Virus record (IMG/VR): IMGVR_UViG_3300026549_000036 | From: a virus | Taxonomy: Duplodnaviria; Caudoviricetes | DNA: 64,000 bases | Strand: one strand, 5' to 3' | In this document: piece by piece, positions 1 through 64,000 of the stretch | How positions within the stretch are numbered: position 1 is the first letter of the stretch | How the letters are laid out: each line of letters opens with the position of its first letter | Position numbers and translations under genes: made by a program | The notes under the pieces: generated by a model | The model's input: the letters and a program-made list of their open reading frames with translations, nothing else | What the model was told of the DNA's origin: nothing | The model's database searches: none

Positions 1-126
1 AAATTACAAATTTTGAACATTTATCCAGTGGCGCCGAGTGGTTATGCTGTTGAATACAAACGATTTAACGATGAAATCTTCTTTGAATTTTTTGAAGGAG
101 ATTATAGAAATGGAGAAGTAGAATGA
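1..126 (+). CDS. 3' end of a hypothetical protein (partial)
   Basis: Frame 1 is open from the window start to TGA 124-126, overlapping the next ATG (ATGA). Confidence 0.6.
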   Translation, partial: KLQILNIYPVAPSGYAVEYKRFNDEIFFEFFEGDYRNGEVE

Positions 127-420
127 GCGGTAGTAATGATTATATAGTATGTAGTCGGTTGGAGTGACGATACAAGTACAATTTCCAGTAATGATTTAGG
201 TACTTGGTCTTTTCCACAATATACTTTTCGTGGTTCAAATTCCACACAAGCAAGCAATACTGTAGATACAGGTACTGAAGAAAAACCACCTGTTTGTACA
301 AATGAAGAATGGGAAAAATTCTGTGAAGAGGAGGGATTGGAAGATGGCAACGGTTACAACGGGTACACAACAGATGTCTACACAAACGCAATCACCGCAA
401 CAACAACACTCTCAGCATAG
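123..420 (+). CDS. Ser/Thr-rich hypothetical protein requiring a +1 shift at CGG 156-158
   Basis: The coupled ATG123 frame stops at 165-167. Skipping C156 gives MSGSNDYIVCS-G-WSDDTST... open to TAG 418-420. Confidence 0.55.
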
Positions 421-830
421 TAATGCTACAGTAAGCAGTATTTCCATTTCAAATGGTATAGTTTCAAATGGTACTGGAGTTACAATTTCCAATTTAGGGA
501 ATTACAATTACTATTATACTACTGCTAATCCAAGTATTACTAATGCTGTGTGGAGTGTTTATACAAACTATATGAAACCAAAATCATTTAAACTTCGGTA
601 ATACAACAGTTTGTGTTTACAACTGTGACAACAAGTACTTTATGGTTGATAATGTTCATTTTACTTTTGAAACGCAAGGCACAAATGTTACATTGAGAGT
701 GAGCACTTGCGGAACTACGAATTTGTCCAGTTTAGACGAAGTAAGAAACTACATAAAGTCAATGAAGATGTATTACTTAAAATGTAAGGAATTTGAAAAA
801 CAACTTGAATTAACTTCGGATTTCGCATAA
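344..830 (+). CDS. Hypothetical DF-tail protein requiring a +1 shift at CGG 596-598
   Basis: ...KSFKL CGG TAA. Skipping C596 gives GNTTVCVYNCDNKYF, which runs in frame into ORF 642..830 ending LELTSDFA. The start is uncertain. Confidence 0.6.
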
Positions 831-837
831 ATAAAAT

Positions 838-1002
838 ATGGGAATTATAATACTTTGTACGATAATGATTTTGTTTTGTTCAGCAGTTCTTTATACACTG
901 TTGAAAGATAGAACTTTTGACCAGTCTAATGTGATTGGTATGGTTTTGTGCAGTTTAACAATTTTATTGTCAACTGCGACAATTATTATGAAAATAATGT
1001 AA
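838..1002 (+). CDS. Small two-TM membrane protein
   Basis: 54-codon ORF MGIIILCTIMILF...IIMKIM with two hydrophobic stretches. Confidence 0.55.
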   Translation: MGIIILCTIMILFCSAVLYTLLKDRTFDQSNVIGMVLCSLTILLSTATIIMKIM

Positions 1003-1103
1003 GTTTAACTTGAAACAAAATTTAATAAAGTTTAAAATGGACGGGTTTACAACTTGCCCATTTTTTGTTATATTATAGATAGAACTTAAATGGAGAACAC
1101 TTA

Positions 1104-1814
1104 ATGAAGATTAACTCAAACTATCAAGATTATTATGATTCTGCGTTAGGGTCATTTTTGGGCTCCGAAGTTGTAATCAACAGAAAAGAAAAAGAAGTAG
1201 AAATTGGTAAAACTGAATTTCCAATTTTGTGCTATAATCGTATTCCAGATTGGCAAGCAGAAAAACAGACTGTAGAATTTAATGGAAGAAAGACCACTAA
1301 AGGTTATCCAATTACTTTGATTGGTTTTTGTGGTCAGTGGTTTTTCCATTGGCAAAAAGGACATTTGACTGATGATTTCCGAACTGTCATTGAACACAAG
1401 TATGTAACCTATGACGAACTCTTGAAGGACCATCAGGAACATACAATTTGTTATCAGTGGATGAAGTCTGTTAAAATGGAAGAACTGAATGACCCAAATA
1501 AAATCAAAGAATGGAATACTGACATTTTTGAAAAGTACGGTCCTGTGATTGTTATTCCTGAATATACGGGAATTCAAAAATGGATTAGAAGTACTGAATA
1601 CGAAACATACAAAGCACAGTTGTTCCCTAATTTGAAAAATTACGGATTTCAGCAGATGAAAGACCCATTTACTGCATTATGGGAACTGGAACATTGGTAT
1701 GACACTCACGCCAGACCAGACGAAGCTATTGTTCCTGTTGGTGACGATTTAACCAGATTGAAAGCATACGGATTTGATGCGAAAACTTCATTTAGAAAAT
1801 CAAAGGAGAAATAA
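1104..1814 (+). CDS. Hypothetical phage protein
   Basis: 236-aa ORF with GGAG RBS and an upstream TTTACA-17-TATATT promoter (1046-1074). Confidence 0.8.
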   Translation: MKINSNYQDYYDSALGSFLGSEVVINRKEKEVEIGKTEFPILCYNRIPDWQAEKQTVEFNGRKTTKGYPITLIGFCGQWFFHWQKGHLTDDFRTVIEHKYVTYDELLKDHQEHTICYQWMKSVKMEELNDPNKIKEWNTDIFEKYGPVIVIPEYTGIQKWIRSTEYETYKAQLFPNLKNYGFQQMKDPFTALWELEHWYDTHARPDEAIVPVGDDLTRLKAYGFDAKTSFRKSKEK

Positions 1815-2191
1815 TGGTATATTTCATTATTGGTGCTTTTATTGTGTTTATGGTTTGTTTGTGTATCTTTCTACAAAAACAAGCAAATGCAGAACAGAAA
1901 GATAGAGAAAGGCCCTGGAGAGTTGTAAAGAATGCTTTGGGTCAGTATCTCTTACAACATTATTGTAAAAGAGAATTTGTTTACATATCAGATAGAGATA
2001 TGACACGATATGAATGGAAGTGGGAAACTATAAAAACATACGATGACAAAGATGAAGCTATTGCTATGTTGAATTACAAACTGGCAGAATTTGAAAACGA
2101 AGAAAAAGAAAAGAAACAAAAAGAAAATGATAAATTAGCTGCACAGAAAGAAAAAGAACTAGCTGAAAAAATCGTTGAGATTATTAAATGA
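1814..2191 (+). CDS. Membrane-anchored hypothetical protein
   Basis: N-terminal TM helix and charged coiled-coil C-terminus; TAATG coupling. Confidence 0.75.
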   Translation: MVYFIIGAFIVFMVCLCIFLQKQANAEQKDRERPWRVVKNALGQYLLQHYCKREFVYISDRDMTRYEWKWETIKTYDDKDEAIAMLNYKLAEFENEEKEKKQKENDKLAAQKEKELAEKIVEIIK

Positions 2192-2676
2192 GCATTAAAG
2201 ATACTATACAAAGGAAATTACACATGGGACTTTTTAGATACTTAGGCAAGTTTGAAGAATTGTTCAAACAGGAAATTAACTGCGATAACATTTATACGAA
2301 CTGCGTATATTTAAAAGAACATTTCCCAGATAAATGGCAAGGTATCTTGGAAAGTATGGGAGTTAAAAAAGATACACCTATATTTTCTGTAAACCATACA
2401 GTCAATGGAAAACGATATGACGTTGTTACATTTTGTACTCCAAAAGGTTCAAGTTCTTATGTAGATTATTTCTATAAGAAAGATTCTATTTGGACTAGAA
2501 ATTTATGCCGAGCCGATTACAAAAATGATAAAGAATTTTGTAAAGAATTAGATGTCGCTTATCAAGAATTACAGAATTTGTTTGCCTTCCTAAAGTTGTT
2601 TGAAAAACAAATGGAAGAAATGAACAGACTGATTAAAATTCAAAGTGACGAAAATAAGGAGATTAAACCATCGTGA
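2188..2676 (+). CDS. Hypothetical protein
   Basis: 162-aa ORF with ATGA overlap. Confidence 0.7.
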   Translation: MSIKDTIQRKLHMGLFRYLGKFEELFKQEINCDNIYTNCVYLKEHFPDKWQGILESMGVKKDTPIFSVNHTVNGKRYDVVTFCTPKGSSSYVDYFYKKDSIWTRNLCRADYKNDKEFCKELDVAYQELQNLFAFLKLFEKQMEEMNRLIKIQSDENKEIKPS

Positions 2677-2885
2677 CTTATTCCCATACAGTTAAATTTA
2701 TGTGTGCTAATCAAACTTACGAATTTACATTAGAAGACGAAAATAACGAAACTGAATACAAGAAAATTGTGGCTCGGGTAAAAGCCAAAGTGTTTGACCA
2801 GGCTAACATTGAAGTTCTTTCAGTTGTAACTAAAAGTTTACAATAGAATGTAATAATAATTTTACACGATTTTGGCTAAAAATCA

Positions 2886-2914
2886 TTGACAACACTTGTG
2901 TATTTTGCTATATT
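2886..2914 (+). promoter_or_regulatory. sigma70-type early promoter
   Basis: TTGACA-17 nt-TATATT with an upstream AT tract. The design recurs throughout the window. Confidence 0.8.
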
Positions 2915-2948
2915 TACTTATGTAGAAAAGAAAACAAGAGGTTTAAAA

Positions 2949-3245
2949 ATGGATTTAACCACACTCAATGACAAAATCAACAACATCGTTAATCGTTACC
3001 CGGCTATCCACGTGAATGTGGGAACGAATAACGGTCGCCACGAAGTGGTTTTGAATTTCCATAACACGAATAATCATTTTGCTCTGATGGGCGAAGTTAC
3101 GCTTGACTTTTTCGCCGTGGTGAATCCGCTTACCTGTTGCGATAATGTGGATATGAGTTTTCTGTGCCGTTCTTCAAACATTGACGAAAATCTTGAAGGT
3201 GAATACAGAACTGCTATGGAAGAAATTGTGAAGGAATTTGAATAA
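2949..3245 (+). CDS. Early hypothetical protein
   Basis: GAGG RBS and ATG2949 downstream of the promoter. Confidence 0.7.
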   Translation: MDLTTLNDKINNIVNRYPAIHVNVGTNNGRHEVVLNFHNTNNHFALMGEVTLDFFAVVNPLTCCDNVDMSFLCRSSNIDENLEGEYRTAMEEIVKEFE

Positions 3246-3439
3246 TGGCAGACGAAAATAAAGAAAAGACGGTTCTCGGCGAAATGATTGCTAATTTTCC
3301 TGTGGAAGAATTGAAGAAAGCAATGCTTCATATTGACCGATTTGACGAAGATGTTGTAACTGAAGAAAAGACCAAATCGGCTGAAGTTGAAGAAAAGCTG
3401 GAAGAAGTCTCACAGGAAATCATTGAGGATAATTTGTAA
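3245..3439 (+). CDS. Small acidic hypothetical protein
   Basis: 64-aa ORF with TAATG coupling. Confidence 0.65.
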   Translation: MADENKEKTVLGEMIANFPVEELKKAMLHIDRFDEDVVTEEKTKSAEVEEKLEEVSQEIIEDNL

Positions 3440-3571
3440 TGGATAATCAACAGAAAAGTGGCTGCGGATGTTTGCTATTGCTCATATTCCTCATAATGTG
3501 TTGTAATGGCACAATTAGTCCTGCACTATTTTTCGTTCTCGTATTTGTGTACTTATTCTTTGGATAAACTA

Positions 3572-4009
3572 ATGAACTATAAGAAACTTTATACTAAATT
3601 TTGTAACTACTATAAGAAACTTGGGCGCAGTTATAATGACCCTCGTTTCACTGTCCACCATATACTTTGTAGGTCTATGGGTGGCTTAGATACAGACGAA
3701 AATAAAGTTGCTATGACTCCGAAGGAACATTATATTGCCCACAGAATTTTAGCACACGTTTACAAGAAACGAAATCCTGAAATTTGTTATCTTTTGAACA
3801 AGTTTGCAAATGGAATGAAAGGAACGGATTCACCTAAGTACTCAAATTTCAATTTCTACTTGAACCAAATTTTAACATTCAAGAAAAACGGAAAGCCAAA
3901 GAATTATGATTCTTACTGCGATGCACTTCGTGAAGAAATCATACATTTAATGGAACTGCCGATTGACAAACAAAAAATTACTAACAAACTGATGAATGCT
4001 TTCATCTAA
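3572..4009 (+). CDS. HNH endonuclease (Mob-like homing endonuclease domain)
   Basis: HHILCRSMGG...N...TPKEHYIAHRIL motif; MNYKKLY N-terminus. Confidence 0.8.
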   Translation: MNYKKLYTKFCNYYKKLGRSYNDPRFTVHHILCRSMGGLDTDENKVAMTPKEHYIAHRILAHVYKKRNPEICYLLNKFANGMKGTDSPKYSNFNFYLNQILTFKKNGKPKNYDSYCDALREEIIHLMELPIDKQKITNKLMNAFI

Positions 4010-4043
4010 CAATAACCCCTAACAAAAAGGAAAAAACAAAACT

Positions 4044-5324
4044 ATGAATACAAAAGCAAAGGTATCACTTATTCTTCTCGCCATCGCGGTTGTCATTTGT
4101 GCGTTCTGCGCAAAGAAGCTCGTTGGTTATAAGCAGTCTACGGAATTGCTCGTTAAGCAGTCACCGTTCGGAACACTATCCTGCGTTGAAGGCCAGGGTC
4201 TTTATTTCCGAGGTTTCGCATCCATCTACAAGTATGATTTGGCGAAGTCCTTCTATTTCAACTCCAGTAACGAAAAGGTTAATGGCGAAGGTTGGGAAGG
4301 TGACGAAGATGACGAAGATGACATTTCCGTAACGCTTTCACGAAATGCGAACGCAAACATCTCCGGCTATCTTTTGTATGAATTGCCGACTGATTGCGAT
4401 AAGTTGATTGAACTCCATAATAACCAGAAGAATGATAAGGGTGTGAAGCATAATCTTGTGCGAAATGCTGTTCTCTCTGCGGTACGAAAGACTGCCCCAT
4501 TGTTTACGGCTGAAGAAGCTAAGGTCACGAAAATTGCAGAGTTTAGACGTCTCGCTGAAGACCAGTTGGTAGATGGCGAATACCTGACAACTACCGAAGT
4601 TCTCAAGGAGAAGGCCGGTGAAGATGAAGTAGATTCAACTGGCAAGGTCATTAAGAAGGCAGAAGTTCAAGAATACAGAGTTACCAAGCTCAAGCTGGAT
4701 GCTAATGGTCATCGTATTCTCACGAAGAAGTCCGCACTCTCTCAGTATGGCATTGTAGTTAAGCAGCTTGAAATTCAGAGTGTAAAGTTGGATAGTATGG
4801 CACAACGCCAGTTGGATATTGTGAAGGAACGTGAAATGCAGCGCGTGTCTAATGCTACTGCCGCTGAAACGGCAAAACAGAAGGCCATCACCGCAGAAGC
4901 AGAAGGTAAGGCAAAGATTGCTGAAGCAAAGGCAGCTCAGGAAGTCCAAAAGATGACCGAAGTTACCCAGGCTGAAAAGGAACGTGATGTCGCAATTCTT
5001 AATGCGGAACGTGAGAAGGAAGTCGCTCGTCTAAATGCTCTCAAGGCCATTGAAGATGCAAAGAGAATTAGAGCTGAGGGTGAAGCTGAGGCTGCTGCTA
5101 ACCGAGCAAAGGTTATCGCTGGTTTGACACCACAGGAAAAGGCAGAATGGGATTATAAGACGAAGGTTGGTATTGCCGAAGCTCTTGCTAAGTCCGAAAA
5201 CCCGATTGTTCCTACCATTATGATGGGTGGTGCCGGTGACGGAAAGAATGGTGCTACCGCTCTTGACGCTGTTGGTATGAAATACTTGATGGACATTGCT
5301 GATAGAATTTCTAGCAACAAGTAA
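4044..5324 (+). CDS. SPFH/band 7 (flotillin-like) membrane protein
   Basis: N-terminal TM, SPFH-like core and an AEA/EKE-rich coiled coil (AEGEAEAAANRAK). Confidence 0.85.
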   Translation: MNTKAKVSLILLAIAVVICAFCAKKLVGYKQSTELLVKQSPFGTLSCVEGQGLYFRGFASIYKYDLAKSFYFNSSNEKVNGEGWEGDEDDEDDISVTLSRNANANISGYLLYELPTDCDKLIELHNNQKNDKGVKHNLVRNAVLSAVRKTAPLFTAEEAKVTKIAEFRRLAEDQLVDGEYLTTTEVLKEKAGEDEVDSTGKVIKKAEVQEYRVTKLKLDANGHRILTKKSALSQYGIVVKQLEIQSVKLDSMAQRQLDIVKEREMQRVSNATAAETAKQKAITAEAEGKAKIAEAKAAQEVQKMTEVTQAEKERDVAILNAEREKEVARLNALKAIEDAKRIRAEGEAEAAANRAKVIAGLTPQEKAEWDYKTKVGIAEALAKSENPIVPTIMMGGAGDGKNGATALDAVGMKYLMDIADRISSNK

Positions 5325-5400
5325 TAAAAACCACTTGAGCCCGAACAATGTTGTGAAATGTTGTTTGGACTTTTTTCTTTAAAACAAAGGAATTGTAGAT

Positions 5401-5709
5401 ATGAAACTGAGTTTACTCTTAATTATTGTCGCATTTGTTTTGTTTGCTTTTGCAGATCCATTTGGCTATCAAGTTAATTCACCAATTAAACCTGTACCAA
5501 AAGAACCATCTGTATTTAAAGAAAAACCACTTGTGCTTACTGATAAGCCAGTTACTCTCAAACCAGAACCAATTAAACACGAAGAACCGGTTAGAGAAAT
5601 CACCAATGAATTTGATGAATGTGTGGCAGATTGTAAGGCAAACAATGTTTCAAGTTCTATAATTGAATTTTGTATTAGAGAAAACTGTGAGAGGATAAAC
5701 AATGATTAA
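5401..5709 (+). CDS. Exported hypothetical protein
   Basis: Signal peptide, Pro/Lys linker and Cys-rich C-terminus. Confidence 0.7.
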   Translation: MKLSLLLIIVAFVLFAFADPFGYQVNSPIKPVPKEPSVFKEKPLVLTDKPVTLKPEPIKHEEPVREITNEFDECVADCKANNVSSSIIEFCIRENCERINND

Positions 5710-6118
5710 AAGAAGCGAATTTATTATTGGTATGGTTATAATGTTCTTCTTGTTTCTGTTTGTCAATGGACTTATTGTCAGTGACATTAACGAAACTATG
5801 CGAACATTGAAGCGTCCAGTAGTTCTACACGATACAACTTCTGTTATGCGATACATTGACAGATACATCCACGATACTACTGTTATCACGCAGACCAAAA
5901 CTGAATACATTGAAAAGGTTTCTTTGATTGGCAAAATGCAAGATTATTCTGATGAAGAAGAAACTGAGATAACCATTGAAACTGATAATACACTTTTAAA
6001 ATTTGATGCTAAGTATGTTAAGATTCAATGTAATGGAAAATTTGTCGCAGACGAAGATGGTGACGAATCAGTATGTGCAGGAGATTGGGTAATCACTGCA
6101 AAGGAGATTATTGAATAA
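5702..6118 (+). CDS. Membrane-anchored hypothetical protein
   Basis: N-terminal TM helix. Confidence 0.7.
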   Translation: MIKRSEFIIGMVIMFFLFLFVNGLIVSDINETMRTLKRPVVLHDTTSVMRYIDRYIHDTTVITQTKTEYIEKVSLIGKMQDYSDEEETEITIETDNTLLKFDAKYVKIQCNGKFVADEDGDESVCAGDWVITAKEIIE

Positions 6119-6393
6119 TGAAAAAGATAATGATTGTTATGTTGTGTGCTATGGCAGTTTCTGCTTGGGCTGACATACATTTGGATTTCGTACTTTCCGC
6201 ACGAAAGAAAGGTTGCGAAGTAGTCCAATGGATTGAAAACGATTACGAAAATGGAGTTCTTTGGCAACAGTACGCAAAGGTTGCTTGTAAGGACCCACAG
6301 TCTATGCCTGTAAGAATGGTTGGATTGAAGTTCTTGGACGTATCTAAAAATCTTAAGGGCGAATACATTTACACTTACGGATTGGAGAAGTAA
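6118..6393 (+). CDS. Exported hypothetical protein
   Basis: Signal peptide MKKIMIVMLCAMAVSAWA. Confidence 0.7.
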   Translation: MKKIMIVMLCAMAVSAWADIHLDFVLSARKKGCEVVQWIENDYENGVLWQQYAKVACKDPQSMPVRMVGLKFLDVSKNLKGEYIYTYGLEK

Positions 6394-6395
6394 AA

Positions 6396-6737
6396 ATGAA
6401 ACGGATACTGCTTTTAATTAGTTTGTTTACAGTTATGAGTTTTTCTTGTGATACTTATTGTAAGGAAAAACTTGAACGAATCGCAAACTCACTTGAACGA
6501 ATTGCGAATCTGATGCAGAAGGAATACAATATGAAACTGGAAAATAAAACTACAGTTCGTGAAAGTTATTCCGCACCAGTTAAGAATTATGATGTTCAAA
6601 TTAACGGTCGCTCATTAAAAGCAGTTCCGACTTCTTCTATTTTTACTGAAGATGAATTTTTGACTTGTAAGAGCGAATGTAAGGAACGATTTAAACTCTA
6701 TACAGAAATTGAAGATTGTATTAAAAGATACTGTTGA
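6396..6737 (+). CDS. Exported Cys-rich hypothetical protein
   Basis: Signal peptide; C-terminal CxxxC...CxxxxC similar to 5401. Confidence 0.7.
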   Translation: MKRILLLISLFTVMSFSCDTYCKEKLERIANSLERIANLMQKEYNMKLENKTTVRESYSAPVKNYDVQINGRSLKAVPTSSIFTEDEFLTCKSECKERFKLYTEIEDCIKRYC

Positions 6738-7072
6738 GAATAATGACATACAAAGAATACAGAGAAACTTGTTTAAAAGCTGGGCTTCAGTTTGAGATAA
6801 AAGATTATTGTACTGATTCACCAGCTTTTGGTTATAGTGCTTGTTATCTTTATGATAATGTGTTGTATGTAATCGCAAGATTTTTTAAATGCGATGGGAA
6901 AATGTATCACAATGTAAATGATAGCAGTCCTGGTATGGCAGTTCTGCCATTCCTTGGTAAGAACTGCGTTTTGGGTGGTGAACCTTTAATTAAGTTCATT
7001 GAGCAAAGTAGATGCGAAATCAAAAAAGATAAGATCAAAAAGAAACTTAAAGAAATGGAAAAAGATTTTTAG
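6734..7072 (+). CDS. DF-tail family protein
   Basis: Ends KKKLKEMEKDF. Confidence 0.7.
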   Translation: MRIMTYKEYRETCLKAGLQFEIKDYCTDSPAFGYSACYLYDNVLYVIARFFKCDGKMYHNVNDSSPGMAVLPFLGKNCVLGGEPLIKFIEQSRCEIKKDKIKKKLKEMEKDF

Positions 7073-7074
7073 TA

Positions 7075-7103
7075 TTGACAGTGGCGGGATAATAAACTAT
7101 ATT
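7075..7103 (+). promoter_or_regulatory. sigma70-type early promoter
   Basis: TTGACA-17-TATATT. Confidence 0.8.
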
Positions 7104-7122
7104 ATAGTAAAGGAAATGAATT

Positions 7123-7860
7123 ATGAAAACTATTAGACGTGGTGTATTTGAAACAAACTCTAGCACAACACACTGTGCTACCTACACAAAAACATACAAG
7201 CATATCGCAGATATCCCGTTGCGAGATAAAAAGGAATTTCCTACACTCAATGCTGACGGAACATTGGATGTTGAACTGTTCGTTTATTGGGATATGGAAG
7301 TTCGTGAAAGGGATGACATTGACCTTTCAAGTGTAAAGACAATTATTGAGTATCTTGCTGCTCACGCAGTTTTCTCTTGTCACGAAACGCTGTGGAGTAG
7401 AAAGAATAATGAAGTAATTTATCATTATAAAGATAACCACGCAAATCTGGTTCGTGATGTACAGAAAGCTTATCAAACAGTTGGATTGAAAGCTCCGACT
7501 GATGTTCGCCCATATTTCCTGGACATCGGTGATAACAAGATTTACATTACTGAAGACAACATAAACAAGTGGTTCTTCCCATTTGAAGAATACCCTTGGT
7601 TTGACAAGAAATCAGAATGGGATAAGTATATTAAGAAGACCCTTAAGAACACTCCTGATGCAGTTAATTGGCCTTATGCTAAGCACTTCATTGGAATGTG
7701 TGGTAATGATTTGTGTAGTTCTAGTTATGAATCCGCAACCCAGTATTATGACGATATGGCTCACGGTTGGGATGGACGTGACGATGAAAGCGAAGAAGAT
7801 AACATAACAACCAATGATATGCTTACTAGACAGATGTCATTGAGCTTCTATCATACTTAA
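7123..7860 (+). CDS. Phage protein with N-terminal IRRGVFETNSS(T/S)TH motif
   Basis: Recognisable N-terminal motif, recalled as often lying near phage radical SAM genes, as it does here. Confidence 0.7.
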   Translation: MKTIRRGVFETNSSTTHCATYTKTYKHIADIPLRDKKEFPTLNADGTLDVELFVYWDMEVRERDDIDLSSVKTIIEYLAAHAVFSCHETLWSRKNNEVIYHYKDNHANLVRDVQKAYQTVGLKAPTDVRPYFLDIGDNKIYITEDNINKWFFPFEEYPWFDKKSEWDKYIKKTLKNTPDAVNWPYAKHFIGMCGNDLCSSSYESATQYYDDMAHGWDGRDDESEEDNITTNDMLTRQMSLSFYHT

Positions 7861-7869
7861 GGAGAAATT

Positions 7870-8340
7870 ATGAATAAGTTAATTATTGACGATATGCCAG
7901 AATTGTATGCTAAATTGAAGCCATACATTGAGTATCTTGAAGGTCTTGGATTTTATCCTTCCAGAACAGATTTCAGTTATTTCAATCCTGGAGATGACGA
8001 TAACTATGAATACTTCAATGGTTGGAACTATAAGCGTCAAGATACAACTGCGTCAGATGGTTATCGTGAAGACTGGGTTGTGGATTTGGCAAGCTATACA
8101 AAAGAACCAAAGGTTGAAGTTTATACTCACAAAATCATAAAAGCACCGAAGTATTATTTCTGTGGAAAAGATACTGGTTATCCATATATCATCCAGAACC
8201 CAAATGAACAGGGTCATTATGACTCAAAGATTGTGGATAACATAAAAGACTTCAAAAAAGAAATTGGTAAGTATTTGAAGTTGATTAAAACATTTCAAGA
8301 AAAGGTAAAGAAGCATGAATTGGAAAAAGACTTCACCTAG
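7870..8340 (+). CDS. DF-tail family protein
   Basis: Ends KVKKHELEKDFT. Confidence 0.75.
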   Translation: MNKLIIDDMPELYAKLKPYIEYLEGLGFYPSRTDFSYFNPGDDDNYEYFNGWNYKRQDTTASDGYREDWVVDLASYTKEPKVEVYTHKIIKAPKYYFCGKDTGYPYIIQNPNEQGHYDSKIVDNIKDFKKEIGKYLKLIKTFQEKVKKHELEKDFT

Positions 8341-8785
8341 CATTATTGCGAAATATGACAATGGTAATCACCTGGTTACTTTGTTCTCAGATGGAACAAA
8401 GATAAAGGAAACTATTAACCCTGACGATGACCATTTCACATACGAATTCCCAGAATCGTTTGATTTGAAAATCACAGATTACTGTGATGCTGGTTGTGCT
8501 TATTGCTTCGTTCCTGGTACAATAGTTAAAACTGAATTGGGAAATGAAAAAATTGAAACTTTAAAAATTGGAGATTATGTTTGGTCTTATAATTGTGAAA
8601 CCAATCAAAAAGAATTAAAACAAATTAAAAAACTATATAAACATGATGTAAATGAAAAAATTTATAAGTTTACATTAGAAAATGGAAAAGTATTTTGTTG
8701 TACGAGTAACCATAAAATTTACACTAATAATGGTGTAAAAATGGCGAAAGATATAATAGCTGAAGATGAACTTCTTAATTTCTAA
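8315..8785 (+). CDS. Radical SAM protein N-extein + split intein N-fragment
   Basis: ...ITDYCDAGCAY|CFVPGT (intein Cys1 at 8504); block B TSNH; stop after a 93-aa IntN. Confidence 0.9.
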   Translation: MNWKKTSPSIIAKYDNGNHLVTLFSDGTKIKETINPDDDHFTYEFPESFDLKITDYCDAGCAYCFVPGTIVKTELGNEKIETLKIGDYVWSYNCETNQKELKQIKKLYKHDVNEKIYKFTLENGKVFCCTSNHKIYTNNGVKMAKDIIAEDELLNF

Positions 8786-8789
8786 TTAT

Positions 8790-8797
8790 TATAAATA
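8790..8797 (+). promoter_or_regulatory. T4-type late promoter
   Basis: TATAAATA upstream of the HNH gene. Confidence 0.7.
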
Positions 8798-8909
8798 TAA
8801 TAATAGGATAGGTGGAAGCATCTTATTAAGAATTTAATAATACCAACAGATGATACTATAAAGGCTTCCACCTTATCGTCTGTTGGTATTTTTTGTTAGG
8901 TGGAAGCTA

Positions 8910-9935
8910 ATGAAATTAAAAATAATAAATTGTAAAATTTGTAATAAAGAATTTAGGACAAAATCAAAAGACATTTGTTACGATTGTGCTTATAAGAATA
9001 CATTTTTTGATAAAAACTGTATAAAATGTGGTAAACCTTTTAAAGGAACTAGATTACAAAAACAATGTGAAGAATGTAGAACTAATGCTCATAAAAATTC
9101 TACATTTAAAAATACACATACAGTTACTTGTATATGTAAAACTTGTGGAAAAATTATTAGTAAAACTACTAAAGTTAATTGTGGAAAAATAAAAAATGAT
9201 GTAATTTGTAATGATAGAAACTGTAAAGAATGTAAATCTAAAATTTTATCTGAACATTTAAAATTGAAAAATCCTAATAAATTATCTAAACAGTTTAATA
9301 GTATAGATGATTATAATAAATCAAAAATAGAACAACAAGTTTTAAAACATAAAAAGATTCTTAACGAAAATTTTGAATTATTGGAAGAACTGCGTAAAAT
9401 TGACCCTACTGCTGATTTTAAATATGAAGACCCATATATAGAAAAACAATCTTTACTTATGAGATTAAACAATCCTATGTTTAATGATGAAACAAAACTT
9501 CAAGCAAAACAAACTTTAAAAGAAAGAATAGAAAGGGGTTTAATCGTAATATCAGCAAAAAACAGAAAAACTTATACTGGTTGTAGCAGATCAATACAAA
9601 ATTATTTAAGAATTGAACTTTCAAAATGGAAACATAAGTTATTAACTGAACATAATTATACTTGTGAACTGTGTGGTAAAACTGGTGGGGATTTACATAT
9701 ACATCATACAACCCCATTTAGAGAAATTTTAAAAATGATTTGTGATGAATTAAATCTTAAATATGAAGATCTAAAACAAATAAAACATTTAGACGAAAAC
9801 TATTGCAAAATAAAGGAAAAATTACTAAATTATCATTATACACACGAATGCGGTATTGTAGTTTGCCCCAGTTGTCATTCTAAAATTGATGAACATTATC
9901 ACTTGGAGAAAAAATATGAAAATACGGAAAATTGA
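8910..9935 (+). mobile_element. Free-standing HNH homing endonuclease gene between the split-intein halves
   Basis: Multiple N-terminal CxxC zinc ribbons; C-terminal YTCELCG...HIHH...CPSCH; very AT-rich. Confidence 0.85.
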
Positions 9936-10794
9936 AACTTTTGATTATGAAGGACCCGTTTATAATATAGAAGTTGAACAAAATCATAATTATTATGTTG
10001 AAGATGTATTAGTATCAAACTGTCACGAAAATTCTACAAAGAAAGGCGAACACGCAGATCTTAAATTGTTAATGCCAATGTTGCGTTCTTGTTTACCAGG
10101 AACTGAAATTGCTATCGGTGGTGGAAATGCTTTGGAACATCCATCTTTGTGGGTTTTGGTCGGTAAAATGAAAGAAAATGGACTGATTCCCTCTATCACA
10201 GTTAACCAAAAACATTTACAGAAATACTTTCAGTTAATCAAAACCCTGGACTTCGCAGGAATTGGTGTTTCCTTGACAGATCCTTCAAACAAGAAGGATA
10301 TGCGTTTGATTGACGAACTGGGCAGTAACGTCGTAATACACACGATTGCTGGCGTTTTAACTCCCAAGGACTATTCTGTATTGAGAGATAGAAAAGTTCT
10401 AATTCTCGGTTACAAGGATATCAGACGCGGACATGATAATTTGTCTAAACATACTGCTGAAATTCAAGCAAACATTGAACAACTGAAAAAAGATTTGCCA
10501 ATGATTGCTAAAAACGCAAGAGCACTTTCTTTTGATTGTTTGGCTCTAAAGCAGTTGAATCCAAAGGAATGTTTGGGAATGACTGATGAAGAATTCGCAA
10601 ACATTTATCAGGGCGATGACTACGAAATGTTTGACAAAGACGGAAATTTGACAGTTGGAACAATGTTTATTGACGCTGTTAAAATGGAAATTGCTAGAAG
10701 TAGTACTGCTCAAATGGATAAAAGATATAAATTCACTGGTAGTGAAAAGATAAGTGAACTGTTAGCAAAAAGCTGCGAAGGTTATGGAAAATAA
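9916..10794 (+). CDS. Split intein C-fragment + radical SAM C-extein
   Basis: MKIRKIE...VYNIEVEQNHNYYVEDVLVSN|CHENS; GGG motif EIAIGGGN; GGAG RBS. Confidence 0.9.
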   Translation: MKIRKIETFDYEGPVYNIEVEQNHNYYVEDVLVSNCHENSTKKGEHADLKLLMPMLRSCLPGTEIAIGGGNALEHPSLWVLVGKMKENGLIPSITVNQKHLQKYFQLIKTLDFAGIGVSLTDPSNKKDMRLIDELGSNVVIHTIAGVLTPKDYSVLRDRKVLILGYKDIRRGHDNLSKHTAEIQANIEQLKKDLPMIAKNARALSFDCLALKQLNPKECLGMTDEEFANIYQGDDYEMFDKDGNLTVGTMFIDAVKMEIARSSTAQMDKRYKFTGSEKISELLAKSCEGYGK

Positions 10795-13700
10795 TACTAT
10801 CAAAATCAGATGTAGTGTTAGAAGTAACTTGTTTAAAAGACTTGGCGAACTAGCAGGTTGTACTTATCTTGGAAAGTACAAATTCTACAAATTCTTTGAA
10901 ATGGTAAACCCTGACGATGTAACCAAGTATATGGAACAACACATAACTACACAGTTAACTTATTATGAAGCTTGCTGTGAATTTTGGTTGTATAAAATGT
11001 TCGGCTGGACAGAATATGACGAAGAAAAGTACGCCGAGTTATTGGAAATGCCAATACTGGATTTGTACGATAAACTAAGTTTAGCTTATAAGAAATACCT
11101 GGAAAAAGAAAAATTGGAAAGTATTAAAGAGGATTTTTAATGATTGAAAATCACTTTGATTATAACATAACTAGAGAGAAAATCACAAAAGCATTTGATG
11201 TCAAGCCAGGACATCCTGCTTATGCTCCAATTTGTGCTTTTTTAGATTATTACGATAAAGAAATTAGGGAACAGTATGCTATGAAACGAAACTTGGAAAT
11301 GGGGTACTGGAATTTCATCTCTAAGTATGTTTATAACAAACTATTAAAGTTTGAATACGATACTACTGATTTTGCTAAATTCAAAGCTATGAGTGAACAA
11401 GAACTTGAGGCCTTTCGTGATATGCGATTGAAAGAATTTATGGCTGAACGAAGACTTGACAAAATGAAAGAGGATTTCTAATGGTTTATGTTTGGATAAG
11501 TACAGATGAAAAAACTATCATTAGACAAATGAAAGGAAATACTTATAATGTTATTAGTATAGACCAGAAGAATGTTGATGATAAAGCAACTGAATATACT
11601 TTTGTACTTGAGTCCGATGAAAATGAAAGATGTTCTTTCACTTTTACATTTAGGAGTAAGGGTGAAGGCAAATATAATCTGTATTTCTTCAGCATTGTAA
11701 GTCCACAAAAATCTATTACAACTGGAACTACCCATCACAATAAAAATGTTGGTGAAGATTTTGGTGATTGGATGAACGAAGAAGTAAAATCACTAAAAGG
11801 AATTATTGAAAAGAAATACAAAGAAAGTGGTAGAATTAACGAACTGAAAGAGGATTTCTAATGTTAAGTACTCTTGAAAAGATTGTATTACGAAAAATTG
11901 AATACTTTTGTTCTGGTGAATACTACAATTTTGATAAAAGATTTAAGTTTATTAAAATTGTAAATGAAACCATAACACCTGAAGAAGCCAATGAATTTCA
12001 TAAACAGAATTTGGGGTTATTGTGGAATGAAGCATGTTCTTTGTTAATAGTTCAAAAAGTACTTGGTATTGAAAATTTTGATGAACAGAAATATAATGAA
12101 ATTCTTGATTGTTCACCAGAAAATTTGTATGAAAAATTTAAGATTGGTTTAAAACGATTTCGTCTTACAAAAAAGATGGATAAAATAAATGAGGATTTCT
12201 AATGGCTGAGAAAAAAGAGTATTTACCTGAACTAATGAAGTTAATAAAGAAGTATGGTTTGACTTTTGAAGACGAACCTGGTTCAGATTACATACGAATT
12301 AACCTTCCTAATTTAATTGTTCCAGATGATAGTTTTGCGGACTTGGATAGAGAAGATGATGAGTTAATTTATTATAAAGAACTCTCATTATCTTATGATG
12401 CAGAAACTAATACCAGTCATATAGAATTTGTTGGTGATGGTTATAATCGTACTGGTTGTTTAAGTGGCTTGAAGAAGTTTGAAACTGTAGTTAAGAAACT
12501 AATTAAAGTTGCAGATGTGTATAATTCAATGAACAAGCAGTTGAAAAGTAAGGTTAAAGAAATTGGTATTGCGGAGGACTTCTAATGGTTTACATTTGGG
12601 CAGCTAATAAATCTAAAACGATTATCAAACAACTTAATGGTTCTACATTTAGACTGGATGAACTTGTTCAAGTACAAATTGATGCGTTTACTCAAAATTT
12701 AACTTTCACTTTTGTCACAGACGAGAATGACAAATACACATTTGATTTGGATGTAAAAGTAGACCACGATGAAAGATGCTCTTTGCGTTATTTTGGAATA
12801 ACAAGTCCACAAAAACATTTCGCTACTGGAATTAACGGTATGAAAGGTAAAAATACAATGGAAGATTTGAACAAATTTATAAATTCTCAGTTAAATCCAA
12901 TTAGAGATGTGTTTGATAAAAAGTTTAAAGAAGAATGTAAGTTAAAAGGCATTGAAAAGGATTTTGACTAATGACCAGAGATGAATACGAAGAAGTCTGT
13001 AAAAAATTTCCAGATTATCTTAATTTGACTGGTAGTGGTACTTGTTATATTAAAGGTGCTGCCACATTTGGTTTATACGAAGTAACAGATATTATTTACG
13101 AAGGTTGTGTTTTAGATGATAAAGTTATTGGTAAAGTTTGGTATAAGTGTTATAGTCCAGATAAAAAGACAATACAAACTAGGTCAAAAATTTGTTATAA
13201 TGCCAATACTAAAGAAGAATTTGAAAAGAAAATACAAGAATTTATAGAAAATTACAAAAAAGTTCAAGTTAAATTGAAACAAATAAATCTAAACAAGGAT
13301 TTTGAATAATGGGAATACCAATGCGGCGTGTGAAAAATAAACCAGCATTTACTTGTTATCCATATACAGAATTGAACTGGGTTTATGATTATTCATTGAA
13401 TAGTCTTGAACGAAAAATGTACTTTCATTTTATGAAGAGGTTAATGCCAATTTGTGAAGAACATGTCAGTGAATGGACTGATATGTTTGATTGTTTTGAC
13501 CCGTTCGGATCTGATTTAGAGATTGTTGTTTGGCGAGTAGTTATTCTATTGGGATATAAACCTTGGAACCAGTATTATTATGCTAAAATGGATGACGATA
13601 CTTTGTTCGCAATTTTAAACAAACGAATCAAAGAATTTAAAGCACAGCAGAAAGTAAAAAATATGGAGGCAGATTTTGAGTGAGCCTTGGATAAGTTCAA

Positions 13701-14014
13701 AGGAATTAAGAGATGTTGTGTATAAATTTTATAATACCGTCATATTAGACAGCGAAAGGAATAAAAGATTAGCCAAATGTATAGATGAAACTGAAATTAG
13801 AGAAATGCAGAACAGATATAAAGCATTATGGTGGAATGAAGCTGTAACACTTGTCATTATGGAGAAGATTTTAGGTGTAACTAATTTTTCCGAAACTGTA
13901 TTTAGTCAATTTATAAACCTAACTACTAACAAACTACTTGAGATTATTGACTACGGGATAAAAGAGTATCAAGTTAGGAACAAATTAAACAAACTTGAAT
14001 CAGATTTCAATTAA
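10784..14014 (+). other. Tandem array of 9 translationally coupled DF-tail genes (10784, 11140, 11481, 11861, 12202, 12585, 12971, 13309, 13676)
   Basis: Each ORF is 112-128 aa and ends in a Lys-rich helix plus xDF(x); most junctions are TAATG. Confidence 0.85.
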
Positions 14015-14036
14015 ACAAAATTGTTATCCAAAACTA

Positions 14037-14064
14037 TTGACAATAAAAATTTAAATTCTATATT
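14037..14064 (+). promoter_or_regulatory. sigma70-type promoter
   Basis: TTGACA-16-TATATT. Confidence 0.65.
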
Positions 14065-14092
14065 TAACTAAAAACTAAAAGAGGTATTATCT

Positions 14093-14617
14093 ATGAAAAT
14101 TGAATTGAATTTGACTTCTGCCTTCACTCTCCGTAAGAGAATTAAAGAATTGGGTAGAGTAAACGAACAAATCCTTGCGTTTAGCAAGTATGTTGTTGAA
14201 CCAGAACAAGTTGACGAAGAACTTGAGAAGTTTGAAAATAAGAGTGTCTATGACACATTTATGTTGAGTTCAAAGTGTGGTGATGAATCATACAGACTTC
14301 AAAATTTGATTGACGAACACAATAACAAGGGTAAGGTTGTATTGAATCAACTCAATGCGATTAACAAGAAGATTGAAATTGCGACCCGTTGTGCCAATGC
14401 TCTCAAAGTGAATCGTACACAGAAGTCTCGTAACCCTGTAACCGGTAACTGGGAAGTAACTAAGTTACAGAAGATTACTGATACAGATTTTGAAACTATT
14501 TTGGACGCTTTGACAAAGGAAAAGGTTCGTGCTGAAGACGAATTGTCAAAGATTAATTCCAAAGAAACATTCACATTTGAATTGGATGACGAAATCTATA
14601 AGAAGATTTACGGCTAA
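14093..14617 (+). CDS. Coiled-coil protein, possibly DIP1984-like
   Basis: LTSAFTLRKRIKEL N-terminus and ...EDELSKINS C-terminus resemble that family (from recall). Confidence 0.5.
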   Translation: MKIELNLTSAFTLRKRIKELGRVNEQILAFSKYVVEPEQVDEELEKFENKSVYDTFMLSSKCGDESYRLQNLIDEHNNKGKVVLNQLNAINKKIEIATRCANALKVNRTQKSRNPVTGNWEVTKLQKITDTDFETILDALTKEKVRAEDELSKINSKETFTFELDDEIYKKIYG

Positions 14618-14954
14618 TTTTTAGACCGAGTTACTGAAACGATTTGTTATTGGCTTTTATCTGGGAATTTGCCTTTCGCAAAATTGCACGATGAAGTCGG
14701 ATGGTGATTTACACATTTCAAACGCTGAGTAACCATCTGTTTGATATGCTGAAGTCTTGAGCCGATGATAACCCATTTAAAGCTACAAAATTTTAAGATT
14801 GTAAAACTAACAGTTCTTAATTTTTAGTTTGTTTCAATTATTTCAGTGACATTTATTAAAAAAGAACGAAACAAAAAGTTCTCGGGTAATTCCAAAACAG
14901 TTCTTTTGAAAAAAGTCTTTTTTGAATTTATTTAAATAAAAAGGAAAATCATAT

Positions 14955-15413
14955 ATGATAGTAAAAGCAAATGTTCTAACTAAAGATGGTAAGCGTGGTA
15001 CCGAATGGTTCCTGGTACGCTTTGACCATACCCCAGTAAAAGATGTAACCAAGCGTCATCGCAGAACCGGTCTCTGCTCAATTTTCTATTTGACAGATGA
15101 CGATTACGATGGCGGAGAAAACTTCGCTTCTCGCATTTGTGGCGAAAAGAATAAGTACTTCGTTACTGATGCCAAGATAGTTTGTTCGGAAAAGGATAAC
15201 TATGTAAAGGCTTATGCCCGAAATGTTACTATGAAGAAGGCTATCCAGCAGATTATGACAATGCAGTCTAATGGCGAATTGTCCTGGGATTTCACATTTG
15301 ATAATGAAACCTTCAAATCTTTCATTACCACATTGAATAAACAGCATCCGCACGGTAATGCCGCTGCTATGAAGTTGCTCCAAAATAGCAGTTATCGTCA
15401 TAACAAAAAGTAA
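14955..15413 (+). CDS. Hypothetical protein
   Basis: 152-aa ORF with AAGGA RBS. Confidence 0.75.
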   Translation: MIVKANVLTKDGKRGTEWFLVRFDHTPVKDVTKRHRRTGLCSIFYLTDDDYDGGENFASRICGEKNKYFVTDAKIVCSEKDNYVKAYARNVTMKKAIQQIMTMQSNGELSWDFTFDNETFKSFITTLNKQHPHGNAAAMKLLQNSSYRHNKK

Positions 15414-15446
15414 ATAAAATTTTACAAAGAAGGAGACAATCGGGTA

Positions 15447-15475
15447 TTGACAAAATGCCCGATTTTTTCTATATT
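15447..15475 (+). promoter_or_regulatory. Early promoter embedded in a terminator-like hairpin
   Basis: TTGACA-17-TATATT; inverted repeat AATCGGGTATT/AATGCCCGATT followed by a T run. Confidence 0.8.
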
Positions 15476-15501
15476 ATAAACATAACCACAAGGAGTTTAC
15501 A

Positions 15502-15759
15502 ATGGAATGGCTTTAAAACGCAAATACATTTTCTAAATTCACTGTTTATTGTGGATTTGGTTACTGGTGCATTAAGAGTGTTCGCGGTACCGGAAAATGG
15601 TTAAAGACCTATGGTGGCAGTCCGAACATGTGCCAGTGGACTCGTAACAAAGCAGAAGCTCTCATTTTCTGCTCCGATGACAAGGTGGTTGATTTCATTA
15701 AGCAGTTTGAACATTGTGAAGTTGATACCTGGGATTGGGATGGCAAAAATGTTGTTTGA
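15502..15759 (+). pseudogene. Early gene with an in-frame TAA at codon 5
   Basis: AGGAG RBS, ATG GAA TGG CTT TAA, then 80 open codons in the same frame. Confidence 0.6.
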
Positions 15760-16012
15760 GATAAAATTTTATTACGATGACGGCACAGTTTCACACGATT
15801 TAATAGAATGTGAAAATCCGACCAAATGGGAAGGAAATAATGTTTTAACGAATATGGCGAAAAGAGCAAAGTTTGAAACTAATGCGTTTAAGCATAAAAT
15901 TGTAAAGATTGAAAAGAAATGTGTGCTGGCTTGTAAAACAAAGAATTTCAAACAACATAGCTGGTGTTCCGGTGATGGTTATGTTTGGCCTGCAGAATGG
16001 TGGAAAATGTGA
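15749..16012 (+). CDS. Hypothetical protein
   Basis: MLFEIKFYYDDG..., overlapping the end of the previous gene. Confidence 0.6.
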   Translation: MLFEIKFYYDDGTVSHDLIECENPTKWEGNNVLTNMAKRAKFETNAFKHKIVKIEKKCVLACKTKNFKQHSWCSGDGYVWPAEWWKM

Positions 16013-16407
16013 AACGAAGTACTTTTGAACAATATGTAACAGAATACTGTGAGGATTTGGCACTGAAAGAAAATTCTCACCAATACAAGCGTTGTAAACA
16101 TGCTTGTGTTCTGACATATAATGATGCCATCATTTCAAGTGGTGTAAATTCAAAACTGTTCAACGATTTTACGAAACAGTACAATGATTTGAAGACATTA
16201 CACGCAGAACCTGTTGCGATTATGAGAGCGATGAAACACCACAGCAAGATTATTCATAAATGCGAACTGTGGGTTTGTCGCAACAATGAGATTTCAAAAG
16301 AAAGTCGCCCGTGCCCGATGTGTATGAGAATTATTAAGGGATTTGGAATTAAACGAATTCATTACACAACTGGTGCTGGCGAATGGAAAGAAGAAACTTT
16401 AGAATAA
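16009..16407 (+). CDS. Zinc-dependent cytidine/dCMP deaminase-superfamily protein
   Basis: HAE and SRPCPMC motifs. Confidence 0.85.
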   Translation: MKRSTFEQYVTEYCEDLALKENSHQYKRCKHACVLTYNDAIISSGVNSKLFNDFTKQYNDLKTLHAEPVAIMRAMKHHSKIIHKCELWVCRNNEISKESRPCPMCMRIIKGFGIKRIHYTTGAGEWKEETLE

Positions 16408-16418
16408 GGAGATAAACT

Positions 16419-16805
16419 ATGGCTGCTATGACACCCGAACTAAAAGCACGATATAAAGAACTTGGTATTCGCAATAGCACTTGGAGAGGCCCGAATGGTA
16501 AAGAATATGTTGTTTGTAGAGGTGGTGAATTTTATATGCACACGATCTGCGAAACATACGTTCCACGCCGATTTGTGATGGGAAAACCACAATGTAAGGC
16601 ACAAGGACTTGACCCAGAAGAAATGGTAAAATACATTGAGTATAAGGCACTCAGATATCACAGTTCTTATGGTGGTGGCGGTTATGAAAAAACAATTTCA
16701 TACAGTACAGTAGAAGAATTTAACAAACTGTGGGCTATGTTCCAGATGGGATATAAAGACGCTGAAATGCGAAACAAACTAAATAACATTAAGGAAGATT
16801 TCTAA
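16419..16805 (+). CDS. DF-tail family protein
   Basis: Ends RNKLNNIKEDF. Confidence 0.75.
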   Translation: MAAMTPELKARYKELGIRNSTWRGPNGKEYVVCRGGEFYMHTICETYVPRRFVMGKPQCKAQGLDPEEMVKYIEYKALRYHSSYGGGGYEKTISYSTVEEFNKLWAMFQMGYKDAEMRNKLNNIKEDF

Positions 16806-17081
16806 ATGACTTATTGGGAACTGGATAAATTAGTTGAAGAATTTGGTCTGAAAAAAGACCAAATACTGAACCGACTATATTATTCAAAACGCACAATAGG
16901 TAATTATTATTATAATTTTGCTAGTGATAACCCAGTTGTAAAAATTGAATTTTGTCAGTCTTCTATCAACACAAAGTATGTAAAAACTGCAAGAAAAGAA
17001 ATTATGCGACAAATTGAAAGAGTTAAAAAAGAAAAACTTGAAAACAAAATAAAACAAATTAAAGAGGATTTCTATGGCTAA
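16806..17081 (+). CDS. DF-tail family protein
   Basis: Ends NKIKQIKEDFYG. Confidence 0.75.
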   Translation: MTYWELDKLVEEFGLKKDQILNRLYYSKRTIGNYYYNFASDNPVVKIEFCQSSINTKYVKTARKEIMRQIERVKKEKLENKIKQIKEDFYG

Positions 17082-17607
17082 ACTGACCGAGAAAGAATTA
17101 AAAGAAAAGTGGATTGAAAATGCCTGTGACTATCTGGCAAACAAAACCAGGAATGAACAGATATTCAAGTTCAATTCCGATACAGAAACGAATGGCTACT
17201 GTGGACGTTCATTTCACGAAAAGGTCGGAGAACCTTGGGTTCGTGGTGTTTACAAGTGGTGTGCAGTAAACATTAACAATAACTTTGTTGTGTTCTATTG
17301 TGGTGAGCGAGAAGCACAAACTTATTTGAAAAGTAAGTTCAACAATGACCCACCTGCTGCTTGTATTACTCTTGACGAATGTAAGTGTGCTGACATTAGC
17401 AAAGAAGATAAAGCCTTGCTTGACAAGATTTATGACGAAATGTGTATGCGTATTCACGGTATGAATGAACAAATTAACAGAATGTACATTCAGTGCGAAA
17501 AAGAATTTGAAATTCAGCGTGAAAGTGAAACTATGTTTGAATTTTTGGAATCAACCGAAGAAGAAAAGAAGGAAGACCCCGGAGAAAATGTTAAATCTGA
17601 CGAATGA
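17074..17607 (+). CDS. Hypothetical protein
   Basis: 177-aa ORF with GAGG RBS. Confidence 0.7.
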   Translation: MAKLTEKELKEKWIENACDYLANKTRNEQIFKFNSDTETNGYCGRSFHEKVGEPWVRGVYKWCAVNINNNFVVFYCGEREAQTYLKSKFNNDPPAACITLDECKCADISKEDKALLDKIYDEMCMRIHGMNEQINRMYIQCEKEFEIQRESETMFEFLESTEEEKKEDPGENVKSDE

Positions 17608-18178
17608 AAATGTGATGGTTGTAAGTGATACTCACTTTAGACACAAGAAATTGTGTTTTGGTGAAGCAGAACACTTTGACAGAACTCGTAATTACAAGTT
17701 TACATCTGATATGGATGCCGACATTATTGCTCAGTGGAATAAGAACATTGGGGATAATGACGTTGTAATCTTTTTGGGTGATTTCTTGATGAATACTCCG
17801 GTAAAACAGACCGAAGAAGTATTCTACCAGTACTACAATGCTTTGAACAAGGGCAAGAAAATGTACTGGATTTGCGGGAATCATGACCATCTTTTGAGAA
17901 AGAAGATTGGTTGGGATAAGCTAAATATGAGTTATCATTTGGAATTTATGAAGGATAATCGTTTGTATGTAATACAGCACGAAGACTTCATTGAAAACCA
18001 AAGACACATGCCAGTTTGTGAATATGACAGTAATGTTGTGTTCGTTCACGGACATACTCACGAATCAAATAAGCTTTCTCGTTTCCAATACAAGGGAATG
18101 AACCTTGTACAGAACTGTGTATGCTGGGATGCTTGGTATCGTCCCGTAAATGTAAATGAACTGGAGGGTTGTGTATGA
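17588..18178 (+). CDS. Calcineurin-like metallophosphoesterase
   Basis: SDTH, LGD, GNHD and HGHTH motifs. Confidence 0.9.
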   Translation: MLNLTNENVMVVSDTHFRHKKLCFGEAEHFDRTRNYKFTSDMDADIIAQWNKNIGDNDVVIFLGDFLMNTPVKQTEEVFYQYYNALNKGKKMYWICGNHDHLLRKKIGWDKLNMSYHLEFMKDNRLYVIQHEDFIENQRHMPVCEYDSNVVFVHGHTHESNKLSRFQYKGMNLVQNCVCWDAWYRPVNVNELEGCV

Positions 18179-18445
18179 TAAACACTGGTTGGATTCCTGG
18201 TTATCTTCAGCGTTGTGGTGAAATGCTTCGTGAGCATTATGCTAATAAACGCAACAGACAGACTTTGTCCGAATCGGAGTATTTCAATAGAGTAATGAAG
18301 TATGTTGATATGCATCCGAAGAGGGACGAAATTCTGTCTGATTTGAAAGCAGATGCTCATATTCTTGCTGAATGTTATGAAGAAGGTCACCCACCTGAAT
18401 ACTGCTATGCTCAGTTGCTAAAATTGTATTTTTAAGGAGGACTAA

Positions 18446-18817
18446 ATGAAAAAAATTATTTTATGTGTATTGTTGTTTACGAGTTTTATCTTCGCATTGA
18501 ATTGTAAACCACTAACAGACGAACAGAAAGAAACAATGGCACGTGAACATTTTACAGAAGTTCCTGCCATTATAAATTCTGGTATTATGTGCGAAAATGG
18601 ATTTTACTATAATGCTACATCAGTATTGTTTGTAGATGTTTGCAAAGCAGTTAATCTTAAAACAAGAACTGAAACAACCATAGTTAATGTTTTAGATAAA
18701 CGAAATAAAACAGAATATACTTATGATGAGTTTTGGATTGCTATAAAAGAAAGTAATGAAACTACTTCTCAAACTTGCGCAGATTTGTATAAGCAGTTTA
18801 AGAAAGAAATGAAGTAA
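18446..18817 (+). CDS. Exported hypothetical protein
   Basis: Signal peptide and GGAGG RBS. Confidence 0.7.
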   Translation: MKKIILCVLLFTSFIFALNCKPLTDEQKETMAREHFTEVPAIINSGIMCENGFYYNATSVLFVDVCKAVNLKTRTETTIVNVLDKRNKTEYTYDEFWIAIKESNETTSQTCADLYKQFKKEMK

Positions 18818-18832
18818 TTTCATAAATACAAT

Positions 18833-19480
18833 ATGGCAATAGACCCACAATTATATCTTGACATAGCAGCTAACAATGTGGACCCGATGGTGTTTGAGTT
18901 TGATGACTTAGGCGACGGTCCGGGTCCAATGTTCGGTGGTATGGGTGTAAAGATTACTGGGACTTATGGCGGTGCACCAGTTGATGTATGCCGTGGTCCT
19001 TGTATTAGATACACACCAATGAAAACTGCTGAAGAAATTGAAGCCGAACAACAAGCAGAATACGAAGCAGAACAAGCTAGAATTAAATTAGAATACGAAA
19101 CTTGGACTAATAAATTCAAAGCAAATCATTATACAACAGAACTTTCTTTTATCTTTGGTAATTTGAACAAGCAACAGTTGAAATGGATAAAACATATTCT
19201 TGATACTGACGAAGATGCGACATACATTTATGCTGGAAACAAAGATAGAAGTGAATTTTTAAGTATAAACGATGTCTGCGCCCACGTTACAAAATCCAAG
19301 ATTAAAAATGGAAAACTTGTTTGTGAGATTGAATTTGATTATACAGATCCGGGTTTAAAACTTTTTCGTAATTGGCAGAATGGATTTGCCCCAAAGTTGA
19401 ATTTAAATACTATATTTGTGTATGATGAAAAGGACCCAAATTTACAGAACTTAAAATTTCTTTGCTTGGAGTTTGTATGA
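18833..19480 (+). CDS. Hypothetical protein; C-terminal half weakly resembles a gp21 prohead-protease fold
   Basis: 215-aa ORF with CATAAATA just upstream; segment VCAHVTK...GKLVCEIEFDYTDPG. Confidence 0.45.
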   Translation: MAIDPQLYLDIAANNVDPMVFEFDDLGDGPGPMFGGMGVKITGTYGGAPVDVCRGPCIRYTPMKTAEEIEAEQQAEYEAEQARIKLEYETWTNKFKANHYTTELSFIFGNLNKQQLKWIKHILDTDEDATYIYAGNKDRSEFLSINDVCAHVTKSKIKNGKLVCEIEFDYTDPGLKLFRNWQNGFAPKLNLNTIFVYDEKDPNLQNLKFLCLEFV

Positions 19481-20579
19481 TAATCAAACGGAACGATTTT
19501 ACAACTTATTTAGAAAATCATATTACGAAAGAACAAAATCAGGTACTACAAAGTGTACCTGGTTTTCGTGTAAAGTATATAAATATGCTTTCAGTTCTTA
19601 CTGAAATTATGGAACGTGATTATCATTGGGCAAATAATCAAACATATAAGTCCAATTATTACGATTTAATTCCTGATACATTCAAATCGTATTATGCAGA
19701 AACATACGCAACAAGATATAAATTGTATTTCCACACTCAGTTTATGAAATTTCCATCTGAATGGATATATAAGTATACCAGTTTAATAAATGAAGGTTTC
19801 TTTGACTTTATAAAAACAAACGATTATGCAGATTTCTATAATATAGAATATCTGATAAAAATGATTGAAAACATTTTAAAAATTGCTAAATTTAGAATAG
19901 ATGACTTCTAAACAACAAAACATAATTAAATTGCAAAACCTAGCAGTTGAACTAGGTTTGTTTTATTCCTATTTAAATTCTTATGAAACTGATGCAACCG
20001 GTGGTGAATTAGTTTTTACTTATAATTTAGAGGAATATAAACAATATCCAGTTAATAACAAATGTAGATTTATTATTAAACAGTGGTTCTTTTTGTGTGC
20101 TTATGTAAACAATTATGGAGAGTTTATTGTTCATACAAAAATACCTTATCCGGGATTTAATGAAAAAGTACATTTTAAATCATTTGAAGAAGTTAGACAA
20201 TATATAATTGACTATATGAGATACTCCAAAGAACATTTTGTAGATATGAAACTTGAGAAAATACAGTGGGATTTCAATGAATGAAAACGAAGTTAAATCA
20301 TTTTTAACCAAATATAATCTTAAAATACTTGGAGTAGATAAAGAAAACATTTGGCCTTGTGTAATTGGAAAAAACGATATAAAATTAGGTTTTGTAAATA
20401 AAAAGTGGACAATTTATAGACAAGTATTTTATATTTCACTTGTAGATAGGTTTGACTGCGCAATAATGTTTGATGATTATAAAAAATGTTGTAACTTCTA
20501 CGAAACCGAAACTGATAAACATTTTAAAGAATTAAGAGAATTCCGAAAAATTAAACAAATACAGGAAGATTTTGAATGA
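19477..20579 (+). other. Three coupled DF-tail genes (19477, 19901, 20277)
   Basis: End IDDF, QWDFNE and QEDFE. Confidence 0.75.
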
Positions 20580-21364
20580 TACATTTAGTTTGTTTGACAA
20601 AACCATATAACGAACTTGATTTTAAAATTTGGTACAAATGGCATAAGTTACTTGGAATTGACAAAATCCATATTTTCCACAATGACAGTGATTTACGAAT
20701 TAACAGACTGATAAATCCGCCGGACGAATATCAGTATATCAGTGGGTGGCCGAATCAATGGCAGCTCTATAATGACATTTTGAATAAAAATACACTCGGT
20801 TTCAAAAATGAAGATATAGTTATTTTCCTTGACGATGACGAATTTTTGTGGATTGACCAGAAAGAACCGCTAGATGCTCTGTTAATGAAACAGTTTAGAA
20901 TGTTAGATTGTGTTATGGTTCCGCAAATTCTAATGAGTACAAAGGATGTGACTGAGCAACGTAGCACTAATCTAATTGAACACAGTTATTACAGAAGAAA
21001 CGATTTAGCGAACCAGGGCAAATGTATACTTTTGTATAATGACAGAAACGAATACGATTTTACAAAAGAAGAACAGAATGAACGCGGCCATATTCCGTTT
21101 ATAAATGGAATGAGATTTAGTGATGTTGTAGGAAGTGACTGCTCCAAAACCACCTATGGCTTGGTCGCTTATGACGCTCCTGTGCGTTTATATCACTATC
21201 ATATCAAATCATTAGACGATTGGAAACACAAACTTGCACGTGGAAGTGCTGCGAATACTGCCCAAATCTATGACGAAGATATAACTAAAAACAAATGGTA
21301 TGGAGATTATTCAGTTATAGACCTAACAATGTTGAATGCTGCGAAGAAAATCGGTCTTTTGTAA
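20576..21364 (+). CDS. GT-A fold glycosyltransferase (GT2/GT92-like)
   Basis: WHKLLGIDKIHIF, FLDDDEF (DxD) and LYHY motifs. Confidence 0.8.
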   Translation: MIHLVCLTKPYNELDFKIWYKWHKLLGIDKIHIFHNDSDLRINRLINPPDEYQYISGWPNQWQLYNDILNKNTLGFKNEDIVIFLDDDEFLWIDQKEPLDALLMKQFRMLDCVMVPQILMSTKDVTEQRSTNLIEHSYYRRNDLANQGKCILLYNDRNEYDFTKEEQNERGHIPFINGMRFSDVVGSDCSKTTYGLVAYDAPVRLYHYHIKSLDDWKHKLARGSAANTAQIYDEDITKNKWYGDYSVIDLTMLNAAKKIGLL

Positions 21365-21389
21365 AGAAAGTTTTACATAAAACTTATTG

Positions 21390-21425
21390 AAAACCATTGA
21401 CAACTGTCAATGGTTTTTCTATATT
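21390..21425 (+). promoter_or_regulatory. Early promoter inside a perfect 13-bp inverted repeat
   Basis: AAAACCATTGACA-ac-TGTCAATGGTTTT; TTGACA 21397, TATATT 21420. Confidence 0.85.
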
Positions 21426-21460
21426 TACTTATGTAAACAACAAAACAAGAGGTAACAAAA

Positions 21461-22980
21461 ATGGACATTTCCAAAATCAAAGAAATTTGCGACAAGCTCC
21501 CGCCGGTTGAACCGCTCCCGCTCAAATATGGCGAACCAAAATCCCAGTTCATTCGTGAACTCGCAAAGAAGCACAACATTCCGCTTGTTGATGCGGCAGA
21601 TTTTGGTAACATTGAACCTGTTGTGATTGACGAAAACGCAAAGAAGGTTGATTTTGACACTACTGCGTTCTTCTCTAACCAAAATCTTGTTCTGTTTTTT
21701 GATGAAATGTACATTAACGGAATTACTGGTGAAACCTTTTTCAATGGGGAGAATAACTAATGTCTTGTAGAACAGTTATGGCAAGCTTTGCAAAAGGAAA
21801 TAATCTTGAAGAACGAATTGCCGAAAATATGGCTCGTCTCGGTGGCTCTCACGAATTTTGGGAAAGAAGATTAACCCACGGTTGGGATGCTCTTGAAACT
21901 AAACTTAAAGAACTGCATGCCAATGGTTTGAATGACGAACAAATTATTTCAAATATAGTTGAATCTTGGGGTGGCAAGGAACTGGCAAAGGATTTTAATA
22001 AACTAATGAAAGGAGAAAACTAATGAATAAAATTGAAGGTATTCTTTTCGCTATTATCGCAGTTCTGTTTATCGCAGGCGGAACTTGGCTCGTTCACTAT
22101 AACCATACTGTGGTAGAACAGGAAAAGCAGTTGATTGCTGAATACGAAGCACAGAAGGAACTAATTAAGGAAATTGAGCGACCCGACCAATGTGATGACA
22201 TTACGGCACGAATGGCATGGTCAGACATCCACATTAACAAGCAGTATAAGAACTGTTGGTGGGATACGTTTGATTACAGAGGTTCTGTTGAAACCCGAAC
22301 CAGCTTTATGTGGATTGTTTGCCCCAATGAAGTTGATATGCCTGACTCACTCAAATCATACAAGTTAAACAGAGTGTTTAAGAAGAAGGACTATATTTAC
22401 GAATTTGAATGTAAGTGGATTGACTACGCAAAGGTTAAGGAACACTAATGCAAAAGCAGATTTTAAAGAAAGCAAAGAACGAACTAAAAACGGCCTGGAG
22501 ACACGCTATGGAAGATGCGGTTTTCTATAAGGCATCTGAATACTCTGGTTGGTCTGCTTATGGAGATACTTATTCCCCGAAATGTAGATTTCAGTCTCCT
22601 GACACTATCGGTGATTACAGAAAATGAGAATTTACACTGACTATAACCCGAACACTCGGAATGCGGAACTGTTGTTTGGTTTGGAATATGACGAAAAGGT
22701 AGATAAGTTCTATATTGCGTATGTTTACATACCTAAGCCATCTGGAAATTATCCGCCAACTGCTGAAGATGAAGAAAAAATCTTTATGAGTTATTTGGAT
22801 TTTGATTTTTATAAGTGGCGCCTCACCAAGGACCCAAACGCAATTTATAAAATGGTTTTTCCGAACTGGGAAGGCAATTTTAAAGCGAACAAACATCGTA
22901 TTTGTTTGGATTTCTGCGGCTATGTTTCTAAAATGGTTGGTGCGTGGATGAGAGAAAGAAACATGACTGATGATTTCTAG
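21461..22980 (+). other. Operon of small early hypothetical genes (21461, 21760, 22023, 22448, 22624)
   Basis: Coupled ORFs; 22023 has an N-terminal TM; 22624 ends TDDF. Confidence 0.7.
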
Positions 22981-23021
22981 TCTTTGTAAAATAAATTTTA
23001 CATAAAAATGTTGTATTTTCA

Positions 23022-23050
23022 TTGACAAACTGTATAATTATTTCTATATT
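23022..23050 (+). promoter_or_regulatory. Early promoter
   Basis: TTGACA-17-TATATT. Confidence 0.8.
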
Positions 23051-23256
23051 ATATGGTGTAAAAGAGAGGTACAATATGACATACTGGTTTGTAAATGTTG
23101 ATGGTAAGTGGTCTAAACCATTCACTTACTATCCTGTCGCAAAATACAATTCAACAAAGAAAGCCGTAAAGATATACGAAGTTAATTTGGACGAACTGCC
23201 GAAGAAAACTCTCGTATGGAAGGCAAATGTTTAACCACCAATAAGGAGATACAACA

Positions 23257-23493
23257 ATGAAAGACTTTTGGAAAGAAGTAGCATTTTCTACATTCATTGT
23301 GCTAATGGCTCTACTTATGGGTGTTTGCCTGGCTATTACTCTCGTTCAGCATGGTTACATTCCGGTAAATACTCCGTCGGGTTCTTCGTCTGACATTACG
23401 GAAGTATCTAGTTCTTCAGTAACGGAAGTTTCTAGTTCTTCTGTTGAAAAGAAGATTGTAATGCCGGAACGTTGCTCTAATGAAAGTGCTTAA
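23257..23493 (+). CDS. Small membrane protein with a poly-Ser linker repeat
   Basis: TM helix plus TEVSSSSV x2 (24-bp tandem repeat). Confidence 0.7.
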   Translation: MKDFWKEVAFSTFIVLMALLMGVCLAITLVQHGYIPVNTPSGSSSDITEVSSSSVTEVSSSSVEKKIVMPERCSNESA

Positions 23494-23706
23494 ATGGCTT
23501 GGTTAGATGTTGTGAACTCTCCTGTATTTAAGGGTTGTAAGGGTAGCACCGTTGAACACGAAATTTATCACGCAACTGACATTCAGATTTTCTGTGAAAC
23601 TCCACGAAAGATTACAGAAAACATTAAGCAGTTCAAACGATATAATGTTGTTATAAAGAATAACCAAATGTATATCACTTATACTTGTAATTGGGAGGAC
23701 TAAATA

Positions 23707-24078
23707 ATGGAACACATTATTATCTTTTTCGGTCTTATTACATTTATAACAATGATTCTCGGTGCCATCAATGCGCTGGTATGGAAAAACGAAAATGCCG
23801 ATTCTATCCTGGATGCTATCGTTCATATTTGTGCTGGCATTACTGGTGGATTTGCTCTTTGTCTTTTGGGCGGGCAAAATCACATTCTAAATGAACACGA
23901 ATACAGAGAATACAAAGAACTGAAAAAGCAGTATATGGCTTCGCCTAATTTGTTCAATGCAAACAACCAAACATGCTGGAACATTAACGGTGCCAAGCAT
24001 TGTGGGGATTTCACTTACGAAGATAACAAAACCAAAATTGAAGTCAAGAATGGCTCAACTAACATCACTGTAAAGTAA
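23707..24078 (+). CDS. Two-TM membrane protein
   Basis: Two hydrophobic helices; GGAGG RBS. Confidence 0.7.
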   Translation: MEHIIIFFGLITFITMILGAINALVWKNENADSILDAIVHICAGITGGFALCLLGGQNHILNEHEYREYKELKKQYMASPNLFNANNQTCWNINGAKHCGDFTYEDNKTKIEVKNGSTNITVK

Positions 24079-24270
24079 GGAGAAAACTATGACTGATTTA
24101 AAAAATAGGCGTAAAGAAATTAAAGAAGTTAAACAGAAAATGGACCGATTTGTCCTGAATTTGGATAGCACAATTCGGCTAATGCAGAAAGCAAAGGTAA
24201 AATTACTTTTACAAAAATTTAAGATTGGAGAAAAGTAAACAAAAATTTACCAGATTTTTACGAATACTCA

Positions 24271-24299
24271 TTGACAAAATGGGTATTTTTTTCTATATT
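24271..24299 (+). promoter_or_regulatory. Early promoter within a hairpin
   Basis: TTGACA-17-TATATT; inverted repeat AATACTCATT/AATGGGTATT. Confidence 0.8.
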
Positions 24300-24590
24300 A
24301 TACTTAGAAACAAAAGAGAGGTAACCAATGAACAGAAAAATCACAGCAGAAAATCTTAAAAATTTGAATGACGGCGAAACGATTGAAACCCCGCGTGGAA
24401 CTTTTAAGATTGAACGATTCCGCTACCAGATTAACCTTTACAAAAATGGTGAATTGGCTAGCTGCGATTATTTGAGCGAATACATGACTAATGATGGTCA
24501 TGTAGCAGCTTGGGAACGTCTGTATAATCACCGAGCAAAGTGGCTCAACTGGGAACTTGGTTACTAATAAACTAAAAGAGAGGTACAACT

Positions 24591-24797
24591 ATGGCAAACA
24601 AGAAAAAGAAAAATTCCGCAAAAGAAAACGAACGTATGCGTAAAGAACGCATCGCTGGCTCTGACAATGGTCGCACTATGCGTACCCGCGTAGTGAAGGA
24701 CAAGAAGAAGTACACCCGTAAAACCAAGCACAAGGAATTCACTCAGGAAGATGCTGATGAATGTGTGCGAAAGATTTTTAAAACTTTGAAAATGTAA
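24591..24797 (+). CDS. Small basic protein, ArfA-like
   Basis: RTRVVKDKKKYTRKTKH resembles the ArfA core [20 protein letters not shown]. Confidence 0.5.
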   Translation: MANKKKKNSAKENERMRKERIAGSDNGRTMRTRVVKDKKKYTRKTKHKEFTQEDADECVRKIFKTLKM

Positions 24798-24807
24798 GGA
24801 GTGAACT

Positions 24808-25080
24808 ATGGAACCGATTTTTGATGTCAATACTTATATTGCTATTGATCAGTGGGGAACTTTAATTACTGGAGTTTCTGTTATTTTGATTTTTGCTTTT
24901 TTCCTTGTGCGTTTCGTTCCAGTTCTAATTTATTACAAAATCAAGGATTGGATTGATGACTATAAGCGACACAAGAAGTGGAAGGAAAACATTGAAAATT
25001 CTCCGAATGTGTTTGAAGAATTTACAAAGAAGCCCAAAACAGAAAAAGAACGACTGAAGGATATGAAGGAGGATTTTTAA
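24808..25080 (+). CDS. Membrane-anchored DF-tail protein
   Basis: TM helix; ends ERLKDMKEDF. Confidence 0.75.
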   Translation: MEPIFDVNTYIAIDQWGTLITGVSVILIFAFFLVRFVPVLIYYKIKDWIDDYKRHKKWKENIENSPNVFEEFTKKPKTEKERLKDMKEDF

Positions 25081-25346
25081 ATGCCAAGATACGATTTTGC
25101 CCACCCTCAATTTAATCAGGGATTTGTAACATACCCAGTCAAAGAAGAACCACTTTTTGAAAAGTTCTGTAAATTGGCTCACCGCTATCGTGTGAATGTA
25201 ATCAAGTCGCAGATGGTCATCACTACAAAGGACTATACGGCAAAGGTCTTTAATCGTTTTTCTTACATTGAAATCCGTAAGGATTGTAAGTCAATTATTC
25301 TCAAAAACGAAGAACAAATTAAGCAGTATTTGGAAGGATTGCGTGA

Positions 25347-28300
25347 ATGAATGATTTAGTGGATTTATCAACACTATTTTTCAAACTGGTAGAAGATTAT
25401 CATTTGGAACTTCATTATTCCAAAGAAGCTAATTTGTATTCAACCCGTATTCCTGGAGACCAAAATCAGTTTGTAACACTCGCAGGTAGTTTGTTGAGTT
25501 TCGGTTATCTATTTGGAACTGAACCATATCTTATGGTAGCACAAACAATTTCAAGGAAAAATTTCTACACGAATAATTTGGTATATAAAATAAATTCCGA
25601 TGGTTTGGAAAAGGCTCTCCGAATGTATATTGAAGTTGTTATGCGAAGGTATGAAAAGCTGATGAAGAAATTGAAATCAGAATACGAACAAAGTAGATTA
25701 GATAAAATTCAAGAGGATTTTTAATGGCTTGGGAATTGAAAAATAAAAAATTATCCAAAAGATTACACGAATTAGGACTGGTAGATGATGAAATGGGCTA
25801 CTGGTTCTATCCTCCATACAGCAATGCTTTTTGGGTAATTTCTTCTTATGGCGACTGTATTTCTTTGGTTGGTGGATTTACTTATGACAATGGCAGAATT
25901 ATTGATGTTGGCTTATCTGCCAAATATAATGTAGATGACGAAGATTTGATTATTAAACAAGTTAAAAAGATAATTTACGATTTTCAAAACTGTATGCTAC
26001 TATATAAGCAAGAAAAGGAACAGAAACGATTAGAAAAATTGAAGAAGGATTTTTAATGTATTCGCCAAAAATTACAAGCGACAGTTTGAGAAAGAAATTT
26101 CTAGACTTAGGTCTTCGTGAAGATGACGGTGGTTATTGGTATTATGACCCATTCAATAATAACGATTGGATGATTGCTTCGTATGAAGACGAAATAAGAA
26201 TTTCAACAAAAGTTACAGTTGATAAAAATGGCGAAGGTTATTTTGAAGTACTTGGTAATACATTAAATTGTGTAGATGATGAAGAAAAGATTTTAGAACA
26301 AGTTAATAAACTATTGAACCAAGTTAAGAGAATGGATCTGACGAAAAAGAAAAAGAAAATGAGAATGCGAATGAATAAACTTAAAAAGGATTTCCAATGA
26401 ATTCGGAAATGAAACGAATTATAGAATATGCCAGCACATTGGGGATTGTAAAACTTCCTTCGCCTAGTTTTTCTTATGGTGAGAAAGGTACTTATTATGG
26501 TTTGCCTGAATTGGTTGAAACTGCGTGGATAATTAGAGTTTATGATAATGAAAAAGAAATGAACATCGTTAAAGGTGCCTATATCAACGGTGACAATGAA
26601 GTTATGACTGGACAAGCAGTTGATTACACAACATTAAATTATAAGTTTCATTTAAAAAGGCTTGTTAATAAAATCCGAAAATTGGAATTGGATGTTAAAA
26701 AACTAAAAGAAGACGCACGAATTGAAAAAATGGAGAAAGACTTCAATGACTAAAAAAGAATTTCTACACATTTGTAAGAAATATAATCTTGTTACGAGGC
26801 AAGAGAAAGCTTGGGAAGGTAGCATTTATATTTCTGCTTATATCCCAGGAATGGTTTATGAACCTGAAGATACAGATAATGACAGTTTAGCAGTCTTTGA
26901 ATCAGAATCGTGGGATGACGATTTCGGAAAGGTAAAAATGTATGGTGGTTTAGATACTGAGTATAATGCGGTAAAACACATTACAACATACAGCTATGAA
27001 AATCACCGCACTGTAGATACTAGGGATCCGACTCAATTTGAACAAATTGTAGCTGGTATAATGCAGCGTTATAACACTATGAAATTGTTGGATAAGAAAG
27101 AAAACGAAAGAAATAAACTTATTAAATTACAAACGGACTTTGAATGACATACAGAGAGTATATTAGACTGACCGAAAATTTTGGTCTTGAAAGAAAACAC
27201 GCCTGTTGCTATTATATGGGTCACTGGGTTTGTATCTTTTGGTTTGATAATTCAAGTGCTATAATGGATTCTGAAGAATTGCTAAATCATACTGGCATTG
27301 TCAAAATGGTAGATGACAGTGAGATTGTAAATGAAAGCACAGATAAAGAACAAATTAAAGATTTCATAATTAAACGAATGGAAGAAATTAAAGCTATTAA
27401 GGTTAATAAAAAACTAAAAACTATGGAGAAGGATTTTGAGTAAATTAAAAGAACAATTTTTAGAAGTACTGAAAAACGAACCTCGTGTTACAATTCAAGA
27501 AGAAAGTGACAAAATAACAGTAGCTTTCATTAAAGGATTTGAAGAAGACGGAGGTTGGTGTTGTTATGATGAAGAAGATAACGAAATCCGAATTAACGGA
27601 GAAATCGGTATAAAAACAAATTATAAAGATGTTTGGATAAACAGCGATTACTCTTTTGATGGGTGTATAATTATTAAATCTATTAAAACCTTTAAGAAGT
27701 ATCTAAAATTTGCTTTGGGTGTTGCTGCGATTTATGAACAAGCTATCAAACAAATTAAGAACCTTCAACGATTGGATAAAATGGAAGATGACTTTTAATG
27801 AATTTTACAGTTTATATAAAGAAAGGGAAACTAAATACACTAAAATAATGGTTGAATCCATTTATAAGTTAGGACCGAGTACTTGGTGTTCAGACATTAA
27901 GACAAAGAAACTTGTTAGGATAAATTGGTCTGATAGTCAGATTAAATTTACCGAAATTTCTCTAGCCGAAGAAATGGAAAGGCGTAACCAGTATAAACTG
28001 TTAAATAAAATGTTCAAAGCACAAGAGAAACTGGAGCAAATGAACGATGATTTTCAATAACTTATCTGATATTCAAAGAACAGCAAAAGATTATGGTTTT
28101 GAACTTGAGAAGGGTTATGCGTCCGACATTATTTCCTATTATGTGAAATACGAACGTTATTCAGTCGCACACGTATGGATGCATAATAGACTGCAACAGT
28201 TCAAAATTCATTATGACGAACCAGTTAAAAGCTTTGAATACATTGAATGGTGTGATAAAGACAGATTTGAAGAATTTTTAAGGGTTGTCATACAACAGAA

Positions 28301-29165
28301 AAAGAAAGAAAAACTACAAAAGAAACTAGCCGAAATTAAAAAGGATTTTAGATGAACGAAAATCATTTTGCCAAATTAGCAAAGAAGTCGCCTTATTACT
28401 TCTATATTATGGAAACCCATTCAGGTGGTGGTTGGGTAAGGAATGAAAATGGAACTCCTTGGTTAGATGAATTCGGGAAAACTCATTTTATTCCTTCTAA
28501 AAAGCATTATATTGTTAGAGCTTATGTTGATGTGAATAAAAGACATTATAAAAAACTAGAAAATCACGGTGGTGGTTCAATTTATTTTACTTTTAATTTG
28601 GAAGAAGACTCAAAAATTAAAATGAACATTTATAGTTACTGTGATGAAGTTCATAAAATTACAAATGGTTTTTTGGGCTTGGAAAAATACATTTCTTATG
28701 GCGAATATAAAAAGATTTGTAAGAACGGACTTAGTGTTTCAAAGAAACAGTTAGATGAATGGTGTGCTGAACATATTAAAATTAACAAAGAAAAAGCAGA
28801 AGCATACAAACTAAAGAAAATGAATGAGGACTTTGATGGAGAAGATTAATTTACAGAAAATCTGCGATGAATGTGGGCTAATTTATCAGAAAGATAGTTC
28901 TAATATAGAAACTGGTTATTATAATGGGAAAGTAATTTTTCAGTTTGACCCAGGCCAGGTTGTGAGTACTTATAAGAACAATATAATATGTTTATCATCT
29001 GCTGCTATGAGTAAATATGGTTTAGATTTCGTTTATCCAAAACAAATTTACAATGATGATTACAATTATAATTTTTTGAAAAAGTCAATTACAGAAGCTA
29101 TTATTAAATACAAAGAGTTAATACTAGAAGATAAAAAACAGAAATTACACCAAGATTTTGAGTAA
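25347..29165 (+). other. Tandem array of 11 coupled DF-tail genes (25347, 25724, 26056, 26397, 26746, 27144, 27436, 27788, 28047, 28352, 28836)
   Basis: Every ORF ends in a Lys-rich helix plus xDF, with up to 4 extra residues. Confidence 0.85.
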
Positions 29166-29203
29166 TTGTAAAGAAAATTTTACATAAAAATGCAGTTTGT
29201 CTA

Positions 29204-29232
29204 TTGACAGACTGCTATTATTTTTCTATATT
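29204..29232 (+). promoter_or_regulatory. Early promoter within a hairpin
   Basis: TTGACA-17-TATATT; inverted repeat GCAGTTTGTC/GACAGACTGC. Confidence 0.8.
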
Positions 29233-29787
29233 ATATAGTGTAAAAGAGAGGTAACAGAATGAACGATTGTGTAAAAACTTCTATTAACGATTTGATTGTT
29301 GAATCCAAACTGAAGCCTTGTGGCTGGCTTGACGATTTCACCTATGTTTTCGGAAAGGACAATTATACTGCTCCTGAAGAAATGAAGGATGGTGTGCGAA
29401 TTAAGCCGGTTGATTGGCACGTTTACGAAGTGAATGACATTATCGGTGGTCGCATTTTTGAAACTGAATTTTTGATGTTTGAAGAAATTTTGGAAAGATA
29501 CGGGAGAGAAAATTAATGGCTGTTACTCAGGAACAATATAAGAAAATTCTTAATGGCGAAATTGAAAGCTGGACGCTTATGTGTAACAGTCGCAGTGATT
29601 GTCCGCATCTGAATGTTCACTACACAGAAGATTTTGTGAACCAGGACGAAGCAGAACAGTCGTTTTATAATTTGCGAAACAAATACATAACATCGGCAAC
29701 CAGAGTAATTGAAACTGAAGATGTTCCGTTTGCTCTCGTTACGAATGAAGTAATTTTAACATTGGTTTATAATGGCAGGTTATTAAT

Positions 29788-30939
29788 ATGATTTTACCTT
29801 CTTTACAAGAATTTTTAAATGCTGAAAAATTGGGCAGAGTATCTGCTCACAGACAGAATGGTTTGGTTGGTTTCAAATACACGAATGAAACCATCTACGC
29901 TCAGGACTGGGACATTGTAACCTTAAATGCCCGTGGTATTGCGTTCAACGAAAAGACCGGTGAAGTTTATGCTCGTCCGTTTAAGAAATTCTTTAACTAC
30001 CAGGAATTTTTCACTGACGAAGGCGAACATTCTGCTTTATACGAATTGTTACCAGCTGAATGGAAACCGAACATTACTGGTCATGCTCGTTATATGGAAA
30101 AAGTTGATGGTTCTCTCGGCATTGTTTTCTATAACTGGCTTACAGAAAAGTGGCAAGTGAAAACAGGTGGTTCGTTTGATTCCGAACAAGCTATCTGGGC
30201 ACAGAAATGGTTTGACGAAAACATCTCTACGTTATTTTTGATACAGAACAGAACTTATTTGTTTGAAATTATCTCTGATGAGGACATTCATCCCATTCAT
30301 TATGATTTTGAAGGAATGGTTTTGTTATCTGTAATCTCAAATGTAACTGGTGAAGAATACACACTTTCTGTAATCAAAGAAACTGCGGAATTGTTGAAAT
30401 GCCGAATGGCTCAAATTTACGATTTCTCAGATTTCAATGAGGCGGTTGCGTGGGCAAAGAAATTGCCAAAGACCCAGGAAGGTTTGGTTATTACATTTGA
30501 CAATGGTTTCAAGTGTAAGGCTAAATCTGATGATTGGTGTCAGTTGGCGAAAATGTTTGAAGGAATGACAAAATGGAACATTTGGGTCTGCTACGATGTT
30601 GAAAGGGACTTCTTTCACGCACACGTGGATAAGCATAATGCTTACAAACCCATAGATGACGAAGTTCTGTTTATTCCTGAAGAACTCGGGGACATCCGTA
30701 AATATGCGGAAACTGTGCGTTCCGAAGTAGAACGATTGACGGAATACTCTATCGTATTGGCTAAAAAGGCCCAGCAAATGACGTGTGAGCGACGTTTGCA
30801 ATACGAATGGGTGAACACTAATCATCCTACTTTAATGCCAGCAATAATGAAGTCCTTGGACTACTTGAATGGTAAAACACAGTATGTGCGAATCCGTCAG
30901 GTATGCCATAAACTCATTAAACCGCAGTCGGAGGAATAA
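29788..30939 (+). CDS. rnlA: RNA ligase 1 (T4 Rnl1 family)
   Basis: ARG...RPFKKFFN, EKVDGSL (motif I), FEI, EGLV and KAK motifs. Confidence 0.9.
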   Translation: MILPSLQEFLNAEKLGRVSAHRQNGLVGFKYTNETIYAQDWDIVTLNARGIAFNEKTGEVYARPFKKFFNYQEFFTDEGEHSALYELLPAEWKPNITGHARYMEKVDGSLGIVFYNWLTEKWQVKTGGSFDSEQAIWAQKWFDENISTLFLIQNRTYLFEIISDEDIHPIHYDFEGMVLLSVISNVTGEEYTLSVIKETAELLKCRMAQIYDFSDFNEAVAWAKKLPKTQEGLVITFDNGFKCKAKSDDWCQLAKMFEGMTKWNIWVCYDVERDFFHAHVDKHNAYKPIDDEVLFIPEELGDIRKYAETVRSEVERLTEYSIVLAKKAQQMTCERRLQYEWVNTNHPTLMPAIMKSLDYLNGKTQYVRIRQVCHKLIKPQSEE

Positions 30940-31076
30940 GATAAGTTTGGGTGAACACAAAATTTGTGATTTACCCATACTAATTTTGTTTAAATTTTCT
31001 ATATTGTTTATTTAACCAATATAAATAGCAGTCAATAACATTTATAAATACATAGAACTGCTAGAATGGAGAAAAA

Positions 31077-31409
31077 ATGATAATAAAATTTAAACAGACT
31101 TATATGGAAAACAAAACTGGTTCCAACTGCTTTGTGTCAGAACAAATCCAGGGAACTGTATCTTCAGTTGTTTATCAAGAAAAAGTCTATGAAGTAGCTG
31201 ATGTAACAAATGAAGATATTATCTTTGATTTGTCCGGCAGACAGTATTTCCTAACTAAAATTTCTAATGTAAAACTCATTATGAAAGATAGTGATGGAAA
31301 ATTGAAAGAATTTGAAATTGGAAAAAACGAAATTTCCCACCGATGGGAAATGAACGGCTCAACTTATGAAAACCTAAAGGAATTATATTATGACCTTTCA
31401 CTTGACTAA
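31077..31409 (+). CDS. Late hypothetical protein
   Basis: TATAAATA at 31020 and 31043; GGAG RBS. Confidence 0.7.
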   Translation: MIIKFKQTYMENKTGSNCFVSEQIQGTVSSVVYQEKVYEVADVTNEDIIFDLSGRQYFLTKISNVKLIMKDSDGKLKEFEIGKNEISHRWEMNGSTYENLKELYYDLSLD

Positions 31410-31485
31410 TGGCGGTTTAAAATAAATGTTTAATGTATAGGGGACACTGTTCGTGTTTCCTATTTTTTAAGGAGAAAGCACAGTT

Positions 31486-31914
31486 ATGACAAAATTGATT
31501 ATCGTTCGCGGTGCGATGGGTTCGGGCAAATCTACCTTCGCAAACAAACTCACTAACAAGCTCATCAGATTTGGTTATAAACCAACTGATATCTGTCATT
31601 TTGAGGCAGACCAGTTCTTTATGGACGAAAACGGAAATTACAATTTCGTTCCAACCAAGTTGTGGCTTGCACACAAACAGTGCTTGGAAAAAACAAAGAA
31701 ATGTTTGTTGCGTGATAAGATTGTGATTGTGGCTAATACTTTCGCAACCAAAAAGGAAATGAAACCTTATATGGATTTTGCGGAAGAAAATGACATCCCA
31801 GTTGAAGTATATCGTTGTACTGGTGAATACCAGAATGTTCACGGTGTTCCTGATGATGTTGTAGCCGCAAAACGCAAACAGATGGAGGACGTGCTCAATG
31901 AGGAATTTGTTTAA
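31486..31914 (+). CDS. P-loop polynucleotide-kinase-like protein (AAA_33)
   Basis: RGAMGSGKST, EADQFF, ANTF and NVHGVP motifs. Confidence 0.85.
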   Translation: MTKLIIVRGAMGSGKSTFANKLTNKLIRFGYKPTDICHFEADQFFMDENGNYNFVPTKLWLAHKQCLEKTKKCLLRDKIVIVANTFATKKEMKPYMDFAEENDIPVEVYRCTGEYQNVHGVPDDVVAAKRKQMEDVLNEEFV

Positions 31915-32448
31915 AATTCTGTTGCTAGGGATTTCCCTAGCTGTTTCTGCGAGTGCAGTAGAAAGGTCAAACACTTTTTTCTTATTGCCCTCGTCAATTC
32001 AGCAACAAATTATTATATTTGAAAATAAGAAGCCAATAAAACCGCGAATGTTCTATATCACCCCAGATGTGTATGGAATTTTTCACGAATACTTCTATGA
32101 TACTAAAACTGAAAAATGTTGGTGGAATAAATACAAACTAACAATTTATTTTTAAGTTGGAAGTATGAACCAATACGAATACCAGTACGAATTAAGAAAA
32201 TTATTACAGTTCCTATACGATGCTATGATTAAGAAAGACGAAACTAGAATAAAGGAATTGAAAGATAAAATAGAATTTTTGTATAGAACACAAGGTTTAA
32301 ATGATGAATAGTTTATAAATATAATGATAAATTCGTGGTAGTCTTTATCATTAAATATAGAGTTTAATAAACCTTAATTAAGGTTAATGCTATACAAGGA
32401 CTACCACAATACTTGTATAGCATTTTTTTCATAATATGTGGTAGTCTT

Positions 32449-33570
32449 ATGAATAAATTTGAAATTATAGATTTAGCTGTAAATGATGCAGAAGTTTTTA
32501 AAACTAAATGCGAAAATAAAGAAATAAGAAATGTAAAAATAAGAATACATTGTATAGAATGTAATAAAATTGTTGAAAAATGGCCTGATGTAAGAAGATT
32601 TCATAATTGGTTTTATTGTCCTAAATGTTCTACTAAATTATATCGTATTAGAACTTGGGGTTCATTAGACAAATATAATGAACACATGAAAAAAGAAAGA
32701 GAAAATACATTAATTGCTAAATATGGTTCACTTAAAAAAGCACAAGAAATAAGATTAGAAAATCAAAGAAAATATAATAGAAAAGTTCATGGATGTGATT
32801 ATTATTTTCAAACAACTGAATTTAAAAATAAATTAGAAAATAAATTAACTGAAATGAATAATGGAATAAAAACAACTAATGTTTCACAAATAAAAGAAAT
32901 TCGTAATAAAATTAAAGAAACAAATAAAGAAAAATATGGCTGTGAAGAATATATGCAAAGTTTAGATTTTAAAAATAAAACTATTGCAACTTCAAAAAGT
33001 AAATATAATACAGATAGTCCAAATTCAGCAAAAATAGTTAAAAAGCATAAAGAAGATTCTGTATTTTTGAAATATGGTGTTACTAATGTTAATCAATTAA
33101 AAGAAGTAAGAGAAAAAATTTATAAAACTTGTATGGAAAGATATGGTAAATTATGGAATACTTATAAATACAAGTACGATAATATAAAATTTGATAGTGG
33201 TTGGGAATTAATTTATTATATTTGGTTAAAAGACCACGATATAAATTTTAAATACCATCCAAAAATAAATTTTGATTACATTGATGAAAATGGTAAAAAT
33301 TCAAAATATGAACCAGATTTTTTAATAGATAACAAATTATATGAAATAAAAGGAGACCATTTCTTCAATGAACAAAAACAATTAATAAATCCATACGATA
33401 AAAATAAACCATTATGTTTAAAAAAACAACAATGTATGATAGACAATGGCGTTAAAATTTTAACAAGTATTGATTTGAAAGATAGTTTTGATTATTTTAA
33501 TACATTAAATTTAAATTTATCTAGTTTTAGAGTGAAAAGAGGAAAAAATGAAAATAACATTATTAAATGA
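32449..33570 (+). mobile_element. Putative homing endonuclease (KYG repeats + C-terminal PD-(D/E)XK domain)
   Basis: KETNKEKYG-type repeats; FDSGWE...YEPDF...YEIKG; late promoter TATAAATA at 32314; adjacent to thyX. Confidence 0.8.
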
Positions 33571-45091: not shown

Positions 45092-45721
45092 ATGCTTACC
45101 ACTGACGGAATGTACGCTTTATATCGTGAATTGAAAGGTTTGTTGGAGAAACCTACTCCATCCAAAGTAAAGAAGTTTACAACAAACTATTTCAGGTATT
45201 TCACAGAACATTACTATAATGCTACGGCTAATTGGAGTGCTGGAGCAAGTAATTTCGTGACCTTAACAAATGCGATTAACAGTGGGCATTTCTCATTGGA
45301 TGCGTTCTGTGTAATCTTCATTGGGTATTACATAACGCAGAACAAATTGCTAACACAAAAATCATTGAATAGTATTGACAAGCTGAAGGAATTAAATAAA
45401 TTTTATACACAATTTGAAATGACAAAACAAATTGAGTATATAAATAAGAAAATTGAAAATTCGGTAGATACAGAAGATGCATTTGCCGATTTCACACAAA
45501 CAAAACTAGACGTATATAAAGTCGGAGAAGACCAAAAGAATACTTTATATGAAATGATTAAATCAGGTGAAGTTAATCTAATTCATTTCGTGATTGCGTG
45601 GCATAACCACAAGTTCGAAATAAATGAGAAATTGATTACTGACGAAGATTATCGTAGATTTATACAGTATATGAAGGTTGTAAGACACAATATGTACAAA
45701 GTAACAAAAACTACTGTTTAA
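45092..45721 (+). CDS. Probable gp59-like helicase loader
   Basis: Size (209 aa) and position immediately before gp32; no strong motif. Confidence 0.45.
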   Translation: MLTTDGMYALYRELKGLLEKPTPSKVKKFTTNYFRYFTEHYYNATANWSAGASNFVTLTNAINSGHFSLDAFCVIFIGYYITQNKLLTQKSLNSIDKLKELNKFYTQFEMTKQIEYINKKIENSVDTEDAFADFTQTKLDVYKVGEDQKNTLYEMIKSGEVNLIHFVIAWHNHKFEINEKLITDEDYRRFIQYMKVVRHNMYKVTKTTV

Positions 45722-45844
45722 TTTATCATAATAGTTTTGTTGAAAACGAAGTTATGAAAAATGAAAATTTTGAAATGACATCGTGATAGTTTTTTATATT
45801 TGTGATAGATTAAATGGTGAACAAATTATTAGGAGAAAATAAAT

Positions 45845-46798
45845 ATGCCAATTAAAAGAGATTTCCAAGGTTATTTTTCACAGATTCAACACGCAGGTAA
45901 TGCTGGTGGTGATACCGCAAAGAAATCATACAAAGTAGAAAATGCATTCACACCTGTCCTCAAGGATGGTTCGTATGAAGTAGTTATGCGTTTTCTTCCT
46001 TCTCACCCAGACGAAATTAGCCCATTCATTGAAAACAGAAACCACATGTTTCAGTTGAAGAATGGTACTTGGTTTGGTTGCGATTGTTTGAGTAAGTTCG
46101 GTAAGCCATGTCCGATTTGCGATTATAACCGTGCTATGTGGAAGAAGTATTCAAAAGAAGAAGCCAAAACAAAGACACTTGGCAAGTTTAAGCCAAATTA
46201 TGTTTCCAATGTTTTGATTGTTCGTAATGACAATGCTCCTGAAACAGAAGGAAAGGTATTCCGTTTTGAATACAAGTCTCTCGTTATGGGTCTAATTTCC
46301 AAGGCCATGACTGACCACGAAGACCCAGAAGAAGGCATTATCAAGGGTTATAACCCCTTTGATTGGAAGACTGGTGCAAACTTCATTTTCAAGGGTACAC
46401 AAGCAGGTAAATTTGTTAAAAACGATATGTCTGCTTTCGGTGCTCAAAAGCCTATCAACAAGTGGGATAGAGCCACAAAGAAGTATGTTCCATTGACAGA
46501 CGAAGAAATTGACGCTATTGAAGCTCAACTCTACACTCTCGCCGATTGTGAACATAAAGAAAGTGATGTTCGTGATTACCAGGGCATTTTGGATTCTTAT
46601 TTGAAGAAGAATGGCTCACCACTCGGTGCCGACGAAGGTTTGTCCTTCGGTAATGGTGTTGTTGCTACCACAACAAAGGCCACTGCCGCAGCTACAACCA
46701 CAGTCCCAGATGATGCGGAATTCACACCAGCCACAGACCCAGTAGTAGATGAAGTTACTGATAGTGACGATTTCTTCAGTAAATTGTCTAATATGTAA
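45845..46798 (+). CDS. 32: ssDNA-binding protein gp32
   Basis: MRFLP, CPIC, P..EGKVF, NPFD..GANF and an acidic tail DSDDFF. Confidence 0.93.
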   Translation: MPIKRDFQGYFSQIQHAGNAGGDTAKKSYKVENAFTPVLKDGSYEVVMRFLPSHPDEISPFIENRNHMFQLKNGTWFGCDCLSKFGKPCPICDYNRAMWKKYSKEEAKTKTLGKFKPNYVSNVLIVRNDNAPETEGKVFRFEYKSLVMGLISKAMTDHEDPEEGIIKGYNPFDWKTGANFIFKGTQAGKFVKNDMSAFGAQKPINKWDRATKKYVPLTDEEIDAIEAQLYTLADCEHKESDVRDYQGILDSYLKKNGSPLGADEGLSFGNGVVATTTKATAAATTTVPDDAEFTPATDPVVDEVTDSDDFFSKLSNM

Positions 46799-46852
46799 TC
46801 TGTGAAAATAAATAAATAAGTTTAGAAATAAACGATTTTATCAAATCCACCA

Positions 46853-46881
46853 TTGACAACAGTGGTGGATTTTCTTATTTT
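46853..46881 (+). promoter_or_regulatory. Promoter within a hairpin
   Basis: TTGACA-17-TATTTT; inverted repeat AAATCCACCATT/AGTGGTGGATTT. Confidence 0.65.
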
Positions 46882-46905
46882 TAAAGAAAAAAGGAACATA
46901 TAACT

Positions 46906-47826
46906 ATGAATTATTGGCACAACACAAAACTAAAAATCTTGAACTTCACTCACTGCGATATGGATGGTGCTGGCGCGGGCATTGTCATTAAGAACTACTT
47001 CCACGATGTTATAACTGAGTCAATTAACTACAGTGCTGAAAATACTATCCTTCAAAAAATGATTAAATACAAGGACCAATTTGACGCAGTTATCTTTACA
47101 GATTTTTGTCCTTGTAATCTGACAGAAGTCAAAGCTTTTGGTAAGCCAGTTCTCGTTTTAGACCACCACGAAAGCGCTGTCAAGTATAATAACCCCAAAG
47201 AATTTGTTTATGTTTGTCCAGGTCATTGTGGTGCGAAACTCGCATTAACTTATTTTAATCACGATGATTGCTTGAAACATTTGACTGAACTCATTGAGAT
47301 TGTAAACGATTTTGACCTGTATCTTTTGAAGGACCCACGCAGTAAATGCTTTAATTCTCTTTACTGGGATATGGGATTTAACTGGTTTATGAACCGATTC
47401 TACAATGGTGACATTGAATTGAGCAAAGCAGAAAAGGCTTTCCTTGTTCGTAAACAGAAGGACTTCAAGAAACACTATGACCAGTTAGAAATTTCTGAAC
47501 TTAAGAATGGTGGTGTGTTCTGTTATTCCGAAAAGTACATTTCGGAGATTACTGACGCATTAAGGAACGAAGGTTACAAGTGGGTTGTAATTTATCGTCC
47601 TGGTTATCTTTCTGTTCGCAGTTCGGATGATAGCAACATTAACCTTGTTGAGGTCGCAAAGATTGTTGGTAAGGGCGGTGGACACGAACAGGCCATTGGT
47701 ATTCCACAAGAAAAAGACCAGCTAGATGCTTTAATCGCAAAGGTTGATGACGCAGTAGACACTTATTTGAAACTCAAAACAAATCCACCATCTGACGAAT
47801 TTATGAATAAACTAAAGGGAATGTAA
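46906..47826 (+). CDS. DHH-family phosphoesterase
   Basis: THCDMDG, LDHH, SVRS and GGGH motifs. Confidence 0.9.
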   Translation: MNYWHNTKLKILNFTHCDMDGAGAGIVIKNYFHDVITESINYSAENTILQKMIKYKDQFDAVIFTDFCPCNLTEVKAFGKPVLVLDHHESAVKYNNPKEFVYVCPGHCGAKLALTYFNHDDCLKHLTELIEIVNDFDLYLLKDPRSKCFNSLYWDMGFNWFMNRFYNGDIELSKAEKAFLVRKQKDFKKHYDQLEISELKNGGVFCYSEKYISEITDALRNEGYKWVVIYRPGYLSVRSSDDSNINLVEVAKIVGKGGGHEQAIGIPQEKDQLDALIAKVDDAVDTYLKLKTNPPSDEFMNKLKGM

Positions 47827-48026
47827 TATGCGGAAAACTTTTAGGGAATTTTTATTTTTCTCTGTATTAGCTGTGATGTTGTTAGGTGGCATCAATGCTG
47901 CTCAAGTAGACGAATACATTGAAAGTAAAAATCCATTTCATAAAGAAAAAGTTTTACGCAAAGATTTTTCCGAATGGTATTTCTCAGATTGGCGATATAG
48001 TTGGAAATACGCACATAAATAGTTCA

Positions 48027-48875
48027 ATGCAAGTACAAAACATTAAAAGTCAATTTGATAATAAAATGGTGCCTTTGGAACTCACCGAAGGCGTTATGAA
48101 TAACATAATTAAGTGTATTAAGGACCCTATAACCTGTCCGAATAAAGACAACATTCCACAATGGAAATTCTGTACTGTCAAAGGCAACATACGTTGTAAT
48201 GACAATATGGATAAAACCAACATTCTAATTCTTGACTATGATGATGCTGGTTATTCCTACCAGGAATTTGAAGATAGATTTAGAGGTTACAAATACTACT
48301 TACATACAAGTTATTCCTATAATGGAACTAATAGTAAGTTCCGTGTATTGTTGTTCCTTGACAAAGAATATGATATTGACAAATTGTTCTGTAAGACATC
48401 ACAAGCAATTTATAGTCCATATACTTTGTTAGTAAATTATTTTAATCACGTAGATAAAGCCAGTTTCGTTAAATCACAATTTTTTAAGGTTCCAGCCGTA
48501 AAAGATAAAACTTCTCCATATTACTACAACATTCACGATGGCGAACTGTTCAGTATGGATAACATAACTTCTTTTACATTTGCTTATGAAAATTGTGCAC
48601 AGTTCCTTGAAAACGAAAAGAGAGATAGAGAATACAAAGCACAAGTATTCAAAACTCAATATACTGGTGATTTGACAAAGGCTTTGGAATATGTGAAACG
48701 CAAAATGGAAGCCGCCCTTCCAGGTGAAAGACACAACGCAGTATTTGGATTGGGTGCTTTCTTCCAGCATTGTGGTGGTGACTATGATACGTTCTCACGA
48801 ATTAGACCAAGCTGGGCAGATAAAAAATTTGATTCTCAGATGAAAAGACTTGAAAAGGAATGGTTCAAACTATGA
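48027..48875 (+). CDS. Primase-polymerase-like (AEP + PriCT) protein
   Basis: LDYDD, HTSYS, KFRVLL and C-terminal GERHNAVF. Confidence 0.7.
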   Translation: MQVQNIKSQFDNKMVPLELTEGVMNNIIKCIKDPITCPNKDNIPQWKFCTVKGNIRCNDNMDKTNILILDYDDAGYSYQEFEDRFRGYKYYLHTSYSYNGTNSKFRVLLFLDKEYDIDKLFCKTSQAIYSPYTLLVNYFNHVDKASFVKSQFFKVPAVKDKTSPYYYNIHDGELFSMDNITSFTFAYENCAQFLENEKRDREYKAQVFKTQYTGDLTKALEYVKRKMEAALPGERHNAVFGLGAFFQHCGGDYDTFSRIRPSWADKKFDSQMKRLEKEWFKL

Positions 48876-49605
48876 CAAAAGAAGAACTTGTTAATTTATT
48901 AGAACACTCTGGACTAAACATTTATTTGAGTGAAGCATTTACAACAGATGATAATGAAGATTTCATTATACAAAAATACGCAAGTTATAAACCAACCACT
49001 CAAACTATTTTTGAATTTGAAAATGGTACTACAATAAAGTATTATGACTATTTCCTTCACAAATTGAATTCACCAAATTTTTATGGTGACCTGTATATTG
49101 CTTTACCTGAAAAACCTGGTCTAACATTAGACTATTCGTGCTATAATGAACAAACTATGCTTGACCTTTTGGATAGACGAATTAGGCAATATGAAGAAGT
49201 TTTAAAAGAAGTTAAGCAGAAAAACAAAGAATGGAAAGTTGGGAAGGACTTTGAATGACAATAAATGAAATGATTGAAATGAAGGAGTTCGCTAGAGGTC
49301 TCGGCTATACCATTAGAGAGAATGATTGGGTAGACCGCCGAAAATTTACAGTTCGTTATCCAAATTCAACTCTCTATTCTACTGTGCTTGATTTTACTTA
49401 CGAAGGTTGTGATTATGTTAATTTGGATGAATCTTCAGTTGAAAGACTTATTCCTGGAGATTTTCACGGAAATCCAAGACAAACATTTTATGTTGGTGAT
49501 TTGAATAAAGACGCTGTACAGAATTTTCTAGTTAAAAGATGGAAAGATTATAAGGACTATATTGAAGCCATAAAACTAAATAAAATAGAGAGTGATTTTA
49601 ATTAA
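48872..49605 (+). other. Two DF-tail genes (48872, 49255)
   Basis: End VGKDFE and IESDFN. Confidence 0.75.
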
Positions 49606-49622
49606 ACAAAAGGAGAACCAAT

Positions 49623-51437
49623 ATGAATCTATTTAAAAAGTTCATAGTTATAGCATTGGCTGCGTTTACTCTTAATGCTTCGGCAGTGGGCTTGGCAGAA
49701 AATGCAACCAAGTTCGTGGGTAACATTACCACACGAGGTCAAGTCCGTTCTGATTTCGGTACCTATTGGAACCAGATTACGGCAGAAAACGAATGTAAGT
49801 GGGCATCCATTGAAGGAACCCGTGGAAGATATAATTTTGATGGTTGTAAAGCCGCATATAACTGGGCTAAGCAGAATGGTGGCTACTTCAAATTCCACGC
49901 TTTGCTTTGGGGTTCTCAGTATCCATCTTGGCTTGAAGGATTGAGCGTAGAAGATACAAAGACAGCTATTATGAATTGGTTTGATGCTGTCAAACAGAAC
50001 ATTCCAGACCCAGATATGATTGACGTTGTTAATGAAGCTATTAGAACCGGTAATAACCAGTATCACTCAAACTATCCAAAGACAAAGATAATTCAGGCTA
50101 TGGGTGGTGATAACAACGGCGATTACACATTCATTGTAAATGCGTTCAAAGAAGCTAGAAAAAGATGGCCGAATGCAGTGTTAATTTATAATGACTATAA
50201 TACTGTTCAATGGCAAAAGAACGAAGGTATTCAGTTAATTCAGACCATTAAGAAAGCTGGTGCACCGGTAGATGGTTATGGACTACAAGCACACGATATG
50301 CAAACTGGTGGTGGTGGAAACAATGGTACTGGTGCTAATGGTTCCTGTTTGCCACTATCAACATTGAAGTCTGTTATTGAAGAAATCTGGACAAAGACCC
50401 AGACACCAATGTTCATTTCGGAATATGATATTGCGACCGAAGATGACAATGACCAGAAGAATTGTTATGAACAACAAATTTCTTACTTTATGGAAAATGA
50501 ACATATTGCTGGTATTACAATTTGGGGATATATCTACGGTTCTACTTGGACTACCAACGGAAACTCTGGTATTATCAAGAATGGTAATGATAGACCTGCT
50601 ATGACTTGGTTGAAGTCTTATTTACCATCACACCCAGGTAATAACTCTACTGGATTGTTGGGTAGCACACCAGTTGAACCTGAACCACAAAAACCATTTA
50701 AGGGAAAAGCATTTGATTTGACTGGACCTATTGAAGCAGAAAACTTTGACATTCCAGGTAAGGGCAAGAACGAAGACGGAACAAGTAATGCTTCTTATTC
50801 AGCCAGTGGAAGTTGTGATGGAACTTGGAACACCACATATCGTGAAGGCACAACTGTTAGTATCGGTGAAAAGAATGGTGGTTTAGTTCTAGGTTGTAAC
50901 CCAACTGGAAACTATTTTGAATACACAATTAAGGTTCCTGAAGCAGGTAGATATGTTGTTTACACTACTGTTGCTGCTGAAGGAGATGGTGCGATTATCT
51001 ATAAGGTCGGAGATAAAGCAGTATCCGACACGATTAAATACTCAGGCGATTCTTGGAACAAATTTGAAACAGCTAAAGGATTTGTAACATTTGATTCTCC
51101 AGGTGAACAAATTTTAACATTGGAAGTCGCTCAGGGTTATATTGACATTGACAACTTTGAATTTATGGTTACAGACTGTGCTCCAGGAGATGTAACTTGT
51201 GGTGGTCCTTCAATAGATTGTGATGCCCACCCAGATGCTCCAGGTTGCGACATTGTAGCAATTCCAACTAGAACCTCTAGTCCAAAACTCCAGCACTTCA
51301 CAGTATTTGACGTGAAGGGGTCAGTAATTACCCGAGTAGATAACTACACCATAGAGGGTGCCACTGCGTCCCTAAGACTAAATCCTGGCGTTTATCTGAT
51401 TAAGTCGGACACAGAAATCAAGAAGTTCGTAAAATAA
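49623..51437 (+). CDS. Secreted GH10 endo-1,4-beta-xylanase with a CBM6-like module
   Basis: Signal peptide; TAENECKW, HALLWGSQ, DVVNEA (acid/base), YNDYN, ISEYD (nucleophile), ITIWG; IEAENFD CBM; C-terminal PGVYLIK tail. Confidence 0.93.
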   Translation: MNLFKKFIVIALAAFTLNASAVGLAENATKFVGNITTRGQVRSDFGTYWNQITAENECKWASIEGTRGRYNFDGCKAAYNWAKQNGGYFKFHALLWGSQYPSWLEGLSVEDTKTAIMNWFDAVKQNIPDPDMIDVVNEAIRTGNNQYHSNYPKTKIIQAMGGDNNGDYTFIVNAFKEARKRWPNAVLIYNDYNTVQWQKNEGIQLIQTIKKAGAPVDGYGLQAHDMQTGGGGNNGTGANGSCLPLSTLKSVIEEIWTKTQTPMFISEYDIATEDDNDQKNCYEQQISYFMENEHIAGITIWGYIYGSTWTTNGNSGIIKNGNDRPAMTWLKSYLPSHPGNNSTGLLGSTPVEPEPQKPFKGKAFDLTGPIEAENFDIPGKGKNEDGTSNASYSASGSCDGTWNTTYREGTTVSIGEKNGGLVLGCNPTGNYFEYTIKVPEAGRYVVYTTVAAEGDGAIIYKVGDKAVSDTIKYSGDSWNKFETAKGFVTFDSPGEQILTLEVAQGYIDIDNFEFMVTDCAPGDVTCGGPSIDCDAHPDAPGCDIVAIPTRTSSPKLQHFTVFDVKGSVITRVDNYTIEGATASLRLNPGVYLIKSDTEIKKFVK

Positions 51438-51474
51438 AGAAAAATTTACATTTCTATTAGAAAATTTCTATATT

Positions 51475-51500
51475 GGTGGATTGAGAAATCCACCTTTTTT
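51475..51500 (+). terminator. Intrinsic terminator
   Basis: GGTGGATT-gaga-AATCCACC-TTTTTT. Confidence 0.7.
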
Positions 51501-51513
51501 AAAGGACTAAAAA

Positions 51514-52113
51514 ATGTTAGACTTGACTAATGAAAATGTTTATTTCGTGAGTGATACTCACTTTAACCATACAAAACTCTGTAAAGGCTATGATAACTGC
51601 TTTGACAGAACACGAAAATATGTAACTGTTGAAGAAATGAACGAAGACATTGTTGAACAGTGGAACAAACACATTACGAAAAATGACGTAGTAATTTTCC
51701 TAGGTGACTTTGTTTGGGGAGAACCTTGGTATAAAATGCCTGGTTGGGGAAAGGAATTTTATCCGAAATTGAACAACAAAGGTTTCATTTGGGTTAAAGG
51801 AAACCACGATGGAGTACTCAGTAGAACATTCAAAGGAATGATGCCATTTGTGGAATTTAAATACAAAGATAAAATTTATCTGTGTCAGCATTATGATTTT
51901 AACGAAAGACCTGAACTATTAGATAGTCATAATGCCGACTGCTATGTTCACGGACATACACATACTGATAATAAAACATCCAAATTCAAGAACGGTGCCA
52001 TACAAAATAATGTTTGTTGGGAAGCGTGGTATCGTCCAGTCCACATTGACGAACTTGTCATAAATACTATAAACATTAACAATGATGGAGTTTGGAATGA
52101 ATTTTTTATTTGA
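51514..52113 (+). CDS. Calcineurin-like metallophosphoesterase (paralog of 17588)
   Basis: SDTH, LGD, GNHD and HGHTH motifs. Confidence 0.9.
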   Translation: MLDLTNENVYFVSDTHFNHTKLCKGYDNCFDRTRKYVTVEEMNEDIVEQWNKHITKNDVVIFLGDFVWGEPWYKMPGWGKEFYPKLNNKGFIWVKGNHDGVLSRTFKGMMPFVEFKYKDKIYLCQHYDFNERPELLDSHNADCYVHGHTHTDNKTSKFKNGAIQNNVCWEAWYRPVHIDELVINTININNDGVWNEFFI

Positions 52114-53992
52114 AGGTGGAAATGCTAAAGCCAAAAATGGTGCTGAAGCTTCAAAAGTAAACATTAAGGCTTTTACAGATAAACAATACGAATCATACAA
52201 GTTAGACATTATTAACCTGGTTCTTGCTATCAACAAGAAGTTTGAAGAAGCTTATGACGAACCTTTGTTTCCTTCAAACGATTTAATCACCAGTGCTAAA
52301 ATCTTCTCAGGTTCCGCTAATACATTCTTCAAGAAATCAAAAGAAGAATATACAGCTATTAAATCTGCTTTAGGTGACATTGACGTCCAAGTAAATAAAA
52401 ACAAGAAAGATAAAGTTAAAGAGTTCCTCGTCAATAACGAAGGAACTAATTTTGCTGGCTTTACCTTGTTGGGAACTCAGTTCGGTATGGATTTCTTTAA
52501 CATTTTCCAAGCTCCAAAGAAATACAATCCTGCCGCTACAAACATTCAAATTGACTTTGAATTTGTCTTGTATAATGACAATGGCGACATTGACGAATTG
52601 GATGTTTATATTAGAAATTCCGACTGGGACGATTTGAAAGAAGGCATTAAAGGTTTTGCTAAACAGCGTCTTATTCCTTCTATCTACAAAGCCATCTATG
52701 GTGTTCCAGGTGTTGTATTCCAAAATAAGAAAGACTTGCCTTCTAAGGGTTATAAGAAAGACGAAGTTTCTTACAAAACATTCGGTCCTATGGGTTCAAG
52801 AGTAAAATATAACCAGGTAAAGGACGAAAATGGTAACCCTGTAAATTACGAAGGTAAACCAGCATTTAGAGAAATTCCAACTTCTCAGTCTACATTTAAC
52901 AGAAACTTAGACAACGCATTTGAAGAAATGTTTGGAAAGAAACCTACTGGTGCGGAAAAACAAAAAATGTATTCATTCATTGGTGTTCTTTCTCTTATGA
53001 AAAAATACTTGAATGAAAACCAGATTAAGAGAACATATAAGTTCTTCTACGAAGATATTACAGAAATTACTGACGATGAAACAGTTTTAAATGCTATCTT
53101 TAATAAGTTTAAAGAAGTGTTCCCATTCATAAACGAATCCTTGTCCTTTGAAAAATATGCTCAAAAAATGATGTTGGGCGAAGCATTTAGTAAAGGACTT
53201 GCACCTAAATTTAGTTTGGGAACAATAAATGTTTTCAACAAATACGATTGGAAGATTGGTAATCTACTTGGAGAAGCAAATGAAGTTGCTGGCTCCGAAG
53301 AAAATATGATGTATATTGCCAAGACCATTGTAGATAACATTGAAACTGGTAACGATGGCAAGCCAGCTAAGGTTTGGATGTGTGGTGGTGCTGTAAGAGA
53401 CGAAATCCTTGGCAAACAAAGTAATGACATAGATTTAATGACTAACTGTGATGTCAAAGAAGTAGCACAATTATTTGACAGATGTGAAGTTGCTAGAACA
53501 GGAAATGCTAGATTAGCAAGAGTTTATATTGACAATGACTTGTTTGAATTGGGTTGTCTAGAAGTTGGTGATACCATTGAACATAACCTTGATAGTAGAG
53601 ATTTGACCTGTAATGCTATCTTGAAGGATTTGTCTACTGGAGAATACTTTGACCCTATCGGTGGTATGAAGGATATCCGAGCAAAACGAATTCGTTTTAC
53701 AACGGCTGCTAGAGAAAAAATTTCAGCAGGTAAAGACCCAGCAGAATTGTTGAGAGCCTTCCGCTTTATGGCTCAGCTTGGTTGGAATTTTGCTCCGGAC
53801 ACAGCTAAAGCAATTCAGTCATACTCTAACATTACCGGTGGTAAGATTAAGATTCAGCTCAAAGCAGCATTAGGACCTGCTAACTGGAAGAAACTTATCA
53901 AGGGCAAATACAAAGATAAAGCACTAGCCGCTTTGGAACAATATGGCTTTATGGATTGGGCTAAATCAACATTCCCAGAAGATTTTCAATAA
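52097..53992 (+). CDS. Two-domain nucleotidyltransferase with a C-terminal CCA-adding/poly(A) polymerase-type domain
   Basis: N-domain GS...GDIDV...QIDF; C-domain GGAVRD..G..SNDIDL, RDLTCNA, DP..LLRAFRF. Confidence 0.8.
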   Translation: MNFLFEGGNAKAKNGAEASKVNIKAFTDKQYESYKLDIINLVLAINKKFEEAYDEPLFPSNDLITSAKIFSGSANTFFKKSKEEYTAIKSALGDIDVQVNKNKKDKVKEFLVNNEGTNFAGFTLLGTQFGMDFFNIFQAPKKYNPAATNIQIDFEFVLYNDNGDIDELDVYIRNSDWDDLKEGIKGFAKQRLIPSIYKAIYGVPGVVFQNKKDLPSKGYKKDEVSYKTFGPMGSRVKYNQVKDENGNPVNYEGKPAFREIPTSQSTFNRNLDNAFEEMFGKKPTGAEKQKMYSFIGVLSLMKKYLNENQIKRTYKFFYEDITEITDDETVLNAIFNKFKEVFPFINESLSFEKYAQKMMLGEAFSKGLAPKFSLGTINVFNKYDWKIGNLLGEANEVAGSEENMMYIAKTIVDNIETGNDGKPAKVWMCGGAVRDEILGKQSNDIDLMTNCDVKEVAQLFDRCEVARTGNARLARVYIDNDLFELGCLEVGDTIEHNLDSRDLTCNAILKDLSTGEYFDPIGGMKDIRAKRIRFTTAAREKISAGKDPAELLRAFRFMAQLGWNFAPDTAKAIQSYSNITGGKIKIQLKAALGPANWKKLIKGKYKDKALAALEQYGFMDWAKSTFPEDFQ

Positions 53993-54001
53993 GGATTTAA
54001 A

Positions 54002-55819
54002 ATGCCTACAAAATTAGTTACGATTAAGTCTAAAAGAAAAGAAAATTTTGGTGAACCTGTAGAAGTTAGTGCTTACTACTGGACACCAAAGAATAAATTG
54101 CTCGGCGTTCTTTTCGGTCATTTTGCCCCATTCACAGGAAAATATGGGCATGCCCGCTTGATTTATGAAGCACAAAAACACGGGATTGAAGATTTCGTAG
54201 TTGTTATGCCTACAAATACTTCACCTTTGGATGACAACAGAAATTTATTTACTGACGAACAGAAAATAAAAATTGTCAAAGAAGGTTGTAAAGAATTAGG
54301 AATTAACCTTCTTGATTGCTGGGTTGAAAATTTCAGAGTACCAAATGCTGTAATGGGTATGGTTCAAAGAAAGTACCAAGATTACAGAATTGTTGTTTGT
54401 TGTGGACCAGATAGAGCCAAGCAATATACAAGACTAGCTGTTCCATTTGACATTAACAATACTCCATTTTTAGACCCCGAAGACCCTAACTTTAGAAAAC
54501 AAGAAATGCTTGTTTGCGAAGACAGAGGTGAAAAAGAAATTTCAGGAACTAAAATCAGAGACATTTTGAAAAATGGAACTGTTAGTGAATTTACAAAAGA
54601 AACAGGTTACTCATCTAAAATGTGGGTAATGATGAGAAACTTCATTAAAAAGAACGGAATTGTTGAAATAAATGAATCCTTCTTTGAAAAGTATAACAAA
54701 GAAAAATACTTGAATGAAGAAATGGTAGATACCCCTAAGGTCCATATCAAACACTTGTATAACCCAGGTAACTCAATGCAGTTGAAACCAAATGAATTTT
54801 TGGAAATTATTGACTGGTTGAAAGCACAGAATGGTAAATTAGACGATAACATAAATGTTTCTTATTCCGAGAAATGTGATGGATTGCCTTGTAGATTTGG
54901 ATTGGATAGTAACGGTAGATTCTTCCTAGAACAAGGTAAATCTGGTCCAATTTTTGACGCTGAAGAGTTCACTAACCGAGACATTGAACGTGTTGGTTTC
55001 AAGACTAGAATTAACACAGCTTGGAAAAAGGTCTTTAGAAAACTTGAAAGCGATAAAAAGATTATGAACATTCTCAAAAAATATAATACTGAGAGTGGTC
55101 TAAAGGTTATTGGTGAAGTTTTTATCAACTCAGTAGCTTTCAAAGGAAGAACAGACGATTTAATTCGTTACATTGGTACTGAGTATTATAAGTCCAAAAT
55201 GGGTACTTTCTGTTCATTTGTTCTCATAAATGCTATTGATGGCGAGAACAATGACCTTGAAAATTTTGAACAGTTGAAAAATGCTTTGATAAAAGTTTCC
55301 AGTCCTGAAATTATGTTTGACGATACGAATTACAAAAATAAATTCGGCGCCATAGATTTCAATGACGAAATTAAAGAATTGGACGATGTAATTAAGGGTC
55401 TTGAAAAAGAATTTGGTTCTGATGTCAAGAGCATTTTGGCAAATCCTTCAAGAAAGAAGGACGATTTGTCAAAGAAAAAACGCATTAAAGAACTCATTGA
55501 AGAATACCAAGGTAAGTTTGACAGAAAGATACAAAATCTTTTCAATAAGACAGATGGTAAGTGGGGACCTGAAAGAGAAGGTGTAGTTTTGAAATTAGCA
55601 AACAACATAATGCTAAAAATTACATCAGATAGTTTCAAGAAGTTCCAAGCTAACAATAAAAAAGAAAATGATATTTACGGCTTCCAAAAGCACCGCGAAT
55701 GGATTTTTGGACCAGCTGACGAAGAAGATGAACAAAATGAAAGTCTTTCTACAGTTGTAAATAATTTTTCTAAAATTGTTGGTGAGTTTATTACTGAAAG
55801 CAAACAGTTTAATAAATAG
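54002..55819 (+). CDS. HxGH-type nucleotidyltransferase fused to an ATP-dependent ligase-like domain
   Basis: FAPFTGKYGH, G.DR and ISGTKIR; then SEKCDG, GE, EGVVLK and LKI. Confidence 0.65.
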   Translation: MPTKLVTIKSKRKENFGEPVEVSAYYWTPKNKLLGVLFGHFAPFTGKYGHARLIYEAQKHGIEDFVVVMPTNTSPLDDNRNLFTDEQKIKIVKEGCKELGINLLDCWVENFRVPNAVMGMVQRKYQDYRIVVCCGPDRAKQYTRLAVPFDINNTPFLDPEDPNFRKQEMLVCEDRGEKEISGTKIRDILKNGTVSEFTKETGYSSKMWVMMRNFIKKNGIVEINESFFEKYNKEKYLNEEMVDTPKVHIKHLYNPGNSMQLKPNEFLEIIDWLKAQNGKLDDNINVSYSEKCDGLPCRFGLDSNGRFFLEQGKSGPIFDAEEFTNRDIERVGFKTRINTAWKKVFRKLESDKKIMNILKKYNTESGLKVIGEVFINSVAFKGRTDDLIRYIGTEYYKSKMGTFCSFVLINAIDGENNDLENFEQLKNALIKVSSPEIMFDDTNYKNKFGAIDFNDEIKELDDVIKGLEKEFGSDVKSILANPSRKKDDLSKKKRIKELIEEYQGKFDRKIQNLFNKTDGKWGPEREGVVLKLANNIMLKITSDSFKKFQANNKKENDIYGFQKHREWIFGPADEEDEQNESLSTVVNNFSKIVGEFITESKQFNK

Positions 55820-55837
55820 TATATTAGGAGAATTTCT

Positions 55838-64000: not shown

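Follow-up and report, generated by a model that had tools for sequence, protein, structure and literature searches.

The leader in front of a free-standing homing endonuclease gene in this virus is probably an RNA switch, in which a Shine-Dalgarno (SD) sequence, an anti-SD sequence and an SD mimic would make alternative loop-loop contacts within a mobile homing-endonuclease cassette. The window, i.e. the whole stretch of DNA analysed, comprises 64,000 nucleotides (64 kb). Homing endonucleases need enough expression to spread, but not enough to harm the phage or the interrupted gene. The textbook solution is a single hairpin masking the ribosome-binding site (RBS), which is bypassed by a late promoter. 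The leader described here points to another wiring: a decoy ribosome-binding hairpin would compete for the anti-SD loop on a terminator-like hairpin.

The locus is a fractured gene. A free-standing endonuclease gene lies between the halves of a split intein, and an intein-less allele exists. The following features were assigned:

8315-8785, plus strand: ORF with the N-extein of a radical-SAM protein (Fe-S oxidoreductase) and the N-half of the split intein, from Pfam Intein_splicing/Hint, PHROG 16999 and the translation
8504-10020, plus strand: mobile insert with IntN, leader, endonuclease gene and IntC, from its absence in the nearest virus record and from GC composition
8910-9935, plus strand: free-standing endonuclease gene, 341 aa, from a motif seen by eye and weak AlphaFold/Foldseek matches
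9916-10794, plus strand: ORF with IntC (35 aa) and the C-extein, from Pfam/PHROG matches and the translation

The N-extein sequence ends with ...CDAGCAY and is followed by the intein N-half, with the codon of Cys1 at 8504 and the stop codon of the ORF at 8783-8785. The C-extein starts with CHENS..., and its +1 cysteine (10021) restores the motif CxxxCxxC. Both flanking ORFs were matched by Pfam Intein_splicing, and both exteins belong to one Fe-S oxidoreductase family. The IntC ORF has its own RBS (GGAGA), located inside the 3' end of the endonuclease gene, and the two reading frames overlap by 20 nt (9916-9935). The GC content of the 1.5-kb insert is 21-27%, compared to 33-39% in the flanks. 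In the nearest virus record found (G001; IMG/VR, 210 kb, 91-94% identical) the radical-SAM gene is uninterrupted, and the counterpart of window positions 8000-8506 joins that of 10021-11200 directly. The contigs from RNA libraries that matched at an identity of at least 99% came from bovine-gut metatranscriptomes. On 7800-11000, RNA contigs of four such studies (depth 2-8) covered both sides and left about 8700-8868 unbridged; at the level of contigs, those of two studies stop at 8684/8685.

A sequence-only reading of this DNA had placed a late-promoter box at 8790-8797, three copies of a motif behind it and the start codon at ATG8910. All these coordinates proved to be right. The 10-mer AGGTGGAAGC is present at 8810-8819 (copy 1) and 8898-8907 (copy 3), and its complement GCTTCCACCT at 8864-8873 (copy 2). 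No other match was found in the 64-kb window, even with one mismatch allowed. Copy 1 starts 12 nt after the end of the box, and copy 3 ends 2 nt before the endonuclease ATG at 8910. About zero 8-mer triples of the type X..rcX..X are expected in the block-shuffled window and 0.05 in the 210-kb relative. The three-copy observation is correct and far from chance.

The leader was divided into the following elements:

8790-8797, plus strand: TATAAATA box, a late-promoter motif of the T4 type and putative promoter, unchanged in every homologous leader
8801-8828, plus strand: hairpin 1 with a weak A-U-rich stem, -5.6 kcal/mol, from folds and compensatory pairs
8839-8890, plus strand: hairpin 2, terminator-like, -23.9 kcal/mol, from folds and stem covariation
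8889-8897, plus strand: U tract of putative function, with the T run kept in all leaders
8891-8915, plus strand: hairpin 3, translation initiation region, from folds and pairs changed on both sides

By raw count the TATAAATA box is not over-represented in the window (10 compared to 7.2 expected). All ten boxes lie on the coding strand and none on the opposite one, and six of them are found outside ORFs, in 8.7% of the sequence. For G001 the split by strand is 18 to 3. This strand and intergenic distribution fits a T4-type late-promoter motif, and the box may thus have promoter activity. Two other candidate elements of this region were dropped: an unconserved AU palindrome at 8785-8804, around the box, and a small ORF after copy 1, where no start codon is present.

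Hairpins 1 and 2 had been described from the sequence as elements at 8801-8828 and as a 17-bp stem with U tract, respectively. Both were reproduced by the minimum free energy fold of 8786-8930 (145 nt; z = -4.7), and none of 200 shuffles was as stable. Hairpin 1 has 9 bp and a G-C pair closing the heptaloop GUGGAAG, and it displays copy 1. In hairpin 2, 8839-8855 is paired with 8874-8890 around a loop of 18 nt, which ends with copy 2, the anti-SD GCUUCCACCU. The U run after this stem reads UUUUUUGUU and is present in every leader type. It adjoins the 3' side of hairpin 2 as a possible terminator tail and doubles as the 5' arm of hairpin 3. Hairpin 3 is an addition to the earlier description and comes from single-sequence and consensus folds. 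It pairs 8891-8899 with 8907-8915, and its loop is again GUGGAAG. This hairpin is weak (-5.0 kcal/mol), with the AUG (8910-8912) in the 3' arm of its stem and the core of the SD (AGGUGG, in copy 3) partly in the heptaloop. To be paired strongly, the SD would need loop 2 as its partner, in a pseudoknot or kissing contact. The top of hairpin 1, UAG(GUGGAAG)C, is the same as that of hairpin 3, and hairpin 2 shows the complement. As a near-copy of the top of hairpin 3, hairpin 1 would act as an SD mimic (anti-anti-SD). The heptaloop GUGGAAG and CUUCCAC in loop 2 are complementary in sequence.

Homologues of the endonuclease were found by protein search at 76, 71, 70, 68, 66 and 46% identity. Those with upstream sequence on their contig are all flanked by intein halves and preceded by a leader of some 124-127 nt. 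The homologous leader set comprises seven sequences, six of them distinct and five full-length; the contig of L012 begins inside the leader. The box, the three hairpins and the three motif cores (GTGGAAG / CTTCCAC) with their spacing are common to all of them. The distance is 53-55 nt from copy 1 to copy 2 and 32-36 nt from copy 2 to copy 3, whose core stops 3 nt short of the ATG. Box and copy 1 are invariant even in L011, the leader of the homologue with 46% protein identity, and the same is true of the cores of copies 2 (CTTCCACC) and 3 (GTGGAAG) and of the spacing between copy 3 and the ATG. The remaining positions of this leader differ while these elements stay fixed.

A covariance model across phage endonuclease leaders had been named in the sequence-only reading as a check of its structure, and in the homologous leaders the stems do covary. 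In an alignment fitted to a covariance model built from the same sequences, a fit that favours the structure somewhat, 96.9% of the cells in paired columns can pair, compared to 34-57% with the partners slid by 1-3 columns. Ten pairs are changed on both sides, compared to 1-2 in the slid controls, and 0 of 500 shuffles reached the observed values. Compensatory pairs were detected in all three helices (three in hairpin 1, four in hairpin 3). The stem of hairpin 2 in L011 has a wholly different sequence (11 bp) with the pairing kept. Along the window, L006 and L007 the path of one pair in hairpin 2 is C-G, U.G, U-A, and that of a second position A-U, G.U, G-C. Such G.U intermediates in stems indicate selection on RNA rather than on DNA. 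Covarying stems and fixed loops thus support the view of the leader as a selected RNA structure, and the motif copies too are under selection. The motif cores show zero variation in the homologous set, so within this set the pairing proposed for the loops is backed by invariance and not by covariation. Uncompensated changes occur at the motif edges: copy 3 of L007 is TGGTGGAAGT, copy 2 of L008 is TCTTCCACCT, and copy 3 of L008 is without AG.

Furthermore, the same design was found with other sequences. The following sister leaders and genes were identified:

32314-32451, plus strand: sister leader of the same architecture with the k-mer GTGGTAGTC at 32335 and 32438 and its complement at 32399
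32449-33570, plus strand: DUF7487 endonuclease gene upstream of thyX, which follows the GTGGTAGTC leader and is unrelated to the HNH-like gene
15888-16023 of G001, minus strand: sister leader L028 with the k-mer TGGAAGGC, which precedes a GIY-YIG endonuclease gene

In the sister leader of the window GTGGTAGTC stands 13 nt after the box in the loop of a 10-bp hairpin. The complement GACTACCAC follows in the loop of a 13-bp hairpin, and behind it come a T run and the second GTGGTAGTC, separated by 2 nt from the ATG; a weak stem holds the AUG. This second cassette (32309-33543, leader included) is missing from G001. In both sister leaders the three copies match each other, the box lies 13 nt upstream and the ATG 2-4 nt downstream. 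L028 was the one further case in a scan for triples behind a box in the window and the whole of G001 (274 kb), for which shuffles gave about zero. In L041, from another virus and in front of a 52%-identical GIY-YIG relative, GTGGTTA is present in loop 1 and TAACCAC in loop 2, and the third copy is partial. The genes behind the three leader types (HNH-like, DUF7487 and GIY-YIG) are unrelated. Across these types the three copies change together within a fixed layout, and the k-mers of all leaders are SD-like, as is expected if copy 3 must serve as SD and bind the ribosome. The covariance model gave weak scores on the sister leaders (E 0.013; 0.84 for the leader at 32312); the agreement between leader types may reflect common descent or be convergent.

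Distant relatives of two of the families are leaderless. Those of the HNH endonuclease also lie in split inteins, where their genes either overlap the IntN ORF or follow it at a distance of 8-26 nt. DUF7487 relatives with 78%, 48% and 45% identity are located upstream of thyX behind short spacers without hairpins. The GIY-YIG family is mixed: L041 keeps part of the design and L042 is without it. The distribution in the first two families suggests a portable, lineage-specific module. Judged from the relatives compared, the leader of the HNH and DUF7487 families belongs to the cassettes of one phage lineage and not to the endonuclease family. Other searches added no further leader. Megablast and blastn of the locus and the leader against 50,697 phage records returned nothing relevant, and the exact 10-mer pair pattern had no match in IMG/VR. 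Three matches of the 8-mer triple pattern in IMG/VR were rejected as unrelated GC-rich repeats or coding sequence, and a search for related loci by the endonuclease or its alignment (IMG/VR, JGI metagenomes) gave distant leaderless relatives only.

These comparisons bear on two other explanations. Repeats of this kind could be a by-product of recombination or duplication in an AT-rich mobile element and have no regulatory meaning, since homing endonuclease cassettes recombine often and conservation among the closest relatives could reflect recent common descent. We consider this very improbable. The motifs are invariant at 46% protein identity, stems were rewritten with pairing kept, and independent leaders repeat the layout with other k-mers at a chance expectation of about zero.

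The sequence-only reading had offered a DNA operator as alternative, in which three 10-bp copies (direct, inverted, direct) bind a repressor, possibly the endonuclease itself. Autorepression of I-TevI via an operator resembling its homing site is documented (PMC2988022). The position of the sites just downstream of the promoter box, their fairly constant spacing and the different k-mers of different endonucleases would agree with an operator. However, the resemblance to the homing site known from the I-TevI operator was not found: aligned with the reconstructed homing site, the 10-mer agrees in 6/10 positions at best, the modal value for random 120-nt pieces. The sites stand exactly in loops, and the stems covary via G.U, which is tolerated by RNA only. 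One layout with similar SD-like k-mers in three unrelated nuclease families is unexpected for differing specificities, and the fixed distance of copy 3 to the ATG (2-4 nt) is a translational position. The operator is hence disfavoured and seems improbable.

For the preferred RNA switch the following course is proposed. Transcription would start at the late-promoter box, and the RNA would fold into three hairpins, the third being the true initiation region. Loop 2 would pair with one partner at a time. On the initiation region, by a 7-bp kissing contact or a pseudoknot of up to 10 bp, it would hide the SD and block translation of the endonuclease, and on loop 1 it would leave the SD free. Hairpin 2 and the U tract may in addition act as a partial terminator ahead of the endonuclease gene. 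The net outcome would be low or timed expression of the endonuclease, insulated from the host gene that it splits. The state permissive for translation, the physical pairing of the loops and the activities of promoter and terminator are inferred. Covarying stems, fixed loops and three copies that change together are what an alternative pairing of loop 2 predicts, and to this extent the switch proposed in the sequence-only reading stood; the pairing and the switching themselves are deduced from these patterns.

The calculated energies are consistent with such a switch. The 10-mer duplex amounts to -17.2 kcal/mol, compared to -5.6 for hairpin 1, -5.0 for hairpin 3 and -23.9 for hairpin 2, and the opening of each motif copy costs 2-5 kcal/mol. 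Within each leader the duplexes of copies 1:2 and 2:3 are nearly equal in energy, except in L011 and L008. With a pseudoknot penalty of 8-10 kcal/mol, which is our estimate and not a computed value, each of the two paired states would be more stable than the three-hairpin state by a few kcal/mol, with little difference between the two, which suggests a bistable RNA. As in translational switches, the leader holds mutually exclusive exact 10-mers, of which the last is the SD, with near-equal energies of the 1:2 and 2:3 pairings.

A simpler explanation would be that loop 2 pairs with the SD/AUG region and masks the RBS, and that hairpin 1, a duplicated initiation hairpin, takes no part in a competition for loop 2. 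The helix of copies 2:3 in L011 has 21 bp, covers the AUG and reaches -30 kcal/mol, and RBS sequestration is documented for T4 I-TevI/II/III and segB and for Aeh1 mobE (PMC2988022). Hairpin 1 would stand at the extreme 5' end of the late transcript. It could then be a 5'-end stabiliser of the late mRNA or a 3'-end structure of the upstream mRNA. Other features are hard to explain by masking only. Copy 1 is invariant to 46% protein identity although the neighbouring leader bases diverge, and loop 1 is an exact match for loop 2 in each of three to four leader types. The match of copies 1:2 (9-10 bp) is kept better than that of copies 2:3, which has 7-10 bp in L008, where this duplex is weakened, and L007, and is partial in L041. 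Simple masking is thus unlikely, though it deserves to be kept in mind.

Some points count against the RNA switch as well. A closed 10-nt loop cannot pair fully unless hairpin 1 melts. An efficient terminator at hairpin 2 would starve the downstream half of the host gene, and the evidence for co-changing copies comes from leaders of unproven common descent.

The role of hairpin 2 was considered separately. A transcript from the late box could end here, giving a two-hairpin RNA of about 90 nt with an anti-SD loop acting in trans, or an attenuated leader; a contact of loops 1 and 2 could tune the efficiency of termination. The order of box, stable hairpin and U run is present in all leader types, and the contact of loops 1 and 2 could presumably form while the 3' arm of hairpin 2 is still to be transcribed. 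On the other hand, a loop of 13-23 nt is atypical of intrinsic terminators. A simple terminator scan of the leader made no call on hairpin 2, because its loop exceeds 8 nt. Stable stem and U run agree with a terminator; the short loop (3-8 nt) and an antiterminator competing for an arm were not found. The partner of copy 1 is the loop rather than an arm, which speaks against a classical antiterminator, and as 5' arm of the covarying hairpin 3 the U tract has another explanation. A small RNA or attenuator as the main function is therefore quite unlikely.

Candidate triggers of the RNA switch would be the different 5' ends of late and read-through transcripts, the order in which the hairpins fold as the RNA is made, or a protein factor. 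The anti-SD (8864-8873) stands 66 nt downstream of the box and thus within late transcripts. With all elements located behind the late box, a late transcript has the same parts as a read-through one, and no trigger is evident. In T4, late transcription starts 6 nt after the box. With a start at about this distance, hairpin 1 would lose 1-2 pairs here and about half of its pairs in the two sister leaders. Trimming of hairpin 1 by a T4-type late start was set aside as ambiguous for this reason. A fourth element further upstream, which would pair with copy 1 in read-through RNA, was also rejected: the window (CUUCU/GGAAG) and L011 (12 bp) have it, whereas L007, L008 and the sister leaders do not. 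The search for a sensor gave no Rfam family for the leader, only sub-threshold chance matches (mir-2002, U7), and no leader ORF after copy 1.

Comparable systems are known for other homing endonucleases. The genes of I-TevI, I-TevII, I-TevIII and segB and of Aeh1 mobE combine a late promoter with an RBS-sequestering hairpin (PMC2988022). The leader described here resembles these T-even systems in the TATAAATA box directly upstream of the endonuclease gene within the host transcription unit, in the structure around SD and AUG and in the presumed purpose, restricted synthesis. The T4 hairpins had been called simpler in the sequence-only reading: a single hairpin pairs the RBS directly, and its 5' arm is removed by the late start (PMC2988022). 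In contrast, the present leader carries its anti-SD on a long hairpin of its own, which lies downstream of the box and shows it in the loop; an SD mimic occupies a further hairpin, and late transcripts contain all elements. Because the anti-SD follows the late box, a late start would not cut off the inhibitory arm in the way it does in T4.

For endonuclease genes that lie within fractured genes, Dassa et al. 2009 (PMC2677866) described hairpins and TATAAATA motifs in the 5' UTR. There, too, split intein halves flank a free-standing endonuclease gene, whose 3' end overlaps the IntC ORF, and the 5' UTR holds a hairpin, a late-promoter motif and two conserved complementary motifs (PMC2677866). 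In those loci the motifs are complementary within one hairpin stem, and the endonucleases are GIY-YIG or Vsr-like (PMC2677866). The present locus differs by an HNH-like endonuclease, a radical-SAM host gene and three motif copies in the loops of different hairpins. That a hairpin and a late promoter together control phage homing endonucleases is thus established knowledge (PMC2988022), and fractured genes had been reported to show it (PMC2677866). Nothing relevant on kissing loops as a control of homing endonucleases came up in a full-text search of the literature. A design with three loops and a decoy, used again by endonuclease genes that are unrelated, seems to be new within this known kind of control.

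Similar principles are found outside homing endonucleases. Translational riboswitches and attenuators, e.g. thiM of E. coli, have expression platforms of SD, anti-SD and anti-anti-SD. The leader shares with them the segments X, rcX and X, of which the middle one pairs with either neighbour and the last is the SD. Unlike in riboswitch platforms, no aptamer was found and there was no Rfam match, and the partners stand in hairpin loops and not in nested alternative helices. Kissing loops are known from the replication control of plasmids (ColE1 RNA I/II), as is a pseudoknot of a loop with an RBS (repZ of IncI-alpha/IncB). Complementary 7-nt hairpin loops and a loop complementary to an RBS sequence are common to these systems and the leader. 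In plasmids, however, the antisense RNA acts in trans and the pseudoknot activates, whereas the leader carries all partners in cis, and loop 2 would be expected to act on the SD as a repressor.

The same design with different sequences before three unrelated families, missing in distant relatives of two of them, behaves as an exchangeable regulatory module, and such a module bears on the domestication of selfish genes in phage genomes. A more far-reaching interpretation is possible, but we hold it to be doubtful. According to it, the leader would be a self-contained, portable RNA toggle with kissing SD, anti-SD and SD-mimic loops, recruited independently by the HNH, DUF7487/PD-(D/E)XK-like and GIY-YIG families in one lineage of giant phages from the cattle gut. 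Termination at hairpin 2 would be coupled to translational masking, and the toggle would read the 5' end or the folding order and not a ligand. With about 120 nt the leader is compact and its parts are separable. It would make an easy test system for kissing-loop control in cis and possibly a designable expression switch.

The endonuclease itself was not matched by any Pfam or PHROG family, and a profile search against PDB sequences gave no match. Its family comprises about 1900 proteins. Cys-rich zinc-ribbon repeats are located at the N-terminus and an HNH-like domain at the C-terminus. The AlphaFold model (pLDDT 71.7) matched SciA of phage T5 and other HNH nucleases best among PDB structures, with a weak E-value (0.11) and a Foldseek probability of 0.99.

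The putative late-promoter box TATAAATA was counted in the whole window and in G001, a related IMG/VR virus record. The box is strand-specific, with 10 occurrences versus 0 in the window and 18 versus 3 in G001, and it is enriched between genes in both. As judged from sequence, this strand bias and the intergenic concentration suggest that the giant phage employs T4-type late promoters. The positions of the endonuclease features in the window are as follows:

within 8315-10794: HNH-like endonuclease gene, between the halves of a split intein
32309-33570: second endonuclease cassette (DUF7487 protein), 5' of thyX, with a sister leader (same layout, other k-mers)
58832-58952: third endonuclease leader, wired unlike the other leaders
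58950-59867: DUF7487/endonuclease-I-like ORF, served by the third leader

In the third leader the RBS (GAGAUUAU) is complementary to loop 1 (AUAAUCUC), and loop 3 (GUGGAAA) to loop 2 (UUUCCAC). The TATAAATA box is placed between stems 2 and 3. Thus, the anti-SD would be missing from late transcripts, a predicted loss which corresponds to the classical T4 logic. The second cassette is absent from G001. An additional box was found at 33163, inside the ORF of this cassette and about 400 nt 5' of thyX; it may be an embedded promoter driving the downstream host gene.

Homologous leaders at other loci showed several variants. For L011, the most distant leader, the anti-SD/SD helix is lengthened to 21 bp and includes the AUG (2449-2510); it competes with an 11-bp hairpin 2. 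Here, the anti-SD/SD pairing is a nested alternative fold and not a pseudoknot. For L008 a 3-nt deletion beside copy 3, the SD copy of the repeated motif, removes AG from the SD, and an in-frame ATG is gained 12 nt upstream (2501-2515). A G-to-T change in copy 2 is also present, and pairing of copies 2 and 3 is reduced to 7 bp. In L012 (1-1118) the leader is intact, and the endonuclease ORF is broken by loss of one base in a T run and called as two genes. The split may reflect decay of the homing endonuclease gene, or it may be an artefact of assembly.

The radical-SAM gene (8315-10794) is interrupted by the split intein precisely within the CxxxCxxC motif, hence the third cluster ligand is the +1 Cys of the intein. 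G001 contains an intein-less allele of this gene. In read-through RNA, the end of the coding region of the intein N-half (8765-8776) can pair with copy 1 at 8814-8823 (GAUG/CUUCU). Neither L007 nor L008 shows this pairing, nor do the sister leaders. For L011, sequence upstream of the box can form a 12-bp helix with copy 1. From these complementarities, a fourth element limited to read-through transcripts is possible.

RNA-library contigs from several bovine-gut metatranscriptome studies match 7800-11000 with at least 99% identity, and the phage is assigned to the cattle gut on this basis. In two of the bovine-gut studies, contigs stop at 8684/8685.

Follow-up and report, generated by a model that had tools for sequence, protein, structure and literature searches.

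We propose, with moderate confidence, that the stretch at 32314-32451 of the phage DNA analysed here (64,000 nucleotides in all, hereafter the window) encodes a structured RNA leader at the 5' end of a free-standing homing endonuclease gene, and that this leader is a variant of the T-even type of control in which a late promoter and RNA structure act together. Most likely, the leader throttles the nuclease. A homing endonuclease has to be produced without harm to the phage genes that it invades, and this is known to be achieved with a late promoter placed inside a hairpin that masks the ribosome site. The present leader would add a new design principle, in which hairpin loops present the words, one copy serves as a decoy for the start site, and the antisense loop is part of a terminator.

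Leader anatomy

The elements of this leader, which we call locus 2, are the following.

32314-32321, + strand: T4-type late-promoter motif TATAAATA, adjoining hairpin 1 (read from the sequence)
32322-32353, + strand: hairpin 1, a 10-bp stem (arms 32322-32331 and 32344-32353) with a 12-nt loop
32335-32343, + strand: word X, GTGGTAGTC, inside the hairpin-1 loop, a copy of the start-site word
32370-32385, + strand: small linker hairpin of 6 bp with a 4-nt loop
32386-32424, + strand (to 32429 with the T run): hairpin 2, a 13-bp stem (arms 32386-32398 and 32412-32424) with a 13-nt loop
32399-32407, + strand: X', the exact complement of word X, at the beginning of the hairpin-2 loop
32423-32429, + strand: run of 7 T, including the final two bases of the hairpin-2 3' arm
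32438-32446, + strand: third copy of word X, 2 nt upstream of the ATG at 32449
32428-32453, + strand: weak third hairpin in the start region (RNAfold), with the third copy of X in its loop and the AUG within its 3' arm

The first-pass annotation had described the promoter motif, the two main hairpins and the words, and on direct reading these proved correct to the base; the display of the third copy in the loop of a weak hairpin that holds the AUG goes beyond it. The hairpins are recovered by RNAfold, and the leader has z = -3.7 against dinucleotide shuffles. In the minimum-energy folds of read-through RNA, the promoter motif pairs with bases 3' of hairpin 1 to give a lower stem.

A parallel leader precedes the HNH endonuclease gene of the same window (locus 1).

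8790-8912, + strand: the whole locus-1 leader
8790-8797, + strand: TATAAATA
8801-8828, + strand: hairpin 1
8810-8819, + strand: 10-nt word AGGTGGAAGC in hairpin 1
8839-8890, + strand: hairpin 2, a 17-bp stem with an 18-nt loop, then 6 T
8864-8873, + strand: complement of AGGTGGAAGC, in hairpin 2
8898-8907, + strand: start-site copy of AGGTGGAAGC
8910, + strand: ATG of the HNH gene

The existence of this second leader had been claimed for 8801-8907, and direct reading bears it out: the order of the elements is that of locus 2 and the word is different. RNAfold recovers both of its hairpins (z = -4.8 against dinucleotide shuffles), and the linker hairpin of locus 2 is absent. At both loci the hairpin-1 loop consists of almost nothing but the word, and the hairpin-2 loop has 4-8 spare bases.

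A third endonuclease leader, at 58832-58952 on the + strand, has its elements in a different arrangement. Hairpin 1 carries a loop complementary to the ribosome site, the loops of hairpins 2 and 3 are mutually complementary over 7 nt, and TATAAATA lies between these two hairpins, so that late RNA would lack both antisense elements. Its nuclease is 37% identical to that of locus 2, and from the promoter through the next hairpin it resembles the locus-1 leader.

The genes behind the leaders

The window comes from a very distant, uncultured T4-like phage, which encodes RNA ligase and ThyX and whose DNA polymerase is about 30% identical to cyanophage polymerases. The genes that concern us here are listed below.

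8315-8785 and 9889-10794: split-intein halves of a radical SAM gene
8910-9935, + strand: HEG1, HNH homing endonuclease gene, between the two halves of the radical SAM gene
32449-33570, + strand: HEG2, free-standing homing endonuclease gene of 373 aa, overlapping the start of thyX by 4 nt
33567-34253: thyX

HEG1 matches an HNH PHROG, and HEG2 carries DUF7487 repeats and a C-terminal PD-(D/E)XK-type domain, with a T7 endonuclease I domain in its relatives. The earlier assignment of the two nucleases to different families, HNH and PD-(D/E)XK, therefore holds.

Only locus 1 lies within a fractured gene; locus 2 does not. The radical SAM gene is broken inside its CxxxCxxC motif by a naturally split intein, its N-terminal half matching Intein_splicing and Hint and its C-terminal half starting with the C-terminal segment of the intein. 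There is an overlap of 47 nt between the HNH gene and the downstream half, and the same arrangement of split radical SAM gene, intein and HNH gene is present in five related sequences (L013-L016 and L018). At least three different phage backgrounds (L001, L008, L011 and the window) have a DUF7487 endonuclease gene (45-78% identity) that stands immediately before thyX and overlaps its start, and thyX thus looks like a recurrent homing target of this family.

Departure from chance

Triples of a 9-mer word, its complement and the word again within 220 nt occur five times in the window, against 0.26 per shuffled window, and the two leaders are the only ones which are intergenic and have hairpins. 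The triples at about 21535 and 24218 lie in coding sequence, have no hairpins and were set aside as chance occurrences. A strict descriptor was then defined, which asks for a word in a hairpin loop, for its complement in the loop of a hairpin with 5 T behind it, and for the word once more at a start codon. A descriptor search had been suggested as a check of the element, and over the window it returned exactly two matches, i.e., the two leaders; on both strands of 100 shuffled windows it returned none. There were also no matches in 150 kb of phage T4 with 13 of the T4 endonuclease genes. For the window's genes in general, 8-mers that complement the start region from up to 150 nt upstream occurred at chance level (4 against 4.1 expected), which makes the theme specific to the endonuclease leaders.

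The promoter motif is itself unevenly distributed. Over the whole window TATAAATA occurs 10 times on the + strand, where 4.0 copies are expected, and is absent from the - strand, where 4.6 are expected. By the reading of the ORF map, 6 of the 10 + strand copies are intergenic. Directly upstream of the endonuclease genes, at 32314 and 8790, the motif is a predicted promoter, and it is kept in all orthologous leaders.

The element could have belonged to an RNA family already described, which the first-pass annotation had named as grounds for dropping it. A scan of the whole window against Rfam (release 15) at gathering thresholds gave no match, and in E-value mode both leaders returned just microRNA-hairpin noise far below threshold. 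Literature searches did not find a published description of a kissing-loop or pseudoknot leader on an endonuclease gene. Searches of the phage collection found no close DNA relatives and, at the protein level, distant DUF7487 matches only and nothing for the HNH gene; neither nuclease gave a match in IMG/VR. Matches to the word pattern in IMG/VR and in species genomes fell in unrelated, mostly G+C-rich DNA and were rejected as chance.

In their 5' halves the leaders of locus 1 and locus 2 resemble each other significantly: the comparison scores 34, and the best of 500 shuffles reaches 32. The leaders are probably diverged copies of one module and not independent inventions, and would now serve unrelated nuclease families. 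A covariance model built on locus 1 detected neither locus 2 nor the third leader (E about 1).

Orthologous leaders of the HNH gene

Homologues of the HNH nuclease, 46-76% identical, lie in the same fractured-gene setting (L013-L016 and L018). Their leaders all retain the promoter motif, hairpins 1 and 2 with the T run, and the word in three copies. A covariance model from five leaders finds the most distant one, that of L018, at E about 1e-11. We aligned six leaders in total, i.e., that of the window and these five (nucleases 46-100% identical). Across hairpins 1 and 2, 99.3% of the alignment cells are paired, and both sides have changed in 10 of the 26 pairs, a level of covariation reached in none of 500 shuffles, and slid controls give at most one such pair; the alignment was fitted to the model and so leans towards structure. 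The stem sequences of L018 are entirely different and still pair. Several positions follow paths of C-G to U.G to U-A on the + strand, and these G.U intermediates argue for selection on RNA of that strand.

The words behave in the opposite manner to the stems. In the helices which the word could form with its complement, 9 of the 10 pairs never vary among the HNH-gene leaders, and the least conserved of the three copies is that at the start site (L014, L015). Loop words being invariant within each nuclease family, there is no covariation for the loop-loop or loop-start-site pairings. The first-pass annotation had seen natural covariation between the two loci of the window; two loci alone are weak grounds for this, and it is the six orthologous leaders that put covariation of the stems to a proper test.

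Invariant words would also suit DNA-binding sites, and the three copies could be operators to which the endonuclease, or another phage protein, binds for autorepression. Autorepression of I-TevI at its late promoter is documented (PMC2988022), and in each of the two nuclease families an invariant word peculiar to that family occurs in both orientations beside the promoter. However, the copies always lie in the loops of hairpins that covary through one-strand G.U intermediates, none of which a DNA site needs, and one copy always covers the start region. We also sought either word, with up to one mismatch, in the flanking target genes and the rest of the window and found no similar word. The operator reading fits the leaders poorly and we regard it as very improbable.

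Relatives of the locus-2 leader

Near-identical copies of locus 2 are present in several assemblies. In one sequence (L004, 2536-3699) a 97%-identical copy of HEG2 is broken into two ORFs of 140 and 232 aa; in its leader the final base of the start-site word is altered and the T run is shorter. This may be the decay of a dead cassette.

The leader is not found on every relative of the nuclease. In L001-L003 a 78%-identical nuclease occupies the identical site, between a 48-aa ORF and thyX, without any of the leader elements; the leader there is just 26 nt long (in L001, 2975-3000, against 32312-32448 of the window) and has no hairpins and no words. The leader is therefore dispensable or replaceable. 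Among nucleases 45-48% identical to HEG2, two located upstream of thyX (L008, L011) and one before a DNA ligase gene (L012) were likewise found to have no such leader.

A metagenome scan for the three words recovered three contigs (L114-L116) in which a nuclease 35% identical to HEG2 lies in another genomic context. Here the stems of both hairpins are fully replaced, with 6 T after hairpin 2, and the loop sequences are those of locus 2, including flanking bases that were outside the search pattern. The word overlaps a GTG start codon. These leaders also have a fourth, complementary copy of the word upstream of the late promoter (L114 8981-9140; minus strand in L115 and L116), which with its flanks gives a helix of ~22 bp with the Shine-Dalgarno sequence and the GTG in read-through RNA, enclosing the other hairpins. 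This helix follows classical T4 logic, in which the late transcript is without the 5' strand of the inhibitory helix.

That the two loci carry a shared RNA element under selection, as had been proposed, is supported, mostly on grounds which the first-pass annotation did not have, namely the covariation among orthologous leaders and the recurrence in L114-L116.

Proposed mechanism

That the promoter and the terminator are active, that the loops pair and which way control runs are inferences from the sequence, and on this basis we propose the following course of events. Transcripts would either enter from the upstream genes or begin about 6 nt after TATAAATA, and would fold into three hairpins. 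Hairpin 2, which resembles an intrinsic terminator, would stop most transcription into the nuclease gene. In the RNA that reads through, the hairpin-2 loop could pair with the start region, giving a closed state, or with the mimic in hairpin 1, giving an open one. Read-through RNA from upstream would have its start region closed by the antisense loop. RNA from the late promoter would be without the lower part of the hairpin-1 domain, and its mimic would be freer to capture the antisense loop; the start region would then be left open, and the nuclease translated late in infection and at a low level.

Hairpin 2 has one clear feature of a terminator at both loci, a stable stem with G+C pairs directly before a U run (13 bp and 7 T at locus 2, 17 bp and 6 T at locus 1). 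Its loops of 13 and 18 nt are beyond the 3-8 nt typical of intrinsic terminators, and it is missing from the list given by a simple terminator scan because that scan allows loops of 3-8 nt only. The T run is retained in every leader-bearing relative of both loci (shortened in L004).

A T run kept in every orthologue would also be expected if the unit from promoter to terminator were a separate small RNA gene, with a product of about 95-105 nt acting in trans on the endonuclease mRNA. Most late transcripts would then end at the T run, and the antisense loop of this short RNA would block the start region of the rarer full-length mRNA, and the hairpin-1 word would bind the antisense loop of that mRNA as a second point of contact. 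The unit does have the outline of a complete small-RNA gene, with TATAAATA, two hairpins and a T run, and the shared words would permit the short RNA to contact the mRNA leader at two such points. However, pairing in cis should win, because the mRNA's antisense loop lies 30-40 nt from its target, and the mimic inside the short RNA would mask the antisense loop. We consider a trans-acting RNA unlikely.

The duplexes of word and complement are worth -15 to -20 kcal/mol each. In all 7 leaders tested, the domain made up of hairpin 1 and the lower stem formed by TATAAATA loses stability, from about -10 kcal/mol to about -4, if the RNA begins at the predicted late start; at locus 1, this start removes just 2 of the 9 hairpin-1 pairs. 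By an estimate combining accessibility and duplex energies, pairing of the loop with the mimic and pairing with the start site differ by no more than about 2 kcal/mol, and the balance does not move consistently from read-through to late RNA. Nested alternative folds do shift in the expected direction, partly by construction. Since this shift is partly built in and accessibility shows none, the temporal logic is not established. The position of the late promoter, which is upstream of the antisense loop, unlike in the classical design, also counts against the explanation we favour.

The geometry of the loops sets further bounds. As the hairpin-1 loop has little beyond the word, the closed hairpin could make just a partial kissing contact; the spare bases of hairpin 2 would allow a full helix with a linear partner. 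At the start region, the local hairpin with the AUG in its 3' arm is weak and the strong complement, of 9-10 nt, sits in the hairpin-2 loop, so that masking of the start site would need a pseudoknot or refolding. In L018 the minimum-energy structure is the refolded helix, of 20 bp.

With energetics that give no clear bias between the two pairings, and with L001 doing without the leader, it may be asked whether there is a switch at all. Hairpin 2 could simply be a terminator that insulates the gene from the one upstream, hairpin 1 a 5' stabiliser of the late mRNA, and the repeated word a relic of a duplicated start region that is retained for its Shine-Dalgarno bases; the bases after the hairpin-1 word of locus 2 resemble those after the start-site word, which does suggest a duplication. 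Such an account leaves unexplained the exact complement in the hairpin-2 loop, which is found in two nuclease families with different words, and the invariance of the loop word and its complement while both stems turn over completely. Furthermore, Shine-Dalgarno function cannot conserve the hairpin-1 word, because there is no start codon behind it. We judge the absence of a switch to be quite improbable, though less so than binding of a protein to DNA operators.

Beyond the structured leader proposed at the outset, we entertain, more tentatively, a stronger version. The leader could be a self-contained RNA toggle of three partners, in which the mimic and the start site compete for a terminator-borne antisense loop, and it could travel as a portable cassette and represent a widespread, undescribed class of kissing-loop leaders. 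If this were true, a single loop would couple transcription termination to translational gating, and the module would have been exchanged between unrelated families of homing endonucleases.

Significance and comparison with known systems

As the layout is kept across nucleases as low as 35-46% identical and in two unrelated families, the leader is a good candidate for a new cis-regulatory RNA family. It is a compact natural model for the competition between kissing-loop and pseudoknot pairing, and is of help in recognising and delimiting endonuclease cassettes in phage genomes from metagenomes.

A late promoter combined with a start-site hairpin is found at I-TevI, I-TevII, I-TevIII, segB, Aeh1 mobE and the T4 genes e and soc (PMC2988022, PMC3014915). 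At the T-even endonuclease genes and at T4 e and soc, a hairpin at the ribosome site masks the early transcripts, and the late transcripts are without its 5' strand (PMC2988022, PMC3014915). The present leader has in common with these TATAAATA directly before a homing endonuclease gene, predicted RNA structure at the ribosome-binding region, a gene located inside an early or middle transcription unit, and the presumed purpose of late, low nuclease expression. It differs in how the start region is paired. In the T-even leaders a simple hairpin has the start region as one of its strands, and RNA from the late promoter is without the other, whereas here the antisense strand is carried in the loop of a hairpin of its own, which is terminator-like and follows the promoter, and a third copy, the mimic of the start site, is displayed in another loop. 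At the window loci, the predicted late RNA consequently keeps the antisense word and loses only the lower stem of the hairpin-1 domain.

Hairpins with TATAAATA have also been described for endonucleases in fractured genes (Dassa et al. 2009, PMC2677866). Locus 1 has the arrangement of that study: a free-standing endonuclease gene stands between split-intein halves, its 3' end overlaps the downstream half, and its leader has a hairpin with TATAAATA, which at locus 1 pairs in the lower stem of hairpin 1. The leaders described there (Dassa et al. 2009, PMC2677866) are single hairpins in which two motifs pair in the stem, with no loop-displayed complementary words and no terminator. Compared with the examples of Dassa et al. 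2009, the radical SAM host gene and the HNH nuclease of locus 1 differ. On the best reading, our leader belongs to the known T-even kind and its layout is new.

Control of a start site over a distance by means of loops is well known from the activator pseudoknot of IncI-alpha/IncB repZ, the kissing complexes of ColE1 and R1 and the start-site masking of MS2. In these systems a hairpin loop pairs with a distant segment by the ribosome-binding site, or with another loop, and so decides whether translation takes place. The plasmid and RNA-phage systems rely on an antisense RNA that is a molecule of its own, or on a pseudoknot that activates, whereas in the leader described here all three partners lie in one RNA, and two of the three are identical competitors.
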